In this document: positions 1 through 64,000 of the stretch, in pieces | How the letters are laid out: each line of letters opens with the position of its first letter | Position numbering within the stretch: position 1 is the stretch's first letter | Translations under genes and position numbers: made by a program | Virus record (IMG/VR): IMGVR_UViG_3300032116_000067 | Span: 36,265-100,264 of that record | Length of the DNA: 64,000 nt | Source of the DNA: a virus | Strand: one strand, 5' to 3' | Notes under the pieces: generated by a model | Told to the model about the DNA's origin: nothing | Database searches by the model: none | What the model saw: the letters and a program-made list of their open reading frames with translations, nothing else

Positions 1-21
1 AAAACATTAAAAATAAATAAA

Positions 22-222
22 ATGAGTGAATCACACGAAAAGTACAAAGAGTACAAGAAAGCTCAACAAGCTAGAGAAAACGCAGCAAGAAGAGGGTCTC
101 AGTATGTAAATGATTACAAACAAAAAGAACGTATTGCTGAACTTGAGTATAAGTTAAAAGATAGAGAAGAGAAAGAAGATAATGATAGAGCATATAGGCT
201 TCTTTCTGATTATGAATATTAA
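22..222 (+). CDS. small charged/coiled-coil hypothetical protein
   Basis: ATG after A-rich leader; 66 aa, E/K/R-rich; ends 6 nt before tRNA-like element 1. Confidence 0.7.
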   Translation: MSESHEKYKEYKKAQQARENAARRGSQYVNDYKQKERIAELEYKLKDREEKEDNDRAYRLLSDYEY

Positions 223-228
223 ATGGTT

Positions 229-353
229 AGTCAGGTGGCGAAATTGGTAGACGCGAGTGGTGTGTTAAATGTGGGAATAGACATAATCCCTAACCCTATA
301 AAAAGGGCTGACCGCTTGTCTCTTAGTTGCAGGTTCGATTCCTGTCCTGACTG
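229..353 (+). ncRNA. tRNA-like RNA 1: Leu-type D arm and canonical T arm, anticodon loop replaced by a ~50-nt branched insert
   Basis: Acceptor AGTCAGG(229-235)/CCTGACT(346-352); D arm GCG-AAATTGGTAGA-CGC; T arm GCAGG-TTCGATT-CCTGT; stem AGTGGT/ACCGCT encloses hairpins GGGA..TCCC and CCCT..AGGG; no 7-nt anticodon loop; no encoded CCA. Confidence 0.8.
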
Positions 354-368
354 CTAAAAATAAAAGTT

Positions 369-551
369 ATGAGAAAAAATAAAAATAAAACAATGAATAA
401 AATTGAGAAAGCGATTTACGATGTAAAATTACACATCAAAGAAAAGGAAAGGCAGTTATTAATTTGTCAAACAGAACTTAAATCTTTAAAAGATCAATTA
501 GATACATTAGAAGTAATTCAAAACGATGAGTCAATACCTCATAGTTCATAA
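369..551 (+). CDS. small coiled-coil hypothetical protein between the two tRNA-like elements
   Basis: 60-aa ORF with heptad-like L/E/K pattern; AT-rich. Confidence 0.65.
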   Translation: MRKNKNKTMNKIEKAIYDVKLHIKEKERQLLICQTELKSLKDQLDTLEVIQNDESIPHSS

Positions 552-564
552 ATAACAGCGTAAC

Positions 565-704
565 AGTCAGGTGGCGGAATTAGTAGACGCACAATGGGAT
601 GCACGGTGTGACTCCGTGGAAGTGCTCCTCAAAAGGTTGAGCTACCCGTTGTAACAAAGACCCGAAGTACAAGGGTTGTGCCGGGGCAGAACCGGCCTTG
701 ACTA
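565..704 (+). ncRNA. tRNA-like RNA 2: same scaffold as RNA 1 with a different branched insert
   Basis: First 26 nt match element 1 at 24 positions; acceptor AGTCAGG/CTTGACT; stem ACAATGGG/CCCGTTGT encloses CACGG..CCGTG and GCTC..GAGC hairpins; variable arm ACCC..GGGT; T arm GCCGG-GGCAGAA-CCGGC with non-canonical loop. Confidence 0.75.
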
Positions 705-739
705 CACTATCTCCTTTTTAGTTTATAATTCATAAGTAT

Positions 740-985
740 CGACTGAAAAGACGAACTAACGTTCCGGGTGTGCCACCGGATAGTATGCCCTATACGATGA
801 GAAGTACGCTGGCTGCGTACATGGGTAAGTGGCGGTTACTTGGTAACAGCAGGCTGATCACCTGAACATCGACAATGTGAACGATCTATTCCTAACCCAC
901 CTAGAAAATATAGCAGAGAAGACACCGAAAGTCTTCTGTGGGGACAGCCGCAACACCTGTAAGTTGGATAGATTAGGGTGCTTTC
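740..985 (+). ncRNA. putative multi-hairpin structured RNA, family unknown
   Basis: GC-richer non-coding stretch. Hairpins TCCGG/CCGGA (763-780), GTACGC/GCGTAC (804-820), CAGG/CCTG (850-864), AGAAGAC/GTCTTCT (917-937). Long-range pairs 883-892/966-974 and 786-792/974-980. Strand assumed from neighbours. Confidence 0.55.
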
Positions 986-1026
986 TTCTATTTTCTTCAA
1001 ACACTCACTTATAAACTTCTCCATTC

Positions 1027-1236
1027 ATGTCTGGTAAAGTATGGTACAAGACAGAAATCAGTTTAGATGCTGATCAAAATGTAGAAATATACCCCGATGA
1101 AGGCTATGGTGGTATAGTAATCAAGGGTAAAGAAATTGAAAGCACTGACTCTTACCGGATCTATCTTAACCGGGCCGAGATGGAACTCCTCATTAGCAAA
1201 ATGAGAGAGATGATGGATCATGTAGAGAAACCTTAA
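1027..1236 (+). CDS. hypothetical protein
   Basis: 69-aa ORF, co-oriented with neighbours. Confidence 0.7.
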   Translation: MSGKVWYKTEISLDADQNVEIYPDEGYGGIVIKGKEIESTDSYRIYLNRAEMELLISKMREMMDHVEKP

Positions 1237-1251
1237 CTTTTTTCTATCGGT

Positions 1252-1330
1252 GGGGCTGAAGCCGATCGTACAAGGGTAGTACACTGTAACACGTAGGATG
1301 TCCGTTCGACCCGGACAGAGCTGAAGCCCT
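1252..1330 (+). ncRNA. tRNA-like RNA 3: D arm and T arm on an extended stem with tandem G-A mismatches
   Basis: GGGGCT-GA-AGC...GCT-GA-AGCCCT closing stem; D-like GTAC-AAGGGTA-GTAC; T arm TGTCCG-TTCGACC-CGGACA; only a 3-bp stub in the anticodon position. Confidence 0.6.
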
Positions 1331-1339
1331 AGGTCATAC

Positions 1340-1373
1340 GCCCTACGTTTCTACGTCGGGGCTCTTTCTTTTT
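1340..1373 (+). terminator. intrinsic terminator-like hairpin
   Basis: GCCCTACG-TTTCTA-CGTCGGGGC followed by TCTTTCTTTTT. Confidence 0.55.
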
Positions 1374-1393
1374 ACCACTAAACACGATTCACC

Positions 1394-1816
1394 ATGAAGA
1401 TGGTTAAACTATCCGAAGACCACTACATAGTGGTAGATGACACTCATAAGGAAATGTACACAATACCAACCTCACAAGCCAAAGAAATCCTTGGTGGGAT
1501 AGATGTGTATAAGAAAGCTTTGGTATTCACAAAAGAAATAGGTGGCACACATGAACAGGGTCTTGGTTACATTAATGGCTACTATCATGCCCTTGAAGAC
1601 AACAAGGAGCGGAAGTATACAGAGGAGGATGTTATCTCTTATCTAATGCAATCTATGATACAATATGGTATATGGTTAGAAAACGAAGATGATATTACTC
1701 CTGGTAAGATTGTTAATAAGATGGAAGAAATACGCAACAAAGCTCGTGCTTCCCTACAATCCAAAACAGAATGGGAAGTTGAGTTTGTAGATGGTAAACT
1801 AAAGCTCAAATCATGA
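1394..1816 (+). CDS. hypothetical protein, paralog A of KLSEDHY...EFVDGKLKLKS family
   Basis: Shares N-terminal, central (ALEDNKE.KYTE) and C-terminal blocks with next ORF. Confidence 0.85.
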   Translation: MKMVKLSEDHYIVVDDTHKEMYTIPTSQAKEILGGIDVYKKALVFTKEIGGTHEQGLGYINGYYHALEDNKERKYTEEDVISYLMQSMIQYGIWLENEDDITPGKIVNKMEEIRNKARASLQSKTEWEVEFVDGKLKLKS

Positions 1817-2367
1817 CACTGATAAAACTATCCGAAGACCACTACGTACTAACGGATGATTCTGATATCAGTATTGGAAATATAGTAGCAGAGAAGCTAC
1901 TTACGGGTAAGTATGAGCTATTTACAATCCATACTCTGAATGATATAGATAACCTAACACAGAAGAAAGTCACCCACTCAACAGAACTAATAAATGAAAG
2001 TACACAACCTAACACTGAATTTTATTGGAATACTGTAAATAAACTTTCTCTATCAGAAGTAAAAGAAGTTCTTGGTATAGTGGATGTCAGGAAGAAAGCG
2101 TGGAAGTATAACCCGGTCAAAAAACTGGACGCTGCATTCATTAGAGCTGCTTACATATGTGGTTACAACGAAGCTCTTGAGGACAACAAGGAGCAGAAGT
2201 ACACAGAGAAGGACCTAAGAGCTGTCTTTATGCACGGATTTCTATTAGGTGTAGATAGGGGAGATTACTCTTTAGATATGGAAAACAGAGCATTGTCAAC
2301 TTACACTCAACCTCCAACAGAATGGCAAGTAGAGTTCGTAGATGGTAAACTAAAACTCAAGTCCTAA
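1813..2367 (+). CDS. hypothetical protein, paralog B of KLSEDHY...EFVDGKLKLKS family
   Basis: ATGA overlap with paralog A; same three conserved blocks. Confidence 0.85.
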   Translation: MTLIKLSEDHYVLTDDSDISIGNIVAEKLLTGKYELFTIHTLNDIDNLTQKKVTHSTELINESTQPNTEFYWNTVNKLSLSEVKEVLGIVDVRKKAWKYNPVKKLDAAFIRAAYICGYNEALEDNKEQKYTEKDLRAVFMHGFLLGVDRGDYSLDMENRALSTYTQPPTEWQVEFVDGKLKLKS

Positions 2368-2381
2368 AAACACAACACACT

Positions 2382-2603
2382 ATGAAGTATCTATTATTAG
2401 CTATCATTTTATTAGTATCATGTGGACAGCCCACTGTAGAGAAAAAGCCTACCACTTATGTTGTAGACGCTGTTCATCCAGCTCTTCAACTTATATCCAT
2501 AGACAGCTGTGAATATTTGTACGGAGACTGGGGAAACGCAACAGTATTTACCCATAAAGGAAACTGTACCAATCCTATTCACCCTAAACACTTACGTCGA
2601 TGA
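2382..2603 (+). CDS. putative lipoprotein
   Basis: MKYLLLAIILLVSC signal with lipobox-like Cys. Confidence 0.7.
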   Translation: MKYLLLAIILLVSCGQPTVEKKPTTYVVDAVHPALQLISIDSCEYLYGDWGNATVFTHKGNCTNPIHPKHLRR

Positions 2604-2812
2604 GTCAGGTACCAGAGTGGGTCTATACCCGGCTGTGTTACTACGACCTGCGTAATCCGGACGGGGTGAGAGATGTCTTGGATATCTACGACGAAGAAGA
2701 TAAGGTCAGCTTCGGTACACATAGTAAACCCGAGTGCAGTTGTGACAACTGTTTCTACGGACGTTCTCTTTTAGCCAACTATATTATTGACAACGTAAAA
2801 CCTACATCATGA
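2600..2812 (+). CDS. small Cys-rich hypothetical protein
   Basis: CSCDNCFYG motif; ATGA coupling. Confidence 0.75.
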   Translation: MSQVPEWVYTRLCYYDLRNPDGVRDVLDIYDEEDKVSFGTHSKPECSCDNCFYGRSLLANYIIDNVKPTS

Positions 2813-3093
2813 TCAAGTTCATTCGTGAAAACACACTAGCCTCTGTACTCTGGGCTATCCTTATTTCAATGGTACTATTTTTCTTATTCTTTACTGAGAT
2901 CGTAGAATACGAACGCACCGGCAGAGTAATAGAACACAACGTCATAGGTGATAAGTATGGTCACAACATTACTTATTTCACAGTCGTACATTTTGGTAAC
3001 GAAATAGAGTCTATAGAAGGGCTTCAGTATTACGTTGTACCTGTGGGTAGTACGGTGACCGTTACGTTTAAGAAACTCTTGATTAAATTATGA
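2809..3093 (+). CDS. membrane-anchored hypothetical protein
   Basis: N-terminal hydrophobic helix; ATGA coupling. Confidence 0.75.
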   Translation: MIKFIRENTLASVLWAILISMVLFFLFFTEIVEYERTGRVIEHNVIGDKYGHNITYFTVVHFGNEIESIEGLQYYVVPVGSTVTVTFKKLLIKL

Positions 3094-3278
3094 GCGGAGA
3101 TATAGAAAGAGGTATCTGTGACTTCTGTCATGAAGTTAAACCTGTACAGCGTATGTATCTGGAACCTTCAAAGTACATCAAGTCAAAAGATCCTGTGGTA
3201 AACAAAGAACTTCATAACGAAGGTGACTACTTCATTATCATTCGGACTTGTCATGACTGTGGAACACCTAAAACATAA
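3090..3278 (+). CDS. small zinc-ribbon protein
   Basis: CDFC...CHDC pairs. Confidence 0.7.
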   Translation: MSGDIERGICDFCHEVKPVQRMYLEPSKYIKSKDPVVNKELHNEGDYFIIIRTCHDCGTPKT

Positions 3279-3281
3279 ACT

Positions 3282-3680
3282 ATGGAAAAAGAGTTTGTTC
3301 CTTATACTGAGTCACTTGAACTCAAGCAACTGGGGTTTGATGAACCTTGTTTAGGTGCATGGGCAGAACATGGTTTTATGACACCTAATGATGTTTCTAC
3401 CTTACAAGATGATGTTACTATAGAAGATATAAAGAATACACAGGATGAAAATATGTGTCTATCTCCACTTTATCAACAAGCCTTTCGTTGGTTTAGAGAA
3501 TATCAAGACTGGCCCATAGAGTCTTGGATACAACCATATTTATCAGATAAGCCCCGGCAGCATGAAGCATTTTATTGGAGGCGTGGTGAAACTATATCTA
3601 TCGGAATCTTTTCAACTTATGAAGAAGCAGAACTTGCTTGTCTGCGTAAACTCATAAATCTGGTAAAACAGAAACCATGA
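3282..3680 (+). CDS. hypothetical protein, FVPY.ESL.LK.LG..EPC family
   Basis: Paralogous to 4692-5102 at both termini. Confidence 0.85.
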   Translation: MEKEFVPYTESLELKQLGFDEPCLGAWAEHGFMTPNDVSTLQDDVTIEDIKNTQDENMCLSPLYQQAFRWFREYQDWPIESWIQPYLSDKPRQHEAFYWRRGETISIGIFSTYEEAELACLRKLINLVKQKP

Positions 3681-4009
3681 CAGAAGTACAAGAACGTATC
3701 TACTCTGCTGCTATCTGGTACAAAGACCTAGCAGTCCCAGACTGGGTAGGACTATCAAACGCTCCTGATATGCGTGGTATCGTAATCAAGGGTCACAGAC
3801 ACGCTGATATTATTCATACGGTGTATACGCTTATTGGTAAACGCACCTGTTGTAACGGATCCGACTGTGTTGGAGAATTTGAATAGGGCTTTGTCACCAA
3901 CAAGGGTCGGTTTGTAGACAGACAGGAAGCTATGGTGATAGCACGGGCCGCTGATCAGGTCATATCTGATACTACCTCTGATACACTTTATTCTGAAGAC
4001 TTATACTAA
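3677..4009 (+). pseudogene. phage protein interrupted by a single in-frame TAG (nonsense allele or read-through)
   Basis: Frame stays open after TAG 3884-3886 as GFVTNKGRFVDRQEA...LYSEDLY to TAA 4007-4009. Confidence 0.7.
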
Positions 4010-4011
4010 CT

Positions 4012-4247
4012 CTGTGATGGTTTTCTGTGGAAAGCGTAAGCACCTAACAAAACCTTGTGGTAGCCGTTGGACTGCAAGGGTAATACGGGAAAACAGATGA
4101 CGACTCGGAAAGACGAGTACCTTTTTTTGCTCCGGGGATCACACCATCCGTTAAACTGGTTGTGTTAAAACTCTTGTTAATTGATGTCCGTCTCCCGACC
4201 TCGTAGAGTGAGCTTCTACAAATATTGGTTGGGGAGACGAGCCATCA
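4012..4247 (+). ncRNA. structured intergenic RNA elements
   Basis: Stems GTTTTCTGT/ACGGGAAAAC, CCTTGTGGT/ACTGCAAGG, ACTCG-GAAAGA-CGAGT plus T-run, and CGTCTCCCGACC/GGTTGGGGAGACG. Confidence 0.5.
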
Positions 4248-4272
4248 TTCTATTAACCTATCAATCCGAATC

Positions 4273-4413
4273 ATGAAAGAAGCGTTACAAGTAATCTTTC
4301 TGTTTAAGAAACCTTCCTGGGACTATTATACCCGGTGGCCTTATATAGGGTTTGGTATTGTAGCCTGGACAGAAGTTCTTCTTGTTCTTATTGCTTTACT
4401 CCTAAGCTTATAA
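4273..4413 (+). CDS. small membrane protein
   Basis: ATG 4273 preferred; C-terminal hydrophobic helix. Confidence 0.6.
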   Translation: MKEALQVIFLFKKPSWDYYTRWPYIGFGIVAWTEVLLVLIALLLSL

Positions 4414-4417
4414 AACC

Positions 4418-4681
4418 ATGTCTACAGAGATAAAGACTATCCGCGGCACCCATCATGTGCATAAAAGCATCTTTACGTTTGAAGTAGAACGTCCGCCGGC
4501 CGATATTCATGTAACCCGGTTCTACAACGGTAAAGAGTTAGGCACCCAAGTTCAGATTACCATTCAACAGTTTCAAGGTAATGGGTACACTTCATATATT
4601 CACTTGAGTGAGGAACAGTGTAAAGAACTAGCCCAGACTCTTCTGGAAGCCTTTGATCATAACAAGTATCCTTCAGAGTAA
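4418..4681 (+). CDS. hypothetical protein
   Basis: 87-aa ORF in operon. Confidence 0.75.
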   Translation: MSTEIKTIRGTHHVHKSIFTFEVERPPADIHVTRFYNGKELGTQVQITIQQFQGNGYTSYIHLSEEQCKELAQTLLEAFDHNKYPSE

Positions 4682-4691
4682 AAAGATCATA

Positions 4692-5102
4692 ATGGAAGAA
4701 CTTTTTGTACCGTATCAGGAATCCCTAAATCTTAAAGAACTAGGGTATAACGAGCCCTGCTTTGCGTACTACGGGGAGATCAACGGTGGCGAGATAGAAC
4801 TGTTCTACAAGCGTCACTATGATACAGAAGCCAGGTATCTGTTAGCCCCGACGTTTTCCCAGGCTTCCCAGTGGATCCGTGATACATACGGTATTCATTC
4901 CTGGATAGACTGGATGACACGTAGTACACTACACTCTGGATACTTCGTATGCTTCCGCGGTATGGATCACAGGCTCAACGATGACAACTTTGCGTTCATA
5001 CCGGGTGATCATGGTTCAGGGCATTACGTTTTTCCTACGTATTATGAAGCCGAGGTTGCTCGTATTCAGCATCTTATTACTATGGTAAAACAAAGACAAT
5101 GA
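4692..5102 (+). CDS. hypothetical protein, FVPY.ESL.LK.LG..EPC family
   Basis: Paralog of 3282-3680; ATG 4692 aligns with paralog start. Confidence 0.85.
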   Translation: MEELFVPYQESLNLKELGYNEPCFAYYGEINGGEIELFYKRHYDTEARYLLAPTFSQASQWIRDTYGIHSWIDWMTRSTLHSGYFVCFRGMDHRLNDDNFAFIPGDHGSGHYVFPTYYEAEVARIQHLITMVKQRQ

Positions 5103-5956
5103 AAAACGTACACGTTATTCCAACAGACAAGCCAAGTAAAATAGGTCAATCTATTTTTGATGAGTCTTTACATTTTAATCCAATTTTTAATTATAAATTA
5201 GAAAAGGAAAGGGTTATACCTCAAAACATCTACATCACTTCTAATGAAGAAATTAAAGAAGGAGATTGGATTATTTGGAATAATAAAGTTGTAAAAGCTA
5301 TTGATACTGCTTATTACTCTGCGAAAAAAATTATCCTAACAACAGACCAAGACTTAATCAAAGATGGTGTACAAGCTATTGATGATACATTCTTAGAATG
5401 GTTTGTTAAGAATCCAAGTTGTGAGTGGGTTGAGGTTGAAGAATTTACTGTTAAAGTAGATTTGTTGGAATATAAAACAAGTTACAAAATAATCATTCCA
5501 AAAGAAGAACCTAAACTAGTCAATAACTGTTTTAAGTGTGGTTTAGATTTAGTCATAAAAGAAACTTCTGTACCAGTTTGTACAGATATTGATTGTCGTG
5601 GTATTATACTTAGTAATGAAACATTAAGAGAGTGGGCATTACAAAGAGAAAGACAAAAGCAACATCTCATTGACATAATGAAAGGAGATGAAGAGTTGGG
5701 GTTATATGATGAAGAACCTAAACAAGAACCCACTCTTGAAGAAGCAGGAGTAATTGCCGCTGGTTTATGCCAACATTTAGAAGCAAAAGAACAAGCTATG
5801 TTTATTGCAGGTTTTATTGAATGTGCTAAATGGCAAGCAGAAAGAATGTATAGTGAGGAAGATATGGTTAATTTTGCTTTATTTTTAGAAATACATTTAC
5901 CTATGAAACCTAGAAAAACTCATCGTCAATTACTTGAACAATATAAAAAGAAATGA
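5099..5956 (+). CDS. AT-rich modular hypothetical protein (MKNVHVIPTDKPS...MYSEED)
   Basis: 285 aa; CxxC pairs; repeated EEPK junctions; lower GC than flanks. Confidence 0.85.
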   Translation: MKNVHVIPTDKPSKIGQSIFDESLHFNPIFNYKLEKERVIPQNIYITSNEEIKEGDWIIWNNKVVKAIDTAYYSAKKIILTTDQDLIKDGVQAIDDTFLEWFVKNPSCEWVEVEEFTVKVDLLEYKTSYKIIIPKEEPKLVNNCFKCGLDLVIKETSVPVCTDIDCRGIILSNETLREWALQRERQKQHLIDIMKGDEELGLYDEEPKQEPTLEEAGVIAAGLCQHLEAKEQAMFIAGFIECAKWQAERMYSEEDMVNFALFLEIHLPMKPRKTHRQLLEQYKKK

Positions 5957-5957
5957 C

Positions 5958-6305
5958 ATGAACACACCTGTAAGCTTCCCGTTAGCAAAGCTGTGTAAAG
6001 AAAAAGGGTTTGAAGGTAATTACTTCCACTATTGGAATAGGGTAAGTTATTCAGGAGAATGGGAAGTAGACACAAGAATATGGGATACCTCTGTTGATTA
6101 TATTGAAGCACCAACCATAGCAGAAGTCTGTATGTGGCTACACAAGGAACATAAAATATGGATAAGTGTTGACCCTGACAATGACACTGACACATGGTTC
6201 TACACTATATCTCATGGGACATCTACGACGGTCTTTGGTAATTACAGCGGTCCAATAGAAGCCTACGAGGGTGCTATTGAACACGTCTTAACACATCTCA
6301 TCTGA
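5958..6305 (+). CDS. hypothetical protein, distant relative of the FVPY/LK.GF family
   Basis: VSF.LAKL.KEKGF...APT...W pattern resembles 3282 and 4692 ORFs. Confidence 0.75.
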   Translation: MNTPVSFPLAKLCKEKGFEGNYFHYWNRVSYSGEWEVDTRIWDTSVDYIEAPTIAEVCMWLHKEHKIWISVDPDNDTDTWFYTISHGTSTTVFGNYSGPIEAYEGAIEHVLTHLI

Positions 6306-6338
6306 GTCAGTACTCTTTTACTTTCAATAACCAATCCG

Positions 6339-6926
6339 ATGATCAAAAGGTATTATCCTTTGCGTCTTCCCGACGATACAGCTTGGGAAAGACGAAGGTG
6401 GCTACGTTATGTACCCCGCCCTCTAAAGAACCTTGTACAAGGAATCTACAACATCATCCGCTGGATACCAACGATCTATCGGGATCGAGACTGGGATCAT
6501 GCTTTTCTCAACGATATGCTTCAGAAGAAACTGGAGTATATGAGAAAAGAGCTGGTCTACGCTAACCGGCACCAAGGCGTATGTGAAATCAACAAGGACT
6601 TAACCTTGGCTCTCAATCTGCTTCAGCGGATAAAAGAGGATTATTATGACATTGAGATGTATGACTACTACAAAGTAAATCATACGTTCAAACCGGTGGG
6701 CGCAACAGGTGACTACCTGACCATCGAAGAAACTATCGTAGAAAATAGACTGGCCGGATACTTATTCAAGTACCGACGAATAGCTGATAAGCTACGTAAA
6801 GAACACAACCTGAGCTATAAAGACAACGCTACTCTGGCAAGACTGGTAGCGTATCATAATCAGGACCGTTGTGCACGAATCTTTTGGAAACTTCTTTATT
6901 ACAAACAAAACCAGTGGTGGGACTAA
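6339..6926 (+). CDS. hypothetical phage protein (DRDWD...WWD)
   Basis: 195-aa ORF. Confidence 0.8.
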   Translation: MIKRYYPLRLPDDTAWERRRWLRYVPRPLKNLVQGIYNIIRWIPTIYRDRDWDHAFLNDMLQKKLEYMRKELVYANRHQGVCEINKDLTLALNLLQRIKEDYYDIEMYDYYKVNHTFKPVGATGDYLTIEETIVENRLAGYLFKYRRIADKLRKEHNLSYKDNATLARLVAYHNQDRCARIFWKLLYYKQNQWWD

Positions 6927-6937
6927 AATCAACAGTT

Positions 6938-7972
6938 ATGAACAACGTATGGGTGCAGTCAGCTAACAACTTTATGCTTCGTGAAGTATCTACTCAGAAG
7001 CAACTATTACCTAAAGGTGTATACAAGTTTCAACTGGATCAGTTTGAAAATCCTTATCTAGCCCAGGTACAAGAAGAGTTTGTCTTCCCGTATAAGATCT
7101 ACGGGGTAGAAACAGACTTTGTAGACCGCGTCATCCGCTCCTGGGAACATACTACCGGCAACTTCGGTATTCTTCTGAACGGGCTAAAGGGTACAGGAAA
7201 GACAGTAACTGCAGAACTGATTGCCAACCGTTTAGAGTTACCGGTCATTATCGTGTCTTTTCACAGTGGTAAACTGATCAGCTTTTTGAACGAGATCCAG
7301 CAAGATGTTGTTGTCTTTGTAGACGAATTTGAGAAGATCTACGACGGTTATGAGAACTCTTTGCTTACCATCATGGATGGAGCACTGAAGACCCAACACC
7401 GGTTGTTCTTCCTGCTTACTACCAACGAACTCCGGGTAGACAAGAATCTGCTCCAGCGTCCCAGCCGGGTGCGTTACGTAAAGACCTTCTCTGATCTGAC
7501 CCTACCGGTCATCATGGAAGTCGTTAAAGACAAACTGGTTCATGATCACTGGTATGACGCTACGGTAAAGTTTATCAGTGAGCTGCCCATTATCACCATG
7601 GACCTGGTTAAATCCGTAGTAGAGGAAGTTAACATTCACGATGAAAGCCCGGAGAACTTCAAAGATGTCTTCAACATTCACGCAGACAAGACCGACATGT
7701 ACAACGTGTACAAGCTGGTAGATGGTGAGAAACAAGAGGTTAACACCTATGTCAACGTTCATCCGGACTATATCACCGAATATAGCGTTAACTCAAACTT
7801 GCATATTAATCACAGACACGTTGGTATCATTACTAAAGTAATCTCTGAAGATCAGTTTGTTATCAAAGAGTACGATGAAAAGACAGATGAGTATACTGAT
7901 GAGGTTGTCTACATCCGAGAAAAAGCCGTAAGAACCCACTTGTCCTTTGTGAACTCTGGCCTCGTATTCTAA
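6938..7972 (+). CDS. AAA+ ATPase
   Basis: Walker A GLKGTGKT, Walker B VFVDEFEK, sensor TTN, arginine finger RPSR. Confidence 0.9.
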   Translation: MNNVWVQSANNFMLREVSTQKQLLPKGVYKFQLDQFENPYLAQVQEEFVFPYKIYGVETDFVDRVIRSWEHTTGNFGILLNGLKGTGKTVTAELIANRLELPVIIVSFHSGKLISFLNEIQQDVVVFVDEFEKIYDGYENSLLTIMDGALKTQHRLFFLLTTNELRVDKNLLQRPSRVRYVKTFSDLTLPVIMEVVKDKLVHDHWYDATVKFISELPIITMDLVKSVVEEVNIHDESPENFKDVFNIHADKTDMYNVYKLVDGEKQEVNTYVNVHPDYITEYSVNSNLHINHRHVGIITKVISEDQFVIKEYDEKTDEYTDEVVYIREKAVRTHLSFVNSGLVF

Positions 7973-7983
7973 ACCCTTTTTAT

Positions 7984-8526
7984 ATGACTGATCAATCGTA
8001 TCAGGAACTTAAGAAAACATACCTGGATAACATAACCAGGATGATGACGGATATGGGAGGTATGCCTGCTCATATTGCGATCTTTGGCGTTCATAAGGAT
8101 GAGTCGATAGACGTCCGGGACGCTATTATTCATATTGAGATCCCGAGCTCTATCATGAAATCTGACCGCGGGAAAGACCTCTTTCTAGACAAGATGATAC
8201 CCGGTATTGCTACTAAGATCCGGGATAAGATCACTCCGCACGGGGTAGCCTGGACTTCAGAAGCTTATCTGCGTACCGCTCCTATAGATGGGGAAGTCCC
8301 GGAAAACTGGAAGGATCTTCCGATCCAAAAAGAAGTACTGATCATCAATATGGAGTTTGAACATGTCACAGAGACCCTTATCTATGAGATTGTTCGAGAT
8401 GGTCAACAGGTAACTGAAGATGGTGACCTGGTAGATCAAATTAAGCTTCAAGAGATCGAGGGTATGAAAAGTCCCGAGATGGTCAGCGGCCGCTTTACCG
8501 GGCTGTATCAAAAGTTCAAAGACTAA
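7984..8526 (+). CDS. hypothetical protein
   Basis: 180-aa ORF. Confidence 0.8.
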   Translation: MTDQSYQELKKTYLDNITRMMTDMGGMPAHIAIFGVHKDESIDVRDAIIHIEIPSSIMKSDRGKDLFLDKMIPGIATKIRDKITPHGVAWTSEAYLRTAPIDGEVPENWKDLPIQKEVLIINMEFEHVTETLIYEIVRDGQQVTEDGDLVDQIKLQEIEGMKSPEMVSGRFTGLYQKFKD

Positions 8527-8552
8527 GTAGTCCTTTTTTTTAATCCTCAATG

Positions 8553-8580
8553 AAGCGTGGTAGAGTATCACGCTTTTTTA
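8553..8580 (+). terminator. intrinsic terminator
   Basis: AAGCGTGGTA-GAG-TATCACGCTT followed by T-run. Confidence 0.65.
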
Positions 8581-8602
8581 TTCACGTCAATTAACACAAG
8601 TC

Positions 8603-8953
8603 ATGACCAGCGTTAAGAAACTCCCCCAAGACGAGCTAAACAAACTGCACACTCTGCTGATCAATGGGCACGGTCTTACTAAGATTTCCAAGCAAACAGG
8701 TCTTCCTTACAGCCTGGTACAGAGTGTAAGAAAAAGAATGGTTGAAGCAGGTATAGTAAAACCGCTGTATAAAACATCAGGTAAAAAGCGTGCAAGCAGA
8801 AAGCATCGTATCCCTGCAGAAGCCCCGGCCGCTGATATTGCGGTGGCTCAAGATATGCCGCAGTTTACTCTGATGATCAATGGCACCCAGATTGATCTGA
8901 AGAATGTGAAGTCCGTGTTTATCTCTCCGGAGTTGGTTGATGTCAAATATTGA
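8603..8953 (+). CDS. HTH DNA-binding protein
   Basis: GLTKISKQTGLPYSLVQSVRK HTH-like segment, followed by basic patch. Confidence 0.65.
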   Translation: MTSVKKLPQDELNKLHTLLINGHGLTKISKQTGLPYSLVQSVRKRMVEAGIVKPLYKTSGKKRASRKHRIPAEAPAADIAVAQDMPQFTLMINGTQIDLKNVKSVFISPELVDVKY

Positions 8954-8959
8954 GTTTGT

Positions 8960-9127
8960 ATGATCAAGCTATTGCGTAAAGTGTTCTTTAGAACCGAAGA
9001 TCAAACCGAGGAACTGAAAACCAGGGTCAAGCAGCTTGAAACCAAGTTGGCAGAGCGTCAAGAGGTCATTAATAAGACCAATGCCTACTGGAAAAAGAGG
9101 CTCCGTGACGCCACTCGTAAGTCTTAA
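8960..9127 (+). CDS. small coiled-coil protein, below ORF-track cutoff
   Basis: MIKLLRKVFFRTEDQTEELKTRVKQLETKL...RKS*, 55 aa, fills the gap. Confidence 0.65.
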   Translation: MIKLLRKVFFRTEDQTEELKTRVKQLETKLAERQEVINKTNAYWKKRLRDATRKS

Positions 9128-9217
9128 GCCCGGAGTATAGCCCTATTATCCGCCTAATATCTTGTAGACCTTTGTAGTATAATATATAGAACTTAGTTTT
9201 ATATAAATACTACCCTG

Positions 9218-9481
9218 ATGTTGTATCAACTTCCCACGGGACGGGTGATTGAGATCAGCACAGAACAGTACCTAGAGATGTCCGATGAAGAACTGGAATA
9301 CCTTATTGCTTACAACTACGGAGATACCTTGGAAGACCCATGGTTTGGATCCGTCTTGCATAAGAAAGAACCGGTAACCCACTCAGAAGACCCACCCGAT
9401 GTGCTGCCTGACCTGACTGATATACCTGACATAGACAAGATAACGTATACGGATATAGACTACGATCCGGATGAAGAATAG
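9218..9481 (+). CDS. acidic hypothetical protein
   Basis: 87 aa, D/E-rich. Confidence 0.8.
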   Translation: MLYQLPTGRVIEISTEQYLEMSDEELEYLIAYNYGDTLEDPWFGSVLHKKEPVTHSEDPPDVLPDLTDIPDIDKITYTDIDYDPDEE

Positions 9482-9506
9482 TCCCCTAGATGGTGTTAAC
9501 CCACCG

Positions 9507-9543
9507 AGCCCCCACGGAAGAACTCCTGGGGGCTTTTTATTTT
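9507..9543 (+). terminator. intrinsic terminator
   Basis: AGCCCCCA...TGGGGGCT followed by TTTTATTTT. Confidence 0.7.
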
Positions 9544-9565
9544 CTCACAATCAATACCTTAAACA

Positions 9566-10042
9566 ATGGGTAAAGTAGTAGTAACTGCCGACAAGAACGG
9601 CAACGTAATTAGTGTATCTGAAAACAACCCCGAATACGGTTACGTACGGGTAGAGCAAACTGGTTCATTCATCAATGATCAAGGTTGGCTGAGGATTAGC
9701 CGCCGTTCTGCTCTGATCAAGGGTCTCGTTAAAGACCTAGTAGAAACTGGTTTTACAGAAGGTCAAGAAATGCCCGGTAAGATCGTCGTAAAAGAGTCCC
9801 TGAGTCCGTTCAATCCGGAAAACCCCGACCGTGATCTGAAGATTGCCGGTGATTCCGGTGTAGTATGCCGCCTGGATGATCAACCGATCTTCCGTCAGAC
9901 GTTCTATACCACGAACGAAGCAGCTCAAGATCAGTTCATTGCACATACCAATACGGAAGAAATCCGTGAGGTGCAGGCAGCCCAGAGAGCCATGGTGTCT
10001 CTGAAGATGAGGCCGCAGATGAACCAGGTCGCAGAGATCTAA
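9566..10042 (+). CDS. hypothetical protein, beta-rich, possible nucleic-acid-binding fold
   Basis: 158-aa ORF between two hairpins. Confidence 0.75.
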   Translation: MGKVVVTADKNGNVISVSENNPEYGYVRVEQTGSFINDQGWLRISRRSALIKGLVKDLVETGFTEGQEMPGKIVVKESLSPFNPENPDRDLKIAGDSGVVCRLDDQPIFRQTFYTTNEAAQDQFIAHTNTEEIREVQAAQRAMVSLKMRPQMNQVAEI

Positions 10043-10063
10043 CATTGAATAATCTAACACAGC

Positions 10064-10102
10064 AAGAGGCCTGAACCTGTAGAGGTTTGGGCCTCTTTAT
10101 TT
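10064..10102 (+). terminator. intrinsic terminator-like hairpin
   Basis: AAGAGGCCTGAACCT-GTAG-AGGTTTGGGCCTCTT followed by TATTT. Confidence 0.65.
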
Positions 10103-10150
10103 GTAGAACTGAGACATATTGTATACCTTCACCTATCTAATTTGTAGAAG

Positions 10151-10672
10151 ATGCCTTACAATCCGAACAAAACCATCACGGCTAACTCTAAGGGTATTAT
10201 CATATCCTTTAGAGACGACAACAAACCCAAGTACATTCCGTACAAGAACAAAGAAGTAGATAATCTGCAGCATCTTGGACGTAGTCTGTACCAGACGTTT
10301 GACCTGCCCGCTTTCAACAAGATTCAACAGAAGCTGTATGCCGAAGCTCTTTATGGTATCAACGCTTATGATCAATCTGAGATTATGACGCTGACTCATA
10401 AAGATATTCTGCGGATCACTGCTCTGCATCGCCGCGTTCAGTTCTTTTTGAACCGGTGGAAACAAGAGATCATGGACTGTAAAGTAGATGCTTTGCTGTC
10501 TAAACTCTTTCCCCACTCTAAAGTCGTAAAAGACATGAGCACTGTTAAAGGGTACAACCGGGCGTTCACTGCCAGGTATTCTTTCAAAGAACTGGGACTT
10601 ACCCAGGAAGCTGTCGCTAATAAGCTGGTAGAGATGGGTTTTCTACCACAAAATTTTTTTCAGTTAACGTAA
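10151..10672 (+). CDS. hypothetical protein
   Basis: 173-aa ORF. Confidence 0.8.
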   Translation: MPYNPNKTITANSKGIIISFRDDNKPKYIPYKNKEVDNLQHLGRSLYQTFDLPAFNKIQQKLYAEALYGINAYDQSEIMTLTHKDILRITALHRRVQFFLNRWKQEIMDCKVDALLSKLFPHSKVVKDMSTVKGYNRAFTARYSFKELGLTQEAVANKLVEMGFLPQNFFQLT

Positions 10673-10678
10673 TCACTC

Positions 10679-10900
10679 ATGGAAGCAATATTTGTTAGTA
10701 ATGGGGAAACCCAGTTAATACTATCTCCCGAAGACGAGCTGGAACGAATGTTACTTAATAAACTCCTGAACTCCGGCCCTGTTGAGTTTCAGTTGATTAG
10801 TCAACCTGTTGGTGTACTAGGTAAGTCTGTTAAAGATGCAATGATCATCAGACCTAAAACAAACTACGTAAGTGATACAGACAAAACTGAAACTTTGTAA
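10679..10900 (+). CDS. hypothetical protein
   Basis: 73-aa ORF in operon. Confidence 0.7.
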   Translation: MEAIFVSNGETQLILSPEDELERMLLNKLLNSGPVEFQLISQPVGVLGKSVKDAMIIRPKTNYVSDTDKTETL

Positions 10901-11261
10901 TGGTTGCAAGGAGCTCAAACACATCTGGAAGAGCCATGAAAAAGCGAAGTATTGCAAAGAGTGTTGGTATAAGATAGAAAAACCAAAGAAACTCAAGCCC
11001 GTGTCTGCTAAACAAAAAACAGCACTGGACGAGTACAGCAAGAAACGCATGCTCTTTTTGATAGCCAATCCAGTATGTCAGGCTAAACTGGTCGGATGTA
11101 CTGGGGAGGCTACCGATGTGCACCACACAGCAGGTCGTGTAGGAGATAATTATCTAAACATGTCTAAGTGGAGAGCTCTGTGTCGTAACTGTCATACCTG
11201 GGCTGAGAATAATCCAGAAGAAGCTAAAGAATTAGGACTATCAGAAAACCGATTAACATGA
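10872..11261 (+). CDS. HNH-type nuclease with zinc-finger motifs
   Basis: CNGC/CKEC; C..C..ATDVHH...N...LCRNCH pattern. Confidence 0.75.
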   Translation: MIQTKLKLCNGCKELKHIWKSHEKAKYCKECWYKIEKPKKLKPVSAKQKTALDEYSKKRMLFLIANPVCQAKLVGCTGEATDVHHTAGRVGDNYLNMSKWRALCRNCHTWAENNPEEAKELGLSENRLT

Positions 11262-11578
11262 ACGTTACAGAGAATACTACCCAGGAGATCGTAAACGCCT
11301 ATACCCGGGACATCAATGACTGGTTAGCTCGTAATAACTATACAGCTAATGCATTTGTTAAGGTACAGATACTGAATCTATTGTTGGGAAGAGACAGACG
11401 TCTTCTTTGCAACAGTGCGTTTGTAGAAGCTGTATTGAAAAATGATCTGCAACGTACCATAGGTTATGCAGACAAAGAGACCATGGCTAACCTTAAGCTG
11501 ATCTATCAGGCGTATTACAACATTGATCCTCCGGTAGAAACCTGGACTCCTGTAAAGAAAGAAAGATTTGAATGGTAA
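11258..11578 (+). CDS. hypothetical protein
   Basis: 106-aa ORF, ATGA coupling. Confidence 0.75.
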   Translation: MNVTENTTQEIVNAYTRDINDWLARNNYTANAFVKVQILNLLLGRDRRLLCNSAFVEAVLKNDLQRTIGYADKETMANLKLIYQAYYNIDPPVETWTPVKKERFEW

Positions 11579-11581
11579 GCT

Positions 11582-11692
11582 ATGAGTAAACGTAATGAGA
11601 TCCAGGATCAAGCCCTGGAGATAGCCTTCAGGCATCAACGCTGTGGCTTGGGTATCTCGATGGGTTTGTTTGTAAAAGTTCTACAATATTAG
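11582..11692 (+). pseudogene. orphaned original 5' end of the SF2 helicase gene
   Basis: MSKRNEIQDQALEIAFRHQRCGLGISMG aligns with the N-terminus of 12349-13491 up to the Walker A Gly. Confidence 0.85.
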
Positions 11693-12441
11693 TATATTAT
11701 ATTATAGAACAAATCTAAACCCTATGAAAATTCCAAGGTCTTTTGGTTTAAAAACTTGTGGTATATACTGTATAACTAATACTAGTAACAAAAAACAGTA
11801 TATCGGTAGTAGTAAAAATATATACCATAGGTTAAAACGGCATCAGTCAGAGCTGCGACGAGGTATTCATGCCAACCCGCATCTTCAAAACAGTTATAAT
11901 AAGCATGGTAAAAACTGCTTTGAGGTCTCAATTCTTGAAGAAGTTCCTGTAGAACTTTTAGTCCAAAAAGAACAGGAGTATATTAATAATCTAGAACCAG
12001 CATATAATATCACACTAGAAGTTATTAGAAATACTCCTTCTCAAGAGTCTAGAAGAAAAATCTCAGCTACTCTAAAACAGCAAAAGTTAATGGGTTTATT
12101 AAAATATCCTACGCATGATGATAAAAAAAAACCAGTGACAATATACGATATAGACTGTAACTGTTTTGGAACTTATGAATCTGAGCGGGCTGCTGCTAAA
12201 AAGTTAGAAGAGCTTTATCCCGGGCTAAAGTACTCTCAATCCGTAGTCAACAGTACTATAAACTTAAAAAACAAAAGAGTAGTTAGTAGATATAAAAGGC
12301 ATTTCTTGCTTAGACCTGAACAGAAATGTATTACTAAAAAAGAGCTATGTGAAACAAAAAAATACAAGAGACAGTATACAAGCTGATGCTATAGAAGTTG
12401 CTTTAAATCACAAATGTTGTTCGTTAGCCTTAAGCATGGGG
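11666..12441 (+). mobile_element. AT-rich homing-endonuclease insertion within the helicase Walker A codons
   Basis: Bounded by ATGGG on both sides; lower GC; carries endonuclease plus a divergent copy of the helicase 5' end. Confidence 0.8.
11724..12386 (+). CDS. GIY-YIG homing endonuclease with NUMOD-like C-terminal modules
   Basis: CGIYCITN...YIGSS..I..RL..H; later E and YN motifs; KKPVTIYD...YES.R.AA NUMOD1-like segment. Confidence 0.92.
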   Translation: MKIPRSFGLKTCGIYCITNTSNKKQYIGSSKNIYHRLKRHQSELRRGIHANPHLQNSYNKHGKNCFEVSILEEVPVELLVQKEQEYINNLEPAYNITLEVIRNTPSQESRRKISATLKQQKLMGLLKYPTHDDKKKPVTIYDIDCNCFGTYESERAAAKKLEELYPGLKYSQSVVNSTINLKNKRVVSRYKRHFLLRPEQKCITKKELCETKKYKRQYTS

Positions 12442-13491
12442 GTCGGTAAAACCCTCATCGGACTACGATACTTGGACCATTACCAGCAGTCTAACATGTA
12501 CAAGCTCAATGTGCTGGTAGTGGCTCCAAAGCTCAGCATATTTCAGAGCTGGCAAGATGACGCAGTAAAGTTTGGCCTTCCCCAGGAACTCCTGGAGAAG
12601 GTCACCTTTACCACGTATCTATCACTAAACAAACATAACCCGCATCACTATGACATAGTGGTGTTGGACGAGTGTCACAGTCTTTTAGAGTCCCATCAAA
12701 CTTTCCTGGCTAACTACCACGGTAGAGTACTGGGTCTGACGGGTACTCCGCCCCGGTATCACAACAGTGAAAAAGGCAGGATCGTCGGTAAGTACTGTCC
12801 TGTGATGTTTAAGTACATCACCGATGACGCGGTAGATGATCAGATCCTGAATGATTACCGGATCATCGTACACCGGATGCCATTAAGTACCCAGAATACG
12901 ATACCGGTAACTATGAAGAACAGTACGTTCATGACCTCTGAGCGTAAAAGCTATGACTACTGGAGCAAACGTATCATGGAAGCCCAGAGTAAAAAGCAGG
13001 AACAGATCTCGTCCGTTATGCGAATGAGGGTCCTGATGGACTTTCGAACCAAAGAAGACTACGCCAAGTATCTACTGGAAGAAATAGAAGAAAAGTGTAT
13101 TGTCTTCTGTAACACCCAAGCCCAGGCAGATCGTGTATGCAGTCACTCGGTACACTCCGAGAACCCAGACGCAGAAGCAAACCTTGACATGTTTAAGAAA
13201 GACCAGATCGACAAGCTATCCTGTGTACTGCAGCTCAACGAGGGTATCAATATTCCAAACCTTCGGGCCGGGATCATTATGCATGCATACGGCAACGAGC
13301 GCAAGAGTTCACAGCGTATCGGACGTCTGCTTCGTCTGAACCCAGACGACACAGCGGTGGTGCACATACTCTGCTACCAGAATACGGTAGACGAGCGGTG
13401 GGTCACGGAAGCTTTAAAAGACCTGGACCAGAACAAGATCAAGTATCACGATGTAAACATGAGTAGTCATGAATCTTCATTTCAACGGTAA
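12349..13491 (+). CDS. superfamily 2 (DExH) helicase
   Basis: MGVGKT, DECH, TGT, EGINIP and QRIGRLLR motifs; GTG start inside the endonuclease ORF. Confidence 0.92.
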   Translation: MKQKNTRDSIQADAIEVALNHKCCSLALSMGVGKTLIGLRYLDHYQQSNMYKLNVLVVAPKLSIFQSWQDDAVKFGLPQELLEKVTFTTYLSLNKHNPHHYDIVVLDECHSLLESHQTFLANYHGRVLGLTGTPPRYHNSEKGRIVGKYCPVMFKYITDDAVDDQILNDYRIIVHRMPLSTQNTIPVTMKNSTFMTSERKSYDYWSKRIMEAQSKKQEQISSVMRMRVLMDFRTKEDYAKYLLEEIEEKCIVFCNTQAQADRVCSHSVHSENPDAEANLDMFKKDQIDKLSCVLQLNEGINIPNLRAGIIMHAYGNERKSSQRIGRLLRLNPDDTAVVHILCYQNTVDERWVTEALKDLDQNKIKYHDVNMSSHESSFQR

Positions 13492-13864
13492 GTATGTCAA
13501 ACGTAACGGCCGCCTGGAGTTTGCTTCACTGAGTGCAGCTAAACAGTACGAGCTGTTTGTATCACATATTCCGGAGGGTCAGATTGTAGAGTTCTTTTAT
13601 GAGGAGCAGCACGATGATGGTACACTCCCGCAGCTGGCTAAACTGCACGTTCTAATCAAGCAGTTAGCTATGCATATCGGAGAGACGGTAGAGAACATGA
13701 AGATCTTAGTCAAAGATAAAGCAGGACTCTGTATAGCCAGGGAAGTATCCGGTAAAGAATACTTCCTGGCTAAGAGTTTTGCTGAGTGTTCTAAAGATGA
13801 GCTAAGTCTGGCTATTCAAGCAGCCATGGAGATCGGAGAAGAAGTAGGACTTATGGTTTGGTAG
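13469..13864 (+). CDS. hypothetical protein, possibly NinB/Orf-like
   Basis: TLPQLAKLH...SFAECSKDELS pattern is reminiscent of NinB; not verified. Confidence 0.5.
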   Translation: MNLHFNGKYVKRNGRLEFASLSAAKQYELFVSHIPEGQIVEFFYEEQHDDGTLPQLAKLHVLIKQLAMHIGETVENMKILVKDKAGLCIAREVSGKEYFLAKSFAECSKDELSLAIQAAMEIGEEVGLMVW

Positions 13865-14135
13865 GCTGTTCTTTATTGAGATCTTCTAAAGTAGCCAATC
13901 CTTTTTCAGATGCTGTTTTTTCAAGATACTGGATCATATAAGCCAAGAAAGCGTAGTGCTGGATCCACTCTTCTTCAAAGTCTTTGTTGATGATCTTTTG
14001 ATAAGCCTCTTGGATCTCTTCTTCAGTTTTGTCAGCAAGCAAAAATAACAACAGCTTCTGTAGACTAATAAGTGTGTTTCCACCAACGGTAATATCAAAA
14101 GTAACATCAGCCTTGATTGTCGTGTATGTAGCCAT
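13851..14135 (-). CDS. hypothetical protein, lone minus-strand gene
   Basis: 94-aa ORF filling the gap with no competing + ORF. Confidence 0.7.
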   Translation of the reverse strand: MATYTTIKADVTFDITVGGNTLISLQKLLLFLLADKTEEEIQEAYQKIINKDFEEEWIQHYAFLAYMIQYLEKTASEKGLATLEDLNKEQPTKP

Positions 14136-14167
14136 AAGATACGTTTCCTACAAATTTAGAGAACTTT

Positions 14168-14884
14168 ATGACACAAACTGTAGATCTTGCTGAAATCAAA
14201 AGCAAGCTGATCGAAAAGCTAACACCGTCCGGCTGGGCGGTAAAACTCCGGGGGTTTATTCAGAGTTCTGACTTTGATAAGATCCTCGAGAACCTGCTAA
14301 AGGAGCGAGATGAAGGTAAGCGATTTACGCCACCATTGAAGTATGCTTTCCGGGCTTTTGAAGAATGCCCGACGAGTGATCTTAAAGTAGTAATTATTGG
14401 ACAAGATCCCTATCCGCACTTTGGTGTGGCTGATGGGATTGCTTTCTCATGTGGACTTACTGGTAAACCGCAGCCCAGTCTCAAGAACCTGTTCGAGGCT
14501 ATAGAGCAGACGGTATACCAGGGATATCCCACACACATGGATCCGGATCTATCCCGGTGGTCTCAACAAGGCGTATTGCTTCTTAACACAGCACTAACTA
14601 CCCAGGTAGATAAAGTGGGTACCCACTATGACATCTGGAAAGACTTCATCATGTATGTATTAGACATGTTGAGTCTGACTAACTCAGGACTGATCTTCAT
14701 CTTACTGGGAGCTAAAGCCCAGGAGTTAGAATCAGTCATCGGTCAGAATCATTACATCTTAAAAGCCAGCCACCCTGCGTCGGCTGCGTACACAAAAACA
14801 ACGTGGGACTGTAACGATGTGTTTAACAAGACCAATGAAATCTTGACACAGAACAACGGTCCCCAGTTTCAAATCACTTGGTAA
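14168..14884 (+). CDS. ung: uracil-DNA glycosylase, family 1
   Basis: VVIIGQDPY, ADGIAFS, GVLLLNTALT and SHPAS motifs. Confidence 0.95.
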   Translation: MTQTVDLAEIKSKLIEKLTPSGWAVKLRGFIQSSDFDKILENLLKERDEGKRFTPPLKYAFRAFEECPTSDLKVVIIGQDPYPHFGVADGIAFSCGLTGKPQPSLKNLFEAIEQTVYQGYPTHMDPDLSRWSQQGVLLLNTALTTQVDKVGTHYDIWKDFIMYVLDMLSLTNSGLIFILLGAKAQELESVIGQNHYILKASHPASAAYTKTTWDCNDVFNKTNEILTQNNGPQFQITW

Positions 14885-14905
14885 AACTTTTTAATCAATA
14901 CAACT

Positions 14906-15340
14906 ATGGCAGTAAAGCAAGTAGATCTGTATGTATCTCAGATCCTCGAAGACCTCAACAACGGCCTCACATGGCTGAAACGTGACGACCTTGGGTATGG
15001 TAATATCCAAGACAAGTATGGTGCTAAAGACCAGCAGATTGCAATGATCCGTAAACATCCGGCACTTAAAAACGCCGAGACCAACGTCACAGTATTCAAC
15101 ATCATTGACGACACAAAGAAGACTGATGAACCAGCCGCCGTTCCCGTTAGTAACTCCAAAGATGATGGAAGTGTGGCAAGGGTATCAAAACCTGTTGAAG
15201 ACCCAACACCAAAGTACTCATCTGTTGATCACACAGACCGCAGTGACAATACTGGAAAATCTGTATCAGAAGTACCAAAAAGAGACAGCGAGTTCTCTAC
15301 CGGAGAAACCGCAGAGCTCGACGCCTTTGCCAACATCTGA
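14906..15340 (+). CDS. hypothetical protein with disordered C-terminus
   Basis: 144-aa ORF. Confidence 0.75.
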   Translation: MAVKQVDLYVSQILEDLNNGLTWLKRDDLGYGNIQDKYGAKDQQIAMIRKHPALKNAETNVTVFNIIDDTKKTDEPAAVPVSNSKDDGSVARVSKPVEDPTPKYSSVDHTDRSDNTGKSVSEVPKRDSEFSTGETAELDAFANI

Positions 15341-15347
15341 TCTTACT

Positions 15348-16985
15348 ATGGATAAGAGTAAGAGACCCAGCCCTACGTATAGTGCTACCATCTATAAACC
15401 AGGTACACAAAGAACCGGTAATGATGGGAATACCTGGCAAGTTCAAGTGAACTCAGCGGGTATCCATCGTTGGGTCAAAATAAGTACATCTGCTGCACTG
15501 TCCAATCCTCCACAAAGTCCGAGTAGTATGATGACATATAAGTTCCAACCCGGTGATCTGGTTGAGATTATAACAAGTGGTTATGGGTGCAATCCCAATA
15601 CCATAGGTAAACTGGTGACTATTGAAAGTCAGGGTAAGTATAGTGACAGACCCGGTTATAGTATAAAAGAAAAAGACCTTGCGACCAACAGTAAGCCTAA
15701 CGATGTTGGTAATCTTGCCTACGGAGGAATGATTGGGGAAGCATCTTTTGTACTTGTGAAAAGCGCACAACAATTAGCTGGTACTACCGGCTCAGTAACT
15801 ATTCCTGCTATGGCAGCAGATGATCGTGTCAAAACCAGTGTTAACAAACTAAACAAATCTATCGTGAAGACAATCACTAAGAAAAGTGCACAAGACGTAC
15901 GTACCATTGAAACTTCTTTGATCAACAAAGAAGAAGTGTTTAAAATGCTGGCCCTGGCAGAGTCTACCGGACTTCCTTGTTTGCTCATCGGTGAACCCGG
16001 TGTAGCAAAGACCAAAACTGTCATCGAGTACGCTAAAGCCTGGCTCAACCGTGACGGAAAAATGAGCCCGAAAGACTTTGCTGAGAAGATCTATATCCTG
16101 GAAACAGACGAGGGTACCAAGGCTTCAGAAGTCAAGGGTATGCCGGATCTTTCAAAGCTTTTTACCGAGAACAAGTATGAGCTCTCCACTCCCATTGCCG
16201 ATGCAGAGATTGTTGTCATCAACGAGGTAGATAAAGCTTCTTCTGCTATTCGTAACGCCATGCTGGGTGTGATGAACGAGAAGTTCCTGTTCAACGGTAA
16301 GCACAAGATCCCCTGTAAGTGGAAGCTGTTCATTGCTACCTGTAACGAGATCCCCAAGGATGAGCAAGACTCTCCGTTCTGGGACCGCTTCATGTTGAAG
16401 ATGACAGTTAACCGCGTATCTGCCGGTGAGATGGTCAAGTACTACAAGAAGGGTGCCCGTAGCTACCGTGAGAAGTTCTCTATCGGTGTACCCAGTGGTG
16501 CAGAAATTGATCAGCTGGAGATCCCGGTAAACAAACTGGAGAAGTATCTCGAAGTAGGTTACACTCACAGCTCTGACCGTACGTTGACTTTTGTACCGAA
16601 GCTGGCCAAAGCCGTAAGTTATGTCTGGGATATCTCTATTGACAAAGCCCTGGTAAAAACGGCCCAGATCATGATCGGTCAGTCTGCCGGTTCAGAACTG
16701 CAGAATAAGCTGATGAGTCCGGAAGTAAAGGCTGTTATGTCCAAGGTAGAGATGCTGCACAGCTATACTACCAACGAGCAGCTGGAGCTCTCTATTGCAG
16801 ACATCGAGTCCCTGATCAATACTTATGTTACCCGTGGTATCATGGATGAAACCCAGGTAGAAGAGATCGAACTGTCTATGCAGTATATCCTGGCTAACCA
16901 CCCGGCCCGTTCTCAAGCTACGTCTGCAGACTTTGACGCCATGATGAGTGAAGCTCCTCACGAGGCTGTTAACCTCCCTTTCTAA
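15348..16985 (+). CDS. MoxR/RavA-like AAA+ ATPase with N-terminal accessory modules
   Basis: GEPGVAKT Walker A, VVINEVDK Walker B, ATCNE, DRF; adjacent VWA gene; ATG 15348 preferred over 15105. Confidence 0.88.
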   Translation: MDKSKRPSPTYSATIYKPGTQRTGNDGNTWQVQVNSAGIHRWVKISTSAALSNPPQSPSSMMTYKFQPGDLVEIITSGYGCNPNTIGKLVTIESQGKYSDRPGYSIKEKDLATNSKPNDVGNLAYGGMIGEASFVLVKSAQQLAGTTGSVTIPAMAADDRVKTSVNKLNKSIVKTITKKSAQDVRTIETSLINKEEVFKMLALAESTGLPCLLIGEPGVAKTKTVIEYAKAWLNRDGKMSPKDFAEKIYILETDEGTKASEVKGMPDLSKLFTENKYELSTPIADAEIVVINEVDKASSAIRNAMLGVMNEKFLFNGKHKIPCKWKLFIATCNEIPKDEQDSPFWDRFMLKMTVNRVSAGEMVKYYKKGARSYREKFSIGVPSGAEIDQLEIPVNKLEKYLEVGYTHSSDRTLTFVPKLAKAVSYVWDISIDKALVKTAQIMIGQSAGSELQNKLMSPEVKAVMSKVEMLHSYTTNEQLELSIADIESLINTYVTRGIMDETQVEEIELSMQYILANHPARSQATSADFDAMMSEAPHEAVNLPF

Positions 16986-17028
16986 CAAACGGTCGTAGAA
17001 GATACATTGGTATAAAACCTCCTGAAAA

Positions 17029-17058
17029 AGAGATCCCGGTAATAACGCCGGGATCTCT
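17029..17058. terminator. 11-bp hairpin between the ATPase and VWA genes
   Basis: AGAGATCCCGG/CCGGGATCTCT; T-run only on the minus strand. Confidence 0.5.
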
Positions 17059-17093
17059 CCAGGAGCTCTACGATCTGTTATTAAACCTCTAAT

Positions 17094-18620
17094 ATGGCTG
17101 CTGGAAAACAATACAAGAACGTATACACGATTCTTGAGAAAGTAAAAAAAGGTGAGATCAAAACTCACTATAAACAAAGTGAAGGTCTCTTTGGTAAACT
17201 GGACTTCTATAAGAAGCCGGATCTGATCAAGCCGTATTTACACTACATTGATCAAAGTAAAATCGACCACATAGTTGAAACTGGTATTCGGGACACCCGT
17301 CAAGTACAAACAGAGTTTGCTCATTTTGCTCAGTCATCAAAGTTTAAAGCTTTAGAAGCTGATAAGAAACCTGACTTGCAGCAGTTTCATGAGAAGCTCA
17401 AAGAGAACTATGAAAAGTTTCCCAAGCATCTGAAGCATGACATCTTTAAGATGTACTACCAGAAGATGCAGAAGCTTGATTTTGTAGAGCGTACATCTGG
17501 TAATGAAACCAAATACCGGTTCCTAGAAAAAGCCAACAATCCGGTCGGTAAGATCATGACGGAAGGGTCTAACATGAAGTCAGCCATCTTCGCCCGTAAC
17601 ATGATGATGTATTACCTGATGCAAATGACGCAGCTGGAATACATAGATCCGGAAGCTCATGATCAAATGCAAAAGGGTCTTAACGGGAACGAAGAGTCTG
17701 ACTTTGACAGTGAAGCTGCCCAGAAAGCCTTTGATAAGATGACCGATTCGGCTGCTTCTAAGAAAGCCATGGACCGGGCGTTAGATCAAGCTCAAGAGAC
17801 CTGTAAAGCTATGGATGAAAACATAGACAAAGACATTCAGGAAAAGATGTTTGATCAAGCTAATAAGCCTGGTAAAAATGACGGTACACCGGAGGCTGGT
17901 AAGATGAGTCCGGAGTATATCCGCACCATTGCAGCCAAGCTCTCTGAGATCAAGCTCTCTATGGGTGCGTTGAAAGATAAGCTCAAGAAGCTCCTGGATA
18001 AAAGTGCAAGCTACTTCTCTTCCCGGAAGATCACAACGTACGAGGATTTGTTCAACGCCACGGATATATCTGGTCTTGAAGACTATGAACTGCTTCATCC
18101 CAAGCTCAGAAAGATCTTTGCTGAAGACGTACAGGTCAAAGACACCAAAAGTGTGGGTAAGATCGACGTGTACATAGATATCTCAGGCTCTATGTCTTCT
18201 GGTTGTGGTGTACAAGATCTAAACGGTAGGGATGTTAGCCGGATACAGTTTGCCAAATCTATGGTAGCTAAGCTCAAAGAGATGGACATGCTCAACGATG
18301 TATATCTATTTGATACCCGGCTTAAAAAGTATCGTAACGATATGATCTCCATTTCTATGATTGACACCGGAGGCGGTACTACCATTGACGTAGCGGTGCA
18401 GAACATAGCCCGGGTAGATCGTAACGGCATCATCATTACAGATGCAGAAGACAGGTGTCATACATTTACTGACAGAGCTTTCTTTATAGGTCTTAACGGG
18501 GCCCGGTTCTCCTCTTTTGATGACGATGTTATTGCACAATACTCACGCCGGAACCAGGTTGTTGTCTTTGATGGAAAGACAATCAAGAAAGTAGATAGTA
18601 AAGGGCATGTGGTAAAATAG
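17094..18620 (+). CDS. VWA (MIDAS) domain protein, ViaA/CoxE-like partner
   Basis: YIDISGSMS, GGGT and IITDAED MIDAS residues at C-terminus. Confidence 0.88.
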   Translation: MAAGKQYKNVYTILEKVKKGEIKTHYKQSEGLFGKLDFYKKPDLIKPYLHYIDQSKIDHIVETGIRDTRQVQTEFAHFAQSSKFKALEADKKPDLQQFHEKLKENYEKFPKHLKHDIFKMYYQKMQKLDFVERTSGNETKYRFLEKANNPVGKIMTEGSNMKSAIFARNMMMYYLMQMTQLEYIDPEAHDQMQKGLNGNEESDFDSEAAQKAFDKMTDSAASKKAMDRALDQAQETCKAMDENIDKDIQEKMFDQANKPGKNDGTPEAGKMSPEYIRTIAAKLSEIKLSMGALKDKLKKLLDKSASYFSSRKITTYEDLFNATDISGLEDYELLHPKLRKIFAEDVQVKDTKSVGKIDVYIDISGSMSSGCGVQDLNGRDVSRIQFAKSMVAKLKEMDMLNDVYLFDTRLKKYRNDMISISMIDTGGGTTIDVAVQNIARVDRNGIIITDAEDRCHTFTDRAFFIGLNGARFSSFDDDVIAQYSRRNQVVVFDGKTIKKVDSKGHVVK

Positions 18621-18635
18621 AACATACCTAATATA

Positions 18636-18675
18636 CAAAAAGCCGGTAGATTCTTCTACCGGCTTATCTTTCTTT
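18636..18675. terminator. bidirectional terminator between convergent operons
   Basis: AAGCCGGTAGA-TTCT-TCTACCGGCTT with A-run upstream and T-rich tract downstream. Confidence 0.75.
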
Positions 18676-19252
18676 ATTGTGGATCCAGGATCTTACCACA
18701 TTTCAGACACTCTAGGTCTCCGTCCTGATCACTATCTCCCCAGATATGATCACACTGTCTATGACTAAAGTATTCGTCGATCTTTCCATCATCGTCATGA
18801 TCGAGACCATCAGCTGAACCGTCATTATCTTCATCTATTTCTTTACTAGCTAGCTTAGCTCCCATCAGGGTAGCCAGCACCGGATCTATAATTGGTTCCG
18901 GAACTGCAGCAACCGGTGCCGGAGGAGGATTATTACTAAAGTCATTGGCTTTAGACATAGCAGTACCGTCTTCCTCGTCCATCTTCTGTACCAGGATCTT
19001 GTCTTTGTCGTTATCAGAAAACCAGTAGTCGATGATCTTACCATAGCTGCCGATAAAAGCACCGAGCATAAGGAGCAAGAGTTCTTTCCACTCACCCGCT
19101 ATCGAGCTGTCTAACTCAATGGCTGTAAAGATAGCGGCTACAATAAGGATGAACGCACCCAGTACCATGGCAGTGATCATCCACCGCTTTCTCATAATAG
19201 AGTGCAAAAGTCTTTCAAAACCAAGCTTACTTGATTCTATTTCGTTACTCAT
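18674..19252 (-). CDS. two-TM membrane protein with acidic DxDxDG repeats; holin candidate
   Basis: Two hydrophobic helices; DEDNDG, DHDDDG and DSDQDG repeats; terminal CDH...CLKC; in lysis cluster. Confidence 0.7.
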   Translation of the reverse strand: MSNEIESSKLGFERLLHSIMRKRWMITAMVLGAFILIVAAIFTAIELDSSIAGEWKELLLLMLGAFIGSYGKIIDYWFSDNDKDKILVQKMDEEDGTAMSKANDFSNNPPPAPVAAVPEPIIDPVLATLMGAKLASKEIDEDNDGSADGLDHDDDGKIDEYFSHRQCDHIWGDSDQDGDLECLKCGKILDPQ

Positions 19253-19268
19253 AACTGTAAAGTTTTAG

Positions 19269-19394
19269 TTAGCGTCCCTGTCCGCGATACTTGGACATCC
19301 GCTTTTGTTTCGGTCCCTGGTTCTTAGCAGCTTGACCTTTCTTACGCTTTCCGAAGGTGATCTTGTGAGCACCTCCGCCTTTACCTTTACCCAT
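19269..19394 (-). CDS. small basic protein ending YRGQGR, below ORF-track cutoff
   Basis: MGKGKGGGAHKITFGKRKKGQAAKNQGPKQKRMSKYRGQGR*, 41 aa. Confidence 0.7.
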   Translation of the reverse strand: MGKGKGGGAHKITFGKRKKGQAAKNQGPKQKRMSKYRGQGR

Positions 19395-19415
19395 GGTCTA
19401 TGTTTTAGATTGCTG

Positions 19416-20021
19416 TTAACTCAACAGTGCATGAAACTTCTTGAAATACTTAAGACGGTCAGCAAGACCGTTGGTTCCACCGTTGACCCGTTTGGTAACG
19501 GCAGTAACATGAGCATCAGTAGCTCCCTTATCTGCCAGTGCGTTCAGATTATTCTTACTCCAGAACCATGCTGCACTAAGCAGTGGGTACTTTGTAGCTA
19601 CCAGATCTGGATTCTCTATGATATTATCGGGTACCGACGCATCAAAAGTTAGATAGTTTGATTTACCAGTGAGCTGGATATATCCCCTACCCCGATATCT
19701 ATACCCATCCCCTGAACTTTCTGGACCGTTACCCATACGGTTACCATATACTTTATTGGCTATCTTAACCGGCTGCCGGGCATAAGCTGCAGCCAAAGCT
19801 TCCGTAGAGAAGTACTTCTTAAAGACAGATAAAAGACCTTTGACAGAATAATTTAGGTTCTCTTGAACCAGTTTAAACCCACCAGACTCATGTGCACACT
19901 GTGCCAGGAAGTGAGCCAGGCGTAACGGGGTGTTTACTCCCATTTTCTGGACTACATCCGGGATCTGTGCGATCACAGCATCGGGTACATACCCTTTAAG
20001 TTTATCAAGCTTAAGGTTCAT
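19416..20021 (-). CDS. glycoside hydrolase family 19 endolysin
   Basis: AHFLAQCAHESGG, ENLNYS, YRGRGYIQLTG and VNGG.NGL.DR motifs. Confidence 0.93.
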   Translation of the reverse strand: MNLKLDKLKGYVPDAVIAQIPDVVQKMGVNTPLRLAHFLAQCAHESGGFKLVQENLNYSVKGLLSVFKKYFSTEALAAAYARQPVKIANKVYGNRMGNGPESSGDGYRYRGRGYIQLTGKSNYLTFDASVPDNIIENPDLVATKYPLLSAAWFWSKNNLNALADKGATDAHVTAVTKRVNGGTNGLADRLKYFKKFHALLS

Positions 20022-20038
20022 GAACGTCAGAGCTTGGA

Positions 20039-20263
20039 TCAACCGTTGCTTTTCTTCGGCTTGGGCTTGTAATACCTCTTTTTTTTTGGAGTAGTCTGAT
20101 CTGTTGCTGCAGGTGTCAGCACAGCTTTAACGTCAGAAATCGCAGGCTTAACTTCAACAGGCTTCGGAGCCTCTTTGATCTCTTGCAAAATGGTTACCGG
20201 GGTTTCAACTACGGGCTTCTTCTTCTTGAGCAGCCCTAACAAAGTACTGATTATGTTTTTCAT
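20039..20263 (-). CDS. small K/P-rich protein
   Basis: 74-aa ORF in lysis operon. Confidence 0.65.
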   Translation of the reverse strand: MKNIISTLLGLLKKKKPVVETPVTILQEIKEAPKPVEVKPAISDVKAVLTPAATDQTTPKKKRYYKPKPKKSNG

Positions 20264-20276
20264 ATGGGATTAGGTA

Positions 20277-20915
20277 TTAGTTATTCTTCTTGCCGATCTT
20301 CCAGTAAGACTGGAATCCGTAATAAACCTGCCGGTTGATATCAGAGCCGATCTTAAGTCCGTAGAGATGATCGCGTTTTGTCTTGAGCATCAAACCCGCC
20401 TCTAGAGAGAAAGGCACAAAGACTTTAAAAGTATTGATGCCGCCTCCAATATAAAGTTCGTTACGCTTGACTTCGGGTTTTACGATTGTGACTGTTTCTG
20501 TTACTTGAGGAATCTTATACGAATACGTAAAAGCCCTGTTGTTCAGGGTATTATGCTGTACAGTGTCCGTTATTGTAACATAACCGATACTGTCAATCAT
20601 AATCGTGTCTCTATAGATGTTCTTAGAGAGAAACAGCTGCACTAACGTCTCGTACTGCGCTTTAAGTTTGGGATAGTTTGTATCCGGAATATACTGGGGC
20701 GGAAGAGTATCAATATCATAGATCGTTTCCGTGACAACCATCTCTTTATAAATGATGCTATCCCGGACCAGCCAGGTAGTATCATGCACGATCACCGTAT
20801 CAGCGGTAGGCTTCTTAAAGCACTGAACTACTTTTCTGCACCCGGCCCTTGTCAATATAACCAGCAGGATGAGCAGCAGTATGATCGTAATAAGTTTGAG
20901 AGCTTTGAGAGACAT
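20277..20915 (-). CDS. membrane-anchored protein, spanin-like candidate
   Basis: N-terminal TM helix, DT-rich repeats, beta-strand C-terminus ending YWKIG; next to endolysin. Confidence 0.55.
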   Translation of the reverse strand: MSLKALKLITIILLLILLVILTRAGCRKVVQCFKKPTADTVIVHDTTWLVRDSIIYKEMVVTETIYDIDTLPPQYIPDTNYPKLKAQYETLVQLFLSKNIYRDTIMIDSIGYVTITDTVQHNTLNNRAFTYSYKIPQVTETVTIVKPEVKRNELYIGGGINTFKVFVPFSLEAGLMLKTKRDHLYGLKIGSDINRQVYYGFQSYWKIGKKNN

Positions 20916-20943
20916 AATAACTTGTGGTTTTTATACTTGCGGG

Positions 20944-21240
20944 TCAAGACTTCTTACCGGAGTCTCTACCTACCCTGACCTCATTGGTGGGAACCAGGGC
21001 AAACTTGGAGAACCAAACCGCGTTGTCTTTCTTAGGATCATTCGGCACACTCGTAATCTGCCCATACACCTGCCTTTCCAGGTTGTCGATCCGGGTCTTG
21101 TCAATGTTACTCTGGGCCATAAGAGCCTTGATGTCAGACTTTATTTCTGTGACATCATTCCAGATCAGTAGTCCAATGATGGACACTAAGCTTGGAAACA
21201 ACCAAAGCTTCAGCGTGTTAGCAGAACTCTCCTTCATCAT
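20944..21240 (-). CDS. single-TM coiled-coil protein, holin/antiholin candidate
   Basis: LWLFPSLVSIIGLLIW followed by coiled coil. Confidence 0.6.
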   Translation of the reverse strand: MMKESSANTLKLWLFPSLVSIIGLLIWNDVTEIKSDIKALMAQSNIDKTRIDNLERQVYGQITSVPNDPKKDNAVWFSKFALVPTNEVRVGRDSGKKS

Positions 21241-21242
21241 GA

Positions 21243-21518
21243 TTAGCTAGCTTTTACAAGTTTGAACTCGTATACATTTCCAGCGGGCTTTTTCAGACTG
21301 ATAATCAGACTGTTAGGAATAATATTTCCTTTTTCATCCTTACGAACAAAATAGCGAAGCTTGCTAGGATGAATGATTACGGTCTCACCTGCACCAGCAG
21401 TAACATCTTGGGCAGGAATCTCAATGAGATTAGCCGGTACCTTTGTACCACTCATCATGGTGCTAGGAATAGGCCACCCCAAAGCATCTTTTTGGGCGTA
21501 GAACTTCTTTGTCATCAT
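21243..21518 (-). CDS. hypothetical protein
   Basis: 91-aa first gene of the minus-strand operon. Confidence 0.75.
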   Translation of the reverse strand: MMTKKFYAQKDALGWPIPSTMMSGTKVPANLIEIPAQDVTAGAGETVIIHPSKLRYFVRKDEKGNIIPNSLIISLKKPAGNVYEFKLVKAS

Positions 21519-21539
21519 ATAAGATTTACGTAAACTTTA

Positions 21540-21615
21540 AAACTGTAGAATCTAGACCGACCTCTACAATATAATATACAACTTTTTTAGAGAACTTGTC
21601 TATATTTGTAGACCC
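21540..21615. promoter_or_regulatory. divergent promoter region with Bacteroidota-type -7 box
   Basis: TATATTTG at 21601-21608; TGTAGA/TCTACA sites at 21544, 21563, 21607. Confidence 0.65.
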
Positions 21616-21628
21616 AAATAAGATCACT

Positions 21629-22165
21629 ATGGAAAGTAAGACCTATGCCTTACAGCTAGAAAAAAAGCTGATTGAACAGTTTAGAGAAAACTTCTTTGAC
21701 AAGTTAGGGTACTACCCTACTGTTATGACTGCAGCTCAGGTAAACACAGATGTAGCTATCCCTTACATGCATCTTTCTGTACTAAAAAAGTGTTTTGATC
21801 TTTTCCTTCCAGAGGTTGCAGGGTTTATTCTAAACTTAGAATCTCGTTCACGATCCAGAGAACTAGTAGAGCTCAGAAGTATTTACTGCTACTTGGCTCG
21901 TGAGATGCGGTATAGTCTTACAACGATCGGTAAAAGTATAGGTAATAGGGATCATACTACAGTAATCAACAGCGTTACAAACTTTAAAAACTGGATCGAA
22001 ACAGATGAAAACTTTCGGCATAAGTATTCAGCTATTCTTAGTCATATAAAGCAACAATATGAGTCATCAGTTATGGCAAAGCTTGATCAAGTACAATGTG
22101 AGTCCGAACCAGTTATACTTCCTGGACTCGTGCCGATACAAGATCAAGCCCACCAGCATCATTAA
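21629..22165 (+). CDS. DnaA C-terminal (domain IV) HTH protein
   Basis: R.RELVELRSIYCYLARE...SLTTIGKSIGNRDHTTVINSV matches the DnaA domain IV signature. Confidence 0.85.
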   Translation: MESKTYALQLEKKLIEQFRENFFDKLGYYPTVMTAAQVNTDVAIPYMHLSVLKKCFDLFLPEVAGFILNLESRSRSRELVELRSIYCYLAREMRYSLTTIGKSIGNRDHTTVINSVTNFKNWIETDENFRHKYSAILSHIKQQYESSVMAKLDQVQCESEPVILPGLVPIQDQAHQHH

Positions 22166-22640
22166 TTTAGATGCTGAACGTCTAGTAGCAGAAAGCAGAG
22201 GTCACATTGACTCAAATGGAAATCTTACCCCAGGAGCAATCTTTATTCTGGATGAGTTTGAAACGCTTTTAGTCAAGACTAAAAAGAAGGTTGCTTCAGA
22301 ACTGTTAGGTACAGATGCACTTACTCACATCAAAACATACCGGGAGCTTTTTCCGGCAAAACGGGTTCCTCGTGTCGGACTACTCCGGCAGACAGTTCAG
22401 GAACTCAAAGAGAAGTTTATCTGGTTTTTTAAGACTTACCCGGAATATGACTGGGCCCTAGTACTGGATGCTACAGACTACTATATCTACACCAAGACTA
22501 AAGAGAACTTGGAGTACATGACCACCAGCAGTTACTTTATCCAACGTACGGATAACTTCACCAAAGCTTCCCGGTCTCTACTGGCAGACTACTGTCAGAT
22601 GATCCTAGACAACCCCGAGATCCTCAATAACGAGGCATAA
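22059..22640 (+). CDS. hypothetical protein upstream of helicase, possible initiator/loader
   Basis: 193-aa ORF; position only. Confidence 0.65.
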   Translation: MSHQLWQSLIKYNVSPNQLYFLDSCRYKIKPTSIINLDAERLVAESRGHIDSNGNLTPGAIFILDEFETLLVKTKKKVASELLGTDALTHIKTYRELFPAKRVPRVGLLRQTVQELKEKFIWFFKTYPEYDWALVLDATDYYIYTKTKENLEYMTTSSYFIQRTDNFTKASRSLLADYCQMILDNPEILNNEA

Positions 22641-22710
22641 TATTGTAGAAATTATTTTGGAGTTCTATAACAAGTTCTCTAAATTTACACCCCACAAAAC
22701 ACAGAAGCAC

Positions 22711-22908
22711 ATGTCTACAGTATCCACAACCCTCAGAGAGTTCTTTGACAAGTTGCCAGATGCTGCTTTCTCTGACACTAAAGACTACAAGATTATCAGC
22801 TTTCCGATGTTAGAACACATAGTCAACAAGCTGGTCTATGAAGCCGAAGTTCGAGGAGAAACGCGCATCTTAAACAACATAGACGTATTGTTGGAGAGTA
22901 CACTCTGA
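22711..22908 (+). CDS. hypothetical protein
   Basis: ATG 22711 preferred. Confidence 0.65.
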   Translation: MSTVSTTLREFFDKLPDAAFSDTKDYKIISFPMLEHIVNKLVYEAEVRGETRILNNIDVLLESTL

Positions 22909-22927
22909 AGTAACCTTCATCTCCTGT

Positions 22928-23980
22928 ATGGAAGTACCTCAGAATATCGGCCGACGGAAGACATACACGTCGGTATTACGAAAAGGTCTCAAGTATGTCG
23001 AGAAACGACGAAACGGGGACATCAAAAGTCTTAAGACTCCATGGCCCAGTTTCAATACCGCTGGCGTAGGCGGTCTGGAGTGGGGCTCAATGTTAACGAT
23101 CGGAGCCCGTCCTGGTGCAGGTAAAACGATGATTGTATCCCAAATGTTACGGGAAGCTCATCGTCAGAACCCGGACCAGAAGTTTAATATCCTGGAGTTT
23201 CAGTTCGAGATGGGTGACGAGCAGTACGCTTCCAGGCAGTTTGCCGGGGAAGTAGCTCAAGACTACGGAGTAATCCTTAGTACCAATCAACAACTTGATG
23301 ACTTCATCCTGGATCAGATCAAAGAGTATATCAATGTCTGTGACATGATGGAGAAACAGGGTATTAAAAGAGACATCATCTCTGAGTCTCTTACTCACCA
23401 AGAGATGGAACAAGAGATCAAACAAGCGTATGTAGATGGTGGGGCCAAGCCCCTGATCGTTACGATCGACCACAGCTGGTTGATCAAACGCAGCAGTTCC
23501 GAGAAAGACAAGTTTGACGTCTTATACAACACCACAGAGATGTTGATGAGTCTCAAACGTAAGATCCCGGTTATTATCATCATGATTACCCAGATGAACC
23601 GTACCATGGAAGAAGCTATCCGTAAGGTTCCTTCCAGTATTGCTAACTACCCGACCAGTTCTGACATCTTTGGCGGTGACGCCCTGATGCAAGGATCCGA
23701 CATGGTAGTAGTACTATCCCGTCCTTACAAGATGGATATTAAGTCTTACGGTCCGTACGCGTACCGGGTAGAAAAAGACGACGTCTTTATGCATCTACTC
23801 AAGATCCGTAACGGTAGTGAAGACAACAGTATCATCTTTATGAAGATGGACGGTAAAAATCAACGGATGATCGAAGTACCACCGGCGGTCCCGGACCGCC
23901 CTGATGGTTCGTTCACAAGATTATCTCAGCGTACCGGTTTTTCAAGAAACGTATCCGCACCTATCGGTGAAGAACTTTAA
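22928..23980 (+). CDS. dnaB: DnaB-like replicative helicase
   Basis: IGARPGAGKT, FEM, IDH, TQMNR, P..SD..G and KIRNG motifs. Confidence 0.9.
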   Translation: MEVPQNIGRRKTYTSVLRKGLKYVEKRRNGDIKSLKTPWPSFNTAGVGGLEWGSMLTIGARPGAGKTMIVSQMLREAHRQNPDQKFNILEFQFEMGDEQYASRQFAGEVAQDYGVILSTNQQLDDFILDQIKEYINVCDMMEKQGIKRDIISESLTHQEMEQEIKQAYVDGGAKPLIVTIDHSWLIKRSSSEKDKFDVLYNTTEMLMSLKRKIPVIIIMITQMNRTMEEAIRKVPSSIANYPTSSDIFGGDALMQGSDMVVVLSRPYKMDIKSYGPYAYRVEKDDVFMHLLKIRNGSEDNSIIFMKMDGKNQRMIEVPPAVPDRPDGSFTRLSQRTGFSRNVSAPIGEEL

Positions 23981-23992
23981 ACTACAATTCCC

Positions 23993-24619
23993 ATGTTTAC
24001 AACAGCACAGTACCAAAACGCACGAAGACGACTCTCGTTTGATGAGTTTAAGTCTCTGTCACCTGATGACCAAAAACAATACAAAGCTCAGGTCCTGGAA
24101 GAAATACGAGCTTTCCACGCTCCCATGCTGGAAGAACTCGGTGCTACCAGACTGGACTTTCAGATCAAGATCCCATTTTACGACAAGCAAGCTCGTAAAG
24201 TAGTCGGCATCTTTGCTTCTGAGTTTAAAAGAGAAAACGGTTTTTACTTTGAACTTACAAGTAGAGAGTTTGAGCCGCTGGATACCAACAGAACAGTTTA
24301 CAAAGTATCATATAATCCATCGTTTGATGAAGAGTATGAGATGAACGAGAAAGGTTCTTACCTCGTACCTTTAGAAGAACTACGTATGGTTACACCAGCC
24401 AGCGTAGCAATCAGCGGACCTTCTGCTTTATTAGATCAGCCCAGATCTAAAGCTGTTACTTCAACACCCCAAAAGAATACGACATCATATAGAGCTCCCG
24501 AGCCTATAGCTGATGCACCATATTCAGAGATGACAATCCGTGACTACTATGCTATTCATACCGGTAAACCGGTTAGCACCAAGTTATGGCTTAACGAACT
24601 GATAAGAACAAACAAGTAA
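23993..24619 (+). CDS. hypothetical replication-module protein
   Basis: 208-aa ORF. Confidence 0.8.
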   Translation: MFTTAQYQNARRRLSFDEFKSLSPDDQKQYKAQVLEEIRAFHAPMLEELGATRLDFQIKIPFYDKQARKVVGIFASEFKRENGFYFELTSREFEPLDTNRTVYKVSYNPSFDEEYEMNEKGSYLVPLEELRMVTPASVAISGPSALLDQPRSKAVTSTPQKNTTSYRAPEPIADAPYSEMTIRDYYAIHTGKPVSTKLWLNELIRTNK

Positions 24620-24620
24620 T

Positions 24621-25304
24621 ATGGCACAAGGCATCCTAGTTATTGCAGAGTCCGGCTCTGGTAAGTCTACCAGTATTCAATCTCTCGATCCTAACGAGAC
24701 ATTTATCATCAACGTGGCTAACAAGCCCCTGCCTTTTAAAGGCTGGAAGAAAAAGTATATCCTGTGGAGTAAAGACAATCCCGCAGGTAACCTGTACAGC
24801 GGATCTACCGCTCAGCAGATAGAAGCGTGTTTACGCTATGTCAACGAAAAACGACCCGAGATCAAGACTGTTATAGTGGATGACTTCCAGTACATGAGTT
24901 CCTTTGAGTTCTTTGACTCAATAGACGAAAAAGGCTACGAGAAGTTCACCCGTATCGGTGCACATCTGGCTCGTATTGCCCGTCTTCCCAAAGACCTCAG
25001 AGATGATTTGACTGTCGTGTTTCTTACGCATGCTGAAGAGTCCACTGACATCGAAGGCAAACGTAAAGTCAAAGCAAAGACGATCGGCAAAATGGTAGAC
25101 GAAAAGCTTTCCCTGGAAGGTCTGTTCTCCATCGTGCTGTTTGGCAAAGTCAAGAAAGAAAAAGAGGGCGGCGTACGCTACGTGTTTGAAACCACCAACA
25201 ACGGTGAGAACACTTGTAAAAGTCCCTGGGGTATGTTTACAGATACTGAGATCCCCAACGATCTGGCATTTGTGAAGAAAGCAATTCACGAATACGAAAA
25301 CTGA
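24621..25304 (+). CDS. AAA_24/Sak4-like P-loop ATPase
   Basis: AESGSGKST, IVDDFQY, KTIGKM and CKSP motifs. Confidence 0.85.
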   Translation: MAQGILVIAESGSGKSTSIQSLDPNETFIINVANKPLPFKGWKKKYILWSKDNPAGNLYSGSTAQQIEACLRYVNEKRPEIKTVIVDDFQYMSSFEFFDSIDEKGYEKFTRIGAHLARIARLPKDLRDDLTVVFLTHAEESTDIEGKRKVKAKTIGKMVDEKLSLEGLFSIVLFGKVKKEKEGGVRYVFETTNNGENTCKSPWGMFTDTEIPNDLAFVKKAIHEYEN

Positions 25305-25336
25305 GTTTTCATCCTTAACTATAAAAAACAGACAGT

Positions 25337-25945
25337 ATGTTTAGCACTCAAGGACAGGAAGTCAAGACCGGCGGTACTTCTAAGTCATTACAAGCAGGGG
25401 TAGTTTATGCCCACATTAACAGCGGCCAGCTCAGAACCTCCAGCAAAGGAGACAAAAAAGTACTGGAGCTCTATCTCGAGGGACCTGAGTTGGATAACTT
25501 TGAAGGTTGGCCCATCAGTAAAGATAACCCGGAAGGACCTAAGCACAAGGGTCAAACAGCACGCGTTGCTGCTACCATCTGGACGGATGAATTCAACAAT
25601 CCCAACGTATCTCGTAACGAGATCATGTACAAGCTGAGCATCATTGCTACCGAACTCGGTCTGCGTGACCAGCTCAACCAGATCCAGGCCAACTCTATCG
25701 AAGAGTGGGTATCCAAAGTCCTGAACCTGGTAGAAGGCAAGAAGATGTACTGGTTCCTCAAAGGCACCGAAGAAGAGTACAACGGTAAAACCATCATCAA
25801 GCTGTCTTTGCCCAAGTATAAGTTTGCGTCTGTAGACGAAACCAAGCTGGACAAGTTTGATAAGAACAACAAGTATCACTACAAAGCTCTGGTCACTAAG
25901 CCGGTAAGCAGTTTTGAACCTGCGACCGACGACTTTGACATGTAA
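25337..25945 (+). CDS. putative single-stranded DNA-binding protein
   Basis: Lies between ATPase and primase; acidic tail DDFDM. Confidence 0.6.
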   Translation: MFSTQGQEVKTGGTSKSLQAGVVYAHINSGQLRTSSKGDKKVLELYLEGPELDNFEGWPISKDNPEGPKHKGQTARVAATIWTDEFNNPNVSRNEIMYKLSIIATELGLRDQLNQIQANSIEEWVSKVLNLVEGKKMYWFLKGTEEEYNGKTIIKLSLPKYKFASVDETKLDKFDKNNKYHYKALVTKPVSSFEPATDDFDM

Positions 25946-25975
25946 AAAAGCTTTCTTTTCATAGCTGTACATAAC

Positions 25976-26005
25976 GGGGGGTGTTTCTACACTCCCCTTC
26001 TTTTA
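25976..26005 (+). terminator. intrinsic terminator
   Basis: GGGGGGTGT-TTCT-ACACTCCCC followed by TTCTTTT. Confidence 0.7.
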
Positions 26006-26023
26006 TCTTCTAATCCCAGTACT

Positions 26024-26992
26024 ATGTTCAAGACTAAAAACTTGGTACATGACATCAAAGATGTACCTGTACCGTGGATTTTTGAGCACTACTGTAAGCT
26101 CAAAGAAAAGTTAACGGGTGATGATGTGAAGATCAAGAGCTTGTTTACTAAGGAACGCACGCCTTCTATGTGCATCTACTTTGACAATGCTCGTCAAGTA
26201 TATAAGTTCAAAGACTTCTCTTCCGGCAAGTGGGGTGACGCTATTGATCTGGTAAAAGAGATCACACAGAAGCCCTATCATCAAGCCTGTCAACAGGTCA
26301 TCGAAGAGTTTAACGACTTTGTACTGCATAACAACGGCGGGTATAACGTACAAGAGTTCAAACAGTCCAGCCGGTATAAAGTCAGCTCGATCGTTACCCG
26401 GTCCTGGTCTACCCAGGATCAGACTTATTGGACCAAATTTAACATAGGCAGTAAACTACTTAGTGAACACCGGGTAGTTCCCCTGGAGTATTACTGCATG
26501 GAAAAAGATGGTAAACAGCTGACTATCCGGGGTCTGTATCTATACGGGTATTTCAAAGCCGACGGTACACTATACAAGATCTATCAACCCAAGACACAGG
26601 ATAAGAAGTTCATCAAAGTTTCAGACTATGTCCAGGGTTCTGAGCAGCTAAAAGATCACCGGTTCCTGGTGATCACAAGCTCACTGAAAGACATCATGGC
26701 CCTAAAGAGCCTGAAGCTATCAGTAGACTACATTGCTCCTGACTCTGAGAACAGTCTGATCCGTAAAGAACTGATGAACGAGTACTTTAAAAAGTATGAG
26801 AAGATCATCGTTCTTTTTGACTTTGACGAAGCCGGTATCAAAGCCATGGAACGTTACAAAGAACTCTATCCTGATATCCTGACAGCCGTTCTACCTATGA
26901 GTAAAGACCCATCAGATTCTATCCGGGATTATGGAGCCAAAGAGGTTCGTAACCGACTGGTTCCAATCCTGAACAAAAAGCTAGAGAACTGA
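26024..26992 (+). CDS. DnaG-type (Toprim) primase
   Basis: E.TPSM..FKDFSSG..GD N-terminal domain; TSSLKD, FDFDEAG and KDPSD motifs. Confidence 0.88.
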   Translation: MFKTKNLVHDIKDVPVPWIFEHYCKLKEKLTGDDVKIKSLFTKERTPSMCIYFDNARQVYKFKDFSSGKWGDAIDLVKEITQKPYHQACQQVIEEFNDFVLHNNGGYNVQEFKQSSRYKVSSIVTRSWSTQDQTYWTKFNIGSKLLSEHRVVPLEYYCMEKDGKQLTIRGLYLYGYFKADGTLYKIYQPKTQDKKFIKVSDYVQGSEQLKDHRFLVITSSLKDIMALKSLKLSVDYIAPDSENSLIRKELMNEYFKKYEKIIVLFDFDEAGIKAMERYKELYPDILTAVLPMSKDPSDSIRDYGAKEVRNRLVPILNKKLEN

Positions 26993-26996
26993 AGAT

Positions 26997-27019
26997 GTTC
27001 TACAGTATATTTGTAGAAC
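26997..27019 (+). promoter_or_regulatory. promoter -7 box inside a perfect 8-bp inverted repeat
   Basis: GTTCTACA-GTATATT-TGTAGAAC containing TATATTTG. Confidence 0.7.
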
Positions 27020-27032
27020 TCAATGCTCTTCT

Positions 27033-27485
27033 ATGAATTCTTGGTTCTACAACAATAGAAAGATCTCCTGCGTAGAAGACCTTCCAAACCATGAAAACCT
27101 TTACGGTTTTATTTACATGATCCAGGATACTGAAACTCTCAGATCCTATGTAGGTAAGAAGGTTTTATACAACACCCGCAAAAAGAAGATCTCTCAAAAA
27201 GTAAAAAAAGCCACTGGTACTCGGAAAACATTTGAGTACCAGGTGAAGGAATCTGACTGGCAGATATATCATGGTTCTTCTAAAGAGCTGCTGGCAGATA
27301 TCACCAAGTACGGTGCAGGTAGATTCAGAAGAGTCATCTTGGAACTATGCTGCACTAAAAAGTATCTGTCTTATGCAGAGCTGGCCTGGCAGATCAAACT
27401 TGATGTACTCAAGTCAGACAGCTACAACGGTAACATCCTGGGCCGTTATTATACCAGGGATATGCAAAACTGTTCTAAAAAGTAA
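27033..27485 (+). CDS. GIY-YIG family nuclease
   Basis: YGFIYMI...YVGKK, ESDW..Y.GSS, E, YNGNI. Confidence 0.8.
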   Translation: MNSWFYNNRKISCVEDLPNHENLYGFIYMIQDTETLRSYVGKKVLYNTRKKKISQKVKKATGTRKTFEYQVKESDWQIYHGSSKELLADITKYGAGRFRRVILELCCTKKYLSYAELAWQIKLDVLKSDSYNGNILGRYYTRDMQNCSKK

Positions 27486-27489
27486 AACC

Positions 27490-27705
27490 ATGTCAGACGA
27501 AGAATTTGAAGCAATGATCCAAGAAGTACCCCCGGTATATGAGGAAGATTATGTACCCCCTATTATTGATGAGCTAAACAAAGCCAACAACAAGATCAAA
27601 GATCTGTATCACTTTATAGAGATGACAGAAGCTTTGACCTACGATAATGCTACCCGAGTACGTATTCGATCTTTTCTTAAAGAAGAAGGCATATGGAAAT
27701 CATAG
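27490..27705 (+). CDS. hypothetical protein
   Basis: ATG 27490 preferred. Confidence 0.7.
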   Translation: MSDEEFEAMIQEVPPVYEEDYVPPIIDELNKANNKIKDLYHFIEMTEALTYDNATRVRIRSFLKEEGIWKS

Positions 27706-27914
27706 AGTTACAAGAACACATTCAAGAGCCGTCTCCTAGTAACTATACTATGAGGGAAAAGCTGGTAGCAAATATTCTGTATTACTCTAAGGAAAAGTTT
27801 GAAGAGAGAGACCAGTTACTCAAACTAGCTTTTGAGTCTGAAGCACAATTAGTAGACCGCCTTATCAGTATCCTGGATTATTACTACGATCAGACACAAG
27901 AAATTCAGCAATGA
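27693..27914 (+). CDS. hypothetical protein
   Basis: 73-aa ORF. Confidence 0.7.
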   Translation: MEIIELQEHIQEPSPSNYTMREKLVANILYYSKEKFEERDQLLKLAFESEAQLVDRLISILDYYYDQTQEIQQ

Positions 27915-28348
27915 TAACTACAACCGAAATAATTCAAAAGTACCCGAAGATCTTTCAGGACTACGAAGGTAATCCTCACCGGGTCAACTGGTATGATGTT
28001 CCAGACGGGTGGCTGGCAGTCATAGATATACTGTGTGGCTCTATCCAAGATTACATTGATAATACCTGGAGGTACACGACCGGCGGAAACAGAGTTTCTC
28101 CGGCACAAGTTACCTGTACCCAGATGAAAGAGAAGTTCGGAGGTCTACGCTTCTATGTCAACAACAGTGACGAACAAATAGAAGGTATGATCCGCATGGC
28201 TGAGTTCATGTGTGAGCATATCTGTCAAAAATGCGGATCCAAAGAGAACATCGGCCAGACCCAAGGTTGGATAGCCACACTATGTGGTACCTGCGGCTCT
28301 GATGTTATTACATGGAAACCATATAAACAAGAATCCAATGAAGCTTGA
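27911..28348 (+). CDS. phage protein with Q.KEKFGGLRFY motif and zinc ribbon
   Basis: QMKEKFGGLRFY; CQKC...CGTC. Confidence 0.8.
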   Translation: MITTTEIIQKYPKIFQDYEGNPHRVNWYDVPDGWLAVIDILCGSIQDYIDNTWRYTTGGNRVSPAQVTCTQMKEKFGGLRFYVNNSDEQIEGMIRMAEFMCEHICQKCGSKENIGQTQGWIATLCGTCGSDVITWKPYKQESNEA

Positions 28349-29366
28349 AAGCATCATGCAAGAATCCGTAGAACTCATGGAACAAGAGTTCTACAATAAA
28401 AAGATGTACTTCTCGTACAGTAGTCTGAATAAGCTGATCTGGAACCCCCAGGTCTTTTATCAGATGTACGTATTGGGAATGAAAGAAGAACGAGTAGAAA
28501 GCCACCTGGTACAGGGTAAGATTATCCACGTCCTGTTACTAGAAGAAGACAAGTTCAATGATCTTTTCATCGTATCCCCTACCAGTTTACCCACCGGTAA
28601 CCTGCGTACTGTAGTTGACCGGGTCTTTAACCACTACAAAGAACTGTCACGCAACGGTGATCCCCGGGAAAAGCTCGAAGAGTTTGATAAAGCAATCCTG
28701 GATGTGATGGCTGATATGAACTATCATCAGTCACTGAAGACCGATCAGCAACGTCTGGATAAAATCCTGACGGCTGAAGCCTTCAACTACTGGAGATTTC
28801 TCCAGATGAAGCAAGACAAGACCATCATTGACGCGGATACTTTAAAGTTCTGCCAGAGTGCTGTAGAGATCATCAAGACCAACCAACAGGTCTGTAATCT
28901 CTTAGGTATGAATACTACTGAGTTTGATAGCAAACAGGTGATCAATGAAGAACAGATACAATTAGATCTTGGTAATAAAGTCTATGGACTCAAAGGCATT
29001 ATTGATAACATCGTTATTGATTACGACAACAAAGTAATCTACATCAATGACATCAAGACCACGTCAAAAGATCTCAAAGACTTCCCTGAAAGTATTGAGT
29101 ACTACTCATACTGGATGCAGGCTGTGATCTATATGATGTTGGTTACTAAAGAGCATATAGACTTGATTCAGTCAGGCTTTACTGCCAGGTTCCACTTTGT
29201 GGTAATAGACCGTGCTTTTCAAAGCTACGCCTTCCCGGTTACGGAAAAGACGATGAATAGCTGGTTGGATAGATTCAACGCTATCCTGGAGAAAGCAGAA
29301 TGGCATTATCACAATAAAAACTACGAGCTTCCTTACGAGTTCGCACAAGGGCTGGTAGTTCTCTAA
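28338..29366 (+). CDS. PD-(D/E)XK exonuclease, RecE/Cas4-like
   Basis: SYSSL, G...H, LKGIIDN..DIKT and Y.MQ..IY motifs. Confidence 0.88.
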   Translation: MKLESIMQESVELMEQEFYNKKMYFSYSSLNKLIWNPQVFYQMYVLGMKEERVESHLVQGKIIHVLLLEEDKFNDLFIVSPTSLPTGNLRTVVDRVFNHYKELSRNGDPREKLEEFDKAILDVMADMNYHQSLKTDQQRLDKILTAEAFNYWRFLQMKQDKTIIDADTLKFCQSAVEIIKTNQQVCNLLGMNTTEFDSKQVINEEQIQLDLGNKVYGLKGIIDNIVIDYDNKVIYINDIKTTSKDLKDFPESIEYYSYWMQAVIYMMLVTKEHIDLIQSGFTARFHFVVIDRAFQSYAFPVTEKTMNSWLDRFNAILEKAEWHYHNKNYELPYEFAQGLVVL

Positions 29367-29376
29367 AAGAGAACCA

Positions 29377-29940
29377 ATGATGATTGATAGTCTGTATACC
29401 AAGTACTTTCAGAAGTCCCGGTGCTTTCTGTTCCCTATACTGGGCATCAAGAAAAGCTCCAACTTCTCCCCGTCTGGTATCTACATCTCAGTAGAAGGTG
29501 TGGTCCAGCCGGAAGACCTCAAGTTAGTTTGTGCCTATAAGACAGATGTGTCTGAGGGGTTTAAGATCTTCGAAAAGACGATGTTGCTTGACAACCCGCA
29601 CTTTGAAAGGGTCCTTAAGATCCGTGACTATAACATCTATGTCTTTGATTTTCAAAAACATTCACAGGACTGGTTTCAGTTCATCATGGGAAAGTACTCC
29701 AAACTGTCGTCTATAACCAAACGAGCCATCAAGACGCACTATGGAGAAAATTCCAGTGAGTACAAGTACGTAGACTCCTGGTTATACCCGGAGAAGTACT
29801 ACGAGGTGTACGCCAAGCTTTTAGATGTTGATGTAAGTACCCTAAAAGGCATTGGAGAACTCTGTGATCCCTGTGACTTAGAGAAAGAGACTTTAAAAAT
29901 CCCTGTAGAAGATTTGGAGATCTTACAGAAAACCACTTAA
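29377..29940 (+). CDS. hypothetical protein
   Basis: 187-aa ORF. Confidence 0.8.
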   Translation: MMIDSLYTKYFQKSRCFLFPILGIKKSSNFSPSGIYISVEGVVQPEDLKLVCAYKTDVSEGFKIFEKTMLLDNPHFERVLKIRDYNIYVFDFQKHSQDWFQFIMGKYSKLSSITKRAIKTHYGENSSEYKYVDSWLYPEKYYEVYAKLLDVDVSTLKGIGELCDPCDLEKETLKIPVEDLEILQKTT

Positions 29941-29965
29941 ATTTGTAGACCTTAATCTGTAGAAC
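29938..29965 (+). promoter_or_regulatory. promoter -7 box with tandem TGTAGA sites
   Basis: TAAATTTG followed by TGTAGAC...TGTAGAAC immediately before ATG. Confidence 0.65.
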
Positions 29966-29966
29966 T

Positions 29967-30368
29967 ATGAATAAATCAATGATGCTCGTAACCGGCAGCT
30001 GGGGTAACCAGAAGACGTTCAAGCTGATTCCGCTCTCTCCCGATTGTCCATATAACGAAGCAATCTTTGATCGTGACAGTAAAGTACTGGCTCTGATCGG
30101 TAAAGAGAAGAAGCAGAGCATGCACATGGTAGCCAAGCTGGATGATAACGGTGATGTAAAGACCATGAGAATAGGCCGCCGGACCAACGGTAAAGACTAC
30201 GCTGAAGAGCGTAAGACACTGGAGACGTACTACGAGTACTACATCGAGAACCCGGAAGAAATCAAAGCTCTAGTGAACTTCTTTGCGTTCAACGCAGACA
30301 CGTTTGATTTCAATCAATACCTGGAGCAGGCGTACGAAGGGCAACCTGCTAACCTTATCACTGTCTAA
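29967..30368 (+). CDS. hypothetical protein
   Basis: 133-aa ORF. Confidence 0.8.
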   Translation: MNKSMMLVTGSWGNQKTFKLIPLSPDCPYNEAIFDRDSKVLALIGKEKKQSMHMVAKLDDNGDVKTMRIGRRTNGKDYAEERKTLETYYEYYIENPEEIKALVNFFAFNADTFDFNQYLEQAYEGQPANLITV

Positions 30369-30394
30369 GACAGCCCTGTGAGCAAAAACCCAAG

Positions 30395-30419
30395 AAGGCA
30401 GGTAACACTGCCTTTTTTT
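30395..30419 (+). terminator. intrinsic terminator
   Basis: AAGGCAG-GTAACA-CTGCCTT followed by T-run. Confidence 0.7.
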
Positions 30420-30461
30420 GGGCTTGCTCCATAACGAAAAGGGGGAACAGCTTAACTGAAC

Positions 30462-32696
30462 ATGTCGAACATGGCAAACCAACAGACGCACTGGGTGATG
30501 GACTATGAAACGATCTGTAATTGTTTTGTAGCCGTGTTTACCCACTACAAAGAAGATACACGTCGTGTTTTTGTCGTCCATGAAAACCGCAATGACTTCC
30601 CACAGTATGTACAGTTTCTAAAAGACTGTGTATCCAATAAAGAGTGGCATATTTCTTACAACGGTCTTGCTTTTGACGCACAGATCACGCAGTGGGTGCT
30701 GCAAAACCAACAGAAACTTCTTCCCCTATCTTCTCCGAATCTCGTTAAAGAAATCTATCAGTTTGCACAGGATGTTATATCCCGTACAGACCGGGGAGAG
30801 TTTTCTCTTTATGCACCCTATCAGCTGCAGATCAAGCAGATTGACCTTTTTAAGATGAACCACTGGGACAACCGTGCCAAGATGAGCTCTCTAAAGTGGA
30901 TCCAATATTCCATGGACTGGGAGAATATCGAAGAGATGCCGCACCCGCACAATCAACCGGTGCTCAGTCAGGACACGTTAGAGAAAGTCATCACGTATTG
31001 TATCAATGACGTTGAGTCTACCAAGGAAATCCTGAACTTTAGTAAAGATCAGATCAAGCTCCGGCAAACCTTAACCAAGGAATACGGCATTGATCTGTAC
31101 AGTGCTTCAGAGCCCAGGATATCCAAGGAACTCTTCTTACACTTCTTGAGTGAAAAGCTAGGTTGGAACAAAATCGAGATCAAACAGCTCCGCACAACCC
31201 GGTCGTATATCATTTTGGCCGAGTGTATTTTACCCTATGTCAAGTTTAAGACTCCGGAGTTCAACAACGTCCTGGACTTCTTCCGTACCAAGGTAATCAC
31301 CTCCACTAAAGACGGGTTTAAGCACAGTGTTACGTATCGTGGTGTACAGACAGACTATGGTCTGGGTGGTATTCACGGCGCGATCTCGTCTGGGATCTAT
31401 GAAGCTAAGCCCGGGTGGACCATCATGACCTCAGATGTTATATCGTTCTATCCTAACCTGGCTATTCGTAACGGGTTTGCTCCAGAGCATCTTCCCAAAA
31501 AAGAGTTCGGTGAGCTGTACGAGTGGTTCTTTGACGAACGGAAGAAGATTCCCAAGTCAGATCCAAAGAACTATGTCTTTAAGATCATCCTGAACTCTAC
31601 GTATGGTTTGACCGGTGACGAGAACTCGTTTCTGTATGACCCCAAGATGACCATGCAGATCACTGTAAACGGGCAGCTCTTGCTGAGCATGCTCTACGAG
31701 ATGATCTATGAGGAGATCCCGGAAGCTATTCCGCTGATGCAGAACACTGACGGTCTAGAGACTATGATACCAACTGCCTATGTACAGAAGTACATGGATA
31801 TCTGTGCCCGGTGGGAGCAATTAACGAATCTCAGTCTTGAGCACGACCAGTATACCAAAATGGTCATCCGGGACGTAAACAACTACATCGCAGTTACTGC
31901 AGAGAAAAAAGCAAAAGACGATCCCAAAGAAGGTCTTACTGCAGAACAGGTATGGAACAAGATGAAGAAGTCTTCTCCGTCTTACAAGTTCCGGACCGAC
32001 GGTACTGATTTCTTCTACACGGCAGTCAAGTGTAAGGGTGCTTTTGAGTGGGAAGATCTTCACAAGAAGAAGGTAGCTGTATTCCATAAGAACAAGAGCT
32101 TCTTAATTATTCCCAAAGCTATCCACGCTTATTTCGTATACGGTACAAAACCCGAAGAGTTCCTGGCCCAGAACACCAACATCTTGGATTACTGCGCCGG
32201 TGTCAAAAGTAAAGGCGGATGGTATTTCGAAACAAGACAACTCGTTGATGACGTACCTGAAAAGTACAAGAATATGAGTATTGAAGAAAAACGACAGTAC
32301 TTATTAGCCAACGGGTGGGAACAATCCTGGAGCGATGACAACTGGGTAAGACACGATGCAGTAAGCAAAGAAGCCAATACGGGTCTTGATACCGAGCGTG
32401 CTTTTAACATCACTGTAAAAAAGCTGTCTGTTGTTCAGAAGACAAAGCTTCAAAAGATCATACGATACTTTGTTTCCAATCAAGGTAACAAAATCATCAA
32501 GTGTCACTCCGATGGCCGGGAGATCCAGGTAGAATCCGGACCCTGGTTACAGACAGTCATTAACCGGATAGACAAGAACAAACCTTTTCAGGATTATGAT
32601 CTTAACCTGAAGTACTATCTCGAAGAGATCTACAAACAGATAGATCAGATGGAAAAGATCAAGCCTAAATCATTTACTCAACTATCACTTTTTTAA
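30462..32696 (+). CDS. polB: family B DNA polymerase
   Basis: Exo DYE, YNG..FD and YCINDV; polymerase DVISFYPN, K..LNSTYG, NTDG, VNNY and KG motifs. Confidence 0.95.
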   Translation: MSNMANQQTHWVMDYETICNCFVAVFTHYKEDTRRVFVVHENRNDFPQYVQFLKDCVSNKEWHISYNGLAFDAQITQWVLQNQQKLLPLSSPNLVKEIYQFAQDVISRTDRGEFSLYAPYQLQIKQIDLFKMNHWDNRAKMSSLKWIQYSMDWENIEEMPHPHNQPVLSQDTLEKVITYCINDVESTKEILNFSKDQIKLRQTLTKEYGIDLYSASEPRISKELFLHFLSEKLGWNKIEIKQLRTTRSYIILAECILPYVKFKTPEFNNVLDFFRTKVITSTKDGFKHSVTYRGVQTDYGLGGIHGAISSGIYEAKPGWTIMTSDVISFYPNLAIRNGFAPEHLPKKEFGELYEWFFDERKKIPKSDPKNYVFKIILNSTYGLTGDENSFLYDPKMTMQITVNGQLLLSMLYEMIYEEIPEAIPLMQNTDGLETMIPTAYVQKYMDICARWEQLTNLSLEHDQYTKMVIRDVNNYIAVTAEKKAKDDPKEGLTAEQVWNKMKKSSPSYKFRTDGTDFFYTAVKCKGAFEWEDLHKKKVAVFHKNKSFLIIPKAIHAYFVYGTKPEEFLAQNTNILDYCAGVKSKGGWYFETRQLVDDVPEKYKNMSIEEKRQYLLANGWEQSWSDDNWVRHDAVSKEANTGLDTERAFNITVKKLSVVQKTKLQKIIRYFVSNQGNKIIKCHSDGREIQVESGPWLQTVINRIDKNKPFQDYDLNLKYYLEEIYKQIDQMEKIKPKSFTQLSLF

Positions 32697-32705
32697 CCGT
32701 AAACT

Positions 32706-33569
32706 ATGCCGGTAAAAACACAACTCGTAACAGAGGCAACTATCCGTAGCATACCAACTCCCGCACACGGGAGACGCTACACACCTATCGCACACGGTAC
32801 GATCATCGACAATGCTCGTATCTATCTGGCCAACGCAGGTTTTACTATTAACCAAGAGCTGTATAAAAGCAGCCTTGATGGACAAATTGCACAGGGTACT
32901 TATCACCTGAACTACGGCACCGATCCTGATATGGGTCTGATGTTTGCCTGGTCTAACTCCTACAACAAGCAGATGAGGTTTAAGTGTGCCATCGGTGCAC
33001 ACGTCTTTATCTGTATGAACGGTGTTGTATCCGGTGACCTGGGTAACTACAAACGTAAGCACACTGGCTCAGCCCTGGTTGACGTCATCAACAGCATCAA
33101 AGATCAGATCTCCCAGGCTAAGGTGTACTATGACAACCTGGTAGCTGATAAAGAAATGCTGAAGCAGATCAACCTCAGCAAAGCCAAACAAGGTGAAGTG
33201 ATCGGTCGGCTCTTTATCGAGCAGGAAGTACTCACGCTTACCCAAATTGGTATGGTCCAGCGTGAGATCCAAAAGCCGTCACACACGTACAGCCAGGATC
33301 CGAATTCAGCCTGGGATCTTTACAACCATGTGACCATGGCTCTGAAAGACTCTCACCCGATGAGCTATCTGTCTGATCACCAGAAAGTACACAACTTCTT
33401 TGTGAACGAACTGGGTCAGCTCAAAGGTGTGTACATGGCTATTGATGAGGACACGTTTCCCGATCAAGAACCTGAGGAAGAACCGGTAGCATACCAGCAA
33501 GCTCCGATCCTGGAACCGGTTGATGAGATAGAAGAAGAACTCACAGGTTTTGGTGTGAAGTTTAACTAA
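32706..33569 (+). CDS. DUF932-like protein
   Basis: Y.PI.H, NSY, FICMNG, KHTG and W..YN..T motifs. Confidence 0.75.
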   Translation: MPVKTQLVTEATIRSIPTPAHGRRYTPIAHGTIIDNARIYLANAGFTINQELYKSSLDGQIAQGTYHLNYGTDPDMGLMFAWSNSYNKQMRFKCAIGAHVFICMNGVVSGDLGNYKRKHTGSALVDVINSIKDQISQAKVYYDNLVADKEMLKQINLSKAKQGEVIGRLFIEQEVLTLTQIGMVQREIQKPSHTYSQDPNSAWDLYNHVTMALKDSHPMSYLSDHQKVHNFFVNELGQLKGVYMAIDEDTFPDQEPEEEPVAYQQAPILEPVDEIEEELTGFGVKFN

Positions 33570-33582
33570 GATGATCTAAAAC

Positions 33583-33612
33583 AAGGGAGGCCTCCGGGCT
33601 TCCCTTTTATTA
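33583..33612 (+). terminator. intrinsic terminator
   Basis: AAGGGAGGCC-TCCG-GGCTTCCCTT followed by TTATT. Confidence 0.7.
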
Positions 33613-33625
33613 TTCTTTCCGAACC

Positions 33626-34009
33626 ATGGCAGATAGACTAAGTGAAAAAGCTATTGCACAGCTCTTTGAGACAGTACTGCAGCACGCTAAATGTATTGAA
33701 ATACGTGTAGACTATGCCCGAGCTTTGACTTCTCAGAAACAGAAACATGCGTTGACGCAAGCGTTGAACAAGATTAATTCTGCTATAAACTCTATATGTG
33801 ATCTGTTACCAAACTCTGACGCCATCCTGACTATCAAAAAAGAACTGGACAAGGTAGATCTCGTGTGGGTCATGGTGCTCACTGAACAACTAAGCAGAAT
33901 ACCTGCTTCCAATATGGAAGAAGTGGTAGATATCATTGATAAATACTTGATCGAGAAATTCGATCTATCTGACAAACCTGCTGAGGATAAACCCGAAGCA
34001 ATAAACTAA
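33626..34009 (+). CDS. hypothetical helical protein
   Basis: 127-aa ORF. Confidence 0.75.
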   Translation: MADRLSEKAIAQLFETVLQHAKCIEIRVDYARALTSQKQKHALTQALNKINSAINSICDLLPNSDAILTIKKELDKVDLVWVMVLTEQLSRIPASNMEEVVDIIDKYLIEKFDLSDKPAEDKPEAIN

Positions 34010-34015
34010 ACTACT

Positions 34016-34825
34016 ATGGCAATAATAGGTGTATCAGGATACGCCGGGTCGGGTAAAGATACCGTCGGTAAGATGATCCAGATTGCTACTTGCTTCCCAG
34101 GATCAATAACAACGCCTTTAGAAGAGCTGCTTGCTGATTACGATAATCAACAGTGGTGGCTGGAAGAACAGTCTGGTTGGAAGATCAAGAAGTGGGCTGG
34201 TAAACTCAAAGTAGTAGCTTCTATTCTCACCGGTATAGTCGCGGACCAGTTTGAAGACCAGGAGTTCAAGAAAACTTTCTTAGGTCCTGAATGGAGTACT
34301 TGGAAAACTAATAATGGACAAGCTCCTAAAGAAGGTGACGCTGGTATTGCTAATATGATGAGTGTAAGAGACTTATTACAACGACTTGGTACAGACGCTT
34401 TACGAAACGGTCTGCATCCTGATACCTGGGTAAATGCCCTGATGGCTGACTATAAACCTGTATGGAATGACCCTGATCCTATAGCGGGTAATGATTATAC
34501 CATAACCTACCGAGAAAACTACGGTGAAACATCTCTTATTCACTATGGTGGTAGGTCTGAAGCAGAAGTATTTAACCATGAGATCATAGAACCCAACTGG
34601 ATTATCACTGACACCCGTTTTCCCAACGAAGCTCAGGCTATCAAGAATGCCGGTGGTATCATCATCCGTGTAGACCGCCCGGGCTTTAGTGCTATCAATG
34701 CACACCCTTCTGAGACAGCCCTGGATGACTGGGAGTTTGACTACCGGATAGGTAACGCGTCGGATCTGACATCACTGCTTTTTACAGTAGGTAGTATCCT
34801 CAGAAAAGAAAAGATTCTTCAGTAA
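34016..34825 (+). CDS. deoxynucleoside monophosphate kinase
   Basis: GYAGSGKDT, R.LLQ.LGT, TDTRFPNE and H.SE motifs. Confidence 0.9.
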   Translation: MAIIGVSGYAGSGKDTVGKMIQIATCFPGSITTPLEELLADYDNQQWWLEEQSGWKIKKWAGKLKVVASILTGIVADQFEDQEFKKTFLGPEWSTWKTNNGQAPKEGDAGIANMMSVRDLLQRLGTDALRNGLHPDTWVNALMADYKPVWNDPDPIAGNDYTITYRENYGETSLIHYGGRSEAEVFNHEIIEPNWIITDTRFPNEAQAIKNAGGIIIRVDRPGFSAINAHPSETALDDWEFDYRIGNASDLTSLLFTVGSILRKEKILQ

Positions 34826-34858
34826 TGCAAAACATCAGGTACACTTTAACTCTTAGTT

Positions 34859-35086
34859 ATGGCAGAAATAACAGTAGTAGACTGGCTTAAGAATCAACTA
34901 CCCTCTCTGTTTGAAAATGATACCAACGGGTTTTATACCAAGATGTTTGAAAAAGCTGAAAAGATATATAGTAAGCAAATAATAGACGCATGGGAAGATG
35001 GTGCTCAATCTGAGCATAGAGCTCATGTTAACGGTAAAGCTGATAACAGTTCTCTTGACTATTACACACAGACATTTAAACCTTAA
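34859..35086 (+). CDS. mini-protein, T.V.W...QII.A family, copy 1
   Basis: Motif shared with following ORFs. Confidence 0.75.
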   Translation: MAEITVVDWLKNQLPSLFENDTNGFYTKMFEKAEKIYSKQIIDAWEDGAQSEHRAHVNGKADNSSLDYYTQTFKP

Positions 35087-35089
35087 CAC

Positions 35090-35344
35090 ATGGCACAAAC
35101 GGCAGTTGAATGGTTCTTTGAAGTATTAGCACACAATGATATTATTGACCACAAAAAACTTTGTGATGATGAAAACCTTTACAATCTATTGTACTCATTG
35201 AAAAACCAAGCAAAACAAATGGAGAAGGAGCAGATAATAAACGACTATAAACATGGTCAAAATAATGGATACATGTATAGGGATGGAGCATCTAATATTA
35301 TTACTGCAGAAGAATATTACAATCAGACTTATGGAAAAGAATAA
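35090..35344 (+). CDS. mini-protein, TAVEW...AKQMEKEQII family, copy 2
   Basis: DNA-level repeats with the next ORF. Confidence 0.8.
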   Translation: MAQTAVEWFFEVLAHNDIIDHKKLCDDENLYNLLYSLKNQAKQMEKEQIINDYKHGQNNGYMYRDGASNIITAEEYYNQTYGKE

Positions 35345-35345
35345 C

Positions 35346-35570
35346 ATGACGGCAGTTGAATGGTTACAAAATGAACTTGTTGGTTTAGACACAGCATTTT
35401 CGTATTGCACGTTTAATGATAAACTCAAACAAGCCAAACAAATGGAGAAAGAGCAGATAATAGATGCTTATATAATGGGTAGCTATGATATGGCATCAAA
35501 GGAATTTAAGCCTGAACAATACTACAACGAAACTTATGGAAAAACAGACAGCAATACAAGAAATGATTGA
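35346..35570 (+). CDS. mini-protein, TAVEW family, copy 3
   Basis: TAVEW...AKQMEKEQII...EQYYNETYG. Confidence 0.8.
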   Translation: MTAVEWLQNELVGLDTAFSYCTFNDKLKQAKQMEKEQIIDAYIMGSYDMASKEFKPEQYYNETYGKTDSNTRND

Positions 35571-35778
35571 TGAATTAGACTATGATTTGAAAGCAAGTGG
35601 AATGTTTGTTAATTGGGAATTTTATTTGCAAAGAGAGAAAGAGCAGATCAAAATAGCTTACAACAAAGGTTACCAGGATGGAGAGATAGATAGTCTTGAT
35701 GCGAGAGACGGGGATGTTGAATTCTTTGAAGACGCAGAACAATACTACAACGAAACATTTCTCAAACTTAAAACTTGA
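35536..35778 (+). CDS. mini-protein, TAVEW family, copy 4
   Basis: QTAI...EKEQI..AY...EQYYNETF; ATG lies in the ETYG codons of copy 3. Confidence 0.8.
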   Translation: MEKQTAIQEMIDELDYDLKASGMFVNWEFYLQREKEQIKIAYNKGYQDGEIDSLDARDGDVEFFEDAEQYYNETFLKLKT

Positions 35779-35781
35779 TAT

Positions 35782-36075
35782 ATGAACAACAAATACATCA
35801 TTGTCAATAAGACAAAGATTCTAGAAGAAATAGAGGAGTTAAAAGCAAGTTTGAATTATATACCTGAGTCTTATGTAGCAAAACATTTAGCTCAAATATA
35901 TGTATATGAGCAGGTGCTTCTTAGATCAACTCCTTTAATTCCTGAAAATGTAAAACCATTACAGGAATTAGTTGATGAAGGATATGACCCTTATGATTCT
36001 GCACATCATTTACAAGTGCAAAAAATGTTAAAGGTAATAGAAAACTACATCTCAAACTTAAAACTTGATATATGA
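35782..36075 (+). CDS. mini-protein MNN.YIIVNKT...STPLIPE...SNLKLDI, copy 1
   Basis: Paralog of 36169-36432. Confidence 0.8.
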   Translation: MNNKYIIVNKTKILEEIEELKASLNYIPESYVAKHLAQIYVYEQVLLRSTPLIPENVKPLQELVDEGYDPYDSAHHLQVQKMLKVIENYISNLKLDI

Positions 36076-36158
36076 ATACAAATATTGAATGTGAAGACGT
36101 ACATAAAGATGATGTGCCAAATGATTATGAAAATAAAAACCTTGTTTGGTGGAATTAA
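36072..36158 (+). CDS. 28-aa micro-ORF between junction repeats
   Basis: MNTNIECEDVHKDDVPNDYENKNLVWWN*. Confidence 0.4.
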   Translation: MNTNIECEDVHKDDVPNDYENKNLVWWN

Positions 36159-36168
36159 AACTTGATAT

Positions 36169-36432
36169 ATGAACAACGAATACATCATTGTAAATAAGAC
36201 TCTTCTTGAGAAAAGAATAGAGGAGTTGGAAGTATTATATAAAAATTCTGAAAAACCAAGTATTCAAGGTACTATATATAATCAACTATCTCTTGAATTA
36301 AAAAAAATTCTATCTCAATCAACTCCTTTAATTCCTGAGATTGAAAAGGCTTTTGATGCTGGAGTACATGAAGATTATTTAGATACAATTGGTAAAGAAG
36401 ATTACTTCTCAAACTTAAAACTTGATATATGA
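36169..36432 (+). CDS. mini-protein MNN.YIIVNKT...SNLKLDI, copy 2
   Basis: Paralog of 35782-36075. Confidence 0.8.
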   Translation: MNNEYIIVNKTLLEKRIEELEVLYKNSEKPSIQGTIYNQLSLELKKILSQSTPLIPEIEKAFDAGVHEDYLDTIGKEDYFSNLKLDI

Positions 36433-36487
36433 AAAACATACATATATTACCAACTTGAGAAAGCAGAACAATATTATAACGAAACAT

Positions 36488-36727
36488 ATGGCACAGTTAA
36501 CAGCAATGAGGTTTCTGATTAATACCTCAGAAAGTATTAAAAACCTGGATCCCAAAGTTCAGCTTATGATCCTACGAGGTGAGATGCAGGCATTACTTCC
36601 TACAGAAGAAAAGCAGATCGTTGATGCTGTCTATGCGGGTATGGAGTCTCATTCTTTTGATCCTAACCGCGGCCGAGCTCAAGAGTACTATAACCAAACT
36701 TACAAGAATGAAGATCCTGCACCTTAG
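36488..36727 (+). CDS. mini-protein, TAVEW-related, copy 5
   Basis: TAM...EEKQIVDA...EYYNQTY. Confidence 0.75.
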   Translation: MAQLTAMRFLINTSESIKNLDPKVQLMILRGEMQALLPTEEKQIVDAVYAGMESHSFDPNRGRAQEYYNQTYKNEDPAP

Positions 36728-37400
36728 TGACACCCACGGGTTTCACAGTCAGATGCCCTTTAGCCGGTTTGAAGGTATAGATGTAGTGGTACATAGTGGT
36801 GACTGTTCTAATCAGTACAGTCCGGCTTTCAACCAAGGTGAAGTGCAAAGCTTTATCGACTGGTACAAGAATGTACCTGTGTTACGCAAAATCTATGTTG
36901 CCGGTAACCATGATACCTCAATAGAGAGAGGGATGATTACTCCCGGGCACTTTGCTGAAGCAGGTATCATCTACCTGGAAAACCAGAGCATAACAATCGA
37001 CGGGGTCAAGTTCTACGGGTCACCCATTACACCAACGTTTGGTCGGTGGGCTTTTATGAAAGCCAGACACAAGATGTATGACGTATGGCAGCAGGTACCA
37101 GATGATACAGACGTACTGATCAGTCACGGCCCACCCAAAGGTGTCCGGGATCTTAGCTTCAACAGACAAGGTGAGCTTGAGATGTGCGGCTGTCACTCTT
37201 TGATGATGCGTTGTTGGGAGCTTAGAAAGACCCTAAAGCTGGTATGCTTTGGACACCTTCACAACATGCCCGGTATAGATACTAACCAGGGTATATCTCA
37301 GTACTCTAGAACAGACACTGTCTTCTCCAACGCCGCCTGTGTGTATGACGGCAAGTTTGATCTTGGACTTACTTCTTTCGGAAACATCCTCACTATTTAA
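36708..37400 (+). CDS. calcineurin-like metallophosphoesterase
   Basis: SDTH, HSGD, GNHD, SHGPP and FGHLH motifs. Confidence 0.92.
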   Translation: MKILHLSDTHGFHSQMPFSRFEGIDVVVHSGDCSNQYSPAFNQGEVQSFIDWYKNVPVLRKIYVAGNHDTSIERGMITPGHFAEAGIIYLENQSITIDGVKFYGSPITPTFGRWAFMKARHKMYDVWQQVPDDTDVLISHGPPKGVRDLSFNRQGELEMCGCHSLMMRCWELRKTLKLVCFGHLHNMPGIDTNQGISQYSRTDTVFSNAACVYDGKFDLGLTSFGNILTI

Positions 37401-37411
37401 GAAGACCACCC

Positions 37412-38158
37412 ATGGACCTCAGTAAACCTTCGACGATTACGTCTTTGGAGATAGCTAAACTAACTAACAAAAGTCACTATAACATTATACGTGATATTAA
37501 AAACATCATCCAAGATCTTGATAGCCAAGGCCTTAGTCACCAACTCAATTTTGAGTTGGTAAATTATACCGACGCTGGTGGAAAGCCGAGGCCGATGTAT
37601 GAGCTAACTAAAAAAGGAGCTCTTCTTCTTGCTTCCGGATACGACACCGTTCTGCGGTATAAGATCATAGAACGTCTCGAGAAACTGGAACTCGAAAAGC
37701 GGATGACTACTCCTGCTTTTGAAGTACCCACCCCCAGAGAAATAGCCCACCTGATCCTCAGGCTGGAAGACGAAAAAGAAAAGCTGCAGCTTGAGCTGAA
37801 AGAAGCTACTCCCAAGGTAGAGTATACCGACAAAGTATTGACCAGTAAGACCGGAGTGATAACTACGATCATTGCTAAAGAACTGGGGATGACCGCCAAT
37901 GCCCTTAATACCCGGCTGCAGCAGATGGGTATCCAGTATAAACGCGGAAAGACCTGGGTTCTAAGTGCCAAGTACCAGGATAAAGGGTACACTAAAAGTA
38001 TCACCAGTCCGTACAGGGATAACAACGGTCAAATCTACACCTCTCAGCTTACTGTCTGGACCGAAAAAGGACGTCACTTCATTCACAGTTTGTTCAACTC
38101 ACAGTTAACTCAACAATCCTTGTTTTATGAACACGACACAGAAACAGTCCAAAACTAA
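37412..38158 (+). CDS. Rha-family / KilA-C (ANT) antirepressor-like protein
   Basis: TSLEIA..T.K.H..I.RDI N-terminus; PKV.Y.D.VL...IAKELGM...WTEKGR.FI C-terminus. Confidence 0.88.
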   Translation: MDLSKPSTITSLEIAKLTNKSHYNIIRDIKNIIQDLDSQGLSHQLNFELVNYTDAGGKPRPMYELTKKGALLLASGYDTVLRYKIIERLEKLELEKRMTTPAFEVPTPREIAHLILRLEDEKEKLQLELKEATPKVEYTDKVLTSKTGVITTIIAKELGMTANALNTRLQQMGIQYKRGKTWVLSAKYQDKGYTKSITSPYRDNNGQIYTSQLTVWTEKGRHFIHSLFNSQLTQQSLFYEHDTETVQN

Positions 38159-38408
38159 ACCAGCCCGGGAAGTTATAACCCCGGCTGAAGAAGTCTTCAT
38201 GTATTACAAGAACGGCATGGCTGGTAGCGGGTGGACTGCTCTCATAGATGCCATCTTTAAGTTAGACAGAATCCAACGAGCCAAGTTGGCTAAAGGATTT
38301 CCGGAACTGGTTACTGTATGTAACCGGTATAACGATGAAATGGGATACTGGAATGATCTCCAGAAAAGATGGATAAAGCATAACCAACTTTCAAACCCAA
38401 CAATATGA
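38127..38408 (+). CDS. hypothetical protein
   Basis: 93-aa ORF. Confidence 0.75.
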   Translation: MNTTQKQSKTKPAREVITPAEEVFMYYKNGMAGSGWTALIDAIFKLDRIQRAKLAKGFPELVTVCNRYNDEMGYWNDLQKRWIKHNQLSNPTI

Positions 38409-38626
38409 AAGACAAGTGTGTTCTCTGCGGGGTTGAGACACGCTATGATCAAGACGATCATGTAGACCTGCGTTATGGTTACATAGAAGGCGTCGGTCAG
38501 CTTTGTATCAACTGTTCAACTGAAAACAATAAAGTCATCACCATCCCGGTCAAACTCGTGACGCAAACACCTAACGATATGGAGCTGGGAGAAAAAGTAA
38601 GAAGCATCTATTATGAAAAAAAATGA
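38405..38626 (+). CDS. small zinc-finger protein
   Basis: CVLC...YIEG.GQLC..C. Confidence 0.75.
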   Translation: MKDKCVLCGVETRYDQDDHVDLRYGYIEGVGQLCINCSTENNKVITIPVKLVTQTPNDMELGEKVRSIYYEKK

Positions 38627-38855
38627 CATCTTAGGTTACGGTCTGATCTTCATGACCGTCATGACTATATTCGTTCTATTGGTAGTAGCTGCCGACCATG
38701 ACGCAAATATAGAAAAGGAAAAGAAAAGACGAGACTTCATAAAAGACAGTCTCGAGATCGAGTACTACAAAAAAGTACTCGATCAGACTTATGCTTTTGA
38801 TCACAGTAAAATCCCCGGTGATGCAAGCGACACTACAGTTCGAGCTGCCCGATGA
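38613..38855 (+). CDS. small membrane protein
   Basis: N-terminal TM helix. Confidence 0.7.
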   Translation: MKKNDILGYGLIFMTVMTIFVLLVVAADHDANIEKEKKRRDFIKDSLEIEYYKKVLDQTYAFDHSKIPGDASDTTVRAAR

Positions 38856-39042
38856 ACAACATGAGTTTGACCAAGCGGTCAACGGACACAAGTACGCGTA
38901 TGTACTGTGGCACCTGGACCAGCATCTAAGAAACAGACTGAAGTACGAAGAAGGTCTATCTCAAGATGTCTATGATGCTCTACAAGCCACCCGGAATCAT
39001 CTTAGAGAACTTACCCAAGAATCTAATCTAGATCTTGGATAA
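38821..39042 (+). CDS. hypothetical protein
   Basis: MQATLQFELPDE... Confidence 0.75.
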   Translation: MQATLQFELPDEQHEFDQAVNGHKYAYVLWHLDQHLRNRLKYEEGLSQDVYDALQATRNHLRELTQESNLDLG

Positions 39043-39100
39043 TATTGTAGACTTTTTCAGAATAATCTATATCTTTACCAAGCAGTTCTACAGATAGGAT

Positions 39101-39373
39101 ATGATTACGTTCAAGGATAATATCAACGGACTACACGACGATACCTGCGTAAAAGTCTATGATCCAGCGGATAAGAAGCTTATCGGAGTTTACCCGAACT
39201 ACCTGACCACTGGTAATAAACTAGGTATAAGTCCATCACTCGTGCAACAGAAATGTGCTAAGAAAACCCGGGTGTTTTCCCCGACGTATGGTAGTGAAGT
39301 AGCATGTCGATTGTCCAGACGGACCGCAGAAGAAGATGCACTAATACAAAAATCCAAAGCCCGTTTTTTATGA
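39101..39373 (+). CDS. NUMOD1-like small DNA-binding protein
   Basis: VKVYD...LIGVYPNY...G.KLGIS pattern; own upstream motif region. Confidence 0.55.
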   Translation: MITFKDNINGLHDDTCVKVYDPADKKLIGVYPNYLTTGNKLGISPSLVQQKCAKKTRVFSPTYGSEVACRLSRRTAEEDALIQKSKARFL

Positions 39374-39627
39374 AATACGTTTTCACTGGTTTTGTAACGA
39401 TCTGTTTATGGATCATGTTATTTGCTGTCTTACGTACGGCTAACAAGATGGAAGAGCTTCAGCAAGAGCTTGTGCATGCCCGCCAGCAACGAGATAGTAT
39501 AATGGATGAAGTGTTCTTACTTAAGACAGAACTTACGCGACACGAGATCACCAGGGAAGAAATCTTACGTCAATACCCTGAAGTATATGAAGCATATAAC
39601 ACGTTCCTTTCTACGGAAACTGAGTAA
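39370..39627 (+). CDS. membrane-anchored coiled-coil protein
   Basis: N-terminal TM helix followed by coiled coil. Confidence 0.7.
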   Translation: MKYVFTGFVTICLWIMLFAVLRTANKMEELQQELVHARQQRDSIMDEVFLLKTELTRHEITREEILRQYPEVYEAYNTFLSTETE

Positions 39628-39735
39628 GTACAACTGGACTTTCATTATCACCTGGTCAGTGATCCTGTTCATAAGCTACCGCTTGTGGAGCTGGATCTTT
39701 TCAGTGACCTATCAACTATTCAAATCCTTAACCTG

Positions 39736-40188
39736 ATGAAGGTATCTTTTGATTTCGACGGGACTCTGGAACTACCGGAGATCCAGGAGTACGCCAAGTC
39801 TCTAATCAAAAAAGGCATAGAGGTATGGATCGTAACCACGCGTTATGATGCCAACCACATGCACCGGTGGAGAGATCAGTTTCCGGAAGCTGAGTGGGCC
39901 GCTATCTTTTCTGAGCATGACGGAGACCCCAACTTTAACGTATGGGGTGTAGCAGAAAGCCTGGGGATACCCCGGCATCATGTCAGGTTTACCTGCATGG
40001 AGTACAAGCATACGTATCTCAATAAGACCAAGTTTGTTTTTCACCTGGATGATAATCCGGAAGAGATGAAACAGGCTAGGGTAAATCAATGTAATGTACC
40101 CTTTGTAGATGTTACCAATCCGAGCTGGAAAGAAGTATGTGATGAACACATAGAGAACTGGTTGATATACAACAACATCAAAGAATGA
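39736..40188 (+). CDS. HAD-superfamily phosphatase
   Basis: SFDFDGTL, VTTR, K and LDD motifs. Confidence 0.85.
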   Translation: MKVSFDFDGTLELPEIQEYAKSLIKKGIEVWIVTTRYDANHMHRWRDQFPEAEWAAIFSEHDGDPNFNVWGVAESLGIPRHHVRFTCMEYKHTYLNKTKFVFHLDDNPEEMKQARVNQCNVPFVDVTNPSWKEVCDEHIENWLIYNNIKE

Positions 40189-40841
40189 ACAACACGACGA
40201 ACAAAGTAGAACTTATCGGACACTATGGGGGTGACACAACTCACGCTATGTCAGCCTGGACCAGTACCACCCGTGACTACGATACAAAGAAAGAGCGTAT
40301 GCCGGGTCTGTTAAAGACCCTGGCTGAGAACGGACACCATACCCCGTTTGAAAAAAGCTCACTGCACTTTCTAGTAGATACAGATATCGCTACCCACATC
40401 CATCTGATTAAGCACCGTGTAGGTGTATCTGTGAACGCAGAGTCTGCCAGGTACAAAGAACTCAAGGAAGATAAGTTTTATCTCCCTCAAGACTGGCAGG
40501 GTATAGACATGGACGAAGATACCGACTGGTATCAGCACTTGTTATGGTTCACAGAACTTAGTAATAAACTGTATCACAGAGCATTACAAGATCTTACGCC
40601 GGTCCTCGGTCGCAAGAGAGCCAAAGAGTCCGCTCGGTTCTTCAAGACGTATAACTCTCAGATCACCAGTGATGTCATGTTTAACTTTCGTTCGTTTATA
40701 CACTTTCAAAAGTTAAGAAACGACGAGCATGCACAAGTAGAAGTTAGAGAAGTAGCACAACAGATGCTGCAGCTGGTACAACAACTCCCGGATAATCCTT
40801 TTGAACACTCCTTAAAAGCGTTTGGTTATGGTCCTAAGTGA
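40185..40841 (+). CDS. thyX: flavin-dependent thymidylate synthase
   Basis: H.TPFE, KHR..VS.N.ESARY, N.RS..HF..LR and HAQ.E.R motifs. Confidence 0.93.
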   Translation: MNNTTNKVELIGHYGGDTTHAMSAWTSTTRDYDTKKERMPGLLKTLAENGHHTPFEKSSLHFLVDTDIATHIHLIKHRVGVSVNAESARYKELKEDKFYLPQDWQGIDMDEDTDWYQHLLWFTELSNKLYHRALQDLTPVLGRKRAKESARFFKTYNSQITSDVMFNFRSFIHFQKLRNDEHAQVEVREVAQQMLQLVQQLPDNPFEHSLKAFGYGPK

Positions 40842-41364
40842 CAAGAAGATCTTAGAAGAGATTAAAGCAGGTAACATCATCATCGACCCGTTTGAACAGA
40901 AGTATCTAAATCCAAACAGTGTAGACCTGACACTCGCTCCTGCTTGCAAAGTATATGAAGAAGGGCTTATTCTAGATCCAAGAAAACCAAACCCCGTACA
41001 AGAGTTTATTATTCCGGAAGATGGTTTTGTTCTCCGACCCGGTGAGCTTTATCTCTATTCATGTAGAGAAACTATTGGAGTAAAAGGTACTATCTGTGCT
41101 ACAGTAATGGGTAAATCAAGTCTTGGACGACTTGGATTAGACATCCACGTTTGCGCTGGTTTTATAGACTCAGGATTTGTTGGAAGTCTTGTCTTAGAGA
41201 TGAGAGTCGTGCGTCCGCTAAAAGTCTATGCTGGCATGAAGATATGCCAGGTGAAGTTTGAACGCGTTGAAGGTACCATCTTAGAAAGCTACGATCAGAA
41301 GCCAGGATCTAAGTATATGAACCAAACCGGCGTACAAGAATCTAAGTACCATGAGAACTTCTGA
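40828..41364 (+). CDS. dcd: dCTP deaminase (trimeric dUTPase superfamily)
   Basis: LSD, PNSVDL, GKSSLGRLG, AGFIDSGF.G.L.LE and KY..Q motifs. Confidence 0.9.
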   Translation: MVLSDKKILEEIKAGNIIIDPFEQKYLNPNSVDLTLAPACKVYEEGLILDPRKPNPVQEFIIPEDGFVLRPGELYLYSCRETIGVKGTICATVMGKSSLGRLGLDIHVCAGFIDSGFVGSLVLEMRVVRPLKVYAGMKICQVKFERVEGTILESYDQKPGSKYMNQTGVQESKYHENF

Positions 41365-41569
41365 GGAAGATTTCTACTATGAAGAAGAAGGTAAGATCGT
41401 ACTCAAAGCTGCCTTTCATATCCGGCGGGGAGTCTGCTGCGGTAACAAGTGCCGCCACTGTCCTTATGAACCCAAGTATCTAAAAGGTAATACTATACTA
41501 CATGAGTCTGAAAAAAGCCCTGTACCTAGACGACGTGAGAACCCCGACAACGACGCTTCCAGGATATGA
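41351..41569 (+). CDS. small Cys-rich protein, DUF5522-like
   Basis: RG.CCGNKCRHCPY. Confidence 0.8.
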   Translation: MRTSEEDFYYEEEGKIVLKAAFHIRRGVCCGNKCRHCPYEPKYLKGNTILHESEKSPVPRRRENPDNDASRI

Positions 41570-41942
41570 ACCGTGGTATGTTGTTCGGAACTATGATGAG
41601 TTTGTAAGCTGGATCACTGAGCACGGGATCCCGGATCTAATCAGCTTTGATCACGACCTGGCAAGAGAACACATGAATGACTACTTTAGTCAATGTCATG
41701 CCCAGGGATACCAGTATCCAGACTATGCCAGCTATACTGAGAAGACCGGTCTGGACTGTGCCAGGTGGTTAGTAGAGTACTGTCAGGACAACAACGTTGT
41801 TCCTAAACTAATATCCGTACACAGCCATAACCCGGTGGGTACGACGAACATCCAAAGTCTAATCAACGGATTTAAAAAACATCTAGGGATGGTGGAAGAC
41901 TGTTTTACTACCCGTCATCCCTTCACCGTACAAACCAGTTAA
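41502..41942 (+). CDS. cyclic-phosphate-processing receiver-like domain protein
   Basis: LYLDD.R, ISFDHDL, TG.D and VHS.NPVG motifs. Confidence 0.8.
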   Translation: MSLKKALYLDDVRTPTTTLPGYEPWYVVRNYDEFVSWITEHGIPDLISFDHDLAREHMNDYFSQCHAQGYQYPDYASYTEKTGLDCARWLVEYCQDNNVVPKLISVHSHNPVGTTNIQSLINGFKKHLGMVEDCFTTRHPFTVQTS

Positions 41943-41943
41943 T

Positions 41944-42117
41944 ATGCTATGGACAGTAATGTTAGAAGTCTTGAATTCTCAGAGAACTTTGCTAGGTGTA
42001 CAAGTAATCACAGGAGAGGATCCAAACTATAAGATACCGGTATTTAGTACCTATATCGGTTGTATCTTCTTCACTTTAGTGATTACAATAGGTTTCAAAA
42101 AGAAGGAGCACATTTAG
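41944..42117 (+). CDS. small hydrophobic protein, below ORF-track cutoff
   Basis: MLWTVMLEVL...GFKKKEHI*, 57 aa. Confidence 0.55.
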   Translation: MLWTVMLEVLNSQRTLLGVQVITGEDPNYKIPVFSTYIGCIFFTLVITIGFKKKEHI

Positions 42118-42134
42118 TGCTCCTTTCTTTTTTA
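42097..42134. terminator. bidirectional terminator at the convergence of the replication and virion arms
   Basis: AAGGAGCAC-ATTTA-GTGCTCCTT flanked by A-run and T-run. Confidence 0.8.
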
Positions 42135-42136
42135 TC

Positions 42137-45100
42137 TTAGAGTCTTATATCCCAGTCCTTTCGGAAGTCATCGTCAAAGATAGCTCTCATTAGGATTCCT
42201 TCTTTTAAGATTGGTATCAGTCTTGATGCATACTTCATTGGTTTAGCATCCTCTTGAAGTTCAGTATCATCTACAGCTACTCCATAGAACTGCTTACTGG
42301 TAGCTTTGGTAAAGTTGATAAAGTCAACGGCTAACCCTACAACAGGTAACGGGGCCTGAACTAGTTCAGTAAATGATGTCGGAAGATAGTAGAACGAGAA
42401 TTCCGCGTAGTACTTTTCTAGGGCCCGGGTGATGTACTTTCTCAGACCACGTTCTTCATCTTCATCATCACCAGGTTTGGCAGCAAAGATCAAAGCTAAC
42501 ATACCTACGACTACAGCAAGCTCTCGAAGCTGGGAGCGTATGTTACCAATGTAAAGATCAATGAACTCGGCTTCAGTCAGATTAAACTCTTTTCCGGCTA
42601 GAGCGGCATCGGCACGTTCTTCTATATAACGCTGCTTGGCGGCTTGAATCATGTCTGTACCAGAACTTGAGATAATAGATTTAGCTATAGTCATGGGGTG
42701 CTTGATCAGCTCACTAAAAAACAACCTGGTTTTACCCATGTTGTACAACTCCAGATCTTGATTGTAATCGAGCTTACCAAATCTCTCTTTTACCATTTGA
42801 GGCATCCAAGATCTAAACTGCATAATAGCCATGCCGAGTTGTGTGGTACGGGCGTAGTTGATATCATCTCTGGTAGAGTTACCGATAATTGTCTTGTTAA
42901 CCTGCTTGATCTTACTCTTGAAAGCAAACCATTCTTTAGAAGAGATATCTATTCCTGGTATTTCAAGTTTGTCTTTTACAATCTTGGTTGTAGCATAGAT
43001 AGACTTCGTCTCTTTTAACTCTTTGACTCGGGCGTCGATTTTTTCTTTCAAAGCTTTACGCTCGGCCGGTAATACATTATAGTACACTTGATCGTAGTTA
43101 AACTCCTGCTTGACCATCTTAGTGATGTCAACGATCTTTCCATTGGTGTCAACCATGTGATTCATCATGGTAGCAATAGCTACGGGGTACTGAACAGCTT
43201 TATCGGAAAACCTCTGAATAAAGTAGAGCTTGTCAAGAGAGTTGAAACCAACGATCTTTGATACAGAAAGCTCATTTGTAAAAGCATCTTTGCGGTCTTC
43301 CAGTAAGATATCAGCATAGTGAAGAAGAGCAATGGTTTTTGGATCCCGCTTGGTTACCTGGTACATAGACGTAGCCCAGTCTTTTGTGGTAAAGATGGTC
43401 TTCTTACCTGCAGTAAACAACGCGTTGCCGGTACCGCCTACAAACTGGGCCGTGCCAGATATCGGGTTAAGAGCCAGTGTCTTCAGAGAGAAGAACTTCA
43501 TGAACCACCGTAGACTTTTATTGGCTGAGTATTCTTTATCTCTGAACTTAAACTTACTATCCGTAGTGTTATCTCCCATCTTGTTATAAAGATAGAAGTT
43601 CACAAAGCTTTCCAGAAGCTTAGCGTTGCGTTCATTATCCGGAACAGTTTGCGCTACTCCGTTTTTCTTTACTACGTCTCCCCAGTTGTTAGTGACAATC
43701 TGATCTTTGTTACGCTCAACATGTACCAGGATATTTGCAGCATCTTCTATCTCGCTCAGGGTTTCATAGTTAGCCATTTGAGCGGACCATACGCCAAATA
43801 CTTTAAACAGGTCTTTACTCTTTTGAGAATAGTCCACAGTACCGTCTTCTTTCTCTTCACCAATATCCTTCGTAAAGTGCACCGGGATATTCAAGAGTAC
43901 CTTACCGTTGATAGGATCTACCTTAGGGGTATACTTATCATCCGTACCGACTTCAAGCTCTTCAAAGAATCCCTTTGATGTAAACACACTTCCGCCAAAC
44001 GCTAGCTGGTCTAGTTTGTCTTTGTATATAGAAGGAATAAACCCCCATGAGTACTCGTCAATCATACCAAGATTCTCAGACTTACGCAGAAGTTTCTGAA
44101 ACTCGTTATAAACTTTCAACAGCGGTGCGTTCTCCGGCTTCTGAAGGTTCTTCCATTTGTCTGTGATCCAGGTGTCGTTGAACCTCAGGTATTTGTTCTG
44201 GGCATTTAACCAGGCAGCTGGATTATCACCGTTAGCCGTCACGTTATGGTTAGCAATCCAGTTATTGATTGTCTTCTGCTGAATGGCAGCATTTATCTGG
44301 GGATCCGTATTATAGGTCATGTTCATCACATACTTGGTATATGATGCCAGATCCTTTTCATACCAGGTTTTATCAAAGTTCATGTTTGACTTTACCCAGT
44401 TGATATCAGCTTCTTCAATAGCTTTTTTTCGTACTTTGTAAGCTTCTTTCTTATGCTTACGCAAGAACTGACCGTTCCAGTTTCCTTTTTCATCCATGTC
44501 CAAGATACCATCAAACATCTTATCGGGACTGATGTTCCGAGCTTTGGCCCAATCTCCCAGTTCTTTCTGAAGAGTTCTTAAAGTTTCAAGTGATTGATTA
44601 AACAGCATATCTCGCTTAGCTTGAGAATCCCTAAGTATTCTATAAAAAGCTTTAAAAGCCCGCTGCGAAATCTGACTCAGTGAGTCAAATAACCCAGCTA
44701 TAGGTCCGACCTTAGTTTCGGCGTTTAGTAAATTTTGTATACCTGCTTTATCCTCAGCCATTTTTTGACCAAGCTGCATGATAGCTCTCTTCATTTCCTT
44801 TACAGTAATTTCAGCATTGGAGTTCAGAGAGTTATACCTGTTCAGAATATCCTGATATACTTGTTTCATAGCAGAATTCTTCTCTTCATTCATAGCTTTA
44901 CGCAGCTCAGTCATGTAGTTCTTAAAGTAGAACGTAGTTCCAGAGAAGATCTTGAGAATATCTAGAGACTCTAAAGCATCTCTTTCTGATAAGGTATTGT
45001 TTTTTAACATCTTATCATATCTGTCTACCTCAATACTACCTAACTCAATAAACGTTCTGATGTCTTTTCTTAAATGCAGATCTCGAATAGCTTTACGATA

Positions 45101-48100
45101 CTTGCTGATCTGATCTTGCATTTTGATACGCTCAGATACTTTTGCATTAGAAGCAATGTTTTCAAAACGCTCAAGAAGATCTGTGAGTTTCTTGATCATC
45201 TCAGCCAGATTAGTATCCTCGTCAGTCTCTTCTTTTAATGTCACTGGAAGAAGGTAATCTTTATTAGGATCAGTATACCTGGTATCAACAGGGCCTATTT
45301 CTACACTCTTAAGGCTGTCAAGTTTCTTTTCACCTACTTTACCTGTATAGTTAAAGTTTGTCTTAATAGGTACAGCGCGAATCTTTCCGAACTTAGTGAA
45401 TCCATAGACATTACGAAGAATATTCACATATTCTTGTAACTGTATCTGATAAGCTTTCTCTTTATACGAAGGAAGCTCGGTTTTATCTTTCCCGATTTCC
45501 TGGCTCTTCCAGTCGTATACGTTTACTGTACCGTCTGGAGTGATGGCGATAAAGTCAATACTACCGGCCATGTCTTGTGTCGGGTCATAGATCTTAATCT
45601 CCCGCATGAAGACAGTATTTGGGTCGTAGCTACTGATCAGCTCTCGAACGTATGAATCAAGGGTATTGTAGTAATCAGTGCCGACATACTGTGACCGTGA
45701 AGCTACTGGGGTAGCCCTGCGTTTGTTTGTATTGGGATCTATATAAGAATCAATGATGTCTTCAATAGTAGCGTGGATCATATCTCCATACTCGGCTTTT
45801 AAGAGATCAAGCTCTTTTTTACGCTTGTCTCTTTTATCCTGGCGGAAGATTGACCGGTAGTAAGGATCCACCTTAGCCGTAGTTACGTTTTTAGAGATAG
45901 CTTTATCACCCCTGTAGTAGATGTGACGCTTCTGCCCGGTCCGGGGATCTACGCTGTTATCCAGACGTAAGAGTTTGGCTTCTTCTTTAAGCTTGGTTAC
46001 TCCATCGTTAAGCTGATAATACGTACCGTCTAGTGATTTAGAAGTGTTAAGATCAGATACATCTGCAGATAAGATCTGCTTGGCAACCTGCTCAAAAGGA
46101 TTGTCTTCTACCCTACTAAAAGATTTAGTAACAAACTCCCAAAGCTTAGCCCACCACTTGTTCAAAAAGCTCAGACGCTCGGGAGTTTCTTTACCCTCGT
46201 TCTGTCTGATGATAGCCTGGGCAACCAGTTTACCTATCGCTTCCTTCTTGAGCTTAACGAAGTTGATGCCCCCGCCAGGTAGTCTGTACTCGGGGCGGTT
46301 CTTGTATTGTTCTACGGTTTCACGATAGAGCTCATAGCTGGTGATCTTGTCCATCATCTCTTTGAGTAAGGGACTATTGTCATCCAGCATCTCTACAAAG
46401 AAGTGAGCGGCTTCTTCCGGCAGAGTACTTAGATCTGCGTTACCTTCTATGATCTCAATGATCTTATTGAGCATATCGGCTTTAGCTATAGCTGATACCG
46501 GCTCACCGTTCATGTCTTTGATCTGATTAACTTTCTCTACAGAGACTCCTATCTTATCAAGGAAGTTCTTGATCTTCTGATCAAGCTCTTTGTTTGTCGG
46601 CAGAGAAGTCTCCTTAGCTATTTGCAAATAGGTTGATGACTGTGTACCTGACTGAGCAACAAACTGCTTGAAGCCTTTTACATCTTGTTCACTACCTAAT
46701 ATGTGAATCTGTTCTGGTTCAAAAACAGCTATTTCTGTATTTCCTCTTATAGCACCCGTCATACCATCTACTCCAATAGCTGATAGCTGTGGTGAATAAT
46801 TTCCTATATATTTTCCATGATCACCTGTAACATAAGGATCATGAGGTATGCCGCTCAGTTCAGAAAGGGCTTTTTCAAAGATTCCTAACCCTTTTTGATC
46901 TTTGAAACTTGTTCTATCAATGATTTCTCTTCTGGTAGATAGATTTTTAACATTTAAGATTACGGATTCAGTATGACTTCTATTGGCATCATATTTTTTA
47001 GTTCGATCAGTATAGAAATAAAAACCGTCTCCTAAAACACCTCCGTCAGAAATACCAATCATATCTTTTCTAAAACCTTCTATTTTGATCTGACCTTTAC
47101 CGCCATCGTGATACACAATATCTTTCACATTACTATCAGGAAATATAGTATCAAGATATTGAGAGTATAGTTGTTGAGCTTGTTGTTTTGCAGACCTAGC
47201 TTTTTCAAATATATAATTTGATTTATCAGTCCCTGAGAAGTTTTCAATTATGTCGGGTCTTTTTTCAAGCAGTTTTAAATAAGCAGTCTTACCTAAACCT
47301 TTTCCTTGATATTCTGTTTCAATAACAGACTGAAAAATACTTGTACCTTCTACTTGAAATTCTCCTATATATTTTCCTTTTAACTTTATTATATAATTTT
47401 TACCCATTGGAGAAGATGGTAAACCTTCTTCAATGGTTATATCATTGTAATTATTAAACCCTAAAGCTTCATATACAGCATTAGCTAATTCAGGATTCTC
47501 CTGAAACAATTCAGCTACACCGGGTTTTACCGTAGAGCTTGCATCTTGATTGGTCTGATAGTAAACAAACTCAGAACGAGACACACCTAGATTATTCGGG
47601 GTGGACAGCACATAATCCTGCTGATCTTTTTCACGTTGAAACAGTCTTTCTTCACTGTTTAACGGACTCATCTTAAGCTTACCGGCATAGATATCTTGCC
47701 AGCTTTTAAAGATGTCTACGTCTGTTTCTTGTGACTTATAATAATAAACAAAGAAGTCAGTGGCTATGACGTTTTCACTTGTCATAGGTACTACTTTTCC
47801 TGTAGCTTTCTCAATAACTTCTCCTTTTTCTGCCCAACCGTTTACCTTTCGCTTAGTAACTCGCACGTCATAACCGGCTGCCGGAATAAAGTAAGCGTAC
47901 GTTGTATAGTTATCACCTTTCCAACCATTATGGACAGGGACTGCACCGATCTGATCCATATAGTTTACAAGATCATTATAATCCTGTACGTCTTCTACTA
48001 TAAAATCAAGATCATGTATAGGCTCCGATGACGGTCTGTAGATCTTCTCGCCTTGTCCTGCAATAGCCAAGCTACCAACTAGCTTAAAGTTAAACTTGTT

Positions 48101-48892
48101 CTTAGTGAACGTATTTATAATATTCTGAGCATGGGGATTGCCATCTAACGCTTTTTGAAAGTCAAGCTGCTCTTTAGTGTTGGTCAGGTTTGCTATGTAG
48201 TTCTGATTACCAGAAAGAACATTGACAGCAATCTTATCAGCTAAGTACTTAGAAGCAAAGACAGCTTCAAGAGGATTAGCAAAAAGAGTATCTAACCTGG
48301 CAAAGAACTCTTTAACGATCTGTTTTACTTTGTTCAGTAATGATTTATCTAGCCCATACTGATCATAGTTTTCCACCATGGCTTGCGCGATCAGCTTTCC
48401 TATGGCTTCAATCTTTACCTGCTTCTCATTATTATAGATCGGCATGTACTTGTCATAAACCTCTTGATATCCAGACCATAGCTTGATCTCGGAAAGCAAG
48501 CTCTTTATGTCTGAGTGGTTCTCTCCCATGAGCATTACGATCATGTGGGCCGCCTCTTCCGGGATAGTATCTTTCCTGCGTTCTTTGTTGTACCAGATAA
48601 GCTTGTTTAAAACATCAGTAGCTCCCAAGGCATCTATACCCAGACGTTGTTTCAAGGATTCAAACTCCTTGGATTTTACTCCAAAAGGCTTAAGGAAGTT
48701 TAAAAGAAAATCATCTAACTCTTTATTAGCCTGGGTAGTCAAGGGGCTTGCCAGCTGGTAGTAATTCCGCATGATCTCATCCATCGTCAGATTTGATCCG
48801 GACATATCCAGCACTTTAGCTGCCAGGGGTTCCGATCGTAAAACAGACAGCGTTTGTTGTACAAGGGGTAAGGACTTATTAAGACACTTCAT
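42137..48892 (-). CDS. giant polyvalent putative virion/ejection protein (2 zincin-like repeats, NTase, GNAT, ART-like, PD-(D/E)XK, helical C-terminal region)
   Basis: PEEAAH twice; LVGS...HDLDF; YQGKGLGK; VYH...GDGFYF...EIAVFEPEQI; GSIDF...YDWKS; adjacent to vRNAP; ATG 48892 preferred. Confidence 0.8.
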   Translation of the reverse strand: MKCLNKSLPLVQQTLSVLRSEPLAAKVLDMSGSNLTMDEIMRNYYQLASPLTTQANKELDDFLLNFLKPFGVKSKEFESLKQRLGIDALGATDVLNKLIWYNKERRKDTIPEEAAHMIVMLMGENHSDIKSLLSEIKLWSGYQEVYDKYMPIYNNEKQVKIEAIGKLIAQAMVENYDQYGLDKSLLNKVKQIVKEFFARLDTLFANPLEAVFASKYLADKIAVNVLSGNQNYIANLTNTKEQLDFQKALDGNPHAQNIINTFTKNKFNFKLVGSLAIAGQGEKIYRPSSEPIHDLDFIVEDVQDYNDLVNYMDQIGAVPVHNGWKGDNYTTYAYFIPAAGYDVRVTKRKVNGWAEKGEVIEKATGKVVPMTSENVIATDFFVYYYKSQETDVDIFKSWQDIYAGKLKMSPLNSEERLFQREKDQQDYVLSTPNNLGVSRSEFVYYQTNQDASSTVKPGVAELFQENPELANAVYEALGFNNYNDITIEEGLPSSPMGKNYIIKLKGKYIGEFQVEGTSIFQSVIETEYQGKGLGKTAYLKLLEKRPDIIENFSGTDKSNYIFEKARSAKQQAQQLYSQYLDTIFPDSNVKDIVYHDGGKGQIKIEGFRKDMIGISDGGVLGDGFYFYTDRTKKYDANRSHTESVILNVKNLSTRREIIDRTSFKDQKGLGIFEKALSELSGIPHDPYVTGDHGKYIGNYSPQLSAIGVDGMTGAIRGNTEIAVFEPEQIHILGSEQDVKGFKQFVAQSGTQSSTYLQIAKETSLPTNKELDQKIKNFLDKIGVSVEKVNQIKDMNGEPVSAIAKADMLNKIIEIIEGNADLSTLPEEAAHFFVEMLDDNSPLLKEMMDKITSYELYRETVEQYKNRPEYRLPGGGINFVKLKKEAIGKLVAQAIIRQNEGKETPERLSFLNKWWAKLWEFVTKSFSRVEDNPFEQVAKQILSADVSDLNTSKSLDGTYYQLNDGVTKLKEEAKLLRLDNSVDPRTGQKRHIYYRGDKAISKNVTTAKVDPYYRSIFRQDKRDKRKKELDLLKAEYGDMIHATIEDIIDSYIDPNTNKRRATPVASRSQYVGTDYYNTLDSYVRELISSYDPNTVFMREIKIYDPTQDMAGSIDFIAITPDGTVNVYDWKSQEIGKDKTELPSYKEKAYQIQLQEYVNILRNVYGFTKFGKIRAVPIKTNFNYTGKVGEKKLDSLKSVEIGPVDTRYTDPNKDYLLPVTLKEETDEDTNLAEMIKKLTDLLERFENIASNAKVSERIKMQDQISKYRKAIRDLHLRKDIRTFIELGSIEVDRYDKMLKNNTLSERDALESLDILKIFSGTTFYFKNYMTELRKAMNEEKNSAMKQVYQDILNRYNSLNSNAEITVKEMKRAIMQLGQKMAEDKAGIQNLLNAETKVGPIAGLFDSLSQISQRAFKAFYRILRDSQAKRDMLFNQSLETLRTLQKELGDWAKARNISPDKMFDGILDMDEKGNWNGQFLRKHKKEAYKVRKKAIEEADINWVKSNMNFDKTWYEKDLASYTKYVMNMTYNTDPQINAAIQQKTINNWIANHNVTANGDNPAAWLNAQNKYLRFNDTWITDKWKNLQKPENAPLLKVYNEFQKLLRKSENLGMIDEYSWGFIPSIYKDKLDQLAFGGSVFTSKGFFEELEVGTDDKYTPKVDPINGKVLLNIPVHFTKDIGEEKEDGTVDYSQKSKDLFKVFGVWSAQMANYETLSEIEDAANILVHVERNKDQIVTNNWGDVVKKNGVAQTVPDNERNAKLLESFVNFYLYNKMGDNTTDSKFKFRDKEYSANKSLRWFMKFFSLKTLALNPISGTAQFVGGTGNALFTAGKKTIFTTKDWATSMYQVTKRDPKTIALLHYADILLEDRKDAFTNELSVSKIVGFNSLDKLYFIQRFSDKAVQYPVAIATMMNHMVDTNGKIVDITKMVKQEFNYDQVYYNVLPAERKALKEKIDARVKELKETKSIYATTKIVKDKLEIPGIDISSKEWFAFKSKIKQVNKTIIGNSTRDDINYARTTQLGMAIMQFRSWMPQMVKERFGKLDYNQDLELYNMGKTRLFFSELIKHPMTIAKSIISSSGTDMIQAAKQRYIEERADAALAGKEFNLTEAEFIDLYIGNIRSQLRELAVVVGMLALIFAAKPGDDEDEERGLRKYITRALEKYYAEFSFYYLPTSFTELVQAPLPVVGLAVDFINFTKATSKQFYGVAVDDTELQEDAKPMKYASRLIPILKEGILMRAIFDDDFRKDWDIRL

Positions 48893-48896
48893 AGGG

Positions 48897-51800
48897 TTAG
48901 AGGTTACACTTTTTGTAGTATTCAAAGTTTTCTTGTTCTGACATCAGCGGGTTAGCATTAGCAGCTGCCCATGTTTTATATGCTGCAGAGTTACGGATCT
49001 GATCATCTGTCTGTGATGCTTCTGGTGCCTGCTGAGTGGCCTCTTTGAAAAGCTGGATGTTTTCTCCAGGTATAACAATATTACCATTAGCTTCTTCAAG
49101 TCTTGGAGAACGAGCTCCTATCTGACCTTCAGCTCTTAGTCCTCTAAAAATAAACCTGGTACCATTCTTATCGTAAACAACATCACCATCTTTTAAATCA
49201 GAGTTGTTTACAGCAGCACGTTGACCAGCAGGACTCCAAATACCTGTAGCATCTTCTCTTGTATATTCTTTAGATGCCAGATAACTAGCCATAGCTACTT
49301 CACCTACATTGTATCCGCTGGTATTATCCAAGTGAGCTTTTGTATCCATGATAAACCGGGCTCTTGCTGCAATAGCTTTATCAATGTTTTGATAAGCACC
49401 CTGAAGCTGTCCATTGTTTACATTTACAAAACGCTGTCCTCTGTTTCCATTAGAAGAAACATAAATAAGATCAGAAGAGCTGTAGTTACCTGTATTAGCC
49501 AGACCTACCTGAGCGTATGCGTTTTCCATACGCTGAGTAGTAGAGTCATTACCTCCACCGGTACCGATAAACTGAGTTGCTTGACGGATCTTAAATAGTT
49601 CTTTAGGCAAGTGCTTCTTAGCAGACTCTTTCACATAACCAGGAGCAGTCACGATAGCTTCTACTTGCTTTTGTTTTGCAGCTACATCACTCGTAACAGA
49701 TCTGCTTTGCTGACTAGCTACTGGAACTACTTCATAGATGTATCTAGACTGCTTACCATCAACAAACTTTTCTGAAAACTGCTGGTTCTTTTGGAAGTCA
49801 GCCCAGTCTTTAAAGCCTTCTGCTTTAGCAAATTCATCACCGGCCCAAGTTCTACCTGTATCACTGGTAGTGACAAGCACGCTATCACCAATGTATTCAA
49901 CGTCAGCTTGACCTTGATATGTCAACTTTACTTGAGTTCCGTCTGGTAATGTATAAATACCATTAGCAAGTTTAGAAGTGCGGTTCGTTATAGTTTTTGT
50001 ACCTGCTTTAATCTTAGCAATATTTCCAGGCTGCATAGCTAAAGAAGCTGCCGGTTGACTAGTACTAGTGACCGAAGCAGGCTGACTAGCTATGAAAAAC
50101 TTACTCTGAGCAGAAGCTACTACCAAAGGTTCTGTCTGTTGAGGAATAACCGGCTTGACTATACTTCCTGGAGTAGTAATAGAGATATTGTTTTCAGGTA
50201 TGTGAGTGTTTTGCAAAGCTCCAGTGTTTAGATCTACGGTATGGTTCTGAGGGAGAATAGAAGGCCGGTTATCAGTATACACCTCTACAAACCTAAAACC
50301 GTCTCCAAGCTTCTGTATAGGACGGAAGACTGCTACGGCTCCATCTCCCATATCTACATCACTCTGTACTTTCTCATATATCACAGTTTCATAAACTTCA
50401 TTGTAACGCTTTTGTTTTAGAAGTTCTCTTTTGCGTTCTTCGTTACTCCGACCTTTGATATCCGGTCGTACAAAAACCCTAGCTACATAATCATATTCAG
50501 CATCCACATAGTCAGTACTTATCAAGATGTTGTTTGTTGTTTTGTCAATCTTGACAAACTTGACCTTAGGTGTGATGGAACTGTTCTTCCAGTTGTTTTG
50601 ATGGAACTGTCTCCACACCAGCTGCGGATCCACTGCTATACCGCTGTTCGTAAAGTTGGTCATGATCTCATTAACCACCCGGGTGTACAGATGTACGGGA
50701 AGGATCTTATTGAAGTTCAAACCACCTTCTTGAAGACCTGTCTGCAAGATAGCAAAAGTACCTAAGTTCTCCACGAAATTCTGTAGAGCTGTGTTACCGG
50801 TAGCTTTAGCGTAAGTGTAAAGGTTCTCTACAGACTCGATCAGAACGTTGTTCTTATAGGTATCCATCCTGTTCTTAAACAGTTTGATGTTATCTACCTG
50901 TGTAGAGTCAGAGTTCAATATCGGTAGCAGCTCTTTTACAACCAGGTTTTCAGAGATGTTTGGATCATTCAGCTCACGCAGATACTTCAACTGCTTACCC
51001 ATAGACATGGCCCCTTTCATCAGACTCTCGTATTGTGCGTTCAGCGAGGTCTGCATACCGTTCTTGATGTACGGGGTAGTCTGAATGATATAAGTGATGA
51101 AGAAGTTCTGGTACTTGTTGATCAGCTCTGCTTGATCTTCCACACCCATCTCAATCTCTGGATTGTTGATCTGACGTTTCAGCGGTTCAAAAGCCGGTTG
51201 AGCTTTCGGGTGCAGAGACATAAAGAACTCCTTAAACAGATTAGGAAGATCCTCTTTCTGAGATTTCATCTCTCCAATGAACGTATCCAGGATAGCTTCA
51301 GGGTTAGCAATAAACTTGCTTTCTGTCATCTTGTTCCAGCGGCTATTCTGCAGCTCGTTCTCAATGATAGACTTAGTTCTGGTGTTATCGTAACCAATAG
51401 CCTTGATAAACTGCTTGAGGAAACGAGACTGCTGACTGTACTCTAAATAATCAACAAGCATGCCCAACTGGAACCGGGCATCTTTTTCGTTCAGCTTATA
51501 CCCTTCAGCATGATAGTTCTTGATAGCATTTCTTAACTGCTCTGTTTTTACCTGTTTGTTTTCTTCTTGGATGCTTACCAAAATCTCTCCAGTTTTCTCA
51601 CGTATTGCTTTAATTGCCTTACGTAAGTTCATGATCTCCCGGTTCTTATACCTAAAGTCATAGTCACCTTTTTCAAGATTGTCAATCTGATTCATCAAGT
51701 TTGTGACGTTCTCATAAGTATCTTTTAGATCAGGAATCTGATTCATGTACGGAGCAGCTACTTTAAGCATCATGATGAAGTTAGACATGTTGTCTCCGTT

Positions 51801-54800
51801 CGTCTTCTTAAAGTAAGACTGGTTCTTTGCCTGTTCTTTGAAGTACTGGTCAATGATCGGCTGATTGAACATGTAACCTATATCTTGAACCGGTACACCT
51901 AACTTCTGCAGATAAAACCACGTATCAGCTGTAGCCAGGTTCAGGTTGAGCTCAAACACAAAAGGATCTTTAGCCGCATCCACAAAACCAGTAAGAGCTT
52001 CGGAAATCAGTTCTGATATCCAGGCACCACTCTGATCTTGCTTAGCGTACAAATAAAGCTCACCTTCTTTGTTCTTATTATGCTTTAGACGAATCACTAT
52101 ATCTTTTGTACGCATGCCGGGGAACAGGTACTGCAGTCTCTTAGGATCGTACGTACCTGTAAGTTTAAGACCGGCAATCTGAGCCATAGTGTGTGATGTG
52201 GTATGAAGAGCCGCGGTGCCCACCATTGTTTTACCGGTGATATAACGCTGACGTACTTCCGCCATAGGAACAAACTTTCTTAAAGCAAGGATAGACTTCT
52301 CAGCGTCCTTTTTACCCTTAAGTTGTTTCATCTCATCGGCCATGTTCTTTAGCGTGGTAGCACCGTTTGTTACAACTAGCTGACGATAATTTTCCGGAAG
52401 AGCCACCAGTTCTTGCATAATCTCTTTAAACCGGTTCTGCAGACTCTTCTTTTCATACTTATGAACAAATTCATTTACAAAATCAGTTTCATCATTGGGA
52501 GCGTCTTCTCCAAAGATGGTGTTAATCAACTGATTAGTAGCTACAGTTGTCCGCGTTTTCTCAGCATACATCTGCTTGGCAATCTCAGTAAGCTGCTCTT
52601 CGGTCAGACCTCTTTCCAGGTATTTTATCTTACCCCCAACAACATAGTAGTTAGAAAGATAGATGTTCAGTTTATCAATGTCAAAGTCAGATCCGGCTTT
52701 ACCTACGATCTCAGAAGGTACTACCATCATATCTCCCATCTCTTGAGGCAGGAATCCTTTGATGACCATGTTCTCAATAGAGTTCATACCCTGGGTTGGG
52801 ATACGGAAACCGACAGCTTTGAGAAGCTCACTATCGAACCACTCAGGTATGATCATATTACCATCTTTGTCTTTAACAAACTGGTACACCCCGTTGGTCA
52901 GTTTCAGTCCCATGTCTTCCGGAGAAACACCATCAAAGAACCAGGGAAGGTATACTTCCATACCCTGGATGCTACCGTTAACGTTACGATAGAACTTCAG
53001 GTCATTAGAGGTAGCCCGGATGGTTTTCTTCTCGTCTTTGGTCAGTTCTTTATCTCCTACTTCCTCATAGATTCCGTCTTTATTCAGGTACATGAAGGTC
53101 CGGTTACCAGCCTCGAAGCCCGTAGAAGCAACCTGTACGGCAGCCTTACCAAACATCTTTTCAGAGATCACCCGGCTGTCAACAATAGAGTTAAGAATGT
53201 TATCAATCTTATTACGGTTAGCCAGGGTATCAAACTTATACATCAGTCCAGTACCGTCGGCAGTAGGCTGAATAGCGTCGATTAGATTGTTTGGAAGATC
53301 TCGCTTTTCAAGCTCGTCCCGCAAAAGCTGGATCATGTTCTTAATATTAGCTACAATGTAGCTACCATCTTCCATCCTTTGTATACCTAGCTCTTCTAAG
53401 AGCTCTTCTTTGCCTAGACGGATCATATCTACCAGAACATCATTGTATTCTTCGATCAGCTCTCCAGCACGTTGTGAAGTAAACTCTCCATTGACTTTAA
53501 AATTGGTCATCACCAGTTTAGTCACCTGAGTACCGCGTACAACTTTTGTTTTAGCAATACCGGGTACTTCTTGCTGAATACCGTAGTACCGGGTATAGAG
53601 TTCCTGGACCGGCAGGTCTTCTGGAAAGTTTACCGACTTGGTGTTACCCCTCTCATCATATTCTACAGTAGCATTAGCCTGTCCGTTGTTGTCATAGATT
53701 GGTAAGAATTCACCTTTATTGTTCAGCATGTTGCCTACTTTCTGACCCGACTCATAACCAATGATGTCTACTTGATTATTTTGAGCACCCAAATAGATGT
53801 TCTCAAACTGTGTGTTCTCCACATGACGGTAAAACTTAGGCTGTACTGAGTGCTTAAGAAACACCGTCTGCATCAGACTGGAGTTCTTTGCATAACCAAA
53901 GTATTGAGGCTTAAGCGGTTGCATGATAGCCCCGGGACTACCCGCTTTGACTATCTGCTTAAACTGCTCCATCTGCTCCTTAGTATAGATCTTAGAGTAG
54001 TCTTTGTATGCTGGATGGTTTTTACGTTTCTGGCTACGGCTTACAATCTCATAGGCTTTTTCATACTCCCACTGGCGAAGCTGTTCTTTGCTAAACTTAG
54101 CTGACAGGTAAAGCATATCCCGGTAGAAATCCGGCATGATATACCCCTGACCATCTTGCTCGGTAAGGTCTATGTAACCTTTGATCTCACCAGTAAACTT
54201 CTTATCCTTGTCTAAGATGAAGCTTTTGAACTTACCATTCTCGTCAAATCGTACACCAATCCTGGCTTCAGCTGCAGATTTGCTAAGATCTTCTCTCATT
54301 GACGCATACATACCCTCTGCAATGTCTTTATAGAAAACAGACAAAGCGGTTACATCCTGAAAAGAGACGTTCTTAAACGTCTGGATTACATCGGCACTAC
54401 GAGACTTACCATCAAGACGAGGCATGTTAGCATCCATCCACTTGATAACTTCATGGTTATCAACGATGGCGTCTTTAGTAGAGTTTGCACCATTAGCCCG
54501 CTTAGCCAGATCTTTATAGATAACTGGGTGACCGAAGATCAACTTGTGCTGCTCAGTAACCGCGATCTCTTTATTGACAGCAAGATAAGTCATCAAGGAC
54601 TCTATCTCGGCCTGGTTCATCTTATCTCCGGTCAAGTTCAAAGTAGCTAAGAGTTCATGGCTGATAGCTTTTGTACTGTATTCGTAGACCGGACTGCCGG
54701 TAGAAGTGTTGCCTATCTGTACCCGAATTATAATATCCAGGTCCATGAGTCCCTGCAGAGTTTCCTCAGTCAAGGTCATAATGTGCAGCTGAATAGCTTC

Positions 54801-57800
54801 GGTTACTGCAGGTTTATTCAAAAAGGCTTGCTTGGTCATTTCACCGGTAAGCACTTTATCAGTAAACTCTTTTACCAGATTGTCACCCAGGATTTCACGA
54901 TAGTGACCCAGCTTCTTAACCTCTTTAGAATAATACTGAATATTGCTGGGTACCTGCTGTTCCCGAATAGCAGCATCCATCTCATCTTCTAACTGATCAA
55001 GATAGATGTCAATGACATTCTGGAAATCCGGAGAAGTAATCTCTGCAGAAGCATCCCGATAACTAACAAAGCTTTGATTGATACCGATACCGAATTCAGT
55101 ACTCTTGTCAGAGTTAATAATCGTATAGTGAATATTCTTAAGCAGATAGTGGATCTCCTGCATCACCCGGTCCGGGTAAGTGAGGTCAGCAGTATTTGTA
55201 CCGTCACTATTCTGCTGAGCTACCCCGGAAATCAAATGATAATTCAGATCCATGTTGGACCGCTTGTTTCCGTCTTCATCAAAGATAAGACCGCCCTGAC
55301 GGAGCAACAGACTACGTGACTGATACGGATGCAGAACTACGGCCCCGCTTCCGTCTATGTATCCAAACTGCGGATTACTTGTAACAAAGTCAGCCAGCGT
55401 CTTAGCGTCGTTCAGTGAGTTCAGAACATAAGTAACGTTAGAAGGAAGTGTGATAGAATATTGAGGCTTACCGTCTGCGGTAAAGTGCATAAGCACGTTA
55501 TCCTCAGCGTTATACTCTACTTCTATGTCTATCAGATCATTGATTGCTTTGTTAACAATGTTCGGACTATAAAGCTCTGCCATAGTGTTAATGGTACCGT
55601 CCGCGATCTTCTCACGGATAGCACTAAAGCTTCTGGCAATAACTACCTTGTGCTTCTTAAGTTGCTCATTGTCAACAGAAAACTTGACACCAACCTGTCC
55701 CAGGATCTCAATCATTTGATTGAACGTGGGTCGGCCCATCATGAAGTAAGGCTTGGACGTGTTAGCCGGATTGCCTTTATAAACATGACTCTCGCGGTCT
55801 ATTACAATCAAACCGTTATCAGCTACTCCCAATAGGGTCTCCGGGCTTTTACGAGAAAGAGGTTGAACAGTAGTCATTACATTGTTCTCCCACTGCTCCC
55901 GAATCTTTACCTGAGAGTTTGTCTGTATAGGATCGGTATCAAAGATGTAGCCGTTTTCTCCAATGATTGTCTTAACCGGAAGGTTTTGTTTATTCATCAA
56001 AGACTTCTCAAAACCTATCATTAGGCTGATATCATCAGCAGTGATCTTTGCTGAATTAAAGTACGCACCCTCGGCACCTGCATACTTCACACGGTTCTTC
56101 AGACGCTGAATCCAAACGTAACCAGGTTTGTATCTACCATTTGGCAGCTTATACTTCTGATCCAGTTTGTTGAACATGTCTGTTAATGCGTCAATAAACC
56201 GACCCCCCTCTATGCGGGAAGCTGATCCATTCAGCTCATTGATCAGTAGATTATGAACATCATCAAAGTCAACCATCTTAGGTAGGCCCAGGTTGTTCTT
56301 TTCAAAGACAATACCCATTGGGTTATTATCTGATTTCGCTACTTCGTTATACGCATCACTAGTGAGTGAGCCAATAAGCATGCGGAAGTTTACAGCGGTA
56401 AGTCTCCGGGGATCTATAAAAATACTATCCCTTATACCCAAGGCATCCGTAACTGAGTCTTCTTTTTTACTAACAAACTCTTCATCGTCCTGGTTAGTGG
56501 ACTCCTTAAACTGAAGACCGAACTTCTTCAATGAAGTCTTCAGATTATTGTATATCTCTTTAGGATAAGCAAAAGCCTGCTCAATCTGATGAGCGTTACG
56601 GTTCTGATTAAGATACTGGGTATAGACATAAGTCAGTTCTTCTTGAGTCAGTTCACGACCCAGTTGAGCACGAACCGGATTAACATAACGTTCGGCAAAG
56701 ATAGAAGACGAACCAATCAAGTACTGCTTCATGTCTTCCATACTCTGAACAAACAGTTCTCTTAGCAGCTGATTAGTTTTGGCTCCTTTGTCAATCAGAC
56801 TGTCAATGTTCTTCTGACTTTTATACAGATTCATGAAGAAGAACCCTGTAAGTCCTTCTGTAAACTGAGTACTGAATTCCTGGGTAGTTCCCGGGATAGC
56901 TTGAGCATACACTGTACCCATAGCTTTGACATCCCGAACAGTCTTGGCGTTTGCGTACTTACCCTTATTGATGGACTTATAAACATCATTGATCAGCTTT
57001 TCAGCTTCTGATTTGTTTGACAAACCAAACCAAGCTTGGATAGCTTCCCACAGTTCTTTGAAGAATGCCAGGATCTTTCCGCCGTATGTACTACGTTCAA
57101 GCATGTAATCCCGCATACCTTCAGCCAACATCTCTCGTACGTCGTACATAGAGGCTTGACTATAAGGTTTGGTCTCTTTCGTGAACGGGTTAGTAAACTC
57201 TCCTTTAAGAGAACGGAACGCCTTAGCCAACTCTACCTGCTCTTCTACAGTCAGATAGCTTCCCCATACTGCTTCAAACGCTTCGTGGAAACCGGTTCCT
57301 TCTTCTGCATTCTCAGCAAGATATACGGCACCATCTTTAAAAGCACCCCAAGCTATACCGTCGATCATCTGGGCTACTTTTTCCAGAGGTATCTGCGGGA
57401 GCTTCTTACTAAACCAAGCCGACAGTTTTTTAAAGTCTTCGTTCTTTTTGACAGTATCTAAAGCTAATCGGTATACATTGTTTACTTTGTCATCTGGAGC
57501 ACTAATGCTCGGCAGACTTTGCTGATACTGATCAGAAAGTATCTTATCAATCAGAGAGCTTGTCTGAGGAGCAGCTGTCTGCGTTGTCGGAGCTACCGGA
57601 GCAGGAGGCGGAGCTACCTGTCCAGGCATGGCAAACGGATTAGCAGTAACAGGGGGATCCTGTACAGGAGCTTGGGGTTGACCACCTGACGGTATAAAGA
57701 AGTTCAGACCAGCAGGAGCTGCCGGTTGAGCTGGTTGAGGTGGTTGCTGTACCGGTGTAGAAGGTATAAAGAACGGATTCTGTGCTACCGGAGCAGCTTG

Positions 57801-60800
57801 TGCTTGAGCTGCGACAGGTTGCTGAGCAGGTGCAGCACTTGGTGTACCTATAAAAAACTTTGAAGTTGTAGTGGGAGCCGGTTGAGTTGCTGCTGATTGT
57901 TGTGACTGTACCGGTAAAAAAGTTAGCTCTTGATCTATAAACTTCGGTAATAAGTATTTAGTAAGTATGTTAACAATCTGTAATTCACTTGTGGCTGTTT
58001 TCAACTGTTCTCCGACATCTTTTAAGATTTGAGCCTCAGTAAATTTTGATTGAAACGCTTCGTATCTTTTTTCATCCAGAATTGAAAAAACTTGATTTAT
58101 TAATCCTGTAGTATCAGAAGCAGATAGAATCTGTGTTTTAAGACTGATTAGCGCGGATCTTTTATCGTTAGAACCAGATGTAGCGGCAGGTTGACCAGAC
58201 GGTATAAAGAAAGACATAGCTCCGGCGTTTGCTACAGGAGCCCCGTTAGGTTGTGGAGCTGCGGCAGGTAAACTTACGTTACCTGATTGTACTATTACTT
58301 TAGGAACGATCGGATTGTCCGGATCCTGAAAAGTAAAGTATACGCTCTTAAGCTGAGGAGTCAGATCGTCAGGGCTGTAAGTTGGCGTGTTGGTGTATAC
58401 CACCGGCGTTCCCAACAGACGTTCTTTACCTTTCAGATCTTGTGTACCCAGCAAGTAGTGAACATAGTTCTGATACTCGACCTTGGTGATCTTATTATTG
58501 TTATCAACAATCACCTGGAAGAAAGGATTCTTAGACTTAACCAGCTTGTTGTTAACTTGATGATATAGATTATCAGTCAACATCTGCTTGGCTCCTTCTA
58601 TAGCATCTGCGGTCAGAGCTACGACATTCTCACCCCGGTGTAGCATTCCGGTATCCGGATTGATAAAGAACTTGTTAGCACTAGGGCTTGTGTTCTTTGG
58701 ATCCGTCCAGAATACCAGACCGTTAAGATAGGTCAGAATATCATCCAGATCCCGGGCTTCTTGTTTAGACAACGGAGTGGTCGGAGAATTCTTACGGGCC
58801 AAAAGACCAGAAAGTACTTTCAGAACATTGACAAAGTTGTCTTTCTCAGCCTGGGAAAGCTGACGGTTGAACACACGGAACGTAGTACCATCTGCCTTTT
58901 GCATAACAACCCGGCCAGGTTTCACATCTACAGCAGTATTATCTTTTACAGTAGAGACGATAAGAGAGACCGACTGTCCATCAGGGTGTTCCAAGTTGTT
59001 ATAGTCCATCGTTTCCTCACTGATCAATCTTCCTTCTAAAGGAAGTTCTTGAGGCAAACCATTAGCATCTTTCTCAACATAAACTTGAAGTCCTTTGCTC
59101 TTACCCGTTACCGGAATATAAGCTGGTTTACTGGCAGCAACGTCTGATTTGATCTTTTCACGAAAAGCTTTAAGACGTTTAATGTGATCGAGTATCTCTG
59201 CGTCAGTAACACCTTTTGGTGTAAAACTTCTTTTTACACTGTTAACGGCAGCCTGGGCATCTGTACCAAACATGGTAGCATTACCATGCATGCTGGTATA
59301 GATCAGTGTTTCTTTAGTTGGGTTTTCCTGTACGTTACCATTTACGTCAACGTACTTGAATTCATTACCAACCTTCTTGACAACAACCAGCTTGATGTCA
59401 TCCTCATAAACATCAGTCCTACGAATACCAAACGTATCGTTAGCTGCCGTTACGGGCATCAGGTAGTACTCATCGTTAATAATGTCAGCAGATGCAGACA
59501 GCTTATAGAACATGGCATTGTTATTCTCCATGTTCAGTTGTGTGTCAGCATCATCCATGAAGTGACGCCCGGCCGTAGTAAACAGACCATTGACTGCCAA
59601 CAAAGGCATCTTTGTGTCATAGTTATAAAAACCCTCTTCCTGAGAAACTTCCTGGTCAGCCAGCTTATCTCCCAGCATATTTTTCTGTACAACTTCAGCT
59701 GCACTAGCTTGACGCTGAGCTGTTTGTGCAGAAGTCTCTGCTTGATATTGAGCGGTGAAGCCTTCCTGGATTGCTTTTAAAAACTCAATTCGTTCCTGTA
59801 AAGACGTAACTAGTTGTTTTTGTTCCAGTGCTGTTTGCAAACGAATAAGCTTAGGTGCCAGCTCATCTCTTTTTTGTATCAGGTATTCCAGTTCGGAAAT
59901 AGCTTCCCTATATTGATTAGCTAACTCTGCTGTATATGCTGTATTAATACCTTTACCACTAGCAAGTCCCTTGCGTAGTGCCTTAACTAATTCTTGTTTG
60001 ACAATATCATCAACTGCAGTATCAAGTCGGGTTCCTAAATCAGCACCTTCCGGTGTAACTGTATTCTGACGCTCGAGCATCTTGAGTGCGTTACGCAACT
60101 GTTCTCGGTCAGTAATATTCATGAGAATATCTGCAACATCCTTATAAGCAAGGATCTTACTTAACGTCTTTCGTAACGTGTTGATCTGAGCCTGTAAAAG
60201 ATTTACCCGCTCATCAATCAGACTAATCTCAGCTTCTGTATCACTGATCATACCTGTAAGCTGATCACTATTGAAGCGAGTAGTGATCTGATTCTTTTCT
60301 GCTACAGCCAGTTCTTTTTGTTCTTCGGAATAGATAACACCGCTCTGGTCCCGAAGGAAAGGTTCCCCGGACTCTTCCAGTTCAATGAGACCTTCATAGT
60401 ACAGTTCATTAGTTCTGTTCAGTGCGTCCAGTAAAGTGGTAAGGTCTTCCTTCTCTTTCTGCAGCATAGCCAGCTGCTGTTCTTTTTTACTGATTTCAGC
60501 CGTGAGTTCCTGAGCCATTTTTTCCATGGCTACGTACACCTCACTCTTCGGACCGCTGATATACGGATTCTTCTCCAGGTACTCAGTAGCTTCCTGGAAC
60601 ATCTCTTTAAGATCCTTAAGTTCTTTTTCAAACTTCTCAAACTCCTGATTATTAGCCTCACGACGGGCCTGGGCTTCAGTTAGTTTTGTTTCAGTTTCAG
60701 TAATCAGATTGTTCAGGTACTCTTGTTGTTTCTCGTACTTTTCTTTGATCTTAGCAGCCTGAGCATCTGCTGCCGGTTTTTGATTAGCAAGTATAGCTTC

Positions 60801-63800
60801 CAAGCTTTGCTTGTTAATCACATAAGTCATATCAAAGTCAGAGTACCGCTTCTTCCCTGTAGTAGGATCCAGGTATACAAAGAGCAAGTCCTTCTTGTCC
60901 TTGGTCAGGGCCACCCGACCCTTGACTATTTTAGTTTTATACTTTCCGTTAGCTTTCTTTATAGGCTTACCACTAGCATTACGTTCAAGAACCCTGTACT
61001 CTATAGACTGATTACGTAAACTAATGTAAAGTTTCTGATCATTCGTTAGAGATTCATATTTTTTCCAGTTCTCAGATATTGCTATATCAGCTAGCTCAGC
61101 TGCGGAAATTTCTAAGGTTTCACCATAAGAAGCAATAGTAATTACAGAACCGTCTTCAGAAATACTTACGATCTTAATCTTATCGTTATTAAAAAGAAGA
61201 ACTGGATTCTTCTTTCCGGTAAACTTTACAGACTTATGAAGCTTGCCAATGTACAACTCACCTTCAGTAATATCAACAGACTTGGGATTGTTATTTTTAT
61301 CTACTCCTGTCAGGGTTATAGTACGTCCCAGAACCGGTGCCGCAGCTGTTTGTGTATCAGCCTGAGCTTCTGCAGTTGCCGTTAAGGGGTCAACGACCTC
61401 CTCTTTGAACATCTGCATGAAGTTTCTCTTACCGTTGATTGTATCAGCGTACTTAGCCCACTCAAAACCAAGAGCACGAATATGATTCTGCATCTCACCC
61501 TTAAGCCGTACTTTCTTTTTATACTGATCTGAAATACCCGGCTGATTACGGTTGGGCTTTTCATACTGATAGAACCCATCTTTGTCTTTTTTCAAAGAAG
61601 CTAAAGTAGTCTGATTATTCTTTTCCAGTTCTTCAGTAGCCTGTTTGATTTCTTTCATTACCTCTTCAGCTACCTGTCTGCGAATAGCAGTATCAGGACT
61701 GGTGCCTAAGTCATCAAGTATTTCTTGCTGAGACTTAAGACGCTGATTCAGTTCATTGAGTTGATCTACAAGTCCATCTGACAAAGAAGAGTTTTGGGTA
61801 TTTACCAGTTGGTTCTGTAGCTCAGTGATATAACCCAGGTTTTCTTCCTGGAGCATCTTGTATACCGCTTGGTCAGCTGCAAGTTTAGTTAAGAAGTTTT
61901 TGCGGGCAGTATCTTCTTTGCTTCCGTCTAACAGAATGTCAGAGTTAATCAGCTTGTTCTGGGTAACAATACTGGCCGCGAGCTTCTTGTATCGGTTAAT
62001 CAGTTCTTTAGCATTATCTCCGGCAACAAAACCAAGTTTAGCAAGCTCCTGTGGAGTTGCTTTTTCTATATTAGTAAGCTTGTCTATAACAGTATCTCCA
62101 ATACCTGCGTTGATATGTGCAATAACATAGTCAGCAAAAGCAGTATCCCGAAGCAGCTCCCGTTGGAACCCAGCGTTAAGTTTACCGGCTTCATCTAATG
62201 CTGCATTAACACCAGTATAACCGGTGAGTACTCCTGCAAGTTTGTTTTGATCAACAATAGGTTTGTTGTTCTGATCAAGAACAATCTGTTCGGTCTTAAT
62301 GTCATTACCGTTTTCGTCCTTAGTTATGACTTCTTTAGTACGGTATATGTTACCAAACTTTAACCAGTTGTCCTGGGCGTTATTATATGCAGTAATAGCT
62401 TGGTCAGTCATAGACTGATCCTCTCGTTGTTGAAAGAACGAAGAGGTTCCGCCACCCAACACACCAAGAATACCACCAAGACCAATACTTTCAGCAGCTT
62501 CTTTATCTCTACCGGTCAGTGCATTGATAGTCTGATCAGTAAACTGTGATATGAAATTACCAATCAACCCAAACTCAGCAATCTTTCCTTTATGACCGTA
62601 CTGTTCTGTCACCCGTTGAATAGCCAGCTGAGCGTTCTCTTCTACAAAACCTTCAGAAACAATACCTTCTACCCCACCTTTAAGAAAAGCACCTTTACCA
62701 GAAGACATGAACTTGCTGAACTTTCCAATGGCTTCTTGAGCTACCATTTTGTCTGAAAGACCTGTAGCTCCAGCAACACCGCGGACAGCAGCTTTTTCAG
62801 CACTGTTGAACATTGAACCCAACCACTTGAGCTCTATTGTATTTGTAGCGGCAAGTAAAGATGCGTTCAGAACAAAAGCATCTTGTGCTCCTTGTCCGGC
62901 AATCCTTCTTTTTTCTTCATCTGTGTAAGGGGCTCCGGTTTCTGGATTGATACGCAGACGTCCGGTCTCATCTGTTGTCAAAGAGTTCATGATGCTAGTC
63001 CGGGTACCCGCAGCTTCAAACATAGCTTCAGACCCGGTAGCCAGGGCCCAAGCATTAAACTTGTCTATGCCGGTCTTAAACACACTATTGGCTTTGGTCA
63101 GATAGTTCTGAGCCATAGCAGCACCTTCTATAGATGCTTCTGCTGCTCCTATGCCAAATCGGGCGCGGGACAGACCTTGGGCTATCTTAGTACCCAGGTT
63201 CAGTTTAGACAGTCCTATCCCAGGTACCCAGGCAGATACCAGAAACGCGGCACCATCTACTGCGTCTGTCATCCAGAAGTCACCGTCTGTAAAGAACTTA
63301 TTCCAAAAGCCTTTTTCCCGATCAGCTGATTCCTGGAAAGTAGGTAACCAGTCTTGTTTTGTTTTCTCATCAAGCTGATCAAAAAGAGCAGTGATTCCAT
63401 TATCAGCAGCATTACTAATGATATCCTCGTTCCAGTTACTTGGATTAGCCAGTCCTAACAGAAAACCAGCACCCTGACCAACTTTGGTCACAACACCAAG
63501 GCCGAAACGAGCTACACCTTTTCCAAAGGTTTTGAAGGGACCTTCAGCTTCTCCATAGAGATCATCCATGTCTACCCCATACCGATAGCCGTAGGGCATG
63601 TCTTCGTACTTTCTTGTCTGTTCGCCGGATATAGTACGAGGACGCAAAAAGTCATTATCAGCAAAAGGAGATAGACGAGCTGCATCAGCCTTAGCTGAAT
63701 TGATAACGTCTTGATATGATGGTGCCTTTTTTGTAGGGGGATCAATAGGTTGACCCTGACCACCAAGAGGATCGGCAGCTTGTTGCTGCATGCCTTCTTG

Positions 63801-63893
63801 AGTATCAGCACCTGATTGCAAACCTAAGTTATCTTCTAAGCCTTGGGGAAGACCAAAGTTATCCAAACCTTGCTCAAAAAGGTTTTCTGTCAT
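48897..63893 (-). CDS. giant virion-associated RNA polymerase polyprotein, crAss-like vRNAP
   Basis: RIPTQG and GSDFDIDKL (DFDID at 52674-52688); zincin-like FHEAFE; Gly-rich hydrophobic N-terminal segments; 4998 aa uninterrupted. Confidence 0.9.
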   Translation of the reverse strand: MTENLFEQGLDNFGLPQGLEDNLGLQSGADTQEGMQQQAADPLGGQGQPIDPPTKKAPSYQDVINSAKADAARLSPFADNDFLRPRTISGEQTRKYEDMPYGYRYGVDMDDLYGEAEGPFKTFGKGVARFGLGVVTKVGQGAGFLLGLANPSNWNEDIISNAADNGITALFDQLDEKTKQDWLPTFQESADREKGFWNKFFTDGDFWMTDAVDGAAFLVSAWVPGIGLSKLNLGTKIAQGLSRARFGIGAAEASIEGAAMAQNYLTKANSVFKTGIDKFNAWALATGSEAMFEAAGTRTSIMNSLTTDETGRLRINPETGAPYTDEEKRRIAGQGAQDAFVLNASLLAATNTIELKWLGSMFNSAEKAAVRGVAGATGLSDKMVAQEAIGKFSKFMSSGKGAFLKGGVEGIVSEGFVEENAQLAIQRVTEQYGHKGKIAEFGLIGNFISQFTDQTINALTGRDKEAAESIGLGGILGVLGGGTSSFFQQREDQSMTDQAITAYNNAQDNWLKFGNIYRTKEVITKDENGNDIKTEQIVLDQNNKPIVDQNKLAGVLTGYTGVNAALDEAGKLNAGFQRELLRDTAFADYVIAHINAGIGDTVIDKLTNIEKATPQELAKLGFVAGDNAKELINRYKKLAASIVTQNKLINSDILLDGSKEDTARKNFLTKLAADQAVYKMLQEENLGYITELQNQLVNTQNSSLSDGLVDQLNELNQRLKSQQEILDDLGTSPDTAIRRQVAEEVMKEIKQATEELEKNNQTTLASLKKDKDGFYQYEKPNRNQPGISDQYKKKVRLKGEMQNHIRALGFEWAKYADTINGKRNFMQMFKEEVVDPLTATAEAQADTQTAAAPVLGRTITLTGVDKNNNPKSVDITEGELYIGKLHKSVKFTGKKNPVLLFNNDKIKIVSISEDGSVITIASYGETLEISAAELADIAISENWKKYESLTNDQKLYISLRNQSIEYRVLERNASGKPIKKANGKYKTKIVKGRVALTKDKKDLLFVYLDPTTGKKRYSDFDMTYVINKQSLEAILANQKPAADAQAAKIKEKYEKQQEYLNNLITETETKLTEAQARREANNQEFEKFEKELKDLKEMFQEATEYLEKNPYISGPKSEVYVAMEKMAQELTAEISKKEQQLAMLQKEKEDLTTLLDALNRTNELYYEGLIELEESGEPFLRDQSGVIYSEEQKELAVAEKNQITTRFNSDQLTGMISDTEAEISLIDERVNLLQAQINTLRKTLSKILAYKDVADILMNITDREQLRNALKMLERQNTVTPEGADLGTRLDTAVDDIVKQELVKALRKGLASGKGINTAYTAELANQYREAISELEYLIQKRDELAPKLIRLQTALEQKQLVTSLQERIEFLKAIQEGFTAQYQAETSAQTAQRQASAAEVVQKNMLGDKLADQEVSQEEGFYNYDTKMPLLAVNGLFTTAGRHFMDDADTQLNMENNNAMFYKLSASADIINDEYYLMPVTAANDTFGIRRTDVYEDDIKLVVVKKVGNEFKYVDVNGNVQENPTKETLIYTSMHGNATMFGTDAQAAVNSVKRSFTPKGVTDAEILDHIKRLKAFREKIKSDVAASKPAYIPVTGKSKGLQVYVEKDANGLPQELPLEGRLISEETMDYNNLEHPDGQSVSLIVSTVKDNTAVDVKPGRVVMQKADGTTFRVFNRQLSQAEKDNFVNVLKVLSGLLARKNSPTTPLSKQEARDLDDILTYLNGLVFWTDPKNTSPSANKFFINPDTGMLHRGENVVALTADAIEGAKQMLTDNLYHQVNNKLVKSKNPFFQVIVDNNNKITKVEYQNYVHYLLGTQDLKGKERLLGTPVVYTNTPTYSPDDLTPQLKSVYFTFQDPDNPIVPKVIVQSGNVSLPAAAPQPNGAPVANAGAMSFFIPSGQPAATSGSNDKRSALISLKTQILSASDTTGLINQVFSILDEKRYEAFQSKFTEAQILKDVGEQLKTATSELQIVNILTKYLLPKFIDQELTFLPVQSQQSAATQPAPTTTSKFFIGTPSAAPAQQPVAAQAQAAPVAQNPFFIPSTPVQQPPQPAQPAAPAGLNFFIPSGGQPQAPVQDPPVTANPFAMPGQVAPPPAPVAPTTQTAAPQTSSLIDKILSDQYQQSLPSISAPDDKVNNVYRLALDTVKKNEDFKKLSAWFSKKLPQIPLEKVAQMIDGIAWGAFKDGAVYLAENAEEGTGFHEAFEAVWGSYLTVEEQVELAKAFRSLKGEFTNPFTKETKPYSQASMYDVREMLAEGMRDYMLERSTYGGKILAFFKELWEAIQAWFGLSNKSEAEKLINDVYKSINKGKYANAKTVRDVKAMGTVYAQAIPGTTQEFSTQFTEGLTGFFFMNLYKSQKNIDSLIDKGAKTNQLLRELFVQSMEDMKQYLIGSSSIFAERYVNPVRAQLGRELTQEELTYVYTQYLNQNRNAHQIEQAFAYPKEIYNNLKTSLKKFGLQFKESTNQDDEEFVSKKEDSVTDALGIRDSIFIDPRRLTAVNFRMLIGSLTSDAYNEVAKSDNNPMGIVFEKNNLGLPKMVDFDDVHNLLINELNGSASRIEGGRFIDALTDMFNKLDQKYKLPNGRYKPGYVWIQRLKNRVKYAGAEGAYFNSAKITADDISLMIGFEKSLMNKQNLPVKTIIGENGYIFDTDPIQTNSQVKIREQWENNVMTTVQPLSRKSPETLLGVADNGLIVIDRESHVYKGNPANTSKPYFMMGRPTFNQMIEILGQVGVKFSVDNEQLKKHKVVIARSFSAIREKIADGTINTMAELYSPNIVNKAINDLIDIEVEYNAEDNVLMHFTADGKPQYSITLPSNVTYVLNSLNDAKTLADFVTSNPQFGYIDGSGAVVLHPYQSRSLLLRQGGLIFDEDGNKRSNMDLNYHLISGVAQQNSDGTNTADLTYPDRVMQEIHYLLKNIHYTIINSDKSTEFGIGINQSFVSYRDASAEITSPDFQNVIDIYLDQLEDEMDAAIREQQVPSNIQYYSKEVKKLGHYREILGDNLVKEFTDKVLTGEMTKQAFLNKPAVTEAIQLHIMTLTEETLQGLMDLDIIIRVQIGNTSTGSPVYEYSTKAISHELLATLNLTGDKMNQAEIESLMTYLAVNKEIAVTEQHKLIFGHPVIYKDLAKRANGANSTKDAIVDNHEVIKWMDANMPRLDGKSRSADVIQTFKNVSFQDVTALSVFYKDIAEGMYASMREDLSKSAAEARIGVRFDENGKFKSFILDKDKKFTGEIKGYIDLTEQDGQGYIMPDFYRDMLYLSAKFSKEQLRQWEYEKAYEIVSRSQKRKNHPAYKDYSKIYTKEQMEQFKQIVKAGSPGAIMQPLKPQYFGYAKNSSLMQTVFLKHSVQPKFYRHVENTQFENIYLGAQNNQVDIIGYESGQKVGNMLNNKGEFLPIYDNNGQANATVEYDERGNTKSVNFPEDLPVQELYTRYYGIQQEVPGIAKTKVVRGTQVTKLVMTNFKVNGEFTSQRAGELIEEYNDVLVDMIRLGKEELLEELGIQRMEDGSYIVANIKNMIQLLRDELEKRDLPNNLIDAIQPTADGTGLMYKFDTLANRNKIDNILNSIVDSRVISEKMFGKAAVQVASTGFEAGNRTFMYLNKDGIYEEVGDKELTKDEKKTIRATSNDLKFYRNVNGSIQGMEVYLPWFFDGVSPEDMGLKLTNGVYQFVKDKDGNMIIPEWFDSELLKAVGFRIPTQGMNSIENMVIKGFLPQEMGDMMVVPSEIVGKAGSDFDIDKLNIYLSNYYVVGGKIKYLERGLTEEQLTEIAKQMYAEKTRTTVATNQLINTIFGEDAPNDETDFVNEFVHKYEKKSLQNRFKEIMQELVALPENYRQLVVTNGATTLKNMADEMKQLKGKKDAEKSILALRKFVPMAEVRQRYITGKTMVGTAALHTTSHTMAQIAGLKLTGTYDPKRLQYLFPGMRTKDIVIRLKHNKNKEGELYLYAKQDQSGAWISELISEALTGFVDAAKDPFVFELNLNLATADTWFYLQKLGVPVQDIGYMFNQPIIDQYFKEQAKNQSYFKKTNGDNMSNFIMMLKVAAPYMNQIPDLKDTYENVTNLMNQIDNLEKGDYDFRYKNREIMNLRKAIKAIREKTGEILVSIQEENKQVKTEQLRNAIKNYHAEGYKLNEKDARFQLGMLVDYLEYSQQSRFLKQFIKAIGYDNTRTKSIIENELQNSRWNKMTESKFIANPEAILDTFIGEMKSQKEDLPNLFKEFFMSLHPKAQPAFEPLKRQINNPEIEMGVEDQAELINKYQNFFITYIIQTTPYIKNGMQTSLNAQYESLMKGAMSMGKQLKYLRELNDPNISENLVVKELLPILNSDSTQVDNIKLFKNRMDTYKNNVLIESVENLYTYAKATGNTALQNFVENLGTFAILQTGLQEGGLNFNKILPVHLYTRVVNEIMTNFTNSGIAVDPQLVWRQFHQNNWKNSSITPKVKFVKIDKTTNNILISTDYVDAEYDYVARVFVRPDIKGRSNEERKRELLKQKRYNEVYETVIYEKVQSDVDMGDGAVAVFRPIQKLGDGFRFVEVYTDNRPSILPQNHTVDLNTGALQNTHIPENNISITTPGSIVKPVIPQQTEPLVVASAQSKFFIASQPASVTSTSQPAASLAMQPGNIAKIKAGTKTITNRTSKLANGIYTLPDGTQVKLTYQGQADVEYIGDSVLVTTSDTGRTWAGDEFAKAEGFKDWADFQKNQQFSEKFVDGKQSRYIYEVVPVASQQSRSVTSDVAAKQKQVEAIVTAPGYVKESAKKHLPKELFKIRQATQFIGTGGGNDSTTQRMENAYAQVGLANTGNYSSSDLIYVSSNGNRGQRFVNVNNGQLQGAYQNIDKAIAARARFIMDTKAHLDNTSGYNVGEVAMASYLASKEYTREDATGIWSPAGQRAAVNNSDLKDGDVVYDKNGTRFIFRGLRAEGQIGARSPRLEEANGNIVIPGENIQLFKEATQQAPEASQTDDQIRNSAAYKTWAAANANPLMSEQENFEYYKKCNL

Positions 63894-64000
63894 AGGATGT
63901 AGAATAATTAGTTACCGGTTCAAAATCACACTCAATCTTTCTGGAGAGTTTACAAGAACTGTAGCCGTATTTATCGCGTCTAAAGAAGTTTCAAATGTAG

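Follow-up and report, generated by a model that had tools for sequence, protein, structure and literature searches.

The window analysed here is a stretch of 64,000 nucleotides (positions 36,265 to 100,264) of the IMG/VR record IMGVR_UViG_3300032116_000067, which represents a freshwater phage of about 100 kb. All features described in the following lie on the + strand. The gene of interest encodes an SF2 helicase and is cut within its ATP-binding motif (Walker A). Its upstream context is a gene for a protein of 106 aa (11258..11578), which is also kept in the insertion-free relative L002 (86% nucleotide identity) and whose stop codon lies 3 nt ahead of a short ORF (11582..11692). This ORF consists of 28 native helicase codons (11582-11665), which translate as MSKRNEIQDQALEIAFRHQRCGLGISMG and end in ISMG, followed by eight out-of-context codons (LFVKVLQY) and a stop. 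The native part, here called the relic, agrees with the N-terminus of P0003 in 28 of 28 amino acids and with that of L002 in 27 of 28. At the nucleotide level 76 of 84 positions (90%) agree with L002, and only one of the eight differences changes an amino acid. Because these differences are almost all synonymous, the relic must have opened a functional gene up to the recent past. When 11665 is joined to 12442, a protein of 377 aa results, the same length as in the closest insertion-free relatives: L002 has a continuous gene for 377 aa, and P0002 to P0006, with MSKRNEIQ-type starts, all share this length. In the L002-type native site the sequence runs ..ATTTCTATGGGG/GTCGGTAAAAC.. across the position of the junction.

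An AT-rich cassette of 776 bp (11666..12441) separates the ..SMG codons from those for VGKT. It is missing from L002 and most relatives but has the same boundaries in L014, L012, L032, L033, L034 and others. Its G+C content is 32.3% compared to 42.2% for the window and falls into the lowest 1.7% of all segments of 776 nt. Further AT-rich patches, at about 5.0-5.6, 34.8-36.1 and 46.7-47.2 kb of the window, do not encode endonucleases. The junction bases are T at 11665 and G at 12441. Both junctions are bridged by contigs of independent freshwater and wastewater runs, so that the cassette is not an assembly artefact; neither a cassette-free form of this phage nor a joint across the cassette was found in the contigs of four runs.

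The cassette begins with a promoter-like leader of 58 nt (11666..11723) comprising TTGTAAAA (11670-11677) and TATATT (11693-11698) with a 17-nt spacer. It agrees with a sigma-70-type consensus in 9 of 12 positions. The motif occurs once in the window, where 0.01 occurrences are expected. The TTGTAAAA box starts 2-5 nt past the junction, and both this box and TATnTT are unchanged in 11 of 11 cassettes, even where the endonucleases have only 46% identity. We also considered the start of the leader (GTTTGTAAAAGT) as a copy of the native GTNGGTAAAACN, but with 5-9 of 12 positions matching, and p 0.007-0.9 for the single loci when compared with shuffles, this similarity is weak and was not used.

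The leader is followed by a gene for a GIY-YIG homing endonuclease of 220 aa (11724..12386), assigned by Pfam (PF01541, E 1.9e-13) and by alignment to the catalytic domain of I-TevI (1MK0/1LN0, E ~7e-17, phmmer). Six homologues all keep, without change, the counterparts of the catalytic residues Y6, Y17, R27, H31, E75 and N90. The protein represents a short form, which equals the long form minus an internal C-terminal deletion and is without the second NUMOD1-type module. While the long form of L033 shows two NUMOD1 stretches (E 7e-9), NUMOD1 is weak in the short form of the window (E 0.034), and judged from its sequence the short-form enzyme might be weakened.

The last part of the cassette is a replacement helicase N-terminus of 31 codons with a GTG start (12349..12441), the first 38 nt of which are shared, in a different frame, with the 3' end of the endonuclease gene. 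GTG 12349 opens an ORF of 380 aa, which begins MKQKNTRDSIQADAIEVALNHKCCSLALSMG-VGKT and contains the Pfam domains ResIII and Helicase_C. Over 25 aa the replacement and the relic share 48% identity, and in 12 of 12 cassettes the replacement is uninterrupted and in frame; the dN/dS values of its 18 non-overlapping codons are mostly below 1 but noisy. It leads directly into the helicase core (12442..13491), 349 codons from VGKT (Walker A/motif I) to the stop, which shares 86% of its nucleotides with L002 (904/1050, ungapped) at a core identity of 92.6%. That a +1 frameshift at an A-run fuses the endonuclease to the helicase was considered and dropped, since the run is not kept in L030 and L012.

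The initial annotation, made from the letters of this stretch, had described most of this anatomy: a native start (11582-11665) that breaks off in the P-loop, an AT-rich insert of about 776 bp with a promoter-like motif and a GIY-YIG ORF, and a divergent homologous segment, with a GTG start overlapping the endonuclease, fused to VGKT. It had also stated that a join of 11665 to 12442 restores ISMG-VGKT exactly. All these elements are confirmed by the domain matches, by the invariance of the leader motif across cassettes and by the comparison with the continuous genes of insertion-free relatives, which it had suggested.

An obvious question is whether the insert is an ordinary self-splicing group I intron with an endonuclease, in which case 11665 would be spliced to 12442 and the native start would be real. 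The initial annotation had already pointed out that T before the insert and G at its end fit the group I rules, and that only about 60 nt flank the endonuclease ORF on each side, too little for a typical ribozyme core. The bases are indeed T and G, and the sequence outside the ORF amounts to only 58 and 55 nt. Introns do invade this gene, as the helicase gene of L013 holds a true group I intron at motif VI with a GIY-YIG ORF of its own. However, while this intron was detected as a positive control (E 3.9e-8 and 2.5e-4), a covariance search with Intron_gpI (RF00028) in the same permissive mode gave no match at E <= 10 in positions 11000-13000 of the window, and no group I core was found at the gathering score in five cassette loci. 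Furthermore, an intron would not bring an in-frame paralogue of exon 1 with a start codon, and in other carriers the supposed exon 1 is reduced to four to six startless codons (L030, L011, L035, L037) or is absent beside an intact helicase ORF (L028). We therefore regard an intron as very improbable and as largely refuted already. An intein is contradicted as well, because no Hint/intein Pfam match was found, a stop follows eight codons past the relic and the endonuclease lies in another frame.

About 3500 homologues were found. Studying the relatives of the locus reveals a series of different states. A blastn search of the GenBank phages with the locus gave no match, and tblastn found only distant helicases of Flavobacterium, Cellulophaga and crAss-like phages with at most 31% identity. 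Scans of IMG/VR and of metagenomes, in contrast, show the cassette at this very codon in ten or more further divergent phages, which makes at least eleven divergent loci in total. A full relic of the own lineage is kept in L014 (core identity to the window 73%, determined by tblastn as for the other carriers), L012 (57%), L032 (49%, partial core), L033 (76%) and L034 (57%), the last with LATG/VGKT as Walker A at the junction. The relic of L014 is identical in 27 of 28 residues to the N-terminus of P0098, its insertion-free sister. In L011, L030 and L013 the relic is cut to about six codons without a start, and in L035 and L037 about four degenerate codons without a start are left. In a third group (L028, L022, L026) the endonuclease is gone except for its last 22 codons, and the substitute N-terminus is the sole helicase start. 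Four states can be found in one syntenic context with the same upstream terminator hairpin: L120 is empty, L121 has a chimeric N-terminus, L030 is invaded and L028 has lost the endonuclease. A chimeric N-terminus is also seen in P0002. Where the upstream exon consists of six codons without a start, or is absent, it must be the substitute N-terminus that functions. P0086 and P0090 (start MGVGKT) were considered as another kind of split gene and rejected; P0090 is merely cut by the end of its contig.

The decay of the relic also bears on the proposal that the helicase is a gene in pieces, in which the 36-aa product of 11582..11692 would assemble with the downstream protein, comparable to Aeh1 nrdA. 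The window and five further carriers have an intact relic ORF, which would agree with this. But the relic stops short of the Walker A residues GKT, a complete homologue of it already forms the N-terminal segment of the downstream ORF, and as the relic is shortened or missing in other carriers it is dispensable there. Such an assembly is hardly credible, even less so than splicing.

Evidence for mobility comes from a helicase-core tree with 134 rows. On this tree the KQKNTRD-type N-terminus requires nine changes, so that the cassette is polyphyletic, and in seven out of eight places it adjoins a sister with a native-type N-terminus. The same type of N-terminus is found in eight cluster representatives with differing core backgrounds. 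P0007 and P0016 have identical cores (344/344) and different N-termini, the swap lying exactly at SMG/VGKT. Between carriers the endonucleases are far more similar than the cores (90 vs 49%, 93 vs 67% and 87 vs 59%). The sequence comparison thus shows the substitute N-terminus travelling together with the endonuclease over unrelated helicase backgrounds, and by the same comparison the distribution is that of a patchy, horizontally mobile element with one defined target site. One could still argue for an old, vertically inherited and immobile arrangement, that is one ancient duplication with a resident or domesticated nuclease and a patchiness that results from repeated loss alone. Loss of the endonuclease does happen, as in L028, and the short form is without one C-terminal DNA-binding module. 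This explanation is nevertheless improbable in view of the nine changes on the core tree, the swapped N-termini on the identical cores of P0007 and P0016, the excess of endonuclease over core identity (90 vs 49%) and the intact catalytic residues. In addition, for the window as well as for L014, the relic matches the native N-terminus found in its nearest relatives without a cassette, and the window relic differs from L002 almost only synonymously.

Taken together, we consider it very probable that the stretch 11666-12441 represents a homing-endonuclease cassette, free-standing and without an intron, which donates a helicase N-terminus, and that the native start is a non-functional relic. The splicing-free reading of the initial annotation, which had named a group I covariance search as a check, is supported by the lack of a group I match beside the positive L013 control, by the startless or absent upstream exons, by the polyphyly and by the swapped N-termini. 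According to this reading the cassette is composed of a promoter-like leader (a -35/-10 pair), an I-TevI-like GIY-YIG gene and a divergent helicase start of about 30 codons, and the helicase would be translated from the second start (GTG 12349) as a protein of 380 aa. From the biology of homing we expect that at co-infection helicase alleles without the cassette are cut by the endonuclease close to their Walker A codons. The break would then be repaired off the cassette-bearing genome, on the right side via the conserved region beginning with VGKT and on the left via the relic and the upstream genes. The first insertion probably arose by one-sided, illegitimate repair. Carriers presumably evade cutting because neither junction rebuilds the full native site. 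That recoding of the substitute segment destroys the site is not general, as in L033, which has a long-form cassette, this segment is almost native over the 12 nt adjoining the junction. A search for a CNNNG motif in the style of I-TevI, at a fixed distance and present in native but not in substitute segments, gave no consistent pattern. The leader may drive or supplement transcription of both endonuclease and helicase.

I-TevI controls its own expression at its promoter. One may speculate, and we do so with considerable doubt, that the cassettes represent a distinct and widespread class of phage mobile elements, namely gene-start replacement cassettes with their own promoter which colonise catalytic motifs of essential genes without intron, intein or splitting. 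In this case TTGTAAAA would be a -35 element and at the same time a target-derived operator by which the endonuclease controls itself and the helicase, and the helicase would depend on the element.

In essential genes, homing endonucleases are thought to persist mainly within a self-splicing intron or an intein, and rarely by dividing the host gene into two functional parts. The cassette would add a further phage solution, in which the interrupted gene is mended in the DNA by a spare start, probably together with a promoter. The relatives can be arranged in a natural series of empty site, fresh insertion with intact relic, cut relic, lost endonuclease and chimeric N-termini, which spans the full cycle of invasion, decay and loss; homing and the footprints it leaves can thus be tested directly within one gene family. 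For genome annotation it is important that gene calling at such loci returns a short ORF that is spurious, together with a helicase whose N-terminus is foreign; over its first 30 residues, such a helicase has a history unlike that of the rest of the protein.

Comparing the cassette with known systems, it shares with the T4 td/I-TevI type of group I intron the conserved-motif target, the GIY-YIG nuclease and a precise insertion that recurs at one codon boundary. It differs in that no ribozyme core is detectable and that function is restored at the level of DNA and translation by a duplicated coding segment. With the T4 seg and mob genes it has in common an I-TevI-like GIY-YIG domain, NUMOD-type DNA-binding modules, which are clear in the long form and weak in the short form of the window, a patchy spread, a location beside or between essential genes and the co-inheritance of flanking target sequence (intronless homing with co-conversion of flanking markers) (PMC2988022). 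One-sided illegitimate break repair is a documented way of seg and mob genes to new sites (PMC2988022). Unlike the cassette, these genes are intergenic or split genes into two working polypeptides, and none of them is described as displacing a gene start and donating a substitute (PMC2988022). In genes split by endonucleases, such as Aeh1 nrdA with mobE, T4 genes 39/60 with mobA and gene 43 of phage 25 (PMC2988022, PMC10448857), both halves are translated and reassemble, whereas the upstream piece left by the cassette decays, being made redundant by the full replacement that the element carries.

Closest to the cassette among known kinds are the mobile endonuclease ORFs (mORFs) of fungal mitochondria, a precedent which the initial annotation had not named. 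mORFs bring a foreign C-terminus and make hybrid genes, as known for atp6 of Allomyces macrogynus, for atp6, atp9, cox2 and nad3 of Glomus, for atp9 of Rhizopus and for cox2 of Mortierella (PMC3630166). Both kinds consist of a free-standing endonuclease gene (GIY-YIG or LAGLIDADG in mORFs) and a divergent copy of the target end fused in frame to the resident core; in both, the displaced native end remains alongside and matches close relatives, and splicing is not needed. While mORFs replace the 3' (C-terminal) end of organelle genes, the phage cassette replaces the 5' end of a bacteriophage replication gene, within a catalytic motif (Walker A), and it must therefore bring a start codon. Its endonuclease lies upstream of the donated segment and is preceded by a promoter-like leader, so that the phage cassette is the 5'-end mirror image of the mORF.

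The IMG/VR source record of the window comprises 100,264 bases and is ~77% complete. The native helicase start, here called the relic, lies 3' of a gene for a 106-aa protein; it opens with ATG at 11582, extends for 28 codons (MSKRNEIQDQALEIAFRHQRCGLGISMG) and, after eight unrelated codons, reaches a stop at 11692. A leader of 58 nt separates the relic ORF from the ORF of a 220-aa GIY-YIG nuclease (11724..12386; Pfam E 1.9e-13). The alignment of this nuclease with the catalytic domain of I-TevI has E ~7e-17, and counterparts of I-TevI Y6, Y17, R27, H31, E75 and N90 are all present and invariant in six homologues. The helicase ORF (380 aa; SF2, ResIII + Helicase_C) lies in a different frame and overlaps the last 38 nt of the nuclease ORF; it starts with GTG at 12349 and opens with a second, divergent helicase start (..CCSLALSMG) which runs directly into the VGKT of Walker A. 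The insert, or cassette (11666-12441), has 776 bp and a G+C content of 32.3%, compared to 42.2% for the window. The insert is not an assembly artefact, since independent sequencing runs from freshwater and wastewater gave contigs that span its two junctions. All statements of the initial annotation about the sequence itself (relic, GIY-YIG ORF, GTG-started second N-terminus and insert coordinates) are correct.

Two genes 5' of the helicase we found a 129-aa Cys/His-rich ORF (10872-11261; CxxC .. HH .. CxxCH, HNH-like), for which a Pfam search gave no match at E <= 0.01. As it is kept in most relatives, it is probably resident and not mobile. Further downstream, an AT-rich run (35090-36727) holds six small ORFs of 84-105 aa, four ending in (E/Q)YYN(E/Q)T(Y/F) and two in SNLKLDI; with these common C-terminal motifs they have the appearance of a tandem gene family.

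Homologues of the helicase number thousands in the database search. The nearest ones have 377 aa and start with MSKRNEIQ..GLGISMGVGKT, which is the same length as obtained by joining 11665 to 12442. The N-terminus of one of them (P0003) is identical to the relic in all 28 residues, and in the related contig L002 the gene is continuous, with a core (from VGKT on) 92.6% identical to that of the window. The comparison with insertion-free relatives, proposed earlier as a check, thus yields genes matching the relic joined to the VGKT core. The first 84 nt of the L002 gene are 90% identical to the relic (8 differences, one amino-acid change); this divergence still resembles that of a working gene start and points to a recent insertion. 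Between its 106-aa gene and its helicase gene L002 also has a further ORF (3537-3971; 144 aa, N-terminus hydrophobic), which is absent from the window, so the space immediately 5' of the helicase is variable.

When IMG/VR and the JGI metagenomes were searched for the endonuclease, for the helicase and for KQKNTRD (back-translated), the motif typical of the substitute N-terminus, many divergent phages showed the same architecture at the same codon boundary. Contigs L014, L012, L032, L033 and L034 possess a full relic that belongs to their own lineage; leader, endonuclease and substitute N-terminus come after it. The relic of L014 shares 27 of 28 residues with the N-terminus of P0098, its cassette-free sister; in L034 Walker A reads LATG|VGKT and the endonuclease is 49-50% identical to that of the window. 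In L011, L030 and L013 the relic is cut to six codons (LGISMG), which in L030 lie directly 3' of a terminator hairpin and lack a start codon, and L035 and L037 retain roughly four, which are degenerate. Finally, L028, L022 and L026 have lost the leader and nearly the whole endonuclease gene except its last 22 codons, and the substitute N-terminus is the sole helicase start. Carriers in these reduced states indicate that it is sufficient as such; on comparative grounds the relic is demonstrably dispensable. A single syntenic context, with the same hairpin upstream, occurs empty in L120, invaded in L030, after loss of the endonuclease in L028 and with a chimeric N-terminus in L121. These states are those predicted by the homing-endonuclease cycle of invasion, decay and loss.

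The chimeric N-terminus of L121 (68-157) consists of 22 native codons followed by GLALSMG, with the AGC serine codon of the substitute segment. In P0002, the nearest relative of the window, about 20 native codons precede a substitute-like end (LTLAVSMG). Both may have arisen by partial co-conversion, or when recombination of the relic with the substitute segment removed the cassette.

A group I intron is a very unlikely alternative for the cassette. In 11000-13000 a covariance-model scan in permissive mode, suggested beforehand as a check on the splicing-free reading, found no core at E <= 10, and five other cassette loci gave no group I match at the gathering score. L013 provides a positive control for this permissive mode. 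Its helicase gene is interrupted a second time, at motif VI (3123-4216; SQRI|GRLL), by an unrelated insertion of 1.1 kb that includes a 316-aa GIY-YIG-like ORF and lacks any duplicated coding segment. The scan identifies this insertion as a group I intron (RF00028; 5' part E 3.9e-8, 3' part E 2.5e-4). An endonuclease within an intron and one without thus occur in a single helicase gene. Since the control works and several carriers have no exon left to splice from, we reject the cassette as an intron.

The endonuclease exists in two forms. The long form (L013:1361-2164; L033:2501-3307; also L034, L035 and L037) has 257-268 aa including an extra C-terminal NUMOD1-type helix-turn-helix; the window's 220-aa short form corresponds to it with this module deleted, and so ends inside the helicase start. 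Endonuclease 3' end and helicase start overlap in every form, by 38 nt in the short one and by about 11-14 nt in the long one, which suggests coupled translation. The substitute segment might confer immunity to cutting: in short forms its serine codon is changed from TCN to AGY, but the segment of L033 is nearly native beside the junction.

The promoter-like motif noticed initially turned out to be a pair of conserved boxes, TTGTAAAA-N15-TATATT or, equivalently, TTGTAA-N17-TATATT, which occurs once in the 64-kb window. Both boxes are invariant in 11 of 11 cassettes, including those where the endonuclease is only 46% identical. The L033 leader (TTTG-N20-TATATTTG) fits the Bacteroidota -33/-7 promoter consensus TTTG/TAnnTTTG (PMC2483708). 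Together, invariance and consensus match make the leader probably a promoter for endonuclease and helicase. Its first bases (11670-11681, GTTTGTAAAAGT) resemble the native ones right of the junction (12442-12453, GTCGGTAAAACC), a similarity that is weak against shuffles; the Walker A codons could have been duplicated here, and the degenerate copy then adopted as -35 box or operator.

In a tree built from 134 helicase cores (VGKT onward), the KQKNTRD-type N-terminus requires nine changes and in seven of its eight places adjoins a native-type sister row. The cores of P0007 (KQK-type) and P0016 (native-type) are identical in 344 of 344 residues and differ only 5' of SMG|VGKT. Between carriers, identity is consistently higher for the endonuclease than for the core, at 90 vs 49% (L032/L011), 93 vs 67% (L011/L030) and 87 vs 59% (L013/L011); recent horizontal spread best explains why a selfish gene should be better conserved than an essential enzyme. 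Anatomy, recurrence, polyphyly and intact catalytic residues of the cassette are established at the level of sequence comparison.

Free-standing GIY-YIG endonucleases of T4-like phages home by an established mechanism (PMC2988022). By analogy, in a mixed infection helicase alleles that lack the cassette would be cut by the enzyme in the vicinity of the Walker A codons, and repair would copy the cassette over from the carrier. Homology on the right would be offered by the conserved VGKTLIGL region and on the left by the relic and upstream genes, so that the recipient's own N-terminus would stay as a new relic. The founding event was probably a one-sided, illegitimate repair, as documented for T4 intron homing (PMC2988022).

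The cassette is well documented by comparison, and its interpretation as a splicing-free homing element donating a helicase start is largely supported: no intron was found, other carriers dispense with the relic, and the substitute N-terminus is polyphyletic on the core tree. A full-text literature search yielded no account of phage cassettes that replace a gene start, which, given its limited coverage, is no proof of novelty. Apart from introns and inteins, split genes are known from phages; their two products reassemble, as in Aeh1 nrdA/mobE, T4 39/60 and phage 25 gene 43 (PMC2988022, PMC10448857). The closest precedent comes from fungal mitochondria, where mobile endonuclease ORFs, first found in Allomyces macrogynus atp6, bring along a foreign C-terminus for atp6, atp9, cox2 or nad3, which is fused in frame to the resident gene while the native C-terminus is left downstream (PMC3630166). 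The phage cassette is the mirror image: the 5' end is replaced, and it must therefore bring a start codon. Unlike the fungal elements, it sits in a bacteriophage, within a catalytic motif, and has a promoter-like leader.
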